NCBI RefSeq assembly: GCF_003334255.1
Contig: NZ_QOWU01000016.1
DNA: 64,000 bases
Reading direction: 5' to 3' (one strand)
DNA from: Escherichia coli
Lineage (GTDB): Bacteria; Pseudomonadota; Gammaproteobacteria; Enterobacterales; Enterobacteriaceae
In this document: positions 1 to 64,000 of the stretch, piece by piece
How positions within the stretch are numbered: the stretch's first letter is position 1
Layout of the letters: each line of letters starts with the position of its first letter
Translations under genes and position numbers: made by a program
The notes under the pieces: generated by a model
What the model was told of the DNA's origin: nothing
Seen by the model: only the letters and a program-made list of their open reading frames with translations
The model's database searches: none

Positions 1-1142
1 CGCTTTTGGTAATTAATCCCGGAAATAATAACGATAAACAATTTTCATTGTTGCTTGAGGAATACCGTTCACTTTTTGGTCTTGCCAGTTTGCGTTTTCA
101 GGGTGACCAACATTTGCTGGATATTGCCTTCTGGTGCAACGAAAAAGGGGTCAGCGCCCGTCAGCAGCTTAGCGTTCAGCAACAAAATGGTATCTGGACA
201 TTAGTTCAAAGCGAAGAGGCGGAGATCCAACCACGCAGCGACGAAAAACGCATTCTGAGTAATGTTGCTGTACTGGAAGGTGCGCCGCCGCTATCGGAAC
301 ACTGGCAACTGTTCAACAATAACGAAGTCCTGTTCAATGAAGCCCGTACCGCTCAGGCGGCGACGGTGGTCTTTTCTTTACAGCAAAATGCGCAAATCGA
401 GCCACTGGCCCGCAGCATTCATACCCTGCGTCGCCAGCGCGGTAGTGCGATGAAAATCCTCGTGCGGGAAAATACCGCTAGCCTGCGCGCCACCGATGAA
501 CGTTTGTTATTGGCCTGCGGTGCAAATATGGTTATTCCGTGGAATGCGCCACTCTCCCGTTGTCTGACGATGATCGAAAGCGTGCAAGGGCAGAAGTTTA
601 GTCGCTATGTGCCGGAAGATATCACTACCTTGCTGTCAATGACCCAGCCGCTCAAACTGCGTGGTTTCCAGAAGTGGGATGTGTTCTGTAATGCCGTCAA
701 CAACATGATGAATAACCCTCTATTACCTGCCCACGGTAAAGGCGTTCTGGTTGCCCTACGTCCGGTACCGGGTATCCGCGTTGAACAAGCCCTGACGCTG
801 TGTCGCCCTAACCGTACCGGCGATATCATGACCATTGGCGGTAATCGGCTGGTGCTGTTTCTCTCATTCTGTCGGATTAACGATCTGGATACCGCGTTGA
901 ATCATATTTTCCCATTGCCTACTGGCGACATTTTCTCAAACCGTATGGTCTGGTTTGAAGATGATCAAATCAGTGCCGAGCTGGTGCAGATGCGCTTGCT
1001 TGCCCCAGAACAATGGGGCATGCCGCTGCCTTTAACGCAAAGTTCTAAACCGGTCATCAATGCCGAGCACGATGGTCGCCACTGGCGACGAATACCAGAA
1101 CCCATGCGACTGTTAGATGATGCTGTGGAGCGCTCATCATGA
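1..1142 (+). CDS. bcsE: Cellulose biosynthesis protein BcsE, C-terminal ~378 aa; 5' end lies outside the window
   Basis: ORF 6..1142 translation recognised as BcsE C-terminal region; followed by bcsF and bcsG with 4-nt overlaps. Confidence 0.88.
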
Positions 1143-1330
1143 TGACCATCAGCGATATCATTGAAATTATTGTCGTTTGCGCACTGATATTTTTCCCGCT
1201 GGGCTATCTGGCGCGGCACTCTTTGCGACGCATTCGCGACACCTTACGTTTGTTCTTTGCTAAACCTCGTTATGTTAAACCGGCCGGGACGTTACGCCGC
1301 ACGGAAAAAGCCAGGGCAACCAAAAAATGA
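1139..1330 (+). CDS. bcsF: Cellulose biosynthesis small membrane protein BcsF (63 aa)
   Basis: 63-aa ORF with hydrophobic N-terminus ([18 protein letters not shown]), ATGA overlap with bcsE stop, immediately upstream of bcsG. Confidence 0.88.
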
Positions 1331-3006
1331 CTCAATTTACGCAAAATACCGCCATGCCTTCTTCCCTCTGGCAATACTGGCGCGGCCTTTCCGGCTGGAA
1401 CTTCTATTTTCTGGTTAAGTTCGGCCTGTTGTGGGCGGGATATCTTAACTTCCATCCGCTCCTCAATTTGGTGTTTGCCGCGTTTCTGCTGATGCCCCTT
1501 CCGCGCTACAGCCTGCATCGCTTGCGCCACTGGATTGCCCTGCCGATCGGCTTTGCTTTGTTCTGGCATGACACCTGGTTGCCTGGCCCGGAAAGCATAA
1601 TGAGCCAGGGTTCGCAGGTGGCGGGGTTCAGTACCGATTATTTAATCGACCTTGTCACACGCTTTATTAACTGGCAGATGATTGGGGCCATTTTTGTTTT
1701 ATTAGTGGCCTGGTTATTCCTGTCACAATGGATTCGCATTACCGTTTTTGTGGTTGCCATACTGCTATGGCTGAACGTACTTACCCTGGCGGGACCAAGT
1801 TTCTCCTTGTGGCCAGCCGGACAACCGACGACCACTGTAACAACGACGGGTGGTAACGCAGCGGCAACCGTTGCGGCGACGGGTGGCGCACCGGTAGTGG
1901 GTGATATGCCCGCACAAACTGCACCGCCAACAACGGCGAACCTTAACGCCTGGCTGAATAATTTCTATAACGCGGAGGCGAAACGTAAATCGACCTTCCC
2001 GTCTTCGCTGCCCGCTGATGCTCAGCCATTTGAACTACTGGTGATTAACATCTGTTCGCTTTCCTGGTCGGATATAGAAGCCGCCGGGTTGATGTCGCAT
2101 CCACTGTGGTCGCATTTCGATATTGAGTTCAAGAACTTTAACTCCGCCACCTCCTACTGTGGCCCGGCGGCGATCCGTTTACTGCGCGCCAGCTGCGGGC
2201 AGACTTCGCACACTAATCTGTATCAACCGGCAAATAACGACTGCTATCTGTTTGATAACCTTTCGAAACTGGGCTTTACCCAGCACCTGATGATGGGACA
2301 TAACGGCCAGTTCGGCGGTTTTTTGAAAGAAGTTCGCGAAAATGGCGGCATGCAGAGCGAATTGATGGATCAAACAAATCTGCCGGTTATTTTGCTGGGC
2401 TTTGATGGTTCGCCGGTTTATGACGATACCGCTGTGCTTAACCGCTGGCTGGACGTTACCGAAAAAGATAAAAACAGCCGTAGTGCCACGTTCTACAACA
2501 CGCTTCCACTGCATGACGGCAACCATTATCCGGGGGTCAGCAAAACAGCGGATTACAAAGCGCGGGCGCAGAAATTCTTTGATGAACTGGACGCCTTCTT
2601 TACTGAACTTGAGAAATCGGGTCGTAAAGTGATGGTGGTCGTGGTGCCGGAACACGGCGGCGCGCTGAAGGGCGACAGAATGCAGGTATCTGGCCTACGT
2701 GATATCCCTAGCCCGTCTATCACCGACGTCCCCGTTGGGGTGAAATTCTTCGGCATGAAGGCACCGCATCAGGGGGCACCGATTGTCATCGAACAACCGA
2801 GCAGCTTCCTGGCTATCTCCGATCTGGTGGTTCGCGTTCTCGATGGCAAGATTTTCACCGAAGACAATGTTGACTGGAAAAAACTCACCAGTGGGTTGCC
2901 ACAAACAGCACCGGTCTCCGAGAACTCAAATGCAGTAGTTATTCAATACCAGGATAAACCGTACGTTCGCCTGAACGGCGGCGACTGGGTGCCTTACCCG
3001 CAGTAA
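1327..3006 (+). CDS. bcsG: Cellulose phosphoethanolamine transferase BcsG (559 aa)
   Basis: 559-aa ORF; N-terminal multi-TM region, Thr/Gly/Ala-rich linker, C-terminal alkaline-phosphatase-like domain; length matches BcsG. Confidence 0.92.
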
Positions 3007-3009
3007 GAA

Positions 3010-3046
3010 CGAAAAAGGCCGCAGAGTTTCCCCCCTGCGGCCTGGT
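3010..3046 (-). terminator. Hairpin (aggccgcag...ctgcggcct) with T-tract on the minus strand; likely ldrD terminator
   Basis: Inverted repeat read in sequence, followed on the minus strand by tttttcg; lies just downstream of ldrD. Confidence 0.4.
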
Positions 3047-3092
3047 CCGGGCGCAAATTGCCATTACGGCAGCCTGACGCCCGCATGACACG

Positions 3093-3200
3093 TTACTTCC
3101 GCTTGTTCAGCCAGTTCACGATCATACTGGCAAGAATGCCAGCAATGACCGGAGCCGCTAAATCATGCCAGAAGGCCATGCCCAGCTCTGCGAACGTCAT
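3093..3200 (-). CDS. ldrD: Type I toxin LdrD (35 aa small toxic membrane peptide)
   Basis: Last 35 codons of ORF 3093..3368 read MTFAELGMAFWHDLAAPVIAGILASMIVNWLNKRK, the Ldr peptide; ATG (cat on + strand) at 3198-3200. Confidence 0.85.
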   Translation of the reverse strand: MTFAELGMAFWHDLAAPVIAGILASMIVNWLNKRK

Positions 3201-3248
3201 ATAGCCGCCTGTGTTGTAATGACAACGTTTCGCGGCTATTCTTGAGTG

Positions 3249-3314
3249 GTCTAGAGTCAAGATTAGCCCCCGTGGTGTTGTCAGGTGCATACCTGCAACG
3301 TGCGGGGGTTTTCT
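3249..3314 (+). ncRNA. rdlD: Rdl antisense RNA (antitoxin of ldrD), about 66 nt ending in an intrinsic terminator
   Basis: 66-nt stretch gtctagagtcaagattagcccccgtgg...cgggggttttct on the strand opposite the ldrD 5' region; cccccg/cggggg stem plus U-tract; boundaries recalled from the Ldr/Rdl family, not mapped. Confidence 0.55.
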
Positions 3315-3675
3315 CTCTCCAGCAACCAATGCCACCAGGGATAAAGCCCCCGCAACATTGCGCCTCACCGGAACCTTTCCGGCTTGCCGCTGATTCTACG
3401 ATTGCTTTTTACTGTCAGCACCCGGCAATCTTCCTCATTGCGCGATGCCTTCCAGCTTAATTTCTTTATTTGCAATAGTTGCAGTTCATATCCGGGCTGA
3501 CTCCAGACTGGTAGTGAAATGCGCAATTTTGTAGAATTGCGCCTCCTCGCGACCTCCCCAGTGAATCTGTTGCCTCATTTTTTACATACTGCGTATTCGA
3601 CTTCTCCACCTGTTGCGCAAGAGAAACTGGGTTTATTCATTTTTGCGAGGCCGACTTCTTTCTGGACAGGACTTT

Positions 3676-4947
3676 ATGCAGCACAACACACTATCGAAAC
3701 ACAATCAGAAATTGCCGTTTACACGCTACGACTTCGGCTGGGTTTTATTATGCATAGGCATGGCGATTGGTGCCGGAACCGTGCTGATGCCAGTACAAAT
3801 TGGCTTGAAGGGAATTTGGGTATTTATTACCGCAGCGATCATTGCTTATCCTGCCACCTGGGTAGTGCAGGACATTTATTTAAAAACCCTTTCTGAAAGC
3901 GATTCCTGTAATGACTACACCGATATTATCAGTCATTACCTGGGGAAGAACTGGGGAATTTTCCTCGGGGTTATCTACTTTTTGATGATTATCCACGGGA
4001 TTTTTATCTACTCTCTCTCCGTGGTTTTCGACAGCGCCTCGTACCTGAAAACCTTCGGTTTAACCGATGCCGATCTTTCACAATCTCTACTTTATAAAGT
4101 CGCTATTTTCGCCGTACTGGTGGCGATTGCGTCTGGTGGTGAACGATTACTGTTTAAGATTTCCGGGCCAATGGTGGTGGTCAAAGTAGGGATTATTGTC
4201 GTGTTCGGTTTTGCGATGATCCCGCACTGGAATTTCGCCAATATAACCGCCTTCCCGCAAGCCTCCGTCTTTTTCCGCGATGTCTTGCTTACCATTCCAT
4301 TTTGCTTCTTTTCTGCAGTATTTATTCAGGTACTTAACCCAATGAATATTGCCTATCGTAAACGGGAAGCGGATAAAGTACTGGCAACCCGGCTCGCGCT
4401 GCGTACCCACCGAATTAGTTATATCACGCTCATCGCGGTGATCCTGTTTTTTGCCTTTTCGTTTACCTTCTCAATTAGCCACGAAGAAGCCGTTTCTGCC
4501 TTTGAACAAAATATCTCAGCACTGGCGCTGGCCGCGCAGGTGATCCCTGGGCATATCATTCATATCACCTCTACGGTGCTTAATATCTTTGCCGTACTGA
4601 CCGCATTCTTTGGCATTTATCTCGGTTTCCACGAGGCCATTAAAGGCATTATTCTCAATCTGTTAAGCCGAATTATTGATACCAAGAAAATTAACTCACG
4701 CGTGCTGACTCTGGCGATCTGCGCTTTTATCGTCATTACGTTGACGATTTGGGTTTCGTTTCGTGTATCGGTGCTGGTGTTCTTTCAGTTGGGAAGCCCG
4801 TTATATGGTATTGTGTCGTGCCTCATTCCGTTTTTCCTGATCTATAAAGTCGCACAACTGGAAAAACTTCGCGGATTTAAAGCCTGGCTGATTCTGCTGT
4901 ACGGCATTTTGCTATGCTTGTCGCCACTGTTGAAGCTGATTGAGTAA
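3676..4947 (+). CDS. yhjV: Putative amino-acid (Ser/Thr-type HAAAP family) transporter YhjV, 423 aa
   Basis: Polytopic membrane ORF; ATG at 3676 gives [11 protein letters not shown]... matching YhjV length (ORF track extends 21 codons further upstream). Confidence 0.85.
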
Positions 4948-4976
4948 ACCGGAGCGCATGGCCCCGGTTTTGTGAG

Positions 4977-5981
4977 TTAACGCTGCGGATTTTCATCCTG
5001 ATCAACAGCAAAACAAGCTACCAGTTGACCGCCGTAGTCTTTTAGCTGCGGCTGCAACTGGGTGCAGGGGCCGAAGCGCCGACGACAGCGGGCGTTGAAG
5101 GCGCAACCCGGCGGTGGATTCAGTGGGCTTGGTAGTTCACCGCTGAGCTTGATGCGCTCGCGGCGATCGTCCGGGTTCAGGCGCGGCGTCGCGGAAAGTA
5201 GCGCCTGAGTGTACGGATGGCGCGGGTTATTGAAGATTTGGTCTTTCGTTCCCTTCTCCACGCAGCGGCCCAGGTACATCACCATCACTTCATCAGCAAT
5301 GTGCTCCACCACCGACAGGTCGTGGGAGATAAAGACATAAGACAGCCCCAACTCCTGCTGCAAATCCATCATCAGATTCAGCACCTGCGCGCGCACTGAA
5401 ACATCCAGCGCGGAAACCGGTTCATCGGCAATCACCACATCCGGGTCGAGCATCAGACCACGGGCGATGGCGATACGCTGACGCTGACCGCCGGAGAACA
5501 TATGCGGATAGCGGTCATAGTGCTCGGTTTTCAGGCCGACTTTCGCCATCATCGACAGGGCTTTTTCCCGACGCTGTTCTTTGCTTAAGCTGGTGTTGAT
5601 CAGCAGCGGCTCTTCAAGAATTTGCCCGACTTTTTTACGCGGATTCAGCGAACCGTAAGGGTTCTGGAAGACGATCTGGATTTTCTGCCGACGCAGCTTC
5701 TGCGCCTGCGGATCGTGCTTAAGCAGATCCTGCCCCTGGTAATACAGCTCGCCACCGGTGGGCATTTCAATCATCGTCAGCAACCGACCGAGGGTCGATT
5801 TACCGCAGCCAGATTCGCCCACTACTGCCAGCGTTTTGCCACGTTCAAGGTTAAACGAAACGCCATCCAGCGCTTTAACCAGACGTTCCGGCGCGAACAT
5901 GCCTTTCTTCACCGGATAATGTTTTTTCAGGTCGATAGCCTGCAACAGCGGTTGTTGCAGGGTGGCCTCTTGCGTACTCAT
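4977..5981 (-). CDS. dppF: Dipeptide ABC transporter ATP-binding protein DppF (334 aa)
   Basis: Walker [13 protein letters not shown] signature LSGGQRQR; 4-nt overlap with dppD. Confidence 0.95.
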
Positions 5982-6961
5982 AGTGTCGGCCTCCCGGCAT
6001 CATCAAGTGGGTAATGGCATTTGGACTGACGCCCGTCAGCGAGCATATTCAGCGCCGGTTCTTCAGCGCGACATCTGTCAGTGGCATAGGGGCAGCGCGG
6101 GTTAAGCAGGCAGCCGTTCGGGCGGTCGTACTTGCCGGGAACGACACCTGGCAACGACGCCAGACGTTCTTTGTCCTGAGCAAATTCTGGCAGCGCACGC
6201 AGCAATGCCTGAGTATACGGGTGACGCGGCGCATGGAAGATGGCGTGCGCATCACCGGTTTCCACCACCTGGCCTGCATACATCACGATGATTTTATGTG
6301 CCGCTTCCGCCACCAGCGCCAGGTCATGGGTAATTAACACCAGCGCCATGTTCTCTTTCTGCTGTAGCTCCAGCAGTAGTTCGATGATTTGCGCCTGAAT
6401 GGTCACGTCCAGCGCGGTGGTCGGTTCATCGGCAATCAGCAGTTTTGGCCGACAGGCAATCGCCATGGCGATCATCACGCGCTGGCTCATGCCGCCGGAA
6501 AGCTGATGCGGGTAAACATCCAGACGCGATGCCGGATCGGGAATACCGACCTGATTCAGCAGGTCAATCGCTCGCTGACGGCGGGTACTTTTGTTGCCGC
6601 CCTGATGCACCTTAATCGCTTCCATAATCTGGAAACCCACGGTGTAGCACGGGTTAAGGCTGGTCATCGGGTCCTGGAAGATCATCGCCACTTCGGCACC
6701 CACCAGGTTGCGGCGCTCTTTTTCTGAGATACGCTGCAAATCCTGGCCGTTAAACTCCAGTTTTTCTGCCATTACGCGGCCCGGATAATCAATCAGCCCC
6801 ATAATCGCCAGTGAACTGACCGACTTACCGGAGCCGGACTCACCCACAATCCCGACCACTTCGCCCTGTTTTACGCTGTAGCTGATGCGGTCTACGGCGC
6901 GGAACGGCGCGCTTTCGTCGCCGAAATGCACCGATAATTTATCTACATTTAATAACGCCAT
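5978..6961 (-). CDS. dppD: Dipeptide ABC transporter ATP-binding protein DppD (327 aa)
   Basis: Walker [12 protein letters not shown] signature LSGGMSQR; position in dppABCDF operon. Confidence 0.95.
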
Positions 6962-6971
6962 CTCGAACCTC

Positions 6972-7874
6972 TTACTGCTTCAGTTTGGGATCGAGCGCGT
7001 CACGCAGACCGTCACCCATCAGGTTAAATGCCAGCACCGTCAGCAGGATCGCCAGACCCGGGAAGGTCACGACCCACCAGGCGCTTTGCGCGAACTGCAA
7101 CACGTCGGAGAGCATGGTGCCCCACTCAGGCGTTGGCGGCTGTGCCCCCATGCCGAGGAAACCAAGAGCAGCCATATCGAGAATGGCGTTAGAGAAACCG
7201 AGCGACGCCTGAACAATCAGCGGCGCAAGGCAGTTCGGGAAGATGTTAATAAACATCTGACGCATCGCCCCGGCACCCGCCACGCGAGACGCGGTGACGT
7301 AATCGCGGTTAACTTCCACCAGCACGGCGGCGCGGGTTAAGCGCACATAGTGCGGCAAGGCAACGAAGGTCAGTGCCAGCGCGGCGTTACCAATCGACGG
7401 GCCGAAAATTGCCACCAGCACCAGCGCCAGCAGCAGACTTGGCAGCGCCAGCATGATATCGACCACGCGCATAATGATGTTATCGACCAGGCCGCCAAAG
7501 TAACCGGCGATCAGGCCGAGAATAACGCCCATAATCAGCGATAACACAACTACCAGACAGCCAACCAGCAGCGACAGGCGCGCACCGTACATCAGGCGCG
7601 ACAGCACATCACGGCCTACGTCATCGGTGCCCAGCAAGTGCGCCATGCTGCCGCCTTCCTGCCAGGCTGGCGGGGCGAGCAGTGCATCGCGGAACTGTTC
7701 CGCCGGGTTATAGGGTGCAATCCAGTTGGCAAAGATCGCGATGAACAGCACGATGACGACGTAAACCAGCCCGACGACCGCGCCTTTGTTGCGTTTAAAA
7801 TAGTGCCAGAACTCCTGTAACGGGGTCATCGGCACCGGTGCGCTAATCACTTTATTTTCAGTAACCTGTGACAT
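6972..7874 (-). CDS. dppC: Dipeptide ABC transporter permease DppC (300 aa)
   Basis: Polytopic permease ORF of expected length between dppB and dppD. Confidence 0.95.
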
Positions 7875-7883
7875 GATGTCCCC

Positions 7884-8903
7884 TTACTTCTTATGACGAA
7901 TACGCGGGTTCACCACGCCGTACAGCAGATCGACCAGCAAGTTGACGAGGATAATCATCGTCGCCACCAGCAATACGCCGCCCTGCACTACCGGATAGTC
8001 GCGGCGTTGCAGTGCGTCAATCAACCAGCGTCCCAGACCGGGCCACGAGAAGATGGTTTCGGTCAGAATCGCCCCCGCCAGCAATGTTCCCACCTGCAGG
8101 CCGATAACGGTCACCACCGGCAGCATCGCGTTACGCAGCGCATGGACGATAATCACCCGCATGCGGGTTAGCCCTTTGGCGCGCGCGGTGCGGATGTAAT
8201 CCTCGCCCAGCACTTCCAGCATCGAGGAGCGTGTCATACGCACAATGACCGCCAGCGGAATAGTACCCAGCACAATGGCAGGCAAGATCATATGGGCGAC
8301 GGCATCGATAAAGTTGCCGTCTTCACCCCAGATGGCGGTGTCGATTAGCATAAAACCGGTTAACGGATTGGAGTCATCGAGGAACACCATATCGCTCACG
8401 CGACCGGAGACGGGCGTCAGGTTCCAGTGCACCGAAACCAGCATGATCAGCATCATGCCCCACCAGAAGATAGGCATTGAATAACCTGTCAGCGCCAGGC
8501 CAACCGCTGTGTGATCGAAAATGGAACCGCGTTTAACCGCAGCCAGCACGCCGACCGGAATACCGACTGCCGTAGCAAAAATCATCGCGCAGACGCCAAG
8601 TTCCAGCGTGGCCTGGAAGCGCGGCACGAACTCTTCCCAAACCGGGATGCGGCTTTTCATTGAAATGCCTAGATCGCCATGCATAACGCCCCAAATGTAA
8701 TGGAGATACTGCTGCCACATCGGTTTATCTAAGCCGAGTTCAGCCAGCAGCTGCGCGTGACGCTCTGGGGAGATCCCACGTTCGCCCGCCATGATCATCA
8801 CCGGATCGCCCGGGATCATGTGGACAAAGGCAAATGTGAGAAGGGTAATACCGATAAACGTGGGGATGACGAGTCCCAAACGTCGGAGAATAAACTGCAA
8901 CAT
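7884..8903 (-). CDS. dppB: Dipeptide ABC transporter permease DppB (339 aa)
   Basis: Polytopic permease ORF of expected length downstream of dppA. Confidence 0.95.
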   Translation of the reverse strand: MLQFILRRLGLVIPTFIGITLLTFAFVHMIPGDPVMIMAGERGISPERHAQLLAELGLDKPMWQQYLHYIWGVMHGDLGISMKSRIPVWEEFVPRFQATLELGVCAMIFATAVGIPVGVLAAVKRGSIFDHTAVGLALTGYSMPIFWWGMMLIMLVSVHWNLTPVSGRVSDMVFLDDSNPLTGFMLIDTAIWGEDGNFIDAVAHMILPAIVLGTIPLAVIVRMTRSSMLEVLGEDYIRTARAKGLTRMRVIIVHALRNAMLPVVTVIGLQVGTLLAGAILTETIFSWPGLGRWLIDALQRRDYPVVQGGVLLVATMIILVNLLVDLLYGVVNPRIRHKK

Positions 8904-9003
8904 AACCCGGATTCTCTATAGTGACCCGCAGCCTGGAACTGCGTGTCTGTATTGCTCACAAATCAATTCCCGCCCTTATCGGACAGGGAATGAAGTATTG
9001 CTG

Positions 9004-9175
9004 CCGGATGGCGCTGCACGCAGAGGCACAGCGCCACCGGGTATACAGATTGTTGACAAAGTGCGCTTTGTTTATGCCGGATGCGGCGTTAACGCCTTAT
9101 CCGGCCTACAAAATCGTGCAAATTCAATACATTGCAGAATTTTCGTAGGCCTGATAAGCGGAGCGCATCAGGCAT
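9004..9175. repeat. REP/BIME palindromic units in the dppA-dppB intergenic region
   Basis: Motifs gccggatgcggcg...cgccttatccggcctac and related imperfect palindromes read in sequence. Confidence 0.6.
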
Positions 9176-9210
9176 TTTTGCCTTTGCCATCAGTCTTGTA
9201 TGGCTTTTAA

Positions 9211-10818
9211 TTATTCGATAGAGACGTTTTCGAAGTGATGTTTGCCTAATGGATCAACCACATAGCCTTTAACTTCTTTACGTACCGGTTCAAACACGGT
9301 GGAGTGAGCGATGATCAGTGCCGGAGCCTGATCGTGCATCACCACCTGCGCTTGTTTGTACAGTTCAACGCGTTTATTGTGGTCGTCGGTAGCACGCGCC
9401 GGTTGAATCAGATCTTCAAACGGTTTGTAGCACCATTTTGAGTAGTTGGAGCCTTGTTCAGAGGCGGCGCAGCTGAACAGGGTGGCGAAGAAGTTATCCG
9501 GATCCCCGTTATCGCCAGTCCAGCCCATCATTACCGTCTGGTGCTCGCCATCTTTCGCACGCTTGAGGTACTCACCCCATTCGTAGGTGACAATTTTGGC
9601 CTGCACGCCGACTTTCGCCCAGTCTGCCTGAATCATCTCCGCCATGCGGCGAGCGTTCGGGTTATACGGACGTTGTACCGGCATCGCCCACAGGTCGATG
9701 GAGAAACCTTTTTCCAGACCCGCTTCTTTCAGCAAGGCTTTCGCTTTTTCAGGATCGTAGGTGTAGTCCTGAACGTCGTCGTTATAGCCCCACATGGTTG
9801 GCGGGATCAGGTTTTTCGCTGATACGCCCGCGCCCTGATAAACCGCTTTGATGATCGCGTCTTTGTTCACCGCGTAGGTCAGAGCCTGGCGAACTTTCAC
9901 GTCATCGAGTGGTTTTTTCTGCACGTTATACGAGAGATAACCGACGTTCAGCCCCGGCATTTCCATCAGATTGATGGATTTATCCTGCTTCATGCGAGCG
10001 ATATCTGCCGGGTTCGGGTACGGCATCACCTGGCATTCATTCTTCTGCAATTTCGCGTAACGCACGGAAGCGTCAGGGGTAATAGAGAAAACCAGCGTAT
10101 CGATCTGCGGTTTGGTGCCCCAGTAGCCATCAAACGCTTTGTAGCGGATACGGGAATCTTTTTGATACTGCTGTAACTGGAACGGACCGGTTCCGATTGG
10201 GTTGAGGTCCAGTTTTTCCGGTGTACCGGCTTTCATCATCGCATCAGCATATTCTTTTGACAGAATAGAGGCGAAGTCCATTGCCAGGTCAGCGAGGAAC
10301 GGCGCTTCCGGGCGAGTCAGCACAAACTGAACGGTGTTGTCGTCCACCTTTTTCACTTCACTGATCAGCTCTGGCAAGCCCATGCCTTCGAAGTATTCGT
10401 AGCTGCCGCCAGAAACTTTATGGTACGGGTTTTGCGCGTTTTTCTGACGATCGAACGAGAACACCACATCATCGGCGTTCAGTTCACGCGTCGGTTTGAA
10501 TTCTTTATTGTCGTGCCACTTCACACCTTTACGCAGATGGAAGGTATAGGTTTTACCGTCTTCGCTGACTTCCCACTTTTCAGCGAGGCCCGGGATCACT
10601 TCGGTGGTGCCGATTTTAAATTCAACCAGACGGTTATAAAGCGGGACGGAAGAGGCGTCATAGGTGGTGCCGGAGGTAAACAGCTGCGGGTTAAACCCTT
10701 CCGGAGATCCTTCTGAGCAATAAACCAGAGTTTTAGCCTGAACACTTGCTGCGACGGTCATAGCCACCAGGCTGAGACCAAGCTTCAGCATCCCTGACTT
10801 TTTCAAGGAAATACGCAT
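9211..10818 (-). CDS. dppA: Periplasmic dipeptide-binding protein DppA (535 aa)
   Basis: 535-aa ORF with signal peptide MRISLKKSGMLKLGLSLVAMTVAASVQA; ATG verified at 10816-10818. Confidence 0.95.
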   Translation of the reverse strand: MRISLKKSGMLKLGLSLVAMTVAASVQAKTLVYCSEGSPEGFNPQLFTSGTTYDASSVPLYNRLVEFKIGTTEVIPGLAEKWEVSEDGKTYTFHLRKGVKWHDNKEFKPTRELNADDVVFSFDRQKNAQNPYHKVSGGSYEYFEGMGLPELISEVKKVDDNTVQFVLTRPEAPFLADLAMDFASILSKEYADAMMKAGTPEKLDLNPIGTGPFQLQQYQKDSRIRYKAFDGYWGTKPQIDTLVFSITPDASVRYAKLQKNECQVMPYPNPADIARMKQDKSINLMEMPGLNVGYLSYNVQKKPLDDVKVRQALTYAVNKDAIIKAVYQGAGVSAKNLIPPTMWGYNDDVQDYTYDPEKAKALLKEAGLEKGFSIDLWAMPVQRPYNPNARRMAEMIQADWAKVGVQAKIVTYEWGEYLKRAKDGEHQTVMMGWTGDNGDPDNFFATLFSCAASEQGSNYSKWCYKPFEDLIQPARATDDHNKRVELYKQAQVVMHDQAPALIIAHSTVFEPVRKEVKGYVVDPLGKHHFENVSIE

Positions 10819-10860
10819 TATTCTGCTCCAATTGTGATGTTTGTTGTTTTAACCCTTTGC
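10819..10860 (-). promoter_or_regulatory. dppA 5' UTR: ribosome-binding site plus C/A-rich element (aaaacaacaaacatcacaattggagcagaa) of the kind targeted by GcvB sRNA
   Basis: C/A-rich stretch immediately upstream of the dppA start read on the minus strand; GcvB regulation of dppA is established knowledge. Confidence 0.5.
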
Positions 10861-11394
10861 AGTGGGTTGTCGCTGCCTGACCTTTTTTGTTTTTTGCCCG
10901 GTCGGGTCAACGTTATGAGGTGGGGATGCCGTACTAATTAACATCAGTGTAACAGTGCGGATCCTCCATAAAATGCCCCTCGTGACCTACAATCTGTCAA
11001 CAGAATGTGAAAACGTCAATACAGCCAACCGGGATTTACACCAACGGTGAGAATCCACAGACAAAGATTAAAAAAACTTCAAACAGCTATTTGCAGCAGA
11101 GAAATTTGTGCTACTCCAACATGACCAGAACAATCAGCTTAATATTTAGCAACATTTGGTGATTAAGTTTTATGCATTTAATGAAAAAAATCTGAGGAAA
11201 AGGTGGATATCTGAGCGATTAATACCATGAACGCTAAAACGCACAGCGGAAAATGCCAGGGCCAGCCATAAGTAACGCAAAAAAAGATTTAAGCAAATAT
11301 AAAAAAAGACAATGGTTTCTGTCACAAATCCGTTAATGGATAGTGAGATATGGGGCGCAAATTTGGCAGGGAAATGTGTGTCGTGTAGGTCGAA

Positions 11395-11470
11395 TAAGGC
11401 GGTCGCGCCGCATCCGACAATGGCCGGCACATTTGCCTGATGCGACGCTGACGCGTCTTATCAGGCCTAC
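11395..11470. repeat. REP-like palindromic element
   Basis: gcgccgcatccgaca...gcctgatgcgacgctgacgcgtcttatcaggcctac, REP-type imperfect palindromes. Confidence 0.5.
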
Positions 11471-11471
11471 G

Positions 11472-11805
<334 letters not shown>

Positions 11806-11896
11806 AATGCGGGGCGCATCTTACTGCGCAGATACGCCCTCGTCAATCCCTTAATAGCAAAATGCCTTTTGATCGGCGAGAAAGTCAGCAGGCCGC

Positions 11897-13588
11897 TTAG
11901 TTAGCCGCTGCCTCTTTTGCCTGCGGGATGTGACACCAGTTGTTGTTTTCGTTAATTCCACCATCCGGTGAAGTATAGCCAAGACAACCCATGATGGTAT
12001 CGTACAGCTCTACGTGACGGCGTGGCACTTTCATGTCGGCTTCTTTTTTCAGCTGCGCAAACGCCTGCGCATTGGCCGGATTTTCCAGATATTTATCTGA
12101 CATCCAGACCATCATCGGTACGCGGAACTGCTCCGGCGGTGCCAGTTCACGCGGCGTGCCGTGCAGGTGCTCGCGTTCATTAATTGACTCACCGTGGTCA
12201 GCTGCGTAGAACACAATCGCTTTCTTATCGCGAACCTGATCAATCACGCTGGAGATAAAGTGATCCACATAGGTCACCGAGTTGTCATAGGAGTTGATCA
12301 TCTGCGCTTTGGTACAGCCGCTATCAACACCAATACATTCCGGCTTCCACTGCGCGAAGCTACGCGGATAACGCTGGGTGTAGTTAAAATGCGAACCTTT
12401 GGTATGCAGAATGATCAGATGCTTACCATCCGGGTTGCGCCCTAGCGATTGCTGCATTTCGTCTACCAGCAACATATCATCTACCGGCTTGCCACGATTA
12501 CGTGGCTCCGCACCAATCTGCTCACGATAAGCAATGTTGTCCGCCATCGTGTTGCTGTAGAACCACATTTCGCTCTGCATAGCGTAGAGGTCAGAACTGA
12601 ATCCTAACTGCTTCAGAACCGCGAAAATGTTCTGTTCTTTTAATGTGCGCTGCGGATTATCTTCCGCGCCCCCCTGACGTACAAACATGCAACGCAGTGA
12701 GAGTTTGGTTGCGGTATCACAGGAGTAACCACGGAACGCCGCCAGATTTTTCTCCTGGGCCAGTTTCGGCGTGGTATTACGCTCATAGCCGAAAATACCC
12801 ATATGGTCCCAACGCGTGGTTTCACCGATGATAAACACGACATAAGTGTCATCAACGTTTTGCGGTGCCTGATAAGTGAATTTCTTCGCCGGATTAAGCA
12901 ATGAATTATTATCGGAAGATTCATCGACCCGCGCCCAGGCATACAGCCCCAACGCAGAAAGCCAGTTTGATGGCAGATAAGAGTTCGCTACGACACCGCC
13001 ATAACTCGGCAAATCAACGCCGGTCGCCCTCTCCACTTTCTTCTGCTGGATATCCAGCAAACGAATCGGTGCCCAAACCATAATACCCGCCAGTACGACG
13101 ACCGCCAGGCTGCGAATACGCTGCCCTGGGGTTCGCAGTTGTCGGAGCAAGGTGTAGCGACAGCGGTTATTCCAGATAAGGATAAGAGGCAATGCACTAA
13201 CGGCGATTAACCAGAGAATAAAGTTCAGACCAACAACTTCTTTTGACAGGTCGATATCGGTGGTCATGACGGAAGCGATGATGCCATAACCAATGACCAC
13301 ATTAAGGAAGGTCATGTAATAGCTGGCACCTGCGGAAAAGAGCACCACCAGCGATGCCAGAATACGCCAGCTGCGGCGGCCAAACAGCGAAAGAAGACGT
13401 AGTAAAAAGAAGGTCACCAGTACGGTGGCGGCCAGTTCAACAACAGCAGAAATGCCTTTCCAGACGGTAAAATCGTGCGCATAGCTGCCGAAGCGGCGGT
13501 AAAAAACCGCGCCATTCATAAAAAGGCCAATATAGATTGCAAGCAAAAAGCTCAGCTTCTGCTGTGTAATCGATTTGATGTATCTCAT
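11897..13588 (-). CDS. eptB: Kdo2-lipid A phosphoethanolamine transferase EptB (563 aa)
   Basis: ATG at 13586-13588 gives [23 protein letters not shown]...; N-terminal TM region plus sulfatase-like domain. Confidence 0.92.
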
Positions 13589-13804
13589 GCAAACAAACCC
13601 TGGACAAACAGGTGATAACACCCTGCTTAGTGGCTTTTCAGGCCCGGCAGGGAAAAAGTGCGGAGGTAGTCAGATAAGTAAAATCTACACGCGCGAATAA
13701 GTAGACCACAGCAAAGGGAAAAAGTGTGGGGAAAGAGTGTGCATGAAGCACAAATTTACAAAAATGCAAGTTTGAAAAGAGACTTTAGCGTTACAAAAAG
13801 CAGT

Positions 13805-13834
13805 AAAAAGGGCCAGTTAATTGGCCCAAATTTT
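13805..13834 (-). terminator. Intrinsic terminator downstream of yhjX (gggccaattaactggccc plus U-tract on minus strand)
   Basis: Perfect palindrome flanked by A-run/T-run, about 80 bp past the yhjX stop. Confidence 0.6.
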
Positions 13835-13911
13835 ACGAGTCATTGTTTATACATTTCGTTGATGCGTTTGATGCACACGGAAGCTGAAGCCCAGTAGCTC
13901 GCGGCTGAGCA

Positions 13912-15120
13912 TTAAAGGGAGCCATGCGCCTCACGCAACATTTTCTGCTCTGGCTGACGAATCGTCGTAGAAAGCGCCAATGACAGAATCAGCAGGGCGA
14001 AAATCACGTAGAAGGTCACATAGAAGCCGCCAAACAGTGAGGCGATAATCGAACCACAAATGCTACCGATACCGAAACCGAGATAAATCACACCGTAGTT
14101 TTTCGCCAGGTTATTGAGGCCAAAGAACTCACTGACCAGTGACGGAAAGACGGTAATAGTGCCGCCAAAGTTAAATGCCACGCAGGCAATCGCTGCAAAG
14201 AACGTCACTGCATTCAATGGTGCAAACAGCAGGGCCGCCATACCCACCAGCGATATCACCTGACCAATGGTAATAACACGGATACGGGCGATTTTGTCAG
14301 ACAGAATACCCAGCACCAGACGACCTGAAAGGTTGGCGATGGAAATAACAGTGACTGCATTGGCTGCGGAAACCACATCAAGGTGTGCCAGACTTTGGGC
14401 GATATCTTTCGCTACCCCAATCACGTACAGGCCGCTCATGCAGGCGGTCAGGAACATTACCGCTAACATCCAGTACTGCGGTTTACGCATCGACTCTGCC
14501 AGCGTGTAATCTTTCTCCACCACACCATTGCTGGTTTTCACTTCCTGTTTTGGTGCGTCTTTCATTAACGTTGCGCCGAAAACAATCATCAACAGCGCAA
14601 TCGCTCCCCAAATCACAAAGGTTTTTTCCAGACCGACCGTTTCCAGCAGCTGCGTGTCGATAAATTTGAAACCCAGGCTACCCAGACCATAAGAACCGAT
14701 AGCGAACGCGGAGATCAGACCTTTACGCTCCGGGAACCACTTCACACAGTTAGAGAGCGTCAGCAGATAACCCGCGCCATCTGCCAGTCCCACCAGCACA
14801 CCGGCGCTTAACCACAGCATCATCAGGTTGTCAGAATGCGCTGTCAGGAAGAAGCCTAATCCCAGCAAAATGCCGGAAGCCATGGTGACGCGTTTAACGC
14901 CAAAACGTTCCTGTAATTTGCCCGCAACAGAAGACGAAATTGCCAGCCCCAGACTTAACAAGCCGAAAGAGAAAGCGACCTGGCTTACCGGCGCATCCAG
15001 CTTGGCGGAAAGCGCGCCATTAAACAGGCTCCAGGTATAAACCGACCCCAGCGCAAACTGGGTAATGATAGTACCGATGAGTGTCAGCCAGCGGGTACGC
15101 TGATAATTTGAAGGTGTCAT
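13912..15120 (-). CDS. yhjX: Pyruvate-inducible MFS transporter YhjX (402 aa)
   Basis: ATG at 15118-15120 gives MTPSNYQRTRWLTLIGTIITQF...; 12-TM MFS-like hydropathy. Confidence 0.9.
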   Translation of the reverse strand: MTPSNYQRTRWLTLIGTIITQFALGSVYTWSLFNGALSAKLDAPVSQVAFSFGLLSLGLAISSSVAGKLQERFGVKRVTMASGILLGLGFFLTAHSDNLMMLWLSAGVLVGLADGAGYLLTLSNCVKWFPERKGLISAFAIGSYGLGSLGFKFIDTQLLETVGLEKTFVIWGAIALLMIVFGATLMKDAPKQEVKTSNGVVEKDYTLAESMRKPQYWMLAVMFLTACMSGLYVIGVAKDIAQSLAHLDVVSAANAVTVISIANLSGRLVLGILSDKIARIRVITIGQVISLVGMAALLFAPLNAVTFFAAIACVAFNFGGTITVFPSLVSEFFGLNNLAKNYGVIYLGFGIGSICGSIIASLFGGFYVTFYVIFALLILSLALSTTIRQPEQKMLREAHGSL

Positions 15121-15203
15121 GGCAGTATTCCTGCAGTAATAAAAAGGAAAAATCTCTGCCGACAACCATAACGAAGTGCACTTTATGCCTGGGGAAAAAC
15201 GGC

Positions 15204-15234
15204 ATGAAATGCCATCAGAACGGAATGAAATGCC
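15204..15234 (-). promoter_or_regulatory. Likely YpdB (LytTR response regulator) binding site in the yhjX promoter: two GGCATTTCAT direct repeats separated by 11 bp
   Basis: On the minus strand GGCATTTCAT-tccgttctgat-GGCATTTCAT, about 85-115 bp upstream of the yhjX start; matches the YpdB site architecture as recalled. Confidence 0.6.
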
Positions 15235-15348
15235 TTAGTTCAGGAATGAATGACGCGACAATTATTCACCAAATTTATTATTTGGTAAGTTAGCACCCAC
15301 TATTGCCACAACTATTGTTATTTAATGGTTTCAATTGTGACTGTTACG

Positions 15349-16047
15349 TTAAAATCTGGCGCTAACCCCCATCGTATACAGATAGTCGCTATTATTAGTG
15401 GTATTTTCTGCCTGAGTTAGCGCGGCATAGGCGGCAATATTTTGATTGAGCAACATATCAGCGCCTACGGTGACATCCAGCCAGTTGCCGTTCTGGTTTG
15501 TCGCCGTCATCCGGCTCAGGCCTGATTGCGCCTTCCAGATATTCTCGCCAAATTGCTGGTTATAGCTGATTTGCGCCCAGGGTCGGAGATCGCCAAGCCG
15601 GGAGTCAACACGCCAGCCTAAGGTACTCACGCTGGCATGCCATAACGGATCGGTCAGCGTGGTAGTACTGTCGCCAAACTCGTTATACATCGAGGTGGTT
15701 GTGCCATCGTAATGTAATGCCGCGACCGGGCCGGTTGTAACCTGTTCATATAAAGGAAAATTCCAGCCCATACTCATACTGCTGGTCACATCCACAGGGG
15801 TTTCTTCCGCCAGATTGACTTCCAGTCCCAGCGCCCTTTGGCTACTTTGAATACGTTGCGACAAAATATCGTTGTAATCAGGTTGATGATCACTATCCCA
15901 GGTGTAACGCTCTGTGGAAAGTCCGGGTTGCGTATCAACGATATATTCTTGTTGCCAGGCGTAAGCTGTGTTGAGAAAAAAGGCACTGATTACCACGCTC
16001 GCCAGCAGGCTTAGCTGCCAGCGACCACCGCTTTTTTTTATGATCAT
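15349..16047 (-). CDS. yhjY: Uncharacterised protein YhjY (232 aa), predicted outer-membrane beta-barrel / autotransporter-like
   Basis: ATG at 16045-16047; signal-peptide-like N-terminus; C-terminal aromatic residue (…MGVSARF). Confidence 0.8.
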   Translation of the reverse strand: MIIKKSGGRWQLSLLASVVISAFFLNTAYAWQQEYIVDTQPGLSTERYTWDSDHQPDYNDILSQRIQSSQRALGLEVNLAEETPVDVTSSMSMGWNFPLYEQVTTGPVAALHYDGTTTSMYNEFGDSTTTLTDPLWHASVSTLGWRVDSRLGDLRPWAQISYNQQFGENIWKAQSGLSRMTATNQNGNWLDVTVGADMLLNQNIAAYAALTQAENTTNNSDYLYTMGVSARF

Positions 16048-16204
16048 TAACACGACTCCAGGGAAGAGCCGAATTCGGCAATATTATTGTCATTGTATGA
16101 AGGATATCGGGCATAGTAGCCCTGTATTAAATATTGACTTTTTCACCGATGCGTCAAGAAAAGCGGCTGAAATTTTTACGATCGGGTACATAGCGAGGGA
16201 AAGT

Positions 16205-16768
16205 ATGGAACGTTGCGGCTGGGTGAGTCAGGACCCGCTTTATATTGCCTACCATGATAATGAGTGGGGCGTGCCTGAAACTGACAGTAAAAAACTGTTC
16301 GAAATGATCTGCCTTGAAGGGCAGCAGGCTGGATTATCGTGGATCACCGTCCTCAAAAAACGCGAAAACTATCGCGCCTGCTTTCATCAGTTCGATCCGG
16401 TGAAGGTCGCAGCAATGCAGGAAGAGGATGTCGAAAGACTGGTACAGGACGCCGGGATTATCCGCCATCGAGGGAAAATTCAGGCAATTATTGGTAATGC
16501 GCGGGCGTACCTGCAAATGGAACAGAACGGCGAACCGTTTGTCGACTTTGTCTGGTCGTTTGTAAATCATCAGCCACAGGTGACACAAGCCACAACGTTG
16601 AGCGAAATTCCCACATCTACGTCCGCCTCCGACGCCCTATCTAAGGCACTGAAAAAACGTGGTTTTAAGTTTGTCGGCACCACAATCTGTTACTCCTTTA
16701 TGCAGGCATGTGGGCTGGTGAATGATCATGTGGTTGGCTGCTGTTGCTATCCGGGAAATAAACCATGA
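16205..16768 (+). CDS. tag: 3-methyladenine DNA glycosylase I, Tag (187 aa)
   Basis: ATG at 16205 gives MERCGWVSQDPLYIAYHDNEWGVPE...; C-terminal Cys cluster; ATGA overlap with yiaC. Confidence 0.93.
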   Translation: MERCGWVSQDPLYIAYHDNEWGVPETDSKKLFEMICLEGQQAGLSWITVLKKRENYRACFHQFDPVKVAAMQEEDVERLVQDAGIIRHRGKIQAIIGNARAYLQMEQNGEPFVDFVWSFVNHQPQVTQATTLSEIPTSTSASDALSKALKKRGFKFVGTTICYSFMQACGLVNDHVVGCCCYPGNKP

Positions 16769-17205
16769 TTCGGGAAGCGCAACGTTCAGAACTCCCCGCG
16801 ATCCTCGAACTGTGGCTGGAAAGTACAACCTGGGGGCATCCCTTTATAAAAGCGAATTACTGGCGTGACTGCATTCCGCTGGTGCGGGATGCCTATCTTG
16901 CCAACGCGCAAAACTGGGTCTGGGAAGAAGACGGTAAGCTTCTCGGTTTTGTCAGCATTATGGAAGGCCGATTTCTGGCAGCGATGTTTGTCGCACCGAA
17001 GGCCGTCAGGCGCGGTATTGGTAAGGCGCTGATGCAGTATGTGCAGCAGCGCCATCCCCACCTGATGCTGGAGGTTTATCAAAAAAATCAACCGGCGATA
17101 AATTTTTACCAGGCACAGGGTTTTCACATTGTCGATTGCGCATGGCAGGATGAAACCCAACTACCCACATGGATTATGAGCTGGCCGGTGGTTCAAACGC
17201 TGTAA
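16765..17205 (+). CDS. yiaC: GNAT-family N-acetyltransferase YiaC (146 aa)
   Basis: 146-aa ORF with GNAT-like motif ([12 protein letters not shown]), translationally coupled to tag. Confidence 0.85.
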
Positions 17206-19507
17206 GTGTCAGTTCCGGACCGTTGTATTTTTCCAGCCATGCCAGCGCCGTATTACCCGCACAGCCATTCCCCAGCCGCGAGCTGGGGAGATCTTTGGTC
17301 AGCACGTTCACTGCGCCGTTTTTACAAATACCGTCAGCGGTTAAATCCAGATCCGGCCATGCCCCTTCGTGAATGCAAATCACGCCAGGTTTAATTCCCT
17401 CGCTAATGACCGCTCCGGCAAGAATTTGCCCGCGTGCGTTCCACAACCGAACAGTATCGCCATCTTGTATGCCGCGCTCCTGGGCATCGTCAGGATGAAT
17501 GGTGACAGGCTCACGATTTGCCACCGCGTACAATTCGCGCAGAGAACTGTAATTCAGCTGGCTGTGCAGGCGGTGCGCCGGATGGGCAGAAAGTACCTGC
17601 AACTGTTCTGGTTCGGCATTGCCCTGCCATTCGTCCGGCTCCAGCCACATTGGATGCCCAGGGCAATCCGGGTAACCGTAATCGGCAATACGCTGTGAGA
17701 AGATTTCAATCTTGCCGCTGGCGGTTTTTAACGGATGCGCCAGCGGATCGCGGCAAAAATCAGCGAAGCGAATAAACCGCTCGCTGTCCGGGTTTTCCGG
17801 CATCTCAATTAACTGGTTGGCTTGCCAGAACTCAGCAAATGGCGGCAATTCAACCTGCTGGCTTGCCCCGCGCTGTCGGGCAACGTTATAAAACGTTTCC
17901 AGCCATTGCAGCTCACTTTTTCCTTCCGTAAAACGTGCATAACCGCCCTTCTCCCAGCGTTCACTTAACTCGGCAAAAACATCAAAATCATTACGCGCTT
18001 CATAGCGTGGCGGCACCACTTGCTTCATCGGCACCAGATGCTGATTACTGTAATCACCGGTCATGGTGAGATCATTACGCTCAAAAGAGGTAGTCGCAGG
18101 CAGAACGATATCCGCGTGTTTTGCCGCCGCCGTCCAGAAGCATTCAGAGATCACCACCAGCTCCGGTTTTTGCCAGGCACGGATCAGGCGATTGGTATCC
18201 TGATGATGAGTAAAGTTGGCACCGCCCGCCCACCAGATAAAACGAATATCCGGGAAATGTCGGTTCATACCGTTGTGTTGATATGCGCCACCAGGGTTTT
18301 CCAGTGCTTCAACAATGCGGGCAACAGGGATTTTATCCACCGCATCGCAGCCACCCGGCAAGCTGCCCTGCATGGAAGAGAGCACCGCAGAACGCCGCGT
18401 GGGGTTACCACCATTGGCAAAATGGTAAGAAAGACCAAAACCGCCGCCGGGTGTGCCGATTTGCCCCAACATTGCTGCCAGCGTGACGATCATCCAGTGT
18501 TTTTGCTCACCAAACTGTTGGCGCTGCATTCCCCAGCCTGCCATCAGCATGGTGGTATTTTGGTGGAAAATAGCCGCCAGCTCGCGGATTTTCGCTGCGC
18601 CAACACCACAAATCTCTGCTGCCCATTCGGCGGTTTTCGCTATTCCGTCACTCTCGCCCAGCAAATAAGAGGCGAAGACGGCATAACCTGTGGTGCAACG
18701 CGCCAGAAACGCTTCGTCGTGCCAACCATTTTCCACCAGCGTATGGGCGATCCCCAGCATCAGCGCAACATCGGTGCCCATGTGCGGTGCCACCCACTCC
18801 ATTTTATCGCCAAAGAAATCGACGGTTTCCGATCGCATTGGATCAATGCAGATCAGCTTTTTCCCGCTGTCACGCAGTGCAGAAAAGTAAGAAAGCCCCT
18901 GCTCATCGGATGCATTCCACGCAATTTTCAGCGTATTGAGTGGGTTAGCACTCCACAGCACCACGACATCGCTATGTTCCAGCACCAGCGGCCAACTGGT
19001 CTGCTGTTGATAAACTTCACTACCACCCACGACATACGGCATGATCGCCTGTGCCGCGCCGGTCGAATAATCCCCCAGATGCCCGGTATAACCGCCTGCC
19101 AGCGCCATATAGCGTTGTAATAATGTCGAGGCCTTATGCAGCACGCCGTTTGAACGCCAGCCGTAGGAACCAGCAAAAATCGATGCCGGACCATAAGCCT
19201 CACGAATGCGTTTATGTTGTTGGTGAATAAGATCCAGCGCCTCATCCCAACTCACGCGAACAAATTCATCCTGCCCACGAATGCCTTGCGGGTTTTCCGG
19301 TGACGCAAGAAAGCCTTTTCGCACCATTGGAAATCGTACCCGCGTATTGCTGTGAACCTGGTCGCGAACCGCGCTCTGCAAGGAGTTTTCCATTCCTGTG
19401 GCTAACGCGCCACGCGAGCTAAACACGGTTTCGCCGTCGGTTTCAACCAGCATGGGCCCCCAATGGGCGGCAGTCAGAACGGAATATCGTGAGGATGAGT
19501 TGGCCAA
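17174..19507 (-). CDS. bisC: Biotin sulfoxide reductase BisC (molybdopterin oxidoreductase, 777 aa); apparent TTG start
   Basis: 777-aa ORF typical of the DMSO-reductase family; first codon reads TTG with AGGAG 8 nt upstream. Confidence 0.9.
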
Positions 19508-19659
19508 ACCGAAGACTCCTGAAAGGTTAGATGTATTGAGCAGTTAAATATTACTTACAAATTTCCGAGTATTCCCAGGAATAATCTTCATGTTCACGCG
19601 GCATAATCTCCCGCCACGGAACCCGTGGCAAAGAATAAAAAGGTTATTAAGGATTAACA

Positions 19660-20319
19660 ATGAAGAAACGTGTTTATCTTATTGCCGCCGTAGTGAGTGG
19701 CGCTCTGGCGGTATCTGGCTGCACAACTAACCCTTACACCGGCGAACGCGAAGCAGGTAAATCTGCTATCGGCGCAGGTCTGGGCTCTCTCGTGGGCGCG
19801 GGTATTGGTGCGCTCTCTTCTTCGAAGAAAGATCGCGGTAAAGGCGCGCTGATTGGCGCAGCAGCAGGCGCAGCTCTGGGCGGCGGCGTTGGTTATTACA
19901 TGGATGTGCAGGAAGCGAAGCTGCGCGACAAAATGCGCGGCACTGGTGTTAGCGTAACCCGCAGCGGGGATAACATTATCCTCAATATGCCGAACAATGT
20001 GACCTTCGACAGCAGCAGCGCGACCCTGAAACCGGCGGGCGCTAACACCCTGACCGGCGTGGCAATGGTACTGAAAGAGTATCCGAAAACGGCGGTTAAC
20101 GTGATTGGTTATACCGACAGCACGGGTGGTCACGACCTGAACATGCGTCTCTCCCAGCAACGTGCGGATTCCGTTGCCAGCGCGTTGATCACCCAGGGCG
20201 TGGACGCCAGCCGCATCCGTACTCAGGGCCTTGGCCCGGCTAACCCAATCGCCAGCAACAGCACCGCAGAAGGTAAGGCGCAAAACCGCCGTGTAGAAAT
20301 TACCTTAAGCCCGCTGTAA
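19660..20319 (+). CDS. yiaD: OmpA-family lipoprotein YiaD (219 aa)
   Basis: Lipobox (…LAVSGC), Gly-rich segment, C-terminal OmpA-like peptidoglycan-binding domain. Confidence 0.9.
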   Translation: MKKRVYLIAAVVSGALAVSGCTTNPYTGEREAGKSAIGAGLGSLVGAGIGALSSSKKDRGKGALIGAAAGAALGGGVGYYMDVQEAKLRDKMRGTGVSVTRSGDNIILNMPNNVTFDSSSATLKPAGANTLTGVAMVLKEYPKTAVNVIGYTDSTGGHDLNMRLSQQRADSVASALITQGVDASRIRTQGLGPANPIASNSTAEGKAQNRRVEITLSPL

Positions 20320-20327
20320 TCCCTTTC

Positions 20328-20368
20328 ATGCCAGGTGATGCAGAAATCACCTGGCATTCTTCAGTTTT
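20328..20368 (+). terminator. Intrinsic terminator of yiaD (atgccaggtgat...atcacctggcat plus T-tract)
   Basis: 12-bp perfect inverted repeat followed by tcttcagtttt, directly after the yiaD stop. Confidence 0.6.
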
Positions 20369-20422
20369 CCTTCATCATATTTCAGGCTAAGGTGATCGCC
20401 TTATCAGTGAATGGAGAGAAGC

Positions 20423-21397
20423 ATGAAGCCGTCCGTTATCCTCTACAAAGCCTTACCTGATGATTTACTGCAACGCCTGCAAGAGCATTTCACCGTTCAC
20501 CAGGTGGCAAACCTCAGCCCACAAACCGTCGAACAAAATGCAGCAATTTTTGCCGAAGCTGAAGGTTTACTGGGTTCAAACGAGAATGTAAATGCCGCAT
20601 TGCTGGAAAAAATGCCGAAACTGCGTGCCACATCAACGATCTCCGTCGGCTATGACAATTTTGATGTCGATGCGCTTACCGCCCGAAAAATTCTGCTGAT
20701 GCACACGCCAACCGTATTAACAGAAACCGTCGCCGATACGCTGATGGCGCTGGTGTTGTCTACCGCTCGTCGGGTTGTGGAGGTAGCAGAACGGGTAAAA
20801 GCAGGCGAATGGACCGCGAGCATAGGCCCGGACTGGTACGGCACTGACGTTCACCATAAAACACTGGGCATTGTCGGGATGGGACGGATCGGCATGGCGC
20901 TGGCACAACGTGCGCACTTTGGCTTCAACATGCCCATCCTCTATAACGCGCGCCGCCACCATAAAGAAGCAGAAGAACGCTTCAACGCCCGCTACTGCGA
21001 TTTGGATACTCTGTTACAAGAGTCAGATTTCGTTTGCCTGATCCTGCCGTTAACTGATGAGACGCATCATCTGTTTGGTGCAGAACAATTCGCCAAAATG
21101 AAATCCTCCGCCATTTTCATTAATGCCGGACGTGGCCCGGTGGTTGACGAAAATGCACTGATCGCAGCATTGCAGAAAGGCGAAATTCACGCTGCCGGGC
21201 TGGATGTCTTCGAACAAGAGCCACTGTCCGTAGATTCGCCGTTGCTCTCAATGGCCAACGTCGTCGCAGTACCGCATATTGGATCTGCCACCCATGAGAC
21301 GCGTTATGGCATGGCCGCCTGTGCCGTGGATAATTTGATTGATGCGTTACAAGGAAAGGTTGAGAAGAACTGTGTGAATCCGCACGTCGCGGACTAA
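20423..21397 (+). CDS. ghrB: Glyoxylate/hydroxypyruvate reductase B (2-ketoaldonate reductase), 324 aa
   Basis: ATG at 20423 gives [14 protein letters not shown]...; D-isomer 2-hydroxyacid dehydrogenase NAD-binding motif GIVGMGRIG. Confidence 0.92.
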
Positions 21398-21415
21398 GCC
21401 GCGACTGCGTAGAGT

Positions 21416-21444
21416 AAAGCCCGATAATCGCTCGGGCTTTTACT
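21416..21444. terminator. Bidirectional-looking hairpin between convergent ghrB and yiaF (gcccga-taatcgc-tcgggc plus tttt)
   Basis: Inverted repeat with flanking A/T runs read in sequence. Confidence 0.45.
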
Positions 21445-21446
21445 CT

Positions 21447-22157
21447 TTATTGGGTTGCAGTAACTGCTGTAGTCCAGGCCTGATTAAACGCCTGATGCTG
21501 TGCCGGTAATGGCGCAATCAGTTTGTTATATTCACTTGCCTGCTGTGAAGTCGGGAACTGGATGCCATTTGCGACAAAGCTCACCTGAGTACCTTGCTGA
21601 GCAATGTAGTCTCCAACCATCACCAGTTGTTGCGTGAAAGTTTGTGCCGCCGGAATCAACGGTTGCAATGCATCAGCTGGCGTCGTTACCACTTTGGTGA
21701 ATGCCTGATCAAAGACCGGTTTCAAATCATCGCTCTGTTTTAGCGCAGAGTGCGCAGCATCGGCCTGCAACTTCGCATTTTGCAGTTGTTGCGCCAGCAC
21801 ACCCAGCGAACCGTTCATTTCACGCAGCGGACCGCTTTGCGTAACGTAATCCTGCGGTACGCGAATTGCGTTAACGCTGTCTACAACCGGGCGCAGACCG
21901 GAATCCATCGCCTGATTCACCTGCTGAGAATAACCATACAGAATCGCGTAATCAGAGACAAAAGGACCAAACTGTTTTTTCTGATCGGCAGTCAGGGTTG
22001 GTAGACGTTCACCGCTACGCATCACTGTATTCTGCAGGAAGTCGATAAACGCTTTACGCTGATCGCCTTCTTTATCAAAACACCCACTCAGGCTAACTAC
22101 CATTAATAACGCCGCAAGAGGCGCAAACCAGCGAGAGCAGGACTTTCCTGTCGCCAT
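21447..22157 (-). CDS. yiaF: Uncharacterised lipoprotein YiaF (DUF3053), 236 aa
   Basis: ATG at 22155-22157 gives MATGKSCSRWFAPLAALLMVVSLSGC (lipobox). Confidence 0.85.
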   Translation of the reverse strand: MATGKSCSRWFAPLAALLMVVSLSGCFDKEGDQRKAFIDFLQNTVMRSGERLPTLTADQKKQFGPFVSDYAILYGYSQQVNQAMDSGLRPVVDSVNAIRVPQDYVTQSGPLREMNGSLGVLAQQLQNAKLQADAAHSALKQSDDLKPVFDQAFTKVVTTPADALQPLIPAAQTFTQQLVMVGDYIAQQGTQVSFVANGIQFPTSQQASEYNKLIAPLPAQHQAFNQAWTTAVTATQ

Positions 22158-22590
22158 TTTCTTACTCCTTTCACCCAAAAAAAGCGCACAACGACACACG
22201 CGTGTCTGACGTGACAAGGATAGTCCAGGACAGGCTTGCAGGATACCCTTTCTACGTAATCTTCCTGGTAAAATCATGGAGAAAATGAAACAAGGTTAAT
22301 TTGTTGTTTCATTGTTAAAAAATGATAGTGCCGTTGCCTTTTTTGTAGCCAGAGATTTACGCCTTCGCAGAAGGTTAGATTTTCGAAATCTTTACAAAAC
22401 AGGAGTGGTAAGAGATATATCGGCATTTATCAGATCGTTAGGTGGCTATAAGTCACGCTAAATGACAGGCTGAATCGAATCATAGCCAGAGCATGCCCTG
22501 ACTTCACCCCGCTGTGTCTGCTTTTCCCGACTATTCTTAATGAGCTTCGATGCAATTCACGATCCCGCAGTGTGATTTGAGGAGTTTTCA

Positions 22591-22881
22591 ATGGAATATA
22601 AAGATCCAATGCATGAGCTGTTGAGCAGCCTGGAACAGATTGTTTTTAAAGATGAAACGCAGAAAATTACCCTGACGCACAGAACAACGTCCTGTACCGA
22701 AATTGAGCAGTTACGAAAAGGGACAGGATTAAAAATCGATGATTTCGCCCGGGTTTTGGGCGTATCAGTCGCCATGGTAAAGGAATGGGAATCCAGACGC
22801 GTGAAGCCTTCAAGTGCCGAACTAAAATTGATGCGTTTGATTCAAGCCAACCCGGCATTAAGTAAGCAGTTGATGGAATAG
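22591..22881 (+). CDS. yiaG: XRE-family helix-turn-helix transcriptional regulator YiaG (96 aa)
   Basis: 96-aa ORF with HTH segment (IDDFARVLGVSVAMVKEWESRRVKPS). Confidence 0.85.
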   Translation: MEYKDPMHELLSSLEQIVFKDETQKITLTHRTTSCTEIEQLRKGTGLKIDDFARVLGVSVAMVKEWESRRVKPSSAELKLMRLIQANPALSKQLME

Positions 22882-22965
22882 ACTTTTATCCACTTTATTG
22901 CTGTTTACGGTCCTGATGACAGGACCGTTTTCCAACCGATTAATCATAAATATGAAAAATAATTG

Positions 22966-22994
22966 TTGCATCACCCGCCAATGCGTGGCTTAAT
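22966..22994 (+). promoter_or_regulatory. cspA promoter (-35 TTGCAT, 17-bp spacer, -10 CTTAAT)
   Basis: Hexamers read in sequence at the right distance from the recalled cspA 5' UTR start (acggtttgacgt... near 23003). Confidence 0.5.
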
Positions 22995-23002
22995 GCACAT
23001 CA

Positions 23003-23161
23003 ACGGTTTGACGTACAGACCATTAAAGCAGTGTAGTAAGGCAAGTCCCTTCAAGAGTTATCGTTGATACCCCTCGTAGTGCACATTCCTTTAACGCTTC
23101 AAAATCTGTAAAGCACGCCATATCGCCGAAAGGCACACTTAATTATTAAAGGTAATACACT
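23003..23161 (+). promoter_or_regulatory. cspA long 5' UTR (about 159 nt; cold box and RNA thermosensor region)
   Basis: Sequence upstream of cspA ATG matches the recalled cspA leader; function is established knowledge. Confidence 0.7.
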
Positions 23162-23374
23162 ATGTCCGGTAAAATGACTGGTATCGTAAAATGGTTCAAC
23201 GCTGACAAAGGCTTCGGCTTCATCACTCCTGACGATGGCTCTAAAGATGTGTTCGTACACTTCTCTGCTATCCAGAACGATGGTTACAAATCTCTGGACG
23301 AAGGTCAGAAAGTGTCCTTCACCATCGAAAGCGGCGCTAAAGGCCCGGCAGCTGGTAACGTAACCAGCCTGTAA
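23162..23374 (+). CDS. cspA: Major cold-shock protein CspA (70 aa)
   Basis: Translation [70 protein letters not shown] is CspA. Confidence 0.97.
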
Positions 23375-23402
23375 TCTCTGCTTAAAAGCACAGAATCTAA
23401 GA

Positions 23403-23431
23403 TCCCTGCCATTTGGCGGGGATTTTTTTAT
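23403..23431 (+). terminator. Intrinsic terminator of cspA (ccctgcc-attt-ggcgggg plus T-run)
   Basis: GC-rich hairpin followed by atttttttatttg. Confidence 0.6.
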
Positions 23432-23560
23432 TTGTTTTCAGGAAATAAATAATCGATCGCGTAATAAAATCTATTATTATTTTTGTGAAGAATAAATTTG
23501 GGTGCAATGAGAATGCGCAACGCCGTAAGTAAGGCGGGAATAATTTCCCGCCGAAGACTC

Positions 23561-23713
23561 TTACTCTTTCAATTTGCAGGCTAAAAACGCCGCCAGCTCA
23601 TAACTCTCCTGTTTAATATGCAATTCACACAGTGAATCTCTTATCATCCAGGTGAAAAATAAAAGCGTGAAACAAATCACTATTAAAGAAAGTAATCTAT
23701 ATTTCTGCGGCAT
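23561..23713 (-). CDS. hokA: Hok-family type I toxin HokA (50 aa)
   Basis: Last 50 codons of ORF 23561..23815 read MPQKYRLLSLIVICFTLLFFTWMIRDSLCELHIKQESYELAAFLACKLKE; ATG at 23711-23713. Confidence 0.85.
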   Translation of the reverse strand: MPQKYRLLSLIVICFTLLFFTWMIRDSLCELHIKQESYELAAFLACKLKE

Positions 23714-23900
23714 TCCCAGCCTCCTGTGTTGATTTCCAACGAGTGATTTATAGTCAGGTGGGGCTTTTCTCTGTCTGCCTTTCGGTGAATACCTGAGACA
23801 AACAGTCTCAAGCACCCGTGGCTATTCTAGCTTAATAAGTTTGTTTCTTCTCCTTGATATAATCCTAAAAAAATCTCATAAAATTAATATATGAGATAAT
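23714..23900. other. hokA upstream control region expected to hold the overlapping mok reading frame and the antisense sok RNA; boundaries not mapped
   Basis: Placement by analogy with hok/sok loci; the ORF track shows the N-terminal extension (MLETVCLRYSPKGRQRKAPPDYKSLVGNQHRRLG) overlapping hokA. Confidence 0.3.
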
Positions 23901-23944
23901 CTTTATTCAGCAGAAGATTATTAAAGGTTGCTGTATTATTTAGC

Positions 23945-23973
23945 GATAAAAAAAGCCTGCCAGATGGCAGGCT
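23945..23973 (-). terminator. Intrinsic terminator downstream of glyS (agcctgcca-gat-ggcaggct, U-run on minus strand)
   Basis: Perfect 9-bp inverted repeat flanked by an A-run on the + strand, 18 bp past the glyS stop. Confidence 0.6.
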
Positions 23974-23990
23974 ATTTAATAACGGCGTTA

Positions 23991-26060
23991 TTATTGCAAC
24001 AGCGAAATATCCGCAACGCGCAGGAACAGTTCGCGCAGTTTCTCCAGCATGGTCAGACGGTTGATACGCAATTCTTTGTCATCAACCATGACCATCACTT
24101 TATCGAAGAAAGCATCAACCGGTTCACGCAGCTCAGCCAGTTCGACCAGCGCATCCTGGTAACGACCTTCCGTAAAGTACGGCTCCAGCTTGTCACGTAG
24201 CACCACAACCTGCATCGCCAGTTTAATTTCTTCCGGCTCTTTCAGGGTAGAGGCATTCACGCGGTCGCTCAGCACTTCGTCAGATTTCGCCAGAATGTTA
24301 GATACACGTTTGTTCGCCGCCGCCAGTGCAGCAGCTGCATCCAGGGTACGGAAATGCGATACCGCTTTCATACGGGCATCGAAATCAGCCGGACGAGTCG
24401 GACGACGCGCCAGTACCGCCTGGATGGTGTCAACGGTATAACCTTCGTCCTGATACCAGGCGCGGAAGCGACCGAGCATAAAGTCGATAACATCATCAAC
24501 TACGTTGGCATTAGTCAGCTTATCGCCATACAGACGCACCGCTTCTTCGGTCAGCGTTTGCAGATCAAGGTTGAGGTTCTTCTCAACGATAATTCGCAGC
24601 ACGCCAAGCGCGGCACGACGCAGCGCAAACGGGTCTTTGTCGCCTTTCGGATGCTGACCGATACCGAAGATACCCGCCAGGGTATCCATCTTGTCAGCAA
24701 TCGCCAGCGCACAAGCTACTGGGTTGGACGGCAGGTCATCACCAGCAAAACGCGGCTGATACTGCTCATTCAGCGCCACCGCGACATCTTCCGCTTCGCC
24801 ATCGTGACGCGCATAGTGCATCCCCATAACGCCCTGGGTGTCGGTGAACTCGAAGACCATGTTGGTCATCAGGTCGCACTTAGACAGCAGACCCGCACGG
24901 GTAGCGTGGTTAACGTCAGCGCCAATCTGTTCAGCAATCCAGCCAGCCAGCGCCTGGATGCGGTCAGTTTTGTCGCGCAGCGTCCCCAACTGTTGCTGGA
25001 ACAACACGGTTTGCAGGCGCGGCAGGTTATCTTCAAGACGTTTTTTACGGTCGGTGTTGAAGAAGAACTCGGCATCCGCCAGACGCGGACGAACGACTTT
25101 CTCGTTACCGGAGATAATCTGCTGCGGATCTTTCGATTCGATGTTGGCAACGAAGATAAAGTTCGGCAGCAGTTTGCCGTCGTTCGCATACACCGGGAAG
25201 TATTTCTGGTCACCTTTCATGGTGTAAACCAGCGCTTCAGCCGGCACCGCGAGGAATTTCTCTTCGAATTTTGCGGTCAGAACGACCGGCCACTCCACCA
25301 GCGAAGCCACTTCTTCCAGCAGGCTTTCGCTTAAGTCAGCGTTACCGCCAATCTTACGCGCTGCTTCTTCGGCATCGGCTTTAATCTTCGCCTTACGTTC
25401 TTCGTAATCGGCGATGACTTTCCCACGCTCACGCAGAATTTCCGGATACTGATCGGCGTTATCGATGGTGAATTCCGGCTCGCCCATAAAGCGGTGGCCG
25501 CGAATCACGCGATCGGACTGAATGCCCAGAATGGTTGCCGGAATGACTTTGTCGCCCAGCAGCAGGGTCACGGTGTGCACCGGACGCACGAAGTGCACGT
25601 CGCTTGCGCCCCAACGCATCAGTTTCGGGATCGGCAGTTTCGCCAGAGAAGTCGCAACCATATTCGGCAGCAGTGCTTCGGTGCTTTCGCCCTTCACATG
25701 GGCGCGATACAGCAGCCATTCGCCTTTATCGGTAGTCAGACGCTCAGCCTGGTCAACGGTAATACCGCAACCACGCGCCCAACCTTCTGCCGCTTTGCTC
25801 GGTTTGCCTTCAGCGTCGAACGCCTGGGCAATCGCCGGGCCGCGTTTTTCGATTTCACGATCCAGTTGCGCTTCCGCCAGGTTAGCTACTTTCAGCGCCA
25901 GACGACGCGGAGCAGCAAACCATTGAACGGTGCCGTGTGCGAGGCCAGCGTTATCCAGCTCCGCAGTAAAGTTCGCAGCAAAGGACTCAGCCAGGCTGCG
26001 CAGTGCTTTTGGTGGCAGCTCTTCAGTGCCGATTTCCACCAGAAAAGTTTTCTCAGACAT
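23991..26060 (-). CDS. glyS: Glycine--tRNA ligase beta subunit (689 aa)
   Basis: 689-aa ORF immediately downstream of glyQ. Confidence 0.97.
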
Positions 26061-26069
26061 AGCCGCCTC

Positions 26070-26981
26070 TTACTTATCTTTGTTGCACATCGGGAAGCCG
26101 AGGGCTTCACGGGAAGCGTAGTATGCTTCTGCCACTGCTTTGGTCAGGGTGCGAATGCGCAGAATGTAGCGCTGACGCTCGGTGACGGAGATGGCTTTAC
26201 GCGCATCCAGCAGGTTGAAGCTGTGGGCGGCTTTCAGAATACGCTCGTAGGCTGGCAGCGGCAGCGGATTTTCCAGCGCCAGCAGCTGCTGCGCTTCTTT
26301 CTCGTACTGCTCGAAGCAGGTGAACAGGAAGTCCACATCCGCGTATTCGAAGTTGTAAGTGGACTGCTCCACTTCGTTCTGATGGAACACGTCGCCGTAG
26401 GTGGTTTTACCCAGCGGGCCGTCGCTCCAGACCAGGTCGTAAACGCTGTCTACGCCCTGAATGTACATGGCCAGACGTTCCAGACCGTAGGTGATCTCGC
26501 CGGTAACCGGTTTACACTCCAGACCACCAACCTGCTGGAAGTAAGTGAACTGCGTCACTTCCATGCCGTTCAGCCACACTTCCCAGCCCAGTCCCCAGGC
26601 ACCCAGCGTCGGGTTTTCCCAGTTATCTTCCACGAAACGGATGTCGTGAATAGTCGGGTCCATGCCCAGCTCTTTCAGAGAACCGAGGTACAGCTCCTGA
26701 ATATTGTCCGGCGATGGCTTAATGACCACCTGGAACTGATAGTAGTGCTGTAAACGGTTGGGGTTTTCGCCGTAGCGACCATCGGTCGGGCGACGAGAAG
26801 GCTGAACATAAGCAGCCGCCATCGGTTCTGGCCCCAGCGCGCGCAGACAGGTCATTGGGTGAGAGGTTCCCGCGCCGACTTCCATGTCCAATGGTTGAAC
26901 AATGGTGCAGCCCTGGCGAGCCCAGTAATCCTGTAAGGTCAGGATCAAGCCCTGGAAGGTCCTGGTATCAAACTTTTGCAT
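26070..26981 (-). CDS. glyQ: Glycine--tRNA ligase alpha subunit (303 aa)
   Basis: 303-aa [28 protein letters not shown]... Confidence 0.97.
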
Positions 26982-27075
26982 ATTATTTCGTGCTGGATAC
27001 GTGTGGATTTAAAGGAAGGGATCAGTATACCCGCTGGATGGAAGATATACAGTACGAAACGGGAAAAAGCAGGGC

Positions 27076-27375
27076 TTAACGCATGGAAAGATGCAAAAAA
27101 TGGCCATCCGCGTCAAAAGAACAGACAAACTGCTCTTTACGGAAGGTATAACCGCGCATTTCATAGCTTCCCTGGAACTGTTCGAAGGCGGTGACGTCGA
27201 TTTTTTGCTCGCCGGTGTTATAACGTTTTGCCGCCTGATCCTTGCATAACGCTTCCATATTCAACGAACGCAGAGGATCAACCTTTACCCGTTGTGCTTT
27301 CTGCACGGGTGACGGTATAGAACAACCCACTAGCACCATAAGCGCCATTGCCGGAAAGAAAGCGTTCATCATCAT
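27076..27375 (-). CDS. ysaB: Uncharacterised lipoprotein YsaB (99 aa)
   Basis: 99-aa ORF with lipobox (MALMVLVGC) upstream of glyQS. Confidence 0.8.
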   Translation of the reverse strand: MMMNAFFPAMALMVLVGCSIPSPVQKAQRVKVDPLRSLNMEALCKDQAAKRYNTGEQKIDVTAFEQFQGSYEMRGYTFRKEQFVCSFDADGHFLHLSMR

Positions 27376-27549
27376 TAAATTACCGTCTGGTTTGCAGGTG
27401 AGTCTTATTATTTATATCGGTATAGTGGCTGATATCTTACGAATTTCCTTAAGCCTCTATAAGCTGTAGTGATAAAACTCAGATTATTCCAGTGCGCCAA
27501 CCAAATGATTTATCGGTCAGACTTTTTTTAACCAGATACAGAGACACAG

Positions 27550-28545
27550 ATGCAGCCCAAAATTTACTGGATTGATAACCTGCGAGGGATAGCGTGTTTA
27601 ATGGTGGTGATGATTCACACCACTACCTGGTATGTGACCAATGCTCATAGTGTTAGCCCCGTCACATGGGATATCGCCAATGTTCTGAATTCTGCCTCTC
27701 GTGTCAGCGTGCCGCTATTTTTCATGATTTCCGGCTATCTCTTTTTTGGCGAACGCAGCGCCCAGCCGCGCCATTTCTTGCGTATCGGCTTATGTCTGAT
27801 TTTTTATAGCGCAATCGCACTGCTCTACATTGCGCTGTTTACCTCCATCAATATGGAGTTAGCGCTGAAAAACCTGCTGCAAAAGCCAGTGTTTTACCAC
27901 TTGTGGTTTTTCTTCGCGATTGCGGTGATTTATCTGGTTTCACCGCTGATTCAGGTGAAGAACGTCGGCGGAAAAATGTTGCTGGTGCTAATGGCGGTGA
28001 TTGGCATTATCGCTAACCCAAACACAGTGCCGCAGAAAATTGACGGTTTTGAATGGCTGCCAATTAACTTATATATCAATGGCGATACTTTTTACTACAT
28101 TCTGTATGGCATGTTGGGCCGCGCTATAGGGATGATGGACACACAGCATAAAGCACTGTCGTGGGTGAGCGCCGCGCTGTTTGCGACGGGGGTTTTTATT
28201 ATCTCTCGCGGGACATTATATGAATTGCAGTGGCGCGGAAATTTTGCCGATACCTGGTATCTTTACTGTGGGCCGATGGTTTTTATCTGCGCAATCGCGC
28301 TATTGACTCTGGTTAAAAACACGCTGGATACGCGTACCATTCGCGGACTTGGCTTAATCTCCCGCCATTCATTGGGTATATACGGATTCCACGCCTTGAT
28401 TATCCATGCGCTGCGCACCCGGGGAATTGAGCTTAAAAATTGGCCAATACTGGATATTATTTGGATCTTTTGCGCGACGTTGGCAGCGAGTTTGTTACTT
28501 TCTATGCTGGTACAACGAATCGACAGAAACAGATTAGTGAGTTAA
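27550..28545 (+). CDS. wecH: Membrane O-acetyltransferase WecH / YiaH (acyltransferase-3 family, 331 aa)
   Basis: Polytopic 331-aa [28 protein letters not shown]... Confidence 0.9.
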
Positions 28546-28586
28546 GTAAAAGCCCGGTCACATTGGACTGACCGGGCTTACGTGAG

Positions 28587-29024
28587 TTATTCGCTGTATT
28601 CTTCCTGGGTAACCTGTGTTTCTTTTGGTGGGTTTATTCCGGCATCACGAATATTTTTCTGCACCGCTACTGCACCAAACAAGCTTAAGAAGAAAGCCAG
28701 TCCATAAAAACCTTTTTCGCTGAGTAATAATGTCGCATTCCACAGACCTACCATCAGTAATGCAACAGAGATAATAAAGACAGTCAGGCAGGTCATATAA
28801 TAAATGGAAGTGGTCGGTATGCCTTCATACTTGTCCCGAACGGTCTTTTGATAAGACGCCGCAGAAAACAGTCCTAATACCAGTACGGCAAAATAATATC
28901 CTTTTTCATTTAACTGCATCTCTGCATTCCATAGCCCTAACAGATAGGTAACGATACCACCAACGAGAGCTATCCATGACACAATACTAAAGGCCGGTGA
29001 ATAGGTTGATATTTTGTTGTCCAT
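28587..29024 (-). CDS. yiaA: Inner-membrane protein YiaA (145 aa), internally duplicated YiaA/B two-helix domain
   Basis: ATG at 29022-29024; two repeats of L-x-GLWNA-x(5)-EKG(Y/F)Y motif. Confidence 0.85.
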
Positions 29025-29069
29025 CACAGTATTCCTTTCATTCCTGAATATGTAAGAGCTTTATGTTGC

Positions 29070-29411
29070 TCATGCCGAGCGAAACAAACGCATTTGACCA
29101 AACAAGCAGACAAAAAAGGCGATGGGATAGATCACCATTTCATAAGTATTGATAGGTGCGTTTAAAACACCGATAAACAAGAGACCGATAGTGATTAACG
29201 CAACTAACTGGCAGATATGGGTAAAAAAATCATCCAGTTGCCCGAGTTTTTCTGCGCGAAGATATGCATAGTTGCCAAAAGTTGCTGTCATTAACACGCC
29301 AAGAAAATAGCCTTTTCCACTTAACAATGGGCATGAGATCCATAGCCCAACCAGATAAACCAGCGCCCCGACAACAAATAATAGTTTTGCCACAGTCTTT
29401 GAGGTTTTCAT
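29070..29411 (-). CDS. yiaB: Inner-membrane protein YiaB (113 aa), paralog of YiaA
   Basis: ATG at 29409-29411 gives MKTSKTVAKLLFVVGALVYLVGLW...; same two-helix repeat. Confidence 0.8.
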   Translation of the reverse strand: MKTSKTVAKLLFVVGALVYLVGLWISCPLLSGKGYFLGVLMTATFGNYAYLRAEKLGQLDDFFTHICQLVALITIGLLFIGVLNAPINTYEMVIYPIAFFVCLFGQMRLFRSA

Positions 29412-29579
29412 AACGATCTCCATATCTACCAGCGATACATTACGAGTAACCAACGAAAGACAAAACTGAAAAATGCCATTAACAAATGATTTTCAGAATA
29501 AATTCATACTAAATATTAATTAATTACTGAGATATATAGATGTGAATTATCCCCCACCCGGTCAGGCAGGGGATAACGT

Positions 29580-31034
29580 TTACGCCATTAATGGCAGAAG
29601 TTGCTGATAGAGGCGACGGAACGTTTCTCGTCGTGGCTGATAAGCGGCATAACGCTGCGCATCTGGTAGATGCGACTGTTCTAACGGTAGTTGCGGCAAC
29701 AATTCAATGAGCGATTTCTCTGGATTCGCCGCGATCTGCGCCAGCCTTGCTGCGCCCAGTGCTGGCCCCACATCCCCCCCCGTACGGTAATCGAGCTGCT
29801 GACCGCTGATATCCGCCAGCATCTGACGCCAGTACTCACTACGCGCCCCGCCCCCAATCAACGTAACACTTTGCGGTTTAATACCGCAGGCATGCACGAC
29901 ATCCATGCCATCTGCCAGCGCATAACCCACGCCTTCCAGCACTGCTCGCGCCAGTTCATTGGGGCCATGTTGATGAGTCAAACCAAAGAAAACCCCCTTC
30001 GCCTGGGGATTATTGTGTGGCGTACGCTCGCCGGAAAGATAAGGCAGAAACCAAACTGGCTCGGCACTTTCATCAGCCTGTTGAGCTGCAGCGATTAAAG
30101 CTGGGACATTGCTCAGGCCGGTTAATTTCGCGGCCCAATCCAGACACGACGCTGCACTCAGCATCACAGACATTAAATGCCAACGTTGCGGTAGCGCATG
30201 GCAAAAGCTATGTACGGCGCTTTCTGGCTTGCTTAAGAACCCTTCGCTGACAGCAAAATAGACCCCCGACGTCCCCAGCGATAACATTGCCTGATTAGCA
30301 TCAACCATTCCCACACCAACTGCACCAGCTGCATTGTCGCCACCGCCTGCGACAACTGGCACCGTCGCCATACCCCACGCTTTCGCAACTTCAGGTAACA
30401 AAGCACCAGTAATTTCGCTGCCTTCGTATAATGCGGGCATCTGGTCACGAGATAAGTCGCAAGCCTGCAGCATGACGTCACTCCAGTCACGCTTTGCGAC
30501 ATCCAGCCACATGGTGCCAGCTGCGTCAGACATATCGCTGGCAAACTCCCCCGTCATACGCAGACGCAAGTAATCTTTCGGTAATAATACTTTGTCGATT
30601 TGACGGAATATCTCCGGCTCATGCCGCTGAACCCATAGCAATTTAGGCGCAGTAAATCCGGGCATCATCAGGTTGCCGGTAATCACCCGCGATTGCGGAA
30701 CTCGCGCTTCCAGCAAAGTGCACTCTTGCGCACAGCGCCCGTCGTTCCACAAAATGGCAGGGCGTAACACCCGTTGCTGAGCATCCAGCAAGGTTGCTCC
30801 GTGCATCTGGCCGGCAATACCCAATGCTTTAACGTCCTGCAGAGAATGCTGATCGCCCAGAGCTTTCATTGCGCGATCAGTTGCCTGCCACCACTGTTCC
30901 GGGTCTTGTTCCGACCAGAGTGGATGCGGGCGCGAAACGGTCAGCTTTTCCGTTTGCGCAGCAACCACCTCACCCTGCTCGTTGAGCAAAATAACTTTTA
31001 CGCCCGAGGTGCCAAGATCTATCCCGATATACAT
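29580..31034 (-). CDS. xylB: Xylulokinase XylB (484 aa)
   Basis: FGGY-kinase ORF MYIGIDLGTSGVKVILLNEQGEVVA... downstream of xylA. Confidence 0.95.
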   Translation of the reverse strand: MYIGIDLGTSGVKVILLNEQGEVVAAQTEKLTVSRPHPLWSEQDPEQWWQATDRAMKALGDQHSLQDVKALGIAGQMHGATLLDAQQRVLRPAILWNDGRCAQECTLLEARVPQSRVITGNLMMPGFTAPKLLWVQRHEPEIFRQIDKVLLPKDYLRLRMTGEFASDMSDAAGTMWLDVAKRDWSDVMLQACDLSRDQMPALYEGSEITGALLPEVAKAWGMATVPVVAGGGDNAAGAVGVGMVDANQAMLSLGTSGVYFAVSEGFLSKPESAVHSFCHALPQRWHLMSVMLSAASCLDWAAKLTGLSNVPALIAAAQQADESAEPVWFLPYLSGERTPHNNPQAKGVFFGLTHQHGPNELARAVLEGVGYALADGMDVVHACGIKPQSVTLIGGGARSEYWRQMLADISGQQLDYRTGGDVGPALGAARLAQIAANPEKSLIELLPQLPLEQSHLPDAQRYAAYQPRRETFRRLYQQLLPLMA

Positions 31035-31105
31035 ATCGATCGTTCCTTAAAAAAATGCCCGGTATCGCTACCGATAACCGGGCCAACGGACTGCACAGTT
31101 AGCCG

Positions 31106-32428
31106 TTATTTGTCGAACAGATAATGGTTTACCAGATTTTCCAGTTGTTCCTGGCGACCACTCTGATGCACCGGAGACAAATGATGTTCCTGAGCATATT
31201 TGGCTAAATCTGCCAGTGACATTTGGCCTTTCAGGATTTGCTGGCCCAATTCGCTATTCCAGCCGGAATAACGCTGCGCGATGCGTTTATCCAGCTCGCC
31301 ATCTTCAATCATGCGCGCTGCAATTTTCAGCGCCAGTGCCATCGTATCCATCGCGCCGATATGACCGTAAAACAGATCATATTTATCAGTACTTTGACGA
31401 CGTACTTTGGCATCGAAGTTCAGACCACCGGTGGTGAAACCGCCTGCTTTGAGAATTTCATACATCACCAGCGCATTCTCTTCCACACTGTTCGGGAACT
31501 GGTCGGTGTCCCAGCCCAGTTGCGCATCGCCACGGTTGGCGTCGACAGAACCGAACAGGCCAAGCGCAATGGCGGTGGCTATTTCATGATGGAAAGAGTG
31601 ACCTGCCAGCGTCGCGTGGTTAGCTTCAATGTTCAGTTTAATCTCTTTTTCCAGACCAAACTGTTTCAGGAAGCCATAGACCGTCGCGGCATCGTAATCA
31701 TATTGATGTTTGGTCGGTTCTTGCGGTTTCGGTTCGATAAGCAACGTGCCCTGGAAACCGATTTTATGTTTATGCTCAACCACCATCTGCATAAAGCGGC
31801 CCAGTTGTTCACGCTCCTGACGCAAGTCGGTATTTAACAGCGTTTCGTAACCTTCACGACCGCCCCACAGGACATAGTTTTCACCGCCCAATTTATGGGT
31901 TGCTTCCATCGCTGTAACAACTTGCGTTGCCGCCCAGCTGAAGACTTCAGGATCTGGGTTCGTCGCCGCACCCGCGCCGTAGCGAGGGTTTGTAAAGCAG
32001 TTGGCGGTTCCCCACAGCAGCTTCACGCCGCTCTCTTCTTGCTTGCCTGCCAGGACATCAACCATTTGCGCAAAATTATTGATGTACTCTTTTAACGACG
32101 CGCCCTCAGGGGAAACATCCACATCGTGGAAGCAATAAAATGGCACATGTAACTTGTGGAAAAACTCAAATGCGACATCTGCTTTACGCTTCGCCAACGC
32201 CAGTGCCTCACCAGGCTGCTGCCACGGACGATTAAACGCCCCCACACCAAACATATCCGCCCCGTTCCAGCAGAAGGTGTGCCAGTAGCAGGCGGCAAAA
32301 CGCAAGTGCTCTTCCATACGCTTACCCAACACCAGTTCGTCGGGATTGTAGTGACGGAATGCTAACGGGTTTGAGGATTTTGAGCCTTCATAACGAACGC
32401 GATCGAGCTGGTCAAAATAGGCTTGCAT
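31106..32428 (-). CDS. xylA: Xylose isomerase XylA (440 aa)
   Basis: ATG at 32426-32428 gives [31 protein letters not shown]... Confidence 0.95.
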
Positions 32429-32440
32429 ATTGAACTCCAT

Positions 32441-32793
32441 AATCAGGTAATGCCGCGGGTGATGGATGATGTCGTAATATTGGGCACTCCCTTTCAGTTG
32501 CTCAATTATGTTATTTCACACTGCTATTGAGATAATTCACAAGTGTGCGCTCGCTCGCAAAATAAAATGGAATGATGAAACTGGGTAATTCCTCGAAGAG
32601 AAAAATGCAATAAGTACAATTGCGCAACAAAAGTAAGATCTCGGTCATAAATCAAGAAATAAACCAAAAATCGTAATCGAAAGATAAAAATCTGTAATTG
32701 TTTTCCCCTGTTTAGTTGCTAAAAATTGGTTACGTTTATCGCGGTGATTGTTACTTATTAAAACTGTCCTCTAACTACAGAAGGCCCTACACC
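32441..32793. promoter_or_regulatory. Divergent xylA / xylF promoter region (expected XylR and CRP sites; individual sites not resolved)
   Basis: AT-rich 350-bp interval between divergent xylAB and xylFGHR; function is established knowledge. Confidence 0.6.
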
Positions 32794-33786
32794 ATGAAAA
32801 TAAAGAACATTCTACTCACCCTTTGCACCTCACTCCTGCTTACCAACGTTGCTGCACACGCCAAAGAAGTCAAAATAGGTATGGCGATTGATGATCTCCG
32901 TCTTGAACGCTGGCAAAAAGATCGAGATATCTTTGTGAAAAAGGCAGAATCTCTCGGCGCGAAAGTATTTGTACAGTCTGCAAATGGCAATGAAGAAACA
33001 CAAATGTCGCAGATTGAAAACATGATAAACCGGGGTGTCGATGTTCTTGTCATTATTCCGTATAACGGTCAGGTATTAAGTAACGTTGTAAAAGAAGCCA
33101 AACAAGAAGGCATTAAAGTATTAGCTTACGACCGTATGATTAACGATGCGGATATCGATTTTTATATTTCTTTCGATAACGAAAAAGTCGGTGAACTGCA
33201 GGCAAAAGCCCTGGTCGATATTGTTCCGCAAGGTAATTACTTCCTGATGGGCGGCTCGCCGGTAGATAACAACGCCAAGCTGTTCCGCGCCGGACAAATG
33301 AAAGTGTTAAAACCTTACGTTGATTCCGGAAAAATTAAAGTCGTTGGTGACCAATGGGTTGATGGCTGGTTACCGGAAAACGCATTGAAAATTATGGAAA
33401 ACGCGCTAACCGCCAATAATAACAAAATTGATGCTGTAGTTGCCTCAAACGATGCCACCGCAGGTGGGGCAATTCAGGCATTAAGCGCGCAAGGTTTATC
33501 AGGGAAAGTAGCAATCTCCGGCCAGGATGCGGATCTCGCAGGTATTAAACGTATTGCTGCCGGTACGCAAACTATGACGGTGTATAAACCTATTACGTTG
33601 TTGGCAAATACTGCCGCAGAAATTGCCGTTGAGTTGGGCAATGGTCAGGAACCAAAAGCAGATACCACACTGAATAATGGCCTGAAAGATGTCCCCTCCC
33701 GCCTCCTGACACCGATCGATGTGAATAAAAACAACATCAAAGATACGGTAATTAAAGACGGATTCCACAAAGAGAGCGAGCTGTAA
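32794..33786 (+). CDS. xylF: D-xylose ABC transporter periplasmic binding protein XylF (330 aa)
   Basis: ATG at 32794 gives MKIKNILLTLCTSLLLTNVAAHA (signal peptide). Confidence 0.93.
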   Translation: MKIKNILLTLCTSLLLTNVAAHAKEVKIGMAIDDLRLERWQKDRDIFVKKAESLGAKVFVQSANGNEETQMSQIENMINRGVDVLVIIPYNGQVLSNVVKEAKQEGIKVLAYDRMINDADIDFYISFDNEKVGELQAKALVDIVPQGNYFLMGGSPVDNNAKLFRAGQMKVLKPYVDSGKIKVVGDQWVDGWLPENALKIMENALTANNNKIDAVVASNDATAGGAIQALSAQGLSGKVAISGQDADLAGIKRIAAGTQTMTVYKPITLLANTAAEIAVELGNGQEPKADTTLNNGLKDVPSRLLTPIDVNKNNIKDTVIKDGFHKESEL

Positions 33787-33863
33787 GCGTTACGCCCCAG
33801 CGCGGAGCGGGGGCGTGATTTCTCTCCATGCCGCGTGAATGAATTGGCTTAGGTGGAGTCGTT

Positions 33864-35405
33864 ATGCCTTATCTACTTGAAATGAAGAACATTACCAAAA
33901 CCTTCGGCAGTGTGAAGGCGATTGATAACGTCTGCTTGCGGTTGAATGCTGGCGAAATCGTCTCACTTTGTGGGGAAAATGGGTCTGGTAAATCAACGCT
34001 GATGAAAGTGCTGTGTGGTATTTATCCCCATGGCTCCTACGAAGGCGAAATTATTTTTGCGGGAGAAGAGATTCAGGCGAGTCACATCCGCGATACCGAA
34101 CGCAAAGGTATCGCCATCATTCATCAGGAATTGGCCCTGGTGAAAGAATTGACCGTGCTGGAAAATATCTTCCTGGGTAACGAAATAACCCACAATGGCA
34201 TTATGGATTATGACCTGATGACGCTACGCTGTCAGAAGCTGCTCGCACAGGTCAGTTTATCCATTTCACCTGATACCCGCGTTGGCGATTTAGGGCTTGG
34301 GCAACAACAACTGGTTGAAATTGCCAAGGCACTTAATAAACAGGTGCGCTTGTTAATTCTCGATGAACCGACAGCCTCATTAACTGAGCAGGAAACGTCG
34401 GTTTTACTGGATATTATTCGCGATCTACAACAGCACGGTATCGCCTGTATTTATATTTCGCACAAACTCAACGAAGTCAAAGCGATTTCCGATACGATTT
34501 GCGTTATTCGCGACGGACAGCACATTGGTACGCGTGATGCTGCCGGAATGAGTGAAGACGATATTATCACCATGATGGTCGGGCGAGAGTTAACCGCGCT
34601 TTACCCTAATGAACCACATACCACCGGAGATGAAATATTACGTATTGAACATCTGACGGCATGGCATCCGGTTAATCGTCATATTAAACGAGTTAATGAT
34701 GTCTCGTTTTCCCTGAAACGTGGCGAAATATTGGGTATTGCCGGACTCGTTGGTGCCGGACGTACCGAGACCATTCAGTGCCTGTTTGGTGTGTGGCCCG
34801 GACAATGGGAAGGAAAAATTTATATTGATGGCAAACAGGTAGATATTCGTAACTGTCAGCAAGCCATCGCCCAGGGGATTGCGATGGTCCCCGAAGACAG
34901 AAAGCGCGACGGCATCGTTCCGGTAATGGCGGTTGGTAAAAATATTACCCTCGCCGCACTCAATAAATTTACCGGTGGCATTAGCCAGCTTGATGACGCG
35001 GCAGAGCAAAAATGTATTCTGGAATCAATCCAGCAACTCAAAGTTAAAACGTCGTCCCCCGACCTTGCTATTGGACGTTTGAGCGGCGGCAATCAGCAAA
35101 AAGCGATCCTCGCTCGCTGTCTGTTACTTAACCCGCGCATTCTCATTCTTGATGAACCCACCAGGGGTATCGATATTGGCGCGAAATACGAGATCTACAA
35201 ATTAATTAACCAACTCGTCCAGCAGGGTATTGCCGTTATTGTCATCTCTTCCGAATTACCTGAAGTGCTCGGCCTTAGCGATCGTGTACTGGTGATGCAT
35301 GAAGGGAAACTAAAAGCCAACCTGATAAATCATAACCTGACTCAGGAGCAGGTGATGGAAGCCGCATTGAGGAGCGAACATCATGTCGAAAAGCAATCCG
35401 TCTGA
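33864..35405 (+). CDS. xylG: D-xylose ABC transporter ATP-binding protein XylG (513 aa, duplicated ABC domains)
   Basis: Walker [10 protein letters not shown] in first half, second ABC domain with LSGGNQQK. Confidence 0.95.
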
Positions 35406-36564
35406 AGTGAAATTGGCCGTACCGACATCCGGTGGCTTCTCCGGGCTGAAATCACTGAATTTGCAGGTCTTCGTGATGATTGCAGCTATCATCGCAATCA
35501 TGCTGTTCTTTACCTGGACCACCGATGGTGCCTACTTAAGCGCCCGTAACGTCTCCAACCTGTTACGCCAGACCGCGATTACCGGCATCCTCGCGGTAGG
35601 AATGGTGTTCGTCATAATTTCTGCTGAAATCGACCTTTCCGTCGGCTCAATGATGGGGCTGTTAGGTGGCGTCGCGGCGATTTGTGACGTCTGGTTAGGC
35701 TGGCCTTTGCCACTTACCATCATTGTGACGCTGGTTCTGGGACTGCTTCTCGGTGCCTGGAACGGATGGTGGGTCGCGTACCGTAAAGTCCCTTCATTTA
35801 TTGTCACCCTCGCGGGCATGTTGGCATTTCGCGGCATACTCATTGGCATCACCAACGGCACGACTGTATCCCCCACCAGCGCCGCGATGTCACAAATTGG
35901 GCAAAGCTATCTCCCCGCCAGTACCGGCTTCATCATTGGCGCGCTTGGCTTAATGGCTTTTGTTGGTTGGCAATGGCGCGGAAGAATGCGCCGTCAGGCT
36001 TTGGGTTTACAGTCTCCGGCCTCTACCGCAGTAGTCGGTCGCCAGGCTTTAACCGCTATCATCGTATTAGGCGCAATCTGGCTGTTGAATGATTACCGTG
36101 GCGTTCCCACTCCTGTTCTGCTGCTGACGTTGCTGTTACTCGGCGGAATGTTTATGGCAACGCGGACGGCATTTGGACGACGCATTTATGCCATCGGCGG
36201 CAATCTGGAAGCAGCACGTCTCTCCGGGATTAACGTTGAACGCACCAAACTTGCCGTGTTCGCGATTAACGGATTAATGGTAGCCATCGCCGGATTAATC
36301 CTTAGTTCTCGACTTGGCGCTGGTTCACCTTCTGCGGGAAATATCGCCGAACTGGACGCAATTGCAGCATGCGTGATTGGCGGCACCAGCCTGGCTGGCG
36401 GTGTGGGAAGCGTTGCCGGAGCAGTAATGGGGGCATTTATCATGGCTTCACTGGATAACGGCATGAGTATGATGGATGTACCGACCTTCTGGCAGTATAT
36501 CGTTAAAGGTGCGATTCTGTTGCTGGCAGTATGGATGGACTCCGCAACCAAACGCCGTTCTTGA
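35383..36564 (+). CDS. xylH: D-xylose ABC transporter permease XylH (393 aa)
   Basis: Polytopic ORF overlapping xylG by 23 nt. Confidence 0.95.
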
Positions 36565-36641
36565 TTTTGATAAAAATTTTCTCAAAGCCGGTTACGTATT
36601 ACCGGTTTTGAGTTTTTGCATGATTCAGCAGGAAAAGAACC

Positions 36642-37820
36642 ATGTTTACTAAACGTCACCGCATCACATTACTGTTCAATGCCAATAAAGCCTATGACCG
36701 GCAGGTAGTAGAAGGCGTAGGGGAATATTTACAGGCGTCACAATCGGAATGGGATATTTTCATTGAAGAAGATTTCCGCGCCCGCATTGATAAAATCAAG
36801 GACTGGTTAGGAGATGGCGTCATTGCCGACTTCGACGACAAACAGATCGAGCAAGCGCTGGCTGATGTCGACGTCCCCATTGTTGGGGTTGGCGGCTCGT
36901 ATCACCTTGCAGAAAGTTACCCACCCGTTCATTACATTGCCACCGATAACTATGCGCTGGTTGAAAGCGCATTTTTGCATTTAAAAGAGAAAGGCGTTAA
37001 CCGCTTTGCTTTTTATGGTCTTCCGGAATCAAGCGGCAAACGTTGGGCCACTGAGCGCGAATATGCATTTCGTCAGCTTGTCGCCGAAGAAAAGTATCGC
37101 GGAGTGGTTTATCAGGGGTTAGAAACCGCGCCAGAGAACTGGCAACACGCGCAAAATCGGCTGGCAGACTGGCTACAAACGCTACCACCGCAAACCGGGA
37201 TTATTGCCGTTACTGACGCCCGAGCGCGGCATATTCTGCAAGTATGTGAACATCTACATATTCCCGTACCGGAAAAATTATGCGTGATTGGCATCGATAA
37301 CGAAGAACTGACCCGCTATCTGTCGCGTGTCGCCCTTTCTTCGGTCGCTCAGGGCGCGCGGCAAATGGGCTATCAGGCGGCAAAACTGTTGCATCGATTA
37401 TTAGATAAAGAAGAAATGCCGCTACAGCGAATTTTGGTCCCACCAGTTCGCGTCATTGAACGGCGCTCAACAGATTATCGCTCGCTGACCGATCCCGCCG
37501 TTATTCAGGCCATGCATTACATTCGTAATCACGCCTGTAAAGGGATTAAAGTGGATCAGGTACTGGATGCGGTCGGGATCTCGCGCTCCAATCTTGAGAA
37601 GCGTTTTAAAGAAGAGGTGGGTGAAACCATCCATGCCATGATTCATGCCGAGAAGCTGGAGAAAGCGCGCAGTCTGCTGATTTCAACCACCTTGTCGATC
37701 AATGAGATATCGCAAATGTGCGGTTATCCATCGCTGCAATATTTCTACTCTGTTTTTAAAAAAGCATATGACACGACGCCAAAAGAGTATCGCGATGTAA
37801 ATAGCGAGGTCATGTTGTAG
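36642..37820 (+). CDS. xylR: Xylose operon regulator XylR (392 aa; sugar-binding domain plus AraC-type HTH)
   Basis: C-terminal AraC-type HTH (…ISQMCGYPSLQYFYSVFKKAYDTTPKEYRD). Confidence 0.93.
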   Translation: MFTKRHRITLLFNANKAYDRQVVEGVGEYLQASQSEWDIFIEEDFRARIDKIKDWLGDGVIADFDDKQIEQALADVDVPIVGVGGSYHLAESYPPVHYIATDNYALVESAFLHLKEKGVNRFAFYGLPESSGKRWATEREYAFRQLVAEEKYRGVVYQGLETAPENWQHAQNRLADWLQTLPPQTGIIAVTDARARHILQVCEHLHIPVPEKLCVIGIDNEELTRYLSRVALSSVAQGARQMGYQAAKLLHRLLDKEEMPLQRILVPPVRVIERRSTDYRSLTDPAVIQAMHYIRNHACKGIKVDQVLDAVGISRSNLEKRFKEEVGETIHAMIHAEKLEKARSLLISTTLSINEISQMCGYPSLQYFYSVFKKAYDTTPKEYRDVNSEVML

Positions 37821-37864
37821 CGATGATGAGAATTGTCGGCGTCACATCAGGTAACGCTGCGTGG

Positions 37865-37900
<36 letters not shown>

Positions 37901-37961
37901 CCGCCAGGCATGATAAAACGCACCAACAACGCTTCAGGCTCGTAGCTCAACTGCCTGAGAC

Positions 37962-38007
37962 AAAGTAAAAAGCCTTATCCGACTGACAAGTCGGATAAGG
38001 CTCAAGG
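37962..38007 (-). terminator. Hairpin downstream of bax (gccttatccgac...gtcggataaggc, U-run on minus strand)
   Basis: 12-bp inverted repeat flanked by aaaaa on the + strand, about 10 bp past the bax stop. Confidence 0.5.
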
Positions 38008-38015
38008 AAATGCAA

Positions 38016-38840
38016 TTACATATGCGCCGCGATTAACCGTTGGTTATCCTGGTACATTGCGAACAGGTAGTTGTTATAACTCTTCCCTTTGGTCGAGTAG
38101 CCCTTCAGCTTGTGAATCATCGCTGTGGCAGTCACTTCCTGATCCGCTTTACGCAGCTGCGCACGCGATTTACGGAACGAAGAGTAAGCCGGGTGCGTAT
38201 TCAGGTTAGTGACATAGGCGCTCACCGATTCTTTGACAGAACTAAACTGTGAGTACCCTTTCACTTTACCTGGCGCATTGGTACAACGTCCTTTCATGCA
38301 TTTCATGCCGAACAGGTTGTTGTTGTTGCGCGCCAGCTTCGACGTTCCCCAACCGCTTTCTGCTGCAGCCATCGTCGCCACCATACTGGTGGGGATAATG
38401 TCTACGCGTTCAAGCAAGGTATTCCACGGGATTTTTCGCGTATTACCGGACCACTTCACCTTGTAGCGTTTGGCGATGTCTTTCAGACGCGCACGCTCAG
38501 CAGGTGACCATTGGCCCTGATACTGTTTTGAAATGAGCCAGTTACGTTCCGCAGTAATGGCCGCATTTTGGCTGGTAATGTAAGGCATTACGGTCCGGAG
38601 AAACGCCTTTTTCCTTGGTGTTCCGGAAGGGTATTTTCGCAAATCAGGAAGTGAACTACTCTTTGCACTATTGCGAGAATACTCTTGTTTACTGCTTACC
38701 TGTTTATTACTAGCTTTAGTTAAGTGGGACTTTTGACTCGCTGTTGTTGTGTGCGTCTTCGCTAACACCTCACTCGAAAACACCAGAGTGAGTAACATAA
38801 GAATCATCGCCCCATATCGTCGTATGGGAGTCAAAATCAT
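38016..38840 (-). CDS. bax: Putative glucosaminidase Bax (274 aa)
   Basis: 274-aa ORF with signal-anchor N-terminus. Confidence 0.85.
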   Translation of the reverse strand: MILTPIRRYGAMILMLLTLVFSSEVLAKTHTTTASQKSHLTKASNKQVSSKQEYSRNSAKSSSLPDLRKYPSGTPRKKAFLRTVMPYITSQNAAITAERNWLISKQYQGQWSPAERARLKDIAKRYKVKWSGNTRKIPWNTLLERVDIIPTSMVATMAAAESGWGTSKLARNNNNLFGMKCMKGRCTNAPGKVKGYSQFSSVKESVSAYVTNLNTHPAYSSFRKSRAQLRKADQEVTATAMIHKLKGYSTKGKSYNNYLFAMYQDNQRLIAAHM

Positions 38841-39059
38841 CAGGTCTCCTGGTCGGATTTAATCATTCCAACACCTTATATTTTTCACAAATTTGAGAGT
38901 TGAATCTCAAATCATATCAAAAATAGCTGTCAAGAGCACCCCAAGGAATAGTCCAAATCTGAAACTATGTCACGTGTTAACGATTCAGATTGGCGCTAAA
39001 TCGCAGAAAATGTGGGGGTTATCGCAAAATTCAGCCGTTTTTTGCGCGAGATCGCTCAC

Positions 39060-39159
39060 CCTTGCTTCTCATCCTGTGGACTTACCGCTCAGGGATGAGT
39101 TTTGTTTGGCTTATCGCTGGCAAACTGTCTGAAATCGCAGCAATAAGGACTCATCCGCC
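39060..39159 (+). promoter_or_regulatory. malS promoter region with GGATGA-type MalT-box-like hexamers (39069-39074 on minus, 39093-39098 on plus)
   Basis: Hexamers read in sequence; MalT dependence of malS is established knowledge; exact sites not verified. Confidence 0.4.
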
Positions 39160-41190
39160 ATGAAACTCGCCGCCTGTTTTCTGACACTCCTTCCTGGCTT
39201 CGCCGTTGCCGCCAGCTGGACTTCTCCGGGGTTTCCCGCCTTTAGCGAACAGGGGACAGGAACATTTGTCAGCCACGCGCAGTTGCCCAAAGGTACGCGT
39301 CCACTAACGCTAAATTTTGACCAACAGTGCTGGCAGCCTGCGGATGCGATAAAACTCAATCAGATGCTTTCCCTGCAACCTTGTAGCAACACGCCGCCTC
39401 AATGGCGATTGTTCAGGGACGGCGAATATACGCTGCAAATAGACACCCGCTCCGGTACGCCAACATTGATGATTTCCATCCAGAACGCCGCCGAACCGGT
39501 AGCAAGCCTGGTCCGTGAATGCCCGAAATGGGATGGATTACCGCTCACAGTGGATGTCAGCGCCACTTTCCCGGAAGGAGCCGCCGTACGGGATTATTAC
39601 AGCCAGCAAATTGCGATAGTGAAGAACGGTCAAATAATGTTACAACCCGCTGCCACCAGCAACGGTTTACTCCTGCTGGAACGGGCAGAAACTGACACAT
39701 CCGCCCCTTTCGACTGGCATAACGCCACGGTTTACTTTGTGCTGACAGATCGTTTCGAAAACGGCGATCCCAGTAATGACCAGAGTTACGGACGTCATAA
39801 AGACGGTATGGCGGAAATTGGCACTTTTCACGGCGGCGATTTACGCGGCCTGACCAACAAACTGGATTACCTCCAGCAGTTGGGCGTTAATGCTTTATGG
39901 ATAAGCGCCCCATTTGAGCAAATTCACGGCTGGGTCGGCGGCGGTACAAAAGGCGATTTCCCGCATTATGCCTACCACGGTTATTACACACAGGACTGGA
40001 CGAATCTTGATGCCAATATGGGCAACGAAGCCGATCTACGGACGCTGGTTGATAGCGCACATCAGCGCGGTATTCGTATTCTCTTTGATGTCGTGATGAA
40101 CCACACCGGCTATGCCACGCTGGCGGATATGCAGGAGTATCAGTTTGGCGCGTTATATCTTTCTGGTGACGAAGTGAAAAAATCGCTGGGTGAACGCTGG
40201 AGCGACTGGAAACCTGCCGCCGGGCAAACCTGGCATAGCTTTAACGATTACATTAATTTCAGCGACAAAACAGGCTGGGATAAATGGTGGGGAAAAAACT
40301 GGATCAGAACGGATATCGGCGATTACGACAATCCTGGATTCGACGATCTCACTATGTCGCTAGCCTTTTTGCCGGATATCAAAACCGAATCAACTACCGC
40401 TTCTGGTCTGCCGGTGTTCTATAAAAACAAAATGGATACCCACGCCAAAGCCATTGACGGCTATACGCCGCGCGATTACTTAACCCACTGGTTAAGTCAG
40501 TGGGTCCGCGACTATGGGATTGATGGTTTTCGGGTCGATACCGCCAAACATGTTGAGTTGCCCGCCTGGCAGCAACTGAAAACCGAAGCCAGCGCCGCGC
40601 TTCGCGAATGGAAAAAAGCTAACCCCGACAAAGCATTAGATGACAAACCTTTCTGGATGACCGGTGAAGCCTGGGGCCACGGCGTGATGCAAAGTGACTA
40701 CTATCGCCACGGCTTCGATGCGATGATCAATTTCGATTATCAGGAGCAGGCGGCGAAAGCAGTCGACTGTCTGGCGCAGATGGATACGACCTGGCAGCAA
40801 ATGGCGGAGAAATTGCAGGGTTTCAACGTGTTGAGCTACCTCTCGTCGCATGATACCCGCCTGTTCCGTGAAGGGGGCGACAAAGCAGCAGAGTTATTAC
40901 TATTAGCGCCAGGCGCGGTACAAATCTTTTATGGTGATGAATCCTCGCGTCCGTTCGGTCCTACAGGTTCTGATCCGCTGCAAGGTACACGTTCGGATAT
41001 GAACTGGCAGGATGTTAGCGGTAAATCTGCCGCCAGCGTCGCGCACTGGCAGAAAATCAGCCAGTTCCGCGCCCGCCATCCCGCAATTGGCGCGGGCAAA
41101 CAAACGACACTTTTGCTGAAGCAGGGCTACGGCTTTGTTCGTGAGCATGGCGACGATAAAGTGCTGGTCGTCTGGGCAGGGCAACAGTAA
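39160..41190 (+). CDS. malS: Periplasmic alpha-amylase MalS (676 aa)
   Basis: Signal peptide MKLAACFLTLLPGFAVAASW; GH13 motifs (DVVMNHTG, GFRVDTAKH). Confidence 0.93.
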   Translation: MKLAACFLTLLPGFAVAASWTSPGFPAFSEQGTGTFVSHAQLPKGTRPLTLNFDQQCWQPADAIKLNQMLSLQPCSNTPPQWRLFRDGEYTLQIDTRSGTPTLMISIQNAAEPVASLVRECPKWDGLPLTVDVSATFPEGAAVRDYYSQQIAIVKNGQIMLQPAATSNGLLLLERAETDTSAPFDWHNATVYFVLTDRFENGDPSNDQSYGRHKDGMAEIGTFHGGDLRGLTNKLDYLQQLGVNALWISAPFEQIHGWVGGGTKGDFPHYAYHGYYTQDWTNLDANMGNEADLRTLVDSAHQRGIRILFDVVMNHTGYATLADMQEYQFGALYLSGDEVKKSLGERWSDWKPAAGQTWHSFNDYINFSDKTGWDKWWGKNWIRTDIGDYDNPGFDDLTMSLAFLPDIKTESTTASGLPVFYKNKMDTHAKAIDGYTPRDYLTHWLSQWVRDYGIDGFRVDTAKHVELPAWQQLKTEASAALREWKKANPDKALDDKPFWMTGEAWGHGVMQSDYYRHGFDAMINFDYQEQAAKAVDCLAQMDTTWQQMAEKLQGFNVLSYLSSHDTRLFREGGDKAAELLLLAPGAVQIFYGDESSRPFGPTGSDPLQGTRSDMNWQDVSGKSAASVAHWQKISQFRARHPAIGAGKQTTLLLKQGYGFVREHGDDKVLVVWAGQQ

Positions 41191-41367
41191 CTTTTCCGGC
41201 TTCCCGTTCGTCAGTACCTCGGGAAGCCGCCAACCAGGATAAAATGTCAGCCCTAATCAGCGTTGCAGGATAAAGCACCGCTCACTCTTCAACAGACCGA
41301 TTTGCACCCCAGCAAATGTAGCGTTATTGTTACCTTCCTTGCTACAGAGTTCGACAGATATCCCGCT

Positions 41368-42621
41368 ATGACATTCTCCCTTTTTGGTGACAAATTTACC
41401 CGCCACTCCGGCATTACGCTGTTGATGGAAGATCTGAACGACGGTTTACGCACGCCTGGCGCGATTATGCTCGGCGGCGGTAATCCGGCGCAGATCCCGG
41501 AAATGCAGGACTACTTCCAGACGCTACTGACCGACATGCTGGAAAGTGGCAAAGCGACTGATGCACTGTGTAACTACGACGGTCCACAGGGGAAAACGGA
41601 GCTACTCACACTGCTTGCCGGAATGCTGCGCGAGAAGTTGGGTTGGGATATCGAACCACAGAATATTGCACTAACAAACGGCAGCCAGAGCGCGTTTTTC
41701 TACTTATTTAACCTGTTTGCCGGACGCCGTGCCGATGGTCGGGTCAAAAAAGTGCTGTTCCCGCTTGCACCGGAATACATTGGCTATGCTGACGCCGGAC
41801 TGGAAGAAGATCTGTTTGTCTCTGCGCGTCCGAATATTGAACTGCTGCCGGAAGGCCAGTTTAAATACCACGTCGATTTTGAGCATCTGCATATTGGCGA
41901 AGAAACCGGGATGATTTGCGTCTCCCGGCCGACGAATCCAACAGGCAATGTGATTACTGACGAAGAGTTGCTGAAGCTTGACGCGCTGGCGAATCAACAC
42001 GGCATTCCGCTGGTGATTGATAACGCTTATGGCGTCCCGTTCCCGGGTATCATCTTCAGTGAAGCGCGCCCGCTATGGAATCCGAATATCGTGCTGTGCA
42101 TGAGTCTTTCCAAGCTGGGTCTACCTGGCTCCCGCTGCGGCATTATCATCGCCAATGAAAAAATCATCACCGCCATCACCAATATGAACGGCATTATCAG
42201 CCTGGCACCTGGCGGTATTGGTCCGGCGATGATGTGTGAAATGATTAAGCGTAACGATCTGCTGCGCCTGTCTGAAACAGTCATCAAACCGTTTTACTAC
42301 CAGCGTGTTCAGGAAACTATCGCCATCATTCGCCGCTATTTACCGGAAAATCGCTGCCTGATTCATAAACCGGAAGGAGCCATTTTCCTCTGGCTATGGT
42401 TTAAGGATTTGCCCATTACGACCGAGCAGCTCTATCAGCGCCTGAAAGCACGCGGCGTGCTGATGGTGCCGGGGCACAACTTCTTCCCAGGGCTGGATAA
42501 ACCGTGGCCGCATACGCATCAATGTATGCGCATGAACTACGTACCAGAGCCGGAGAAAATTGAGGCGGGGGTGAAGATTCTGGCGGAAGAGATAGAAAGA
42601 GCCTGGGCTGAAAGTCACTAA
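41368..42621 (+). CDS. avtA: Valine--pyruvate aminotransferase AvtA (417 aa)
   Basis: ATG at 41368 gives MTFSLFGDKFTRHSGITLLMEDL...; PLP-lysine motif region (SLSKLGLPGSRCG). Confidence 0.9.
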   Translation: MTFSLFGDKFTRHSGITLLMEDLNDGLRTPGAIMLGGGNPAQIPEMQDYFQTLLTDMLESGKATDALCNYDGPQGKTELLTLLAGMLREKLGWDIEPQNIALTNGSQSAFFYLFNLFAGRRADGRVKKVLFPLAPEYIGYADAGLEEDLFVSARPNIELLPEGQFKYHVDFEHLHIGEETGMICVSRPTNPTGNVITDEELLKLDALANQHGIPLVIDNAYGVPFPGIIFSEARPLWNPNIVLCMSLSKLGLPGSRCGIIIANEKIITAITNMNGIISLAPGGIGPAMMCEMIKRNDLLRLSETVIKPFYYQRVQETIAIIRRYLPENRCLIHKPEGAIFLWLWFKDLPITTEQLYQRLKARGVLMVPGHNFFPGLDKPWPHTHQCMRMNYVPEPEKIEAGVKILAEEIERAWAESH

Positions 42622-42624
42622 AAA

Positions 42625-42745
42625 TTGCCTGATGCGCTACGCTTATCAGGCCTACATGATTTCTGCAATATATTGAATTTGGAAGAATTTGTAGGCCGGA
42701 TAAGGCGTTTACGCCGCATCTGGCATAAACAAAGCGCACTGTTCC
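42625..42745. repeat. REP/BIME elements between avtA and ysaA
   Basis: gcctgatgcgctacgcttatcaggcctac and ggccggataaggcgtttacgccgcatctggc motifs. Confidence 0.55.
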
Positions 42746-42771
42746 GGCGTTGAGAAACGCCGGAAAACGTT

Positions 42772-43245
42772 TCAAACAGGCTGCTGCCGTAGCCGATGCC
42801 GCTGCACTTTCTCGACATCCATGCACTGCAACGCCTTTGTCGGGCAGGCTTCAACACAGGCCGGTCCCGTCTCCCGATGCCAGCACAGATCGCACTTAAT
42901 CGCCCTCGCCTTTTTGCGCGAAGAAACGACCTCCATCGCACCAAACGGGCAAGCCAGCATACAGCTTTTACAGCCAATGCAACGTGTTTGTTCAACGAAA
43001 ATATGCCCATGTTCGCGGCTTATCGCGTCAACAGGGCAGACATTCGCGCACGGTGCATCTTCACACTGATGACAGGCTACTGCCGTGGTCCAGCAGTGGT
43101 CTTTAATGACACGAATACGGGAAATAAACTCGTCTGGTGACAACGCAGCGCAATCCTGATTCTCATGATGCGACACTGCGCAAGCCACTTCACAGGTACG
43201 GCAACCGATACATTTCGTCGCATCCGCAATAATAAACCGGTTCAT
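42772..43245 (-). CDS. ysaA: 4Fe-4S ferredoxin-type protein YsaA (HycB/HydN-like electron-transfer subunit, 157 aa)
   Basis: ATG at 43243-43245 (MNRFIIADATKCIGCRTCEVAC...); multiple Cys clusters read in the translation. Confidence 0.8.
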   Translation of the reverse strand: MNRFIIADATKCIGCRTCEVACAVSHHENQDCAALSPDEFISRIRVIKDHCWTTAVACHQCEDAPCANVCPVDAISREHGHIFVEQTRCIGCKSCMLACPFGAMEVVSSRKKARAIKCDLCWHRETGPACVEACPTKALQCMDVEKVQRHRLRQQPV

Positions 43246-43346
43246 GATCACTCCTTTGCACTAAAACAGCAGAGTGCCAGAGAGCGCGTCCCTACTGCTT
43301 TGATCCAACGAAGGAAATGTTAAAGTTTTGGCACTTGTCCAAAGCG

Positions 43347-44195
43347 TTATGTGATCGCGCCCAGGTCATCCCTGACAGTAAATCCCAGTTCATTAGAAAT
43401 AGCCTGCGCGGTTTCACGCAGTGGTTTCAGGAGATTTTTCTCTCCCACCTGTTTCAGACGTGATGTCGAAAGCGAAATCGACACGGCGTACGGCACCCGC
43501 CCATGAATATCAAACACCGGAACAGCAATACAGGAGACGCCGAGTTCGTTTTCTTCTCTGTCCATCGCCGCTCCGCTTTCACGAATGTGCGCCAGTTCGT
43601 CGAACATCGCGGGCAGCTCGGTAATGGTATTGCGGGTTAACGGCTGGATCTCATGCTGATGGCTTTCCCAGTATGACTTCACGTAGTCCGGGTGACCAAA
43701 CGCCATGTAGATCTTGCCCATTGCGGAACAGTAGAGCGGCATATGCTGGCCAATATAGGCACGGGTTCGCAGCATCCCGGTTGTGGGTTCCAGCTTATAA
43801 ATCAAAATAGCGTGATCGTCTTCGCGGCTGGAGAAGTTAATGGTTTCACCAGTGGCGATGTTCAGTGCCTCAAGATGCGGAGCGGCGATATGAATGATAT
43901 TCAGCGAAGACAGCGCCTTCTGCCCGACGGCAATAAATTTGGTGGTCAGGCGATAACTCCCTGCGGCAGGCGCGGTGGTCACATAGCCGCAGGACTGTAA
44001 TCCCTGCAATAAGCGATGGACGGTACTCTTATTTAAACCAGCCAGCTCCGAAAGATGCGCCAACGGACAACCGTTTGGATAGTTGCTCAAAATCTCAATC
44101 AGCATCAACCCGCGAAACAGACTCTGGCTTCCGGCTGGACGCTCTTTTTCCTGCGCCATCTCGTTCTCTTTTTTTCCCATCACTTCTTTCCCCAT
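43347..44195 (-). CDS. yiaJ: IclR-family transcriptional repressor YiaJ/PlaR (282 aa)
   Basis: 282-aa ORF with N-terminal HTH (…LAHLSELAGLNKSTVHRLLQGL…), divergent from yiaK. Confidence 0.9.
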   Translation of the reverse strand: MGKEVMGKKENEMAQEKERPAGSQSLFRGLMLIEILSNYPNGCPLAHLSELAGLNKSTVHRLLQGLQSCGYVTTAPAAGSYRLTTKFIAVGQKALSSLNIIHIAAPHLEALNIATGETINFSSREDDHAILIYKLEPTTGMLRTRAYIGQHMPLYCSAMGKIYMAFGHPDYVKSYWESHQHEIQPLTRNTITELPAMFDELAHIRESGAAMDREENELGVSCIAVPVFDIHGRVPYAVSISLSTSRLKQVGEKNLLKPLRETAQAISNELGFTVRDDLGAIT

Positions 44196-44395
44196 TTTGT
44201 CGCGTCCTGATGGTAGCGCAAAGTGTGCCGTAGTTCACGATCTCGACAGATAATTTATAACCAATTGATTTTTATGTCTTTTGAAATTCATCAATCAGAT
44301 TGCTTTGTTAAAAAGTGATCGATATATTTGAAATCAAGTTTCGCATATTGAAATTTTAAGCCAAAAAAGCGATCAAAAAAACAAGGAAGCCTGGG

Positions 44396-45394
44396 ATGAA
44401 AGTGACATTTGAGCAGTTAAAAGCAGCCTTTAATCGGGTCTTAATTTCACGCGGCGTTGACAGCGAAACGGCTGACGCCTGTGCAGAGATGTTCGCCCGC
44501 ACCACCGAATCCGGCGTTTATTCTCACGGCGTTAATCGTTTCCCTCGTTTCATTCAACAACTGGAAAACGGCGATATCATTCCTGATGCCCAACCCAAAC
44601 GTATAACCAGCCTCGGCGCAATTGAACAGTGGGACGCCCAGCGTTCGATCGGTAACCTGACAGCGAAAAAGATGATGGATCGCGCCATTGAACTGGCTGC
44701 CGATCACGGTATTGGTCTGGTGGCACTACGTAATGCCAACCACTGGATGCGCGGCGGCAGCTACGGCTGGCAGGCGGCGGAAAAAGGCTATATTGGCATT
44801 TGCTGGACCAACTCCATCGCCGTAATGCCGCCGTGGGGCGCAAAAGAGTGTCGCATCGGCACTAACCCGCTGATCGTCGCCATTCCTTCCACGCCGATCA
44901 CCATGGTCGATATGTCGATGTCGATGTTCTCTTACGGCATGTTAGAAGTTAACCGTCTGGCAGGTCGTCAGCTCCCGGTCGATGGTGGCTTTGATGATGA
45001 GGGCAATTTGACCAAAGAACCTGGCGTTATCGAGAAGAATCGCCGCATTTTGCCGATGGGCTACTGGAAAGGTTCTGGCATGTCGATTGTGCTGGATATG
45101 ATCGCTACTCTCCTTTCCGACGGCGCATCCGTTGCCGAAGTCACCCAGGACAACAGCGACGAATACGGCATTTCACAAATTTTTATTGCCATTGAAGTGG
45201 ACAAGCTTATCGACGGTCCCACCCGCGATGCCAAGCTGCAACGCATCATGGATTACGTTACTAGTGCCGAGCGTGCTGACGAAAATCAGGCCATTCGCTT
45301 ACCCGGCCATGAATTTACTACCCTGCTGGCCGAAAACCGCCGTAACGGCATCACTGTTGATGACAGCGTGTGGGCCAAAATCCAGGCGTTATGA
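44396..45394 (+). CDS. yiaK: 2,3-diketo-L-gulonate reductase YiaK (332 aa)
   Basis: 332-aa ORF, first gene of the yiaK-sgbE operon. Confidence 0.9.
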
Positions 45395-45402
45395 GGAGAT
45401 AA

Positions 45403-45873
<471 letters not shown>

Positions 45874-45990
45874 TCGAATAATCGTCTACGCCAGAACGCC
45901 TGGGTAATGTTATTGCTCTAACTATATTAATAATTCAGGTTGCTGCACATGCGACTTGAATTATGACAGACATAGCCTCAAGGAATAGCT

Positions 45991-46464
45991 ATGAAAAAAA
46001 TACTCGAAGCAATACTGGCGATTAATCTCGCCGTACTTTCCTGTATTGTATTTATAAACATTATTTTAAGATATGGTTTTCAGACAAGCATTTTATCTGT
46101 TGATGAATTGTCACGTTATTTATTTGTCTGGTTAACGTTTATTGGCGCGATTGTAGCTTTTATGGATAACGCCCACGTTCAGGTCACCTTTCTGGTGGAG
46201 AAACTCTCCCCCGCATGGCAGCGACGAGTCGCTCTGGTTACCCATTCCTTAATCTTATTTATTTGTGGCGCACTGGCCTGGGGCGCAACGCTAAAAACAA
46301 TTCAGGACTGGAGCGATTATTCACCGATCCTCGGTTTACCCATCGGCCTGATGTATGCCGCTTGTCTGCCCACCAGCCTCGTTATCGCATTCTTTGAACT
46401 GCGTCATTTATATCAACTCATCACGCGTAGCAATTCTCTAACGTCGCCACCGCAAGGAGCTTAA
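45991..46464 (+). CDS. yiaM: TRAP transporter small permease YiaM (157 aa)
   Basis: 157-aa 4-TM-like ORF preceding the large permease. Confidence 0.88.
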
Positions 46465-46466
46465 TC

Positions 46467-47744
46467 ATGGCTGTGCTGATTTTTCTGGGCTGTCTGTTGG
46501 GTGGTATTGCTATCGGTTTGCCTATTGCCTGGGCACTGTTGTTGTGCGGGGCGGCGTTAATGTTCTGGCTGGACATGTTTGATGTCCAGATCATGGCACA
46601 AACGCTGGTGAACGGAGCCGATAGCTTCTCCCTGCTGGCGATTCCGTTCTTTGTGCTGGCGGGTGAAATCATGAATGCGGGCGGCTTGTCAAAACGCATT
46701 GTTGACCTGCCGATGAAACTGGTGGGGCATAAACCAGGCGGGCTGGGCTACGTCGGCGTGCTGGCAGCTATGATTATGGCGAGCCTTTCTGGTTCTGCCG
46801 TTGCGGATACCGCCGCCGTTGCCGCTCTACTGGTGCCGATGATGCGCAGCGCCAACTATCCGGTCAACCGGGCGGCGGGGCTGATTGCCTCTGGCGGCAT
46901 TATCGCGCCAATTATTCCCCCTTCCATTCCGTTTATTATCTTCGGCGTTTCCAGCGGATTATCCATCAGTAAGCTGTTTATGGCGGGCATTGCCCCTGGC
47001 ATGATGATGGGCGCAACGCTGATGCTTACCTGGTGGTGGCAGGCCAGTCGCCTTAATTTACCCCGCCAGCAAAAAGCAACGATGCAGGAAATCTGGCACT
47101 CTTTTGTCTCCGGTATCTGGGCGCTGTTTCTTCCAGTCATCATTATTGGCGGGTTTCGCTCCGGTCTGTTTACCCCTACCGAAGCCGGGGCCGTTGCTGC
47201 TTTCTATGCGCTGTTTGTCGCCACAGTTATTTACCGTGAAATGACCTTCGCCACACTTTGGCATGTACTCATTGGCGCGGCGAAAACCACCTCAGTGGTT
47301 ATGTTTCTGGTGGCCTCGGCACAAGTTTCCGCCTGGCTGATTACCATTGCTGAACTGCCGATGATGGTTTCTGATTTACTGCAACCGTTGGTCGATTCAC
47401 CGCGTCTGCTGTTTATCGTCATTATGGTGGCTATCCTGATTGTCGGCATGGTCATGGATTTAACGCCGACGGTATTAATTCTTACCCCGGTATTAATGCC
47501 TTTAGTTAAAGAGGCAGGAATCGATCCGATTTATTTCGGTGTCATGTTTATCATTAACTGCTCAATCGGCTTAATTACACCGCCTATCGGTAATGTACTT
47601 AACGTTATTTCAGGGGTGGCAAAACTCAAATTCGATGATGCAGTCAGAGGCGTTTTCCCTTACGTCCTGGTTTTATATTCATTATTAGTCGTATTTGTTT
47701 TTATTCCCGATCTCATCATCCTCCCTTTGAAATGGATTAATTAA
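46467..47744 (+). CDS. yiaN: TRAP transporter large permease YiaN (425 aa)
   Basis: 425-aa polytopic ORF. Confidence 0.9.
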   Translation: MAVLIFLGCLLGGIAIGLPIAWALLLCGAALMFWLDMFDVQIMAQTLVNGADSFSLLAIPFFVLAGEIMNAGGLSKRIVDLPMKLVGHKPGGLGYVGVLAAMIMASLSGSAVADTAAVAALLVPMMRSANYPVNRAAGLIASGGIIAPIIPPSIPFIIFGVSSGLSISKLFMAGIAPGMMMGATLMLTWWWQASRLNLPRQQKATMQEIWHSFVSGIWALFLPVIIIGGFRSGLFTPTEAGAVAAFYALFVATVIYREMTFATLWHVLIGAAKTTSVVMFLVASAQVSAWLITIAELPMMVSDLLQPLVDSPRLLFIVIMVAILIVGMVMDLTPTVLILTPVLMPLVKEAGIDPIYFGVMFIINCSIGLITPPIGNVLNVISGVAKLKFDDAVRGVFPYVLVLYSLLVVFVFIPDLIILPLKWIN

Positions 47745-47756
47745 AAGGAAAATATT

Positions 47757-48743
47757 ATGAAATTACACTCTGTAACCTACGCATTATTCATTGCTGGCCT
47801 GGCTGCATTCAGCACATCTTCTCTGGCGGCACAATCTTTACGTTTCGGTTATGAAACATCACAAACCGACTCGCAACATATTGCGGCGAAAAAATTCAAT
47901 GATTTATTGCAGGAGAGAACCAAAGGCGAGCTGAAATTAAAACTGTTCCCGGACAGCACTCTCGGTAACGCGCAGGCGATGATCAGCGGCGTACGTGGCG
48001 GCACCATCGATATGGAAATGTCCGGCTCGAATAACTTTGCCGGGTTATCACCAGTGATGAACTTGCTTGATGTCCCTTTCCTGTTCCGCGATACCGCTCA
48101 CGCGCATAAAACGCTCGACGGCAAAGTCGGTGATGATCTGAAAGCCTCACTTGAAGGTAAAGGACTGAAAGTACTGGCCTACTGGGAAAACGGCTGGCGC
48201 GATGTCACCAACTCGCGCGCACCGGTTAAAACCCCCGCCGACCTGAAAGGGCTGAAAATCCGCACCAACAATAGCCCGATGAATATCGCCGCATTCAAAG
48301 TCTTTGGCGCTAACCCGATCCCGATGCCGTTTGCCGAAGTCTATACCGGGCTGGAAACCCGCACTATCGACGCTCAGGAACACCCGATCAACGTCGTCTG
48401 GTCAGCAAAATTTTTCGAAGTGCAGAAGTTCCTTTCTCTGACGCACCACGCCTATTCCCCGCTTCTGGTGGTGATCAACAAAGCGAAGTTTGATGGCTTA
48501 AGTCCGGAGTTCCAGCAGGCGCTAGTTTCATCTGCACAAGAAGCGGGTAACTATCAGCGCAAACTGGTTGCTGAAGATCAGCAAAAAATCATCGACGGCA
48601 TGAAAGAAGCGGGCGTGGAAGTCATCACCGATCTCGACCGCAAAGCCTTTAGCGACGCACTGGGGAATCAGGTTCGCGACATGTTTGTTAAAGATGTGCC
48701 GCAGGGAGCTGATCTGCTGAAAGCCGTGGATGAGGTGCAATAA
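47757..48743 (+). CDS. yiaO: TRAP transporter periplasmic solute-binding protein YiaO (328 aa)
   Basis: Signal peptide MKLHSVTYALFIAGLAAFSTSSLA. Confidence 0.9.
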   Translation: MKLHSVTYALFIAGLAAFSTSSLAAQSLRFGYETSQTDSQHIAAKKFNDLLQERTKGELKLKLFPDSTLGNAQAMISGVRGGTIDMEMSGSNNFAGLSPVMNLLDVPFLFRDTAHAHKTLDGKVGDDLKASLEGKGLKVLAYWENGWRDVTNSRAPVKTPADLKGLKIRTNNSPMNIAAFKVFGANPIPMPFAEVYTGLETRTIDAQEHPINVVWSAKFFEVQKFLSLTHHAYSPLLVVINKAKFDGLSPEFQQALVSSAQEAGNYQRKLVAEDQQKIIDGMKEAGVEVITDLDRKAFSDALGNQVRDMFVKDVPQGADLLKAVDEVQ

Positions 48744-48746
48744 ACC

Positions 48747-50243
48747 ATGACGCAATACTGGCTGGGGTTAGATTGTGGCGGTAGCTGGCTGAAAGCCGGG
48801 CTGTATGACCGCGAAGGCCGGGAGGCAGGCGTGCAGCGCCTGCCGCTGTGCGCATTAAGCCCGCAGCCAGGCTGGGCAGAGCGCGATATGGCAGAACTGT
48901 GGCAATGCTGCATGGCTGTCATTCGCGCCCTGCTTACTCATTCTGGTGTTAGCGGGGAACAAATTGTCGGTATCGGCATCTCCGCACAGGGAAAGGGCTT
49001 GTTTTTGCTGGATAAAAACGACAAACCGCTCGGGAATGCTATTTTGTCCTCGGACCGCCGGGCGATGGAAATCGTTCGTCGCTGGCAGGAAGATGGCATC
49101 CCGGAAAAACTCTACCCGCTGACCCGACAAACCTTGTGGACCGGGCATCCGGTGTCGCTGTTACGCTGGCTGAAAGAGCACGAACCAGAACGCTACGCGC
49201 AAATTGGCTGCGTGATGATGACGCACGACTACCTGCGCTGGTGTTTAACTGGCGTCAAAGGCTGTGAAGAGAGCAATATTTCCGAGTCCAACCTCTACAA
49301 CATGAGTCTTGGGGAATATGACCCGTGCCTCACCGACTGGCTGGGGATCGCTGAAATCAATCACGCCCTGCCGCCTGTTGTCGGATCTGCCGAAATCTGC
49401 GGGGAGATCACCGCTCAGACAGCCGCCCTGACCGGTCTGAAAGCGGGTACGCCCGTTGTTGGCGGCCTGTTTGATGTGGTTTCCACCGCACTCTGCGCCG
49501 GGATCGAAGACGAATTTACCCTCAATGCGGTGATGGGGACCTGGGCGGTGACCAGCGGCATAACCCGCGGTTTACGTGACGGTGAAGCGCATCCGTATGT
49601 CTATGGTCGCTACGTTAACGATGGTGAATTTATCGTTCACGAAGCCAGCCCTACCTCTTCCGGCAACCTCGAATGGTTTACCGCACAGTGGGGAGAAATC
49701 TCGTTTGATGAGATCAATCAGGCCGTTGCCAGCTTGCCGAAGGCTGGGGGCGATCTCTTTTTCCTGCCGTTCCTGTACGGCAGCAACGCCGGACTCGAGA
49801 TGACCAGTGGTTTCTACGGGATGCAGGCCATTCACACCCGCGCGCACCTGTTGCAGGCCATCTATGAAGGGGTGGTGTTCAGCCATATGACCCACCTCAA
49901 CCGAATGCGCGAACGTTTTACTGATGTTCACACCCTACGCGTCACTGGCGGCCCGGCGCACTCCGATGTCTGGATGCAAATGCTGGCGGACGTCAGCGGT
50001 CTGCGTATCGAGCTGCCGCAGGTGGAAGAAACCGGCTGCTTTGGTGCGGCCCTTGCCGCCCGCGTCGGCACCGGGGTTTATCACAACTTCAGCGAAGCCC
50101 AACGTGACTTGCGACACCCGGTGCGCACCCTGCTGCCAGATATGACCGCCCATCAGCTTTACCAAAAAAAATATCAACGTTATCAGCATCTCATTGCCGC
50201 ACTTCAGGGCTTTCACGCCCGCATTAAGGAGCACACATTATGA
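48747..50243 (+). CDS. lyxK: L-xylulose / 3-keto-L-gulonate kinase LyxK (498 aa)
   Basis: FGGY-family kinase ORF, 498 aa. Confidence 0.9.
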   Translation: MTQYWLGLDCGGSWLKAGLYDREGREAGVQRLPLCALSPQPGWAERDMAELWQCCMAVIRALLTHSGVSGEQIVGIGISAQGKGLFLLDKNDKPLGNAILSSDRRAMEIVRRWQEDGIPEKLYPLTRQTLWTGHPVSLLRWLKEHEPERYAQIGCVMMTHDYLRWCLTGVKGCEESNISESNLYNMSLGEYDPCLTDWLGIAEINHALPPVVGSAEICGEITAQTAALTGLKAGTPVVGGLFDVVSTALCAGIEDEFTLNAVMGTWAVTSGITRGLRDGEAHPYVYGRYVNDGEFIVHEASPTSSGNLEWFTAQWGEISFDEINQAVASLPKAGGDLFFLPFLYGSNAGLEMTSGFYGMQAIHTRAHLLQAIYEGVVFSHMTHLNRMRERFTDVHTLRVTGGPAHSDVWMQMLADVSGLRIELPQVEETGCFGAALAARVGTGVYHNFSEAQRDLRHPVRTLLPDMTAHQLYQKKYQRYQHLIAALQGFHARIKEHTL

Positions 50244-50902
50244 GCCGACCACTTCTGCAACTGGCCCTCGACCACTCATCACTTGAAGCCGCGCAGCGCG
50301 ACGTGACGCTGTTAAAAGACAGCGTCGATATCGTCGAAGCGGGCACCATTCTCTGTTTAAACGAAGGGCTTGGCGCGGTGAAAGCCTTGCGCGAACAGTG
50401 CCCGGACAAAATCATCGTTGCTGACTGGAAGGTCGCCGACGCTGGTGAAACGCTCGCGCAACAGGCGTTTGGCGCAGGCGCTAACTGGATGACCATCATC
50501 TGCGCCGCGCCGCTCGCGACGGTAGAAAAAGGCCACGCAATGGCACAACGCTGCGGGGGTGAAATTCAGATAGAGCTGTTCGGTAACTGGACGCTGGACG
50601 ACGCCCGCGACTGGCATCGTATTGGCGTGCGGCAGGCCATTTATCATCGCGGTCGTGATGCACAGGCCAGCGGGCAACAGTGGGGCGAAGCCGATCTGGC
50701 ACGCATGAAGGCGCTTTCAGATATCGGCCTTGAGCTTTCCATTACTGGCGGGATTACCCCTGCTGACCTGCCGCTGTTTAAAGATATCCGCGTGAAAGCG
50801 TTTATTGCCGGGCGGGCACTGGCAGGCGCGGCAAATCCGGCGCAAGTGGCTGGCGATTTCCATGCGCAAATCGACGCTATCTGGGGAGGTGCGCGTGCGT
50901 AA
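50240..50902 (+). CDS. sgbH: 3-keto-L-gulonate-6-phosphate decarboxylase SgbH (220 aa)
   Basis: 220-aa ORF, ATGA overlap with lyxK. Confidence 0.9.
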
Positions 50903-51755
50903 TCATCCGTTAGGGATTTATGAAAAAGCGCTGGCGAAAGATCTCTCCTGGCCGGAGCGGCTGGTGCTGGCAAAAAGCTGCGGTTTTGATTTTGTCGAAA
51001 TGTCGGTGGATGAAACCGACGAACGGCTCTCACGTCTTGACTGGAGCGCCGCACAAAGGACTTCGCTGGTTGCCGCGATGATCGAAACAGGTGTTGGGAT
51101 CCCGTCGATGTGCCTGTCCGCACATCGTCGCTTTCCCTTTGGTAGCCGTGACGAGGCAGTGCGCGAACGGGCGCGGGAAATCATGAGTAAAGCGATTCGC
51201 CTGGCGCGCGATCTCGGCATTCGCACCATCCAGCTGGCAGGTTATGACGTCTATTACGAAGACCACGACGAAGGCACCCGGCAACGTTTTGCTGAAGGGC
51301 TGGCGTGGGCAGTCGAACAGGCGGCGGCATCACAAGTAATGCTGGCGGTGGAGATTATGGATACCGCGTTTATGAACTCCATCAGCAAATGGAAAAAATG
51401 GGACGAGATGCTCGCCTCACCGTGGTTCACCGTCTACCCGGACGTCGGCAACCTCAGCGCCTGGGGCAATGATGTTCCCGCCGAACTGAAACTGGGCATT
51501 GACCGTATCGCCGCGATCCACCTGAAAGACACCCAGCCAGTCACCGGGCAAAGTCCCGGACAGTTCCGCGACGTGCCGTTTGGCGAAGGCTGCGTCGATT
51601 TCGTTGGCATCTTCAAAACGCTGCATAAACTGAACTATCGCGGTTCTTTCCTGATTGAGATGTGGACCGAAAAAGCCAAAGAGCCGGTGCTGGAGATTAT
51701 TCAGGCGCGGCGTTGGATTGAAGCGCGTATGCAGGAGGCTGGATTTATATGTTAG
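50895..51755 (+). CDS. sgbU: L-xylulose-5-phosphate 3-epimerase SgbU (286 aa), GTG start overlapping the sgbH stop
   Basis: GTG at 50895 followed by [14 protein letters not shown]...; ORF track over-extends upstream in the same frame. Confidence 0.85.
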
Positions 51756-52444
51756 AGCAACTGAAAGCCGACGTGCTGGCGGCGAATCTGGCGCTTCCCG
51801 CTCACCATCTGGTGACGTTCACCTGGGGCAATGTCAGCGCGGTAGACGAAACGCGGCAATGGATGGTAATCAAACCTTCCGGCGTCGAGTACGACGTGAT
51901 GACCGCCGACGATATGGTGGTGGTTGAGATAGCCAGCGGTAAGGTGGTGGAAGGCAGCAAAAAACCCTCTTCCGATACACCAACGCATCTGGCGCTCTAC
52001 CGTCGCTATGCCGAAATTGGCGGTATTGTGCATACCCACTCGCGCCACGCCACCATCTGGTCACAGGCCGGGCTGGATCTCCCCGCCTGGGGCACCACCC
52101 ACGCCGATTATTTTTACGGTGCCATCCCCTGCACGCGACAGATGACCGCAGAGGAGATTAACGGCGAATATGAATATCAGACCGGCGAAGTGATCATTGA
52201 AACCTTCGAAGAACGTGGCAGGAGTCCGGCACAAATCCCGGCGGTGCTGGTGCATTCTCACGGCCCGTTCGCATGGGGTAAAAACGCCGCCGATGCCGTG
52301 CATAACGCCGTAGTACTCGAAGAATGCGCCTATATGGGTCTATTCTCGCGCCAGCTTGCGCCGCAGCTCCCTGCGATGCAAAACGAACTGCTGGATAAGC
52401 ACTACCTGCGTAAGCATGGGGCCAATGCCTATTACGGGCAGTAA
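51749..52444 (+). CDS. sgbE: L-ribulose-5-phosphate 4-epimerase SgbE (231 aa)
   Basis: Class II aldolase/epimerase-like ORF, 231 aa, overlapping sgbU stop. Confidence 0.92.
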
Positions 52445-52475
52445 TCCCTCACGCCGGGGCTTCATCGCCCCGGCA

Positions 52476-52790
52476 CTACGAATTGATATGTTCCTTGCTG
52501 TAACGCCGCTTCCACGCTGCTGGCGTTAAACCAGTATGTTTCTGAAAAATCTGCCGGAAATAGCCAACGTCATTAAACCGTATTGCATGGAGCAGGCCGA
52601 CAACGTCGAGTCACTGCATAACCTGTTGCTGCCCGCCGATGCGCCATTTACGACATTTGAAGGCAAGGGATTGTTCAGCCATAAGATCCTGATTCAGACG
52701 CCAGGTTCCCGGTATGAACAGAGCAATCCAGAGCAACAACCTTTGTGGCATTACGACGGAGCACCAGCCGCACCGACATCCACCGGTGAA
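52476..52790 (-). pseudogene. Remnant of an AraC/XylS-family regulator: C-terminal HTH region only, broken by an in-frame TGA
   Basis: Minus-strand translation by hand: …NQDLMAEQSLAFKCRKWRIGGQQQVMQ*LDVVGLLHAIRFNDVGYFRQIFQKHTGLTPAAWKRRYSKEHINS*; no N-terminal domain or start codon; abuts the yiaT stop. Confidence 0.45.
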
Positions 52791-53531
52791 TTAAAAACGC
52801 CAGCTCACCCCGGTGACAAAGGTAAAACTCTCATTACGATCAATCATCGGGCTGTCGGTAATCTCTTCCGGCAGCTCGCTGTATCCTGCGCTCGCCATCA
52901 ATACGACGTGCTCTCCTATCGGGTATTTTGCCGTCAGGCTGACATAGGGCACCCAGGCATCCTGCGCGGAATAACTTGCCAGACCGCTACGACGGGACTC
53001 ACTCTCTGAAATGCCATAGTAATAGTCACTGAAATTCTCGTCATAATAGAGAACGCCCAGCGCAGGTGTCAGCGACAGACGACCTATCTGCATTTTGTGG
53101 AATACCGATAGCTCCCCCACCCAGCCGTTGCTGTTATCCAGAACGTCCGCAGCTGCAGAGGCTTTCACGGTTCCCCAACGCTCGTGGTGATACCAGGCAA
53201 CCCCCGCCATAGCCGTACTATCACGCTTATCAAGCTGTTGCATGGCATAATCGTCATTATCGGTAGGGTCAAATTCCAGCGGCATCCAGGATGCGGTCAG
53301 GCTAAGTTCATTTTTTTCACTTTGCGACAGAATAAAACCTAACGTGGTCTGACGAACATAAAAAGTATCACCTTCATAACTAATCAGCGGAATTGCCTTC
53401 GTATTTTCATTATAACCGCGATAAGGCGATTCATTATAAGCCGCACCAGCACCAATGGATAATTCAGAAGCAGTTGCGCTTGCCATAAAAGGCAACGCAA
53501 ATAACGCCACAATATTGCGATTAATTAACAT
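52791..53531 (-). CDS. yiaT: Outer-membrane MipA/OmpV-family protein YiaT (246 aa)
   Basis: Signal peptide MLINRNIVALFALPFMASATA; beta-barrel-like with C-terminal …SWRF. Confidence 0.88.
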   Translation of the reverse strand: MLINRNIVALFALPFMASATASELSIGAGAAYNESPYRGYNENTKAIPLISYEGDTFYVRQTTLGFILSQSEKNELSLTASWMPLEFDPTDNDDYAMQQLDKRDSTAMAGVAWYHHERWGTVKASAAADVLDNSNGWVGELSVFHKMQIGRLSLTPALGVLYYDENFSDYYYGISESESRRSGLASYSAQDAWVPYVSLTAKYPIGEHVVLMASAGYSELPEEITDSPMIDRNESFTFVTGVSWRF

Positions 53532-53654
53532 GTCCGGTATTCCATTTTAAAATAAGATAAAAAAGAGTCGGCATAATAATGCTTACAATTTCTCCGGTGC
53601 AAGATTCATATTTATATAGTAATATATAAAATTATATATAATTGGGCTGTTGCG

Positions 53655-54629
53655 ATGACAAAATTACAACTTAAGTACCGGGAGTTAAAAATTATCTCGG
53701 TAATCGCTGCCAGTGAAAATATCAGCCATGCCGCGACTGTACTTGGCATCGCACAGGCCAACGTCAGCAAATATCTTGCTGATTTTGAATCAAAAGTGGG
53801 TTTAAAAGTCTTTGACCGAACCACCCGGCAGCTGATGCTCACACCTTTTGGCACCGCGCTGTTACCGTACATCAACGACATGCTGGACAGAAACGAGCAA
53901 CTTAATAATTTTATTGCAGATTATAAGCATGAGAAACGTGGTCGGGTCACCATCTACGCCCCAACCGGCATAATTACCTATTTATCCAAACATGTAATCG
54001 ATAAAATTAAAGATATCGGTGATATCACCTTATCGCTAAAAACCTGCAATCTTGAGCGTAATGCCTTTTATGAAGGCGTCGAATTTCCTGATGATTGTGA
54101 TGTTTTAATCAGCTACGCTCCACCAAAAGATGAATCGCTGGTTGCCAGTTTTATTACCCAATATGCCGTAACCGCTTATGCCAGCCAGCGCTATCTTGAG
54201 AAACATCCCATTAGCCGTCCTGACGAACTCGAACATCACTCCTGTATTTTGATCGACTCGATGATGATCGACGACGCGAATATCTGGCGCTTCAACGTCG
54301 CCGGGAGTAAAGAGGTGCGGGATTATCGCGTGAAGGGAAATTACGTTTGCGACAACACGCAATCTGCGCTGGAGCTGGCACGAAATCACCTGGGGATTGT
54401 GTTTGCGCCAGACAAAAGTGTGCAGAGCGACCTGCAAGACGGCACGCTGGTGCCCTGCTTTCAGCAACCCTATGAATGGTGGCTGGATCTGGTGGCTATC
54501 TTCCGTAAACGGGAATACCAGCCCTGGCGGGTCCAGTATGTGCTGGATGAAATGCTGCGTGAAATTCGCCACCAGCTTGCTCAGTCGCAGCAACTGCGGC
54601 CTGAACAAGCGGCGGAAAGCGAAGATTAA
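53655..54629 (+). CDS. yiaU: LysR-family transcriptional regulator YiaU (324 aa)
   Basis: N-terminal LysR HTH (…[38 protein letters not shown]…), divergent from yiaT. Confidence 0.9.
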
Positions 54630-55762
54630 TGATCGAGATAAAGGTAATGCACCCAGCTGGTCATGCGTAATAGCACTTTGCGCATCACCGAGACATGGCT
54701 GAAATGATCAGAGTAAACCGCCACCTGGGCGTAAATACCGTCTGGTAAAGCGCTCAAATCAGTGTGCTCATCCAGTTCAATGGTCGCGATAACGCCATCT
54801 GAACCCGGCGCTGTGTTTAACGTCTGTAAGGTGCCGGTCGACTGATAAGCTCCGCCGGGAACGGCTGGACTAATGGCTGCCAGCTTACCGCTGAATACCT
54901 TACCTGGCAGAGCATTAAACACCACTTCCGCATCGTCGCCAGGAGCCAGTCGCAGCAAGGAGTTCTGACGGAACTGCGCCACGATTTGTCGTTTCTGATC
55001 GGGTATAAACACCATCACCGGACGTAGCGGCAGCGACGCGGCATAGGTACCCGGACGAATCAGTACCTGGGTCACATAACCATCGCTCGGCGCACGCACT
55101 ATCGTCTGCTCAAGGTTATATTTTGCTTCCGCGAGCTGTGCTTTCAGGCTGGCGATTTGAGAATGTTCACCCAACACCAGGCTATCCAGCTGGCTCTGGA
55201 TCTGTTTTTGTTCCGCCGCCGATGACTTCACGGAGGCTTCCTGCGCCAGATAATTTTGCCGCGCCACATCGATATCGCGTTCTGAAAACGGGTTTACTTT
55301 CGCCTGGCTGCCACGTGCGTAACGCTGATACTCTTTAGCGAATTTATCCCGCGTGGCCTTTGCCTGCTGAGTATTCGCCGCCATCTCATCTAACTCTGCG
55401 CCCAACGCCCGCTGTTTATGTTCTGCGGTAACGATATCCGCCATCAGCCGATCCACCCGCACCTGATAACGCGTCGGGTCCAGTCGAAATAGCACCTCAC
55501 CTTTTTTAATCAGCGTATTTTTCTTATCCGTCACTTCAATCACCACACCAGTCACCTGTGGGACAACAGGAATAGAAATAACCGCTTTTTGCGCTTTAAA
55601 GGTATACGGATGGTTATAGTTCATTAACAGAATTAGACCGCTGACAATAAATATTCCACCCAGGGCCGCTGTGGGAATGGTCCATTTATTTACGGGAATT
55701 TTGAAGATCTTAAACATTGCCCATGCAAAAGCCACATAGGTCAAAATAATCAGTAAATCCAT
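54626..55762 (-). CDS. yiaV: Membrane-fusion (HlyD-family periplasmic adaptor) protein YiaV (378 aa)
   Basis: N-terminal signal anchor, coiled-coil middle, adaptor motif [10 protein letters not shown]; stop overlaps the yiaU stop. Confidence 0.88.
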
Positions 55763-55767
55763 AAGTA

Positions 55768-56091
55768 TTACTCGGCAGAAGAGGATTTGATGTCGGCGAG
55801 CTGTTTCTCCAGCCCGGCAATGCGCTGTTGCAGTTGCATAACGGATGAATCATGGCTTTGCATTCCCCATCCCCGCTCCGGGCGGTAAAGCGTGGCCCAA
55901 ATCCACAAAAACGGCCAGATAACATGTAACGTAAAAAGACTCACCCAACCAGCAACATGAATGGCGTCGGCATGAGGATGATTACGTTTTTTGGCAATCA
56001 GGTAGGGAATATCATGTAAAATAATGATCCCATAGAAGATCACCAGAAATACAAAAATAAGCACTCCCAGTGCAAAATAGTCCAGGAACAT
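55768..56091 (-). CDS. yiaW: Small inner-membrane protein YiaW (DUF3302, 107 aa)
   Basis: ATG at 56089-56091 gives [27 protein letters not shown]...; 6 bp upstream of yiaV. Confidence 0.85.
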
Positions 56092-56204
56092 ATTTCCCTC
56101 AAAGAATATAAAAAAGAACAATTAACGCATATTATGAAATGCCATGATGCAGTGCAATTTCCTTATTTATATAACGACATATTGTTTTTTATATACTTTC
56201 TTAA

Positions 56205-56417
56205 ATGTGCTGTCTGGTTTTTCAACAGGACGAGGTTTATCATATTGAAATAGTGGAACTATTGGCCAAACTAATGAATAACTCCAGTAAAACATCCACA
56301 GTACAGATTAAGCGTATTAAACCTTCAATTATCTACCGTTTATTGCTGATTGGCCTCGGATCACCAATGGTGATTTACGGCCTGGTTCGCCCGCTCACCA
56401 TCGAAACGCGAGATTAA
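56205..56417 (+). CDS. Hypothetical small ORF (70 codons; possible single-TM peptide) in the yiaW-aldB intergenic region
   Basis: ORF-track entry only; hydrophobic stretch IIYRLLLIGLGSPMVIYGLV; no convincing Shine-Dalgarno upstream of either ATG. Confidence 0.2.
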   Translation: MCCLVFQQDEVYHIEIVELLAKLMNNSSKTSTVQIKRIKPSIIYRLLLIGLGSPMVIYGLVRPLTIETRD

Positions 56418-56499
56418 ACTCCTGACAAAACACGCCCCAGAAACGTACTTCTGTTGGCGTAGTCTGGGTTATTGCGCACGTAGGTTTAAAACGTAAATT

Positions 56500-56630
56500 G
56501 TAACAACGTGCGCTTTGTTTATGCCGGATGCGGCGTGTACGCCTTATCCGGCCTACGGTCAGGTTCCCGTAGGCATGATAAGACGCGTAAGCGTCGCATC
56601 AGGCAATGAATACCCAATGCGACCAGCTTC
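56500..56630. repeat. REP/BIME elements downstream of aldB
   Basis: gccggatgcggcgtgtacgccttatccggcctac and gtaggcatgataagacgcgtaagcgtcgcatcaggc motifs. Confidence 0.55.
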
Positions 56631-56635
56631 TTATA

Positions 56636-58174
56636 TCAGAACAGCCCCAACGGTTTATCCGAGTAGCTCACCAGCAGGCACTTGGTTTGCTGGTAATGCT
56701 CCAGCATCATCTTGTGGGTTTCGCGACCGATACCTGATTGTTTGTAGCCACCAAACGCCGCATGTGCCGGGTAAGCGTGATAACAGTTGGTCCACACGCG
56801 CCCAGCCTGTATGCCGCGCCCCATCTTATAGGCCAGATTACCGTTGCGGCTCCAGACGCCCGCGCCCAGGCCATATTGCGTATCGTTCGCCAGCTCCAGC
56901 GCTTCTTCCATCGTTTTGAAGGTGGTCACCGCCAGCACCGGGCCAAAAATCTCCTCCTGGAACACCCGCATATTGTTCTGACCAAACAGAATCGTCGGTT
57001 CGAGGTAGTAGCCGTCTTTCAGTTCACCTTCCAGCAGCTTGCGCCGCCCGCCTGTGAGCACGTCAGCGCCCTCTTTTTTACCGATATCAATGTAGTTGAG
57101 GATGGTTTCCAGTTGCCCGTGAGAAACCTGCGCGCCCATTTGCGTCACGCTGTCGAGCGGGTTACCGCTACGAATGCTTTCGACACGGCGGATGGCGCGT
57201 TCCATAAAGCGTTCGTAGATAGATTCCTGCACTAAAGCACGACTCGGACAGGTGCAAACTTCGCCCTGGTTAAAGGCAAACAGTGCAAAGCCTTCCAGCG
57301 CTTTATCGAAAAAGGCATCTTCTTCATCCATCACATCAGCAAAGAAGATATTTGGCGACTTACCGCCCAACTCCAGCGTCACCGGAATAATGTTTTGCGT
57401 TGCGTATTGCATAATTTGTTGGCCCACTTCCGTTGAGCCGGTAAACGCCACTTTGGCGATGCGTTTCGAGGTCGCCAGATATTCGCCAATTACCCCACCT
57501 GCGCCATTGACCACGTTCACCACGCCCGGCGGCAGTAAATCACCGACAATTTCCATTAGCAGCAGTACAGAAAGCGGGGTAAGACGTGCGGGTTTCAGCA
57601 CCACACAGTTGCCCGCCGCCAGCGCGGGAGCCATTTTCCAGCTCGCCATCAGCAGCGGGAAGTTCCACGGGATAATCTGCCCCACCACGCCTAACGGTTC
57701 ATGGAAATGATAGGCCACGGTTTCGCTATCAACTTCACTGATCCCACCTTCCTGCGCCCGAATACACGAGGCGAAATAGCGGAAATGGTCAATCGCCAGC
57801 GGTACATCCGCAGCACTGGTTTCGCGAATGGGTTTGCCGTTATCCCAGGTTTCAGCTGTCGCTAACAGCTCGAGGTTTTGTTCCATTCGATCGGCAATCT
57901 TAAACAGAATCGCCGCACGATCCTGCACCGAGGTGTGCGCCCATTTATCTTTCACTTTGTGCGCAGCATCCAGCGCCAGATCGATGTCTCGTTTGCCCGA
58001 AGACGCCACTTCGCACAGCAGCTGCCCGGTCACCGGCGTCAGATTCTGGTAATACTCGCCGTCGGCAGGGGCTACCCATTCGCCGCCAATAAAGTTGTCA
58101 TAGCGGGCTTTTAACTTGAGGGGGAAACCATACTCGCCGGGCTTAATCTGTGCTGAAGGGGGATTATTGGTCAT
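56636..58174 (-). CDS. aldB: Aldehyde dehydrogenase B (AldB, 512 aa)
   Basis: ATG at 58172-58174 gives [17 protein letters not shown]...; ALDH catalytic Cys context (GEVCTCPSR). Confidence 0.92.
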
Positions 58175-58338
58175 GATCGTCTCCTTGCGGTGTGAGGTAT
58201 AACAAGGGTAGACGTGACTGGCGAAATCTTCGCCAGTCGGTAACAGCTTTACGACAGCTATCACGAATTTACGGGCAAGGGTTACAGAGATAGTTGAAAA
58301 AGCGGCTGACAATTTGCCAGCCGTTGTGGAAATGATGA

Positions 58339-59490
58339 TTACATCGCTGCGCGATAAATCGCCACAATTTCTTCGTGAGTTGCCTGGATCGGGTTAGTAA
58401 AGCCACAGGCATCTTTCAGGGCATTAGTCGCCAATACCGCGAAATCTTCTTCTTTCACGTTCAGGTCGCGTAGGCCTGCCGGGATATCCACTTTCTTCGC
58501 CAGTTCACGGATGGCGTTAATGCAGGCTTCAGCACCTTCCGCGTCGTTTTTACCTGTCACGTTCACGCCCATTGCAGCGGCACAGTCACGCAGACGTGCA
58601 GCGGCGACTTTGCTGTTGAATACCTGAACGTGCGGCAGCAAAACGGCGTTACATACACCGTGTGGCAGGTTGTAGAAACCGCCCAGCTGGTGCGCCATCG
58701 CATGAACATAACCCAGAGAAGCATTATTGAACGCCATACCGGCGAGGAACTGGGCATAAGCCATTGCTTCACGCGCTTTCGCATTACTGCCATCTTCAAC
58801 GGCTAACGGCAGGTTTTCGGCAATCATGGTCACGGCTTTCAGTGCACAAGCGTCAGTGATCGGCGTGGCGGCAATAGAAACATATGCTTCGATAGCGTGC
58901 GTTAAGGCATCCATACCCGTTGCGGCGGTCAGTGACTTCGGCATACCAATCATCAGAGAGGAGTCATTGACAGAAAGCAGCGGAGTGACATGTTTATCAA
59001 CAATCGCCATTTTGATATGACGCGCTTCGTCAGTGATGATGCAGAAACGGGTCATTTCAGAGGCCGTACCCGCCGTGGTATTGATGGCGATCATCGGCAG
59101 CTGCGGTTTTGCAGAGCGGTCAACGCCTTCGTAATCGCGAATATCGCCGCCATTGGCTGCCACCAGCGCAATACCTTTTGCGCAGTCGTGTGGAGAACCA
59201 CCGCCTAAGGAGATCACGCTATCGCAATTATTCTCTTTAAGTAATTTCAAACCTGCGGCGACGTTTTCCGTGGTGGGGTTAGGTTGGGTGCCATCATAAA
59301 TAACGCTAAAAATATTGCGTTCTTCCAGTGCTTTTTGCACATCGCCCGCCATACCTAATTTCGTTAACATATTGTCAGTGACAATTAAGGTACGGGTAAA
59401 TCCATAATCTGCCATCATATTCATTGCATCAGTCAATGAATCAGCGCCGATGACATTCACAGAAGGAATAAAGAACGTTGAAGCTGCCAT
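58339..59490 (-). CDS. yiaY: Iron-containing (group III) alcohol dehydrogenase YiaY (383 aa)
   Basis: Fe-ADH-like ORF ([13 protein letters not shown]…), 383 aa. Confidence 0.9.
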
Positions 59491-59588
59491 AACACACTCC
59501 TGAAAGTGTAAAAAAGGGCGGGCAGCTTACTGAGGATTTTCATTCGAAAATATGATCAGTATTATTGATTATCAAAATTAATCTAATA

Positions 59589-59626
59589 AAAAGCACATTG
59601 TATTCATTAAACAATGTGCTTTTTTT
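59589..59626 (-). terminator. Hairpin downstream of selB (aaagcacattg...caatgtgcttt) with flanking T-runs; likely selAB terminator
   Basis: 11-bp inverted repeat read in sequence between selB stop and the yiaY promoter region. Confidence 0.5.
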
Positions 59627-59679
59627 AAATTCATAAGAATTTTGTATTAATTTATTTTAAAACTTAATTAATCATTTCC

Positions 59680-61524
59680 TTATTTTTCCGGAAATAATAA
59701 TGCGTCGCGCAATAAATGATCATTTCCACGACGACGCGTAAAGCCAATGCGGTCAAAATATTCCAGAATCTGAATTGCCAGCTTTCGGCCTACGCCTAAG
59801 CGATCGCGGAAATCCGCCGCGCAGGTTGAACCACACTCCTGATCGAGATCGCGGATCATATTGGCAAACTCGACAATCCGATCGTTACGGTAATAACGAT
59901 CTTTAACGATCGCGGTAATTATTCCTTGCTGCGCCGCCTGGCGTAGAGTCAGGCGCATTGCCTGCTCGTCGGTTCCCGTCTCTTTTGCCAGGTCACGCAC
60001 CCACCACGGTTCGTCACCAAACAGTGGCTCTGCTTTTTGCCAGATGGCCTGCTGCTCTTCGCTGAAGCCCGCTTTGTGATCTGGCAGATGCAGCCAGCCG
60101 TGATGGCTGTGGATGTCGCCGCTTTCGCGCATCTTTTCAATCAGCAACAGTACCAGCGCTTCATCTTCCATTGGCAACGCCATACGTCGCAGACGTTCGC
60201 GCCCAGGGCCAGGTTCATCGCGATGTTGCTCATGATAAGTCGCTAATGTGTCGAGAATTTTCCGCTGCCAGCGGGCGGCAACCGGCGCATTCAACAAGCT
60301 ATAACCAGCCTGAATATAACCAGGCTGTTGCAGCAATTCGCGCATCCCTTCGCCGTTGAGCTGGCGCGCCCAGGCGAAATCCGCAAGGTTAACCGCGCCG
60401 CGTTCCAGATGAACAGATAACGCATCGGCATCGCTCTGCGCCCGTGCAAGAGACGCCAGCCATTGCAGATATTCCGGCTTACGTTTACCGCGACGCGGCG
60501 GGTTAAGCATCACGACGCGCGCTCCGGCCAGCGTGTTGCGGGCAGAGATATCGCGCAATACCAGGCGGTCGTTATCTGCCAGCCATAACGGGGTGTCGAA
60601 GACCAGTTCAGCAAGGTTATCTTCCAGCAGTGAAACGCGTCCCGTGACGTGGCTGGCGGCGTGGTGAATATGCAGCGGCTGCCACTGGGTCAGCGGTGTA
60701 TGGGTTTGAAGCTCGACAATCACCCGTGTGAACGGCTCTGGCGGCACATCGGCAAGCAGCCAGTCGCCACGGTTAATCTGCTCTTTTTCCGCATCACCCG
60801 CGATGTTAAGCGCGATACGCTGCCCGGCATTGGCGGTTTCTGTTGGCTGGTTTTGCGCATGCAGCGCACGTACACGCATCGGTTTATTTACACCAGTCAG
60901 CCAGAGTGAATCGCCTACCTTCACTTCCCCGCTTAACGCCGTACCGGTGACGACCAGCCCGGCACCTTTTACGGTAAATGCGCGGTCAATCGCGAGGCGG
61001 AAACTATGTTGGCTGGCGTGCTCGCGTTCCGGCAACTGAAGCAGATGCTCGCGCAGGGCATCCATTCCCCGACCTTCGGTTGCTGCGGTGATAAACAGTT
61101 TTGCCTCAGCAAAACCGTATTCCCGCAGAACCTCCTTTACCTGGCGTTCAACCTCATCAACACGCGCTTCGTCCACGCGATCGGCTTTGGTCAGCGCCAC
61201 TGTCAGCATCGGGTTACCGGTCAGCTGCAAAATCGCCAGATGCTCACGGGTCTGTGCCATCACGCCGTCATCGCACGCCACCACCAACAGCGCGTGATCG
61301 ATACCACCAACGCCCGCCAGCATGTTGGAAAGAAACTTTTCATGACCGGGAACGTCGATAAAACCAGGCACGCGACCATCCGGCTGCGGCCAGTAGGCAT
61401 AGCCGAGATCGATGGTCATGCCGCGCTTTTTTTCTTCCGGCAGACGGTCAGCATTTACGCCAGTAATCGCCTGCAATAAGGTTGTTTTGCCGTGGTCAAC
61501 GTGTCCGGCAGTCGCAATAATCAT
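59680..61524 (-). CDS. selB: Selenocysteine-specific elongation factor SelB (614 aa)
   Basis: GTPase G1 motif [10 protein letters not shown] at N-terminus; 4-nt overlap with selA. Confidence 0.95.
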
Positions 61525-62912
61525 TTCAACAACATCTCCAAAAACCGTTGCTCATCTTCAAGGCAGCGTAAATCCAGCCACAATCGTCCGTCATAAATAC
61601 GACCAATCACCGGCACTGGCAATTCACGCCAGCGGGCGGCTAATGACTCAAGGTGGCTACCGCGTCCATCATGGGGTGTAAACGTTAATGCCGCGCTCGG
61701 CAGGCGATCAACCGGCAGCGAACCACTGCCAATCTGCGAAAGACATGGCATAACCTGTACCGCAAACTCCGCGCCGTAATGTGCGGCAAGGGGGGCCTGT
61801 AAACGTTGTGCCTGGATTTGAATGACCTCTGCGCTGCGGGTAAGCAGGCGCAGGGTCGGTAATTTTTCACTCAGAGCTTCAGGGTGTAAATAAAGACGCA
61901 ACGTGGCTTCCAGCGCCGCGAGGGTCATTTTATCCGCGCGTAATGCACGCTTCAGCGGGTGGCTTTGCAGGCGGGCGATCATCTCTTTTTTACCAACAAT
62001 AATTCCTGCCTGCGGCCCGCCTAACAACTTGTCGCCGGAGAAACTCACCAGACTGACGCCCGCCGCAATCAACTCCTGCGGCATTGGCTCTTTCGGCAAA
62101 CCGTACTGGCTAAGATCGACCAGCGAGCCACTGCCTAAATCAGTCACTACGGGAACATCCAGCTCTTTGCCGAGCGCCACCAGTTCCGCTTCATCTATCG
62201 CTTTGGTGAACCCCTGAATGCTGTAGTTACTGGTATGTACTTTCATCAACAGTGCGGTATTTTCATTCACCGCCTGACGATAATCATTCGCGTGCGTGCG
62301 GTTGGTGGTCCCTACTTCGTGTAGGGTGCAGCCTGCCTGACGCATAACATCGGGAATACGAAACGCGCCGCCAATCTCCACCAGTTCGCCGCGAGATACC
62401 ACCACCTCTTTTCCGCTGGCAGTGGCCGCCAACATCAATAACACCGCCGCCGCATTGTTATTGACGATACAGGCATCTTCCGCCCCCGTAATACGGCACA
62501 GCAGCTGCGCCAGCGCCCGATCGCGATGTCCGCGTCCGGCGTCGTCCAGATCATACTCGAGGGTCACTGGCGAACGCATAGCCTGCGCAACGGCTTCCAC
62601 CGCGGCTTCCGCCTGTAAAGCTCGCCCAAGGTTGGTATGCAGCACGGTTCCCGTCAGGTTGATCACCGGACGCAGCGCGCTCTGCGCTTCTTTCGTCAAC
62701 CGGGCATCGACTTCTTGCGCCCAGTTTTCACACCACGCAGGCAGCGTCTGGCTGCCACGAATCACTTCTCGCGCTTCGTCGAGCATCTGACGCAACAATT
62801 CCACCACGCGGGTGTGACCATAAGTATCACGCAAAGAAAGGAAGGAGCTATCGCGCAATAAGCGATCAATAGCCGGAAGTTGACTATAGAGGGAACGCGT
62901 TTCGGTTGTCAT
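61521..62912 (-). CDS. selA: L-seryl-tRNA(Sec) selenium transferase SelA (463 aa)
   Basis: 463-aa [24 protein letters not shown]...; ATG verified at 62910-62912. Confidence 0.95.
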
Positions 62913-63009
62913 AGGAAACCTGGCTGATCAAGGCCCTCTCACACGGAGAAGGGCGTTTAACATAACCACGGATTGTAACGTGAGATGGGTCAGGAGGACA
63001 TATCGCGCA

Positions 63010-63618
63010 TCAAGCCTTTGGCGGTTCGGTGCGAGCAAAACTTTCGCGGCTAAACAGGTTTTCGACCAGTTTGACTAAGTGTGGGCGGTCGACACACCAA
63101 CCTGGCGCAACGCGGCGGAAATTGAGATATCCGACGGCACAGGCAATGGCGATAGTCGCCAGATTGACCGTATCGGTTTTGAGTGTGCCATCGACCAGAT
63201 ATCCTTCCAGCACATCCAGACTGCGGTTGATTTTCTCCCGCTGGCGTAACAATTCATCTTCAGACTGCTGCGCCGCTGGACGCGCCTGTTCACGCACCGA
63301 TACCAGCCCGGCATCCATAATGCCATCCGCCAGTGCCTCAATTTTGCGCACCCGCAACGACTCCAGCGGATCGCGCGGCAACATCGCCGGAGCGACATTC
63401 ATTAATTCAATATATTCAGCGATGATCGGCGAATCAAACCAGCATTCGCCCTCTTCGGTCACCAGCACCGGCACTTTTCCTAACGGGTTAAATTGCGCCA
63501 CGCCGTTGTCCGCGTTATAGGGCAGTTCATTAATAAATTCGAAAGTTATGCCCTTTTCTAACAACAGAATAGAAAGTTTGCGTACAAACGGGCTGGTGTA
63601 GCTACCGACGAGTTTCAT
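63010..63618 (-). CDS. yibF: Glutathione S-transferase-like protein YibF (202 aa)
   Basis: GST-fold [31 protein letters not shown]... Confidence 0.9.
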
Positions 63619-63845
63619 GCCGAGTCCTTTGTGCGAGGAAAAATATCAGTATGGCCTGGTGATGGGAAAAAGGGCAGAAAATGTTGATGGTTTGTTACTT
63701 CCAAATAAATCACATATTTATCATGGTGATATAAATATTTTCCTAATTATTTCACTCTGATGGATATCTCACTTCAGGCTTTCTTATAAATCTGTAGGGT
63801 TTCGCCTGTCAGCAGACAAATAACCCGATAAAACAAGGATGAGAA

Positions 63846-64000
63846 ATGAGCGGAAAACCGGCAGCGCGTCAGGGCGACATGACGCAGTATGGCGGTAGCA
63901 TTGTTCAGGGTTCAGCCGGGGTGCGTATTGGTGCCCCCACCGGCGTGGCCTGTTCGGTGTGCCCCGGCGGAGTGACGTCCGGCCATCCGGTCAATCCCCT
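63846..64000 (+). CDS. rhsA: Start of Rhs element core protein RhsA (first 51 codons; gene continues beyond the window)
   Basis: ATG at 63846 gives MSGKPAARQGDMTQYGGSIVQGSAGVRIGAPTGVACSVCPGGVTSGHPVNP, the conserved Rhs N-terminus. Confidence 0.85.
   Translation, partial: MSGKPAARQGDMTQYGGSIVQGSAGVRIGAPTGVACSVCPGGVTSGHPVNP

Follow-up and report, generated by a model that had tools for sequence, protein, structure and literature searches.

Gene content of the locus

Four genes, yiaT, yiaU, yiaV and yiaW, lie side by side in the window analysed here, a stretch of 64,000 nucleotides of Escherichia coli DNA that is 100% identical to strain MG1655 and carries the same four genes in the RefSeq annotation. 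According to the list of open reading frames (ORFs) and Pfam, yiaT (52791-53531, minus strand) encodes a 246-aa outer-membrane protein of the MipA/OmpV family. It is followed by yiaU, also named csuR or lpsR (53655-54629, plus strand), for a 324-aa LysR-type transcription factor (ORF list and NCBIfam), by yiaV (54626-55762, minus strand), for a 378-aa EmrA/MdtN-like periplasmic adaptor (Pfam, NCBIfam, AlphaFold2 and Foldseek), and by yiaW (55768-56091, minus strand), for a 107-aa inner-membrane protein of the DUF3302 family (Pfam PF11742 and RefSeq). RefSeq places sgbE/araD and pseudogene fragments at one edge of this block and aldB at the opposite edge.

An earlier note, made from the letters alone, had described the same four ORFs, and its coordinates agree with the ORF list and RefSeq except at one boundary: the upper end of yiaW at 56121 belongs to a TTG-extended longest ORF, whereas the RefSeq start is the ATG at 56091, preceded by a Shine-Dalgarno-like GAGGGA. 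The layout described there also stands. The divergent genes yiaT and yiaU are separated by an AT-rich promoter region of 123 bp (53532-53654, GC 38-39%, with promoter-like sites), while yiaU and yiaV converge with overlapping stop codons, the overlap measuring 4 nt (54626-54629) and the two TAA sharing 2 nt. No pump gene lies 3' of yiaV in the ORF list or RefSeq, where the convergent yiaU comes next.

Judged by sequence, these are real, conserved genes rather than chance ORFs, because they match Pfam families: MipA in YiaT (PF06629, residues 26-246, E 4.9e-52), which upholds the family assignment made earlier, DUF3302 in YiaW (residues 3-78, E 2.7e-43), and CusB_dom_1 and HlyD_D23 in YiaV (E 5.5e-15 and 1.8e-9). 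A comparison of the four proteins with the PADLOC models of anti-phage defence returned zero matches at E <= 0.001.

Operon structure and promoter of yiaW-yiaV

The proposal that yiaW and yiaV form a single operon is supported. A credible terminator was not found between them, and the gap, given earlier as 6 bp, is 5 nt (TACTT), between the yiaW stop codon at 55768-55770 and the yiaV ATG at 55762. Homologous pairs are similarly tight, with intergenic gaps of -8 to +21 nt in 85 unique pairs. A genomic-SELEX study lists a "yiaWV" operon with a constitutive sigma-70 promoter and reports that its AT-rich promoter region is bound by H-NS (PMC3946193). The published motif of this promoter, CAGACA-17-TATAAA, was located on the minus strand at 56188-56216; our own consensus promoter scan put a different site, 56268-56239, first. 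GC content is 37-40% across 55750-56500, and upstream of yiaW an Rfam scan gave only sub-threshold matches to REP-derived naRNA4. A LysR-type box common to the yiaT/yiaU intergenic region and the region upstream of yiaW was considered and rejected, the candidates being AT-rich chance matches only.

Predicted structure of YiaW and YiaV

YiaW is predicted to contain two transmembrane helices with a conserved His/Asp-rich turn between them, followed by RPERGWG and a C-terminal helical tail; in a model of a YiaW-linker-YiaV fusion (pLDDT 75) its helices are predicted at residues 2-35, 41-67 and 80-103. It matches the DUF3302 core HDIPY...HPHxDAIH...WPFLWIWA, which has invariant residues in two alignments, and the turn and the helix after it hardly vary even between distant lineages. 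A PDB profile search linked DUF3302 to a helix pair of rhodopsin (E 0.004), a weak similarity that was treated as a match of transmembrane composition. No DUF3302-adaptor fusion protein was found among the top 150 DUF3302 representatives, all of them at most 229 aa long.

The adaptor fold proposed earlier for YiaV is borne out by structure prediction. The AlphaFold2 model (mean pLDDT 77) contains lipoyl-like, beta-barrel and alpha-helical hairpin elements, and its best Foldseek match is EmrA in the cryo-EM structures of EmrAB-TolC (8zar/8zal; E 1.7e-20, TM 0.62-0.66), with EmrA, MacA, AcrA and MexA all recovered at a probability of 1.00. EmrA was also returned by a sequence search of the PDB (E 1e-11). 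In NCBIfam, YiaV stays below every equivalog cutoff tested (EmrA/EmrK, MdtN and AaeA), scoring 112 bits vs a cutoff of 391 for TIGR00998 (EmrA/EmrK), 112 vs 376 for MdtN, which is the joint-best match (E 2.9e-32), 62 vs 400 for AaeA and 52 vs 563 for EmrA.

YiaV and EmrA have in common an N-terminal membrane anchor, a lipoyl domain, a beta-barrel and a long alpha-hairpin, and, as a further likeness to EmrA, the secondary structure of the YiaV model and Pfam reveal no separate membrane-proximal domain. The two differ in that the C-terminal region of YiaV (residues 299-378) falls outside the sequence alignment to EmrA, that YiaV carries a pair of conserved hydrophobic helices at its N-terminus and a further conserved helix at its C-terminus, that it is always paired with a DUF3302 protein, and that yiaV has no linked emrB-like MFS gene. 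The hydrophobic helices of the anchor are predicted at residues 2-19 and 28-50, and the presence of two conserved helices in place of one is unusual for an adaptor. The alignment further shows an MNYNHPYT motif, which together with TM1, TM2 and the C-terminal helix forms the peak of conservation (mean column identity 0.76-0.92, vs 0.50 for the hairpin). The hairpin is variable in length, and much of it is deleted in some lineages.

The pair had been likened in the earlier note to aaeXA, an analogy that holds for layout and fails for homology. In AaeXAB, YdhIJK and MdtNOP, as here, the gene for a small membrane protein precedes that for an EmrA-like adaptor; the small protein is, however, of the DUF1656 family (PF07869) in the case of AaeX and YdhI, and YiaW was rejected as an AaeX homologue after BLASTP and hhalign detected no similarity. 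The AaeX query used for this comparison matches PF07869 at 3.9e-20. Two further differences are the absence of a FUSC/AaeB pump gene downstream of yiaV and the wide margin by which YiaV misses the AaeA and MdtN cutoffs.

Conservation of the DUF3302-adaptor pair across lineages

With yiaW and yiaV, E. coli carries one instance of a widespread module of two genes, for a small DUF3302 membrane protein and an EmrA-like adaptor. An adaptor gene of the YiaV type lies directly 3' of 155 of 175 DUF3302 ORFs, most exceptions being contig ends, and directly follows the DUF3302 gene at each of the 69 genome-derived loci whose downstream sequence is long enough; two DUF3302 loci, L113 and L121, have no adjacent adaptor. 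Around 130 complete homologous loci (131 complete pairs) were compared, their adaptors forming 22 lineages when clustered at 60% identity. No recurrent ABC, MFS, RND or FUSC gene was found beside the pair in these 131 pairs and 22 lineages, nor does any same-strand, operon-like neighbour family recur other than the TolC family (OEP), none being present in more than three of the 22. The earlier note had named the lack of a consistent partner in phylogenetic profiling as a result that would speak against it. Such a lack is indeed seen for pumps encoded nearby. It favours either a partner whose gene lies elsewhere or a system that does without a classical pump; the note had allowed for a partner elsewhere or a non-efflux role.

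In three lineages a TolC-family gene adjoins the pair at all loci (7/7, 3/3 and 1/1). The order is OEP-DUF3302-adaptor in Reichenbachiella and relatives, a Bacteroidota lineage, and DUF3302-adaptor-OEP in the others, and the OEPs concerned are 46-68% identical to one another. The first seven distant contexts had suggested that such linkage was a general rule, an idea scaled back when a metagenome scan limited it to three of about 16 informative lineages; none of the 68 informative enterobacterial loci has an adjacent OEP. Locus L081 offers a natural control: systems of the AaeXAB and DUF3302 types stand side by side there as separate operons that each include an outer-membrane factor. One is a canonical FUSC-OEP-DUF1656-AaeA-like operon; the other, approximately 2 kb away, is a pump-less DUF3302-adaptor-OEP operon. 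Identity between the OEP of the FUSC operon and those linked to DUF3302 is only 23%.

Na+/H+ exchanger genes adjoin the pair in three unrelated lineages, and at L081, L086 and L141 such a gene extends the DUF3302-adaptor-OEP operon. A gene for a DUF3313 lipoprotein is found beside the pair in seven loci. Large ORFs next to it in Rhizobium (L078) and Thiohalocapsa (L077) were examined as outer-membrane factors and discarded, having matched neither NCBIfam nor an OEP query nor an OEP profile.

A possible pump-less conduit

Several roles for such a module can be considered. The one that we prefer, tentatively and with somewhat less than even confidence, makes YiaW and YiaV themselves the inner-membrane part of a conduit that docks on TolC, without a classical pump. 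That the system may need no classical transporter is suggested by the obligate partnership with DUF3302, by the fact that a pump is never linked, and by the addition of a TolC-like channel gene in three lineages. The yiaW-yiaV operon would be translationally coupled, with transcription starting upstream of yiaW at a sigma-70 promoter that H-NS silences. YiaW, with its two-helix hairpin and helical tail, and YiaV, with its membrane hairpin and C-terminal helix, would join in one inner-membrane complex. EmrA is hexameric in EmrAB-TolC (entry 8zar, with six chains), and YiaV would by analogy assemble into an oligomeric tube that crosses the periplasm and docks on TolC, its expected outer-membrane partner in E. 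coli. A ring of YiaW and YiaV membrane helices would take the place of an ABC, MFS, RND or FUSC pump, and the pair plus an outer-membrane factor might constitute a self-contained trans-envelope conduit or exporter for a small substrate, with the conserved His/Asp cluster of YiaW as a candidate ion- or proton-binding site. A more specific proposal, that DUF3302, a YiaV-type adaptor and TolC or a dedicated outer-membrane factor are a self-sufficient tripartite machine, with an inner-membrane unit consisting solely of the two-helix DUF3302 protein and the membrane helices of the adaptor, and possibly coupled to ions or protons through the His/Asp cluster or tied to cation/proton antiporters, is in our view rather doubtful.

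Several points count against a pump-less conduit. Linkage to an OEP is confined to the three lineages named above, yiaWV is missing from 31% of complete E. coli genomes, and the Na+/H+ exchangers could be the real inner-membrane partner. No energy-coupling mechanism is known for two-helix proteins. The mildness of the published phenotypes and the two DUF3302 loci without a neighbouring adaptor (L113 and L121) also weigh against it.

The main rival explanation, possible but on balance improbable, is that YiaV and YiaW are an accessory adaptor pair for a conventional transporter encoded elsewhere (of the MFS, ABC, FUSC/PET or cation/proton antiporter type), with YiaW as an auxiliary subunit in a role like that of AcrZ or AaeX. 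In its favour, the complete EmrA-type adaptor fold is predicted for YiaV, and adaptors of this type whose function is known all serve a pump. Unlinked partners are commonplace for TolC in E. coli, the E. coli FUSC-like proteins YccS and YhfK have no known adaptor of their own, and the exchanger genes that flank the pair, continuing its operon at L081, L086 and L141, could be read in the same way. In known tripartite systems, however, the adaptor gene almost always adjoins the pump gene, and the outer-membrane factor is often the unlinked part; here the pattern is reversed, with the OEP linked in three lineages and a pump recurrently linked in none of the 22. The strong conservation of the YiaV membrane helices and the obligate pairing with DUF3302 are likewise atypical of ordinary adaptors, and at L081 the AaeAB-type system keeps its pump adjacent whereas the DUF3302 system of the same genome has none.

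Although the four genes are already known, this system-level picture appears to be undescribed in the literature searched. If a pump-less conduit is what the pair forms, it would represent a new architecture among envelope-spanning export machines and give a function to a widespread domain of unknown function. Otherwise, the same data indicate where the missing pump should be sought, cation/proton antiporters being one lead.

yiaU and yiaT as a separate regulatory module

The second half of the locus is a regulator-target pair, yiaU-yiaT, which is separate from yiaWV; the two lie in one insertion/deletion block of E. coli and have a link to the cell surface in common. YiaU is of the LysR type, as stated earlier, with 50 full-length LysR-family NCBIfam matches covering the HTH and substrate-binding domains, all below equivalog cutoffs (for example YafC, model positions 6-287, at E 5e-25; YafC/GcvA at about 1e-25). 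YiaT matches the OmpV model of NCBIfam, a Vibrio equivalog, at E 6.6e-27, under its cutoff. The earlier statement that all four genes lack an assigned physiological function is outdated for yiaU, which has already been characterised as a repressor of yiaT and renamed, as LpsR (PMC9068703) and as CsuR (Shimada et al. 2022, Microbiology 168:001166, as cited in PMC9308461). Its DNA binding and regulon have been described, and yiaT is derepressed in a yiaU knockout (log2FC +2.8; PMC9068703). The arrangement is that of a classic LysR regulator with a divergent target gene, yet differs from a simple divergent pair in that the regulon extends to the waa LPS genes and others. Promoters and H-NS binding have been reported by genomic SELEX for the yiaT/yiaU intergenic region (PMC3946193), and yiaU-yiaV is listed as a convergent excludon (PMC12288877).

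Comparative linkage rejects the view of yiaT-yiaU-yiaV-yiaW as a single conserved functional cluster. The yiaU-yiaT genes adjoin the adaptor pair only in Escherichia, Citrobacter and Pseudocitrobacter; they lie 6-8 kb from it in Enterobacter, Lelliottia and Leclercia, and elsewhere are not beside it. In Serratia loci a LysR regulator gene adjoins the pair, at one locus together with a MipA-like gene.

These neighbourhoods bear on a second alternative, in our estimate unlikely, in which the pair has a non-transport role in the envelope, structural or signalling in kind, for instance as a tether across the periplasm or by modulating the outer membrane or cell surface as part of the CsuR/LpsR regulon, using the adaptor fold for reach rather than as a conduit. 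Such a role would fit an E. coli block in which the pair lies together with a gene for an outer-membrane protein of the MipA family and one for a regulator that acts on LPS and cell-surface genes, as well as the Serratia neighbours, the DUF3313 lipoprotein genes, a hairpin of variable length that is largely deleted in some lineages, and the envelope-related phenotypes of yiaW (Zhu et al., as cited in PMC12844161) and yibI (PMC5404293) described below. It is harder to reconcile with the loss of yiaU-yiaT linkage outside a few enterobacterial genera, with a best fold match to an adaptor taken from an assembled pump, and with the operonic TolC-family channel of three lineages, which points to a conduit.

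Distribution of the block and the paralogous pair yibIH

Within E. coli, yiaTUVW behaves as one insertion/deletion block, present in approximately 69% of complete genomes (yiaWV in 3770 of 5426) and lacking in approximately 31%. The picture of the locus is corrected accordingly, to a block that is accessory as a whole and in which yiaU-yiaT forms a module of its own, already characterised in part. A second pair, yibIH, is core, occurring in 5384 of the same 5426 genomes (99%). It resembles yiaWV in that a DUF3302 protein is followed, after a 2-nt gap, by a 378-aa adaptor with no linked pump, the identities being 74% for the small protein and 77% for the adaptor; it differs in adjoining mtlA rather than a LysR or MipA pair. 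E. coli K-12 has two "orphan" adaptor pairs, for which the comparative data supply a concrete hypothesis.

Mutants in single genes have shown mild phenotypes in published work (PMC5495878; Zhu et al., as cited in PMC12844161). A yiaW::aph mutant had no effect in a phagosome-maturation (LAMP1 association) assay (PMC5495878), and yiaW deletion is cited as raising the efficiency of Ca2+-mediated transformation (Zhu et al., in PMC12844161). In uropathogenic E. coli, yibIH is induced by urine, and deletion of yibI lowers adhesion as well as fitness in urine (PMC5404293). Both in natural isolates and in experimental evolution, IS1 has inserted into yiaU and yiaW (sequence comparison; PMC5495878).

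That yiaTUVW in K-12 is a silenced, dispensable accessory islet without current function, its adaptor pair a redundant duplicate of core yibIH, is highly improbable: the patchy presence of the block beside a near-universal yibIH, its AT-rich promoters with reported H-NS binding (PMC3946193), the IS1 insertions and the lack of effect in the LAMP1 assay (PMC5495878) would suit it, but wherever the block occurs its genes are intact, with 95-100% identity across 3,800 genomes, strong constraint acts on the sequences of the family even in distant lineages, and Citrobacter and Pseudocitrobacter keep the same block, with YiaV at 83-90% protein identity.

A DUF3302-adaptor module with no linked pump

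The yiaT-yiaU-yiaV-yiaW locus is itself not a discovery, because its genes are already known and annotated. What goes beyond annotation is the obligate pairing of DUF3302 and adaptor genes across many lineages, the consistent absence of a linked pump, the link to a dedicated outer-membrane factor in certain lineages, and the degree to which the membrane segments of the adaptor are conserved, which is unusual. Judged by sequence and predicted fold, the DUF3302-adaptor system is filed as tripartite-pump-like, without a recognisable pump, and the long-standing "orphan adaptor" question is now open to specific experiments.

Gene organization

The window is E. coli K-12, and from 52600 to 56400 it matches MG1655 at 100% identity. 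RefSeq annotates the same four genes that the earlier note had named: yiaT (52791-53531, minus strand, 246 aa), yiaU (53655-54629, plus strand, 324 aa) and yiaV (54626-55762, minus strand, 378 aa), each matched by an open reading frame (ORF), and yiaW (55768-56091, minus strand, 107 aa; RefSeq), whose longest ORF reaches a TTG at 56121, hence the gene end at that base in the earlier note. That description was essentially correct apart from AaeX homology and the status of yiaU. The short yiaW-yiaV gap is real, with 5 nt rather than 6 between the stop codon and the yiaV ATG; yiaU and yiaV do converge, overlapping by 4 nt with two bases common to both TAA codons; yiaT and yiaU diverge across an AT-rich spacer of 123 bp; and the RefSeq neighbours beyond yiaV include no transporter, as the claim of a missing pump gene had it. 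The block is flanked by sgbE/araD and two pseudogene fragments on one side and by aldB on the other. Divergent from yiaW, within its AT-rich upstream region, RefSeq predicts a 47-aa "hypothetical protein" with one hydrophobic segment (WP_001066080.1; 56274-56417, plus strand). REP/BIME-type repeats lie between aldB and yiaW at 56473-56646, where three overlapping naRNA4 (RF02564) matches on both strands score 33-40 bits, below the gathering score of 59.5.

That yiaW and yiaV form a two-gene operon is supported by the 5-nt gap, by the lack of any credible terminator between them, and by the literature, where "yiaWV" is listed as an operon under a constitutive sigma-70 promoter (CAGACA-17-TATAAA; PMC3946193); this motif lies at 56216-56188 on the minus strand. 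H-NS binding is flagged for both promoter regions, yiaT/yiaU and yiaWV (PMC3946193), and their measured GC content of 37-40% fits that report. The yiaU-yiaV pair is also included in a list of convergent excludons (PMC12288877).

Pairing across lineages

YiaW is a DUF3302 protein (PF11742, E 2.7e-43), from a family that groups into at least 7,990 clusters at the 90% identity level and at least 881 at 50%, and whose core sequence is very strongly conserved in alignments. We collected loci from one genome per species (n=72), contexts around exact proteins (n=18) and metagenome loci (n=80), identified below by L-numbers. Wherever a genome locus extends far enough downstream, the gene directly after DUF3302 encodes a YiaV homologue, and an adaptor lies immediately downstream in 155 of 175 DUF3302 ORFs overall, with contig ends cutting most of the others. 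There are two real exceptions: L121 (191-3535), where a patatin-like phospholipase gene replaces the adaptor and a Ca2+/H+ exchanger gene comes next, and L113 (5740-6468), where only fragmentary ORFs lie downstream. The intergenic distance is -8 to +21 nt (85 unique pairs). The pair is an old, self-contained module.

Clustering of the 131 complete adaptors at 60% identity gave 22 lineages, and among these no ABC, MFS, RND or FUSC gene recurs beside the pair. A TolC-family outer-membrane factor (OEP) gene adjoins it in every locus of three lineages (7/7, 3/3 and 1/1); no other operon-like same-strand neighbour family recurs across the 22 lineages, and none occurs in more than three. The order is OEP-DUF3302-adaptor in the Bacteroidota lineage to which Reichenbachiella belongs, and DUF3302-adaptor-OEP in the remaining two. 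In about 13 other informative lineages no OEP gene adjoins the pair; these take in all 68 enterobacterial loci that were informative. An early small sample had overstated the linkage as a widespread trait, and the metagenome scan limited it to three lineages. Known tripartite systems almost always have their pump and adaptor genes side by side, and it is often the outer-membrane factor gene that lies apart; the arrangement seen here is the opposite. L081 serves as a natural control, carrying both a canonical FUSC-OEP-DUF1656-AaeA-like operon and, about 2 kb away, a separate pump-less DUF3302-adaptor-OEP operon. Its FUSC-linked OEP shares only 23% identity with the DUF3302-linked OEPs, which are 46-68% identical to one another.

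Fold and conservation of the two proteins

YiaV matches CusB_dom_1 and HlyD_D23 in Pfam; its top NCBIfam matches are EmrA/EmrK and MdtN (E ~3e-32, far under the curated cutoffs), and it scores 62 bits against the AaeA model, for which the cutoff is 400. The AlphaFold2 model (mean pLDDT 77) predicts N-terminal helices at residues 2-19 and 28-50, a long alpha-hairpin (97-152, 161-218), lipoyl-type strands, a beta-barrel and a C-terminal helix (352-375). Its nearest fold in Foldseek is EmrA of EmrAB-TolC (cryo-EM 8zar/8zal; E 1.7e-20, TM 0.62-0.66), with MacA, AcrA and MexA ranking behind, and a PDB sequence search agrees (EmrA, E 1e-11); YiaV is therefore predicted to have the adaptor fold that had been assigned to it. 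The comparison with aaeXA holds for layout and fails for homology. AaeX is a DUF1656 protein (E 3.9e-20), and no similarity was found between YiaW and AaeX or between the DUF3302 profile and the DUF1656 protein of L081. A PDB search returned no solved structure for any DUF3302 relative.

When conservation was scored per region in an alignment of YiaV homologues, it was highest in the membrane-associated parts (TM1, 0.77; cytoplasmic loop, 0.81; TM2, 0.76; MNYNHPYT motif, 0.92; C-terminal helix, 0.78) and lowest in the alpha-hairpin (0.50), which varies in length, with large deletions in Ferrimonas, Thiohalocapsa and the OEP-linked lineages. By contrast, an ordinary adaptor is least constrained in its membrane anchor; the membrane-associated part of YiaV therefore probably has a specific role, the simplest being to pack against DUF3302. 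By the positive-inside rule, the lysine-rich loop joining the two YiaV helices and YiaW's KKR/His-rich turn are both predicted to face the cytoplasm.

A possible conduit and its alternatives

From the observed anatomy we infer, tentatively, that YiaW and YiaV form a complex that docks with TolC and acts as a pump-less conduit or exporter of a small substrate. Made together, the two proteins would assemble in the inner membrane; YiaV, by analogy with EmrA, could oligomerise into a tube reaching TolC, with the operon-encoded TolC-family protein as the likely tube partner in three other lineages. A ring of YiaW and YiaV membrane helices might then stand in for the classical pump, with YiaW's conserved His/Asp cluster as a candidate binding site for ions or protons, and the result would be a conduit or exporter of a putative small substrate.

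A partner pump encoded elsewhere in the genome is somewhat less probable. The lead here is that Na+/H+ exchanger (PF00999) genes adjoin the pair in three unrelated lineages (L081 9716-10933, L086 9757-10980, L141 6605-7810, L002 9451-10635 and L097 3887-5107), in one of which the exchanger is the fourth gene of a DUF3302-adaptor-OEP operon; by impression, this adjacency looks above chance for so rare a gene class.

Less likely again is a non-transport role in the envelope, which would suit the cell-surface gene context and the DUF3313 lipoprotein gene (PF11769, E 2.6e-45) found beside the pair in seven loci of Serratia, Yersinia, Pantoea, Biostraticola and Enterobacter (L020, L021, L037, L048, L063, L067, L070). 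This gene is directly upstream on the same strand in five of the seven (Serratia L063/L067/L070, Biostraticola L020 and Enterobacter sp. kpr-6 L048), the Serratia loci also having a divergent LysR gene, and in an unrelated metagenomic lineage it lies 6.5 kb upstream (L084/L085 1-536). The lipoprotein could be an envelope partner of the pair. That the K-12 copy is a silenced, redundant accessory we regard as very improbable.

The yiaU-yiaT module and published data

Within the same block, yiaU-yiaT is a module separate from yiaWV. Escherichia, Citrobacter and Pseudocitrobacter are the only genera where it adjoins the pair; it lies 6-8 kb from a pair resembling yibIH by identity in Enterobacter, Lelliottia and Leclercia, and is not adjacent in Serratia, Yersinia, Pantoea, Vibrio, Aeromonas and others. 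The outer-membrane protein YiaT belongs to the MipA family (Pfam, E 4.9e-52) and is reportedly used as a surface-display anchor; YiaU aligns full-length with LysR-family models and reaches no equivalog cutoff. The claim that none of the four genes has an assigned function fails for yiaU, which has been characterised and renamed LpsR: in a ChIP-exo and RNA-seq study, yiaT rose in the knockout (log2FC 2.8), waa genes fell and an oxacillin phenotype was seen (PMC9068703). The name CsuR has been given to it as well (Shimada et al. 2022, Microbiology 168:001166, as cited in PMC9308461).

For YiaV and YiaW the literature found holds incidental data only. Disruption of yiaW alone had no effect on phagosome maturation (PMC5495878), and its deletion is cited as raising Ca2+-mediated transformation efficiency (Zhu et al., as cited in PMC12844161); yiaV was mildly induced in mixed biofilms (PMC3646849) and is listed as an uncharacterised MFP, TCDB 8.A.1.1.4 (PMC10971958). 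No discussion of DUF3302 function was found in the searchable literature.

Variation within E. coli and paralogous pairs

The four genes are gained or lost together within E. coli. Of 5,426 complete genomes, 3,770 carry the yiaWV segment; in about 1,000, only the first 170 query bases match, all in the GH127 gene. In urine isolate HS1496, the one yia-less genome inspected, an araC-MFS-GH127 cluster directly abuts aldB, and in O157:H7 the same cluster is followed by yiaT-U-V-W. K-12 keeps the yia block and has only fragments of the AraC-family regulator gene (52476-52577, minus strand) and the GH127 glycoside hydrolase gene (52581-52769, plus strand); since the cluster is intact here in O157:H7 and HS1496, K-12 carries a deletion remnant. 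A Fic-family gene lies between aldB and yiaY in HS1496/O157:H7 (L088 11104-12399, L169 10399-11694), and K-12 has a short aldB-yiaY spacer without it at ~58175-58338. Strain G6/7 has its yiaU gene interrupted by IS1, as strain E70 has its yiaW gene, and a further IS1 insertion, at yiaW nt 263, was selected during evolution in macrophage co-culture (PMC5495878); the yiaU-yiaW locus may be an IS1 target, or selected for loss.

The paralogous yibIH pair, 74% identical to YiaW and 77% to YiaV, is core in E. coli (5,384 of 5,426 genomes). In K-12, rhsA is inserted between yibF and yibH, which therefore lies outside the window; in HS1496, yibH is ~7 kb beyond aldB. The two pair types are ~9-17 kb apart in Pseudocitrobacter/Citrobacter (L008/L050, L014/L057, L028/L051), and Serratia has a third, more divergent pair (adaptor identity 60%). 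In uropathogenic E. coli, yibI and yibH are induced by urine, and deleting yibI lowered the competitive index in urine to 0.33 and made adhesion weaker (PMC5404293).
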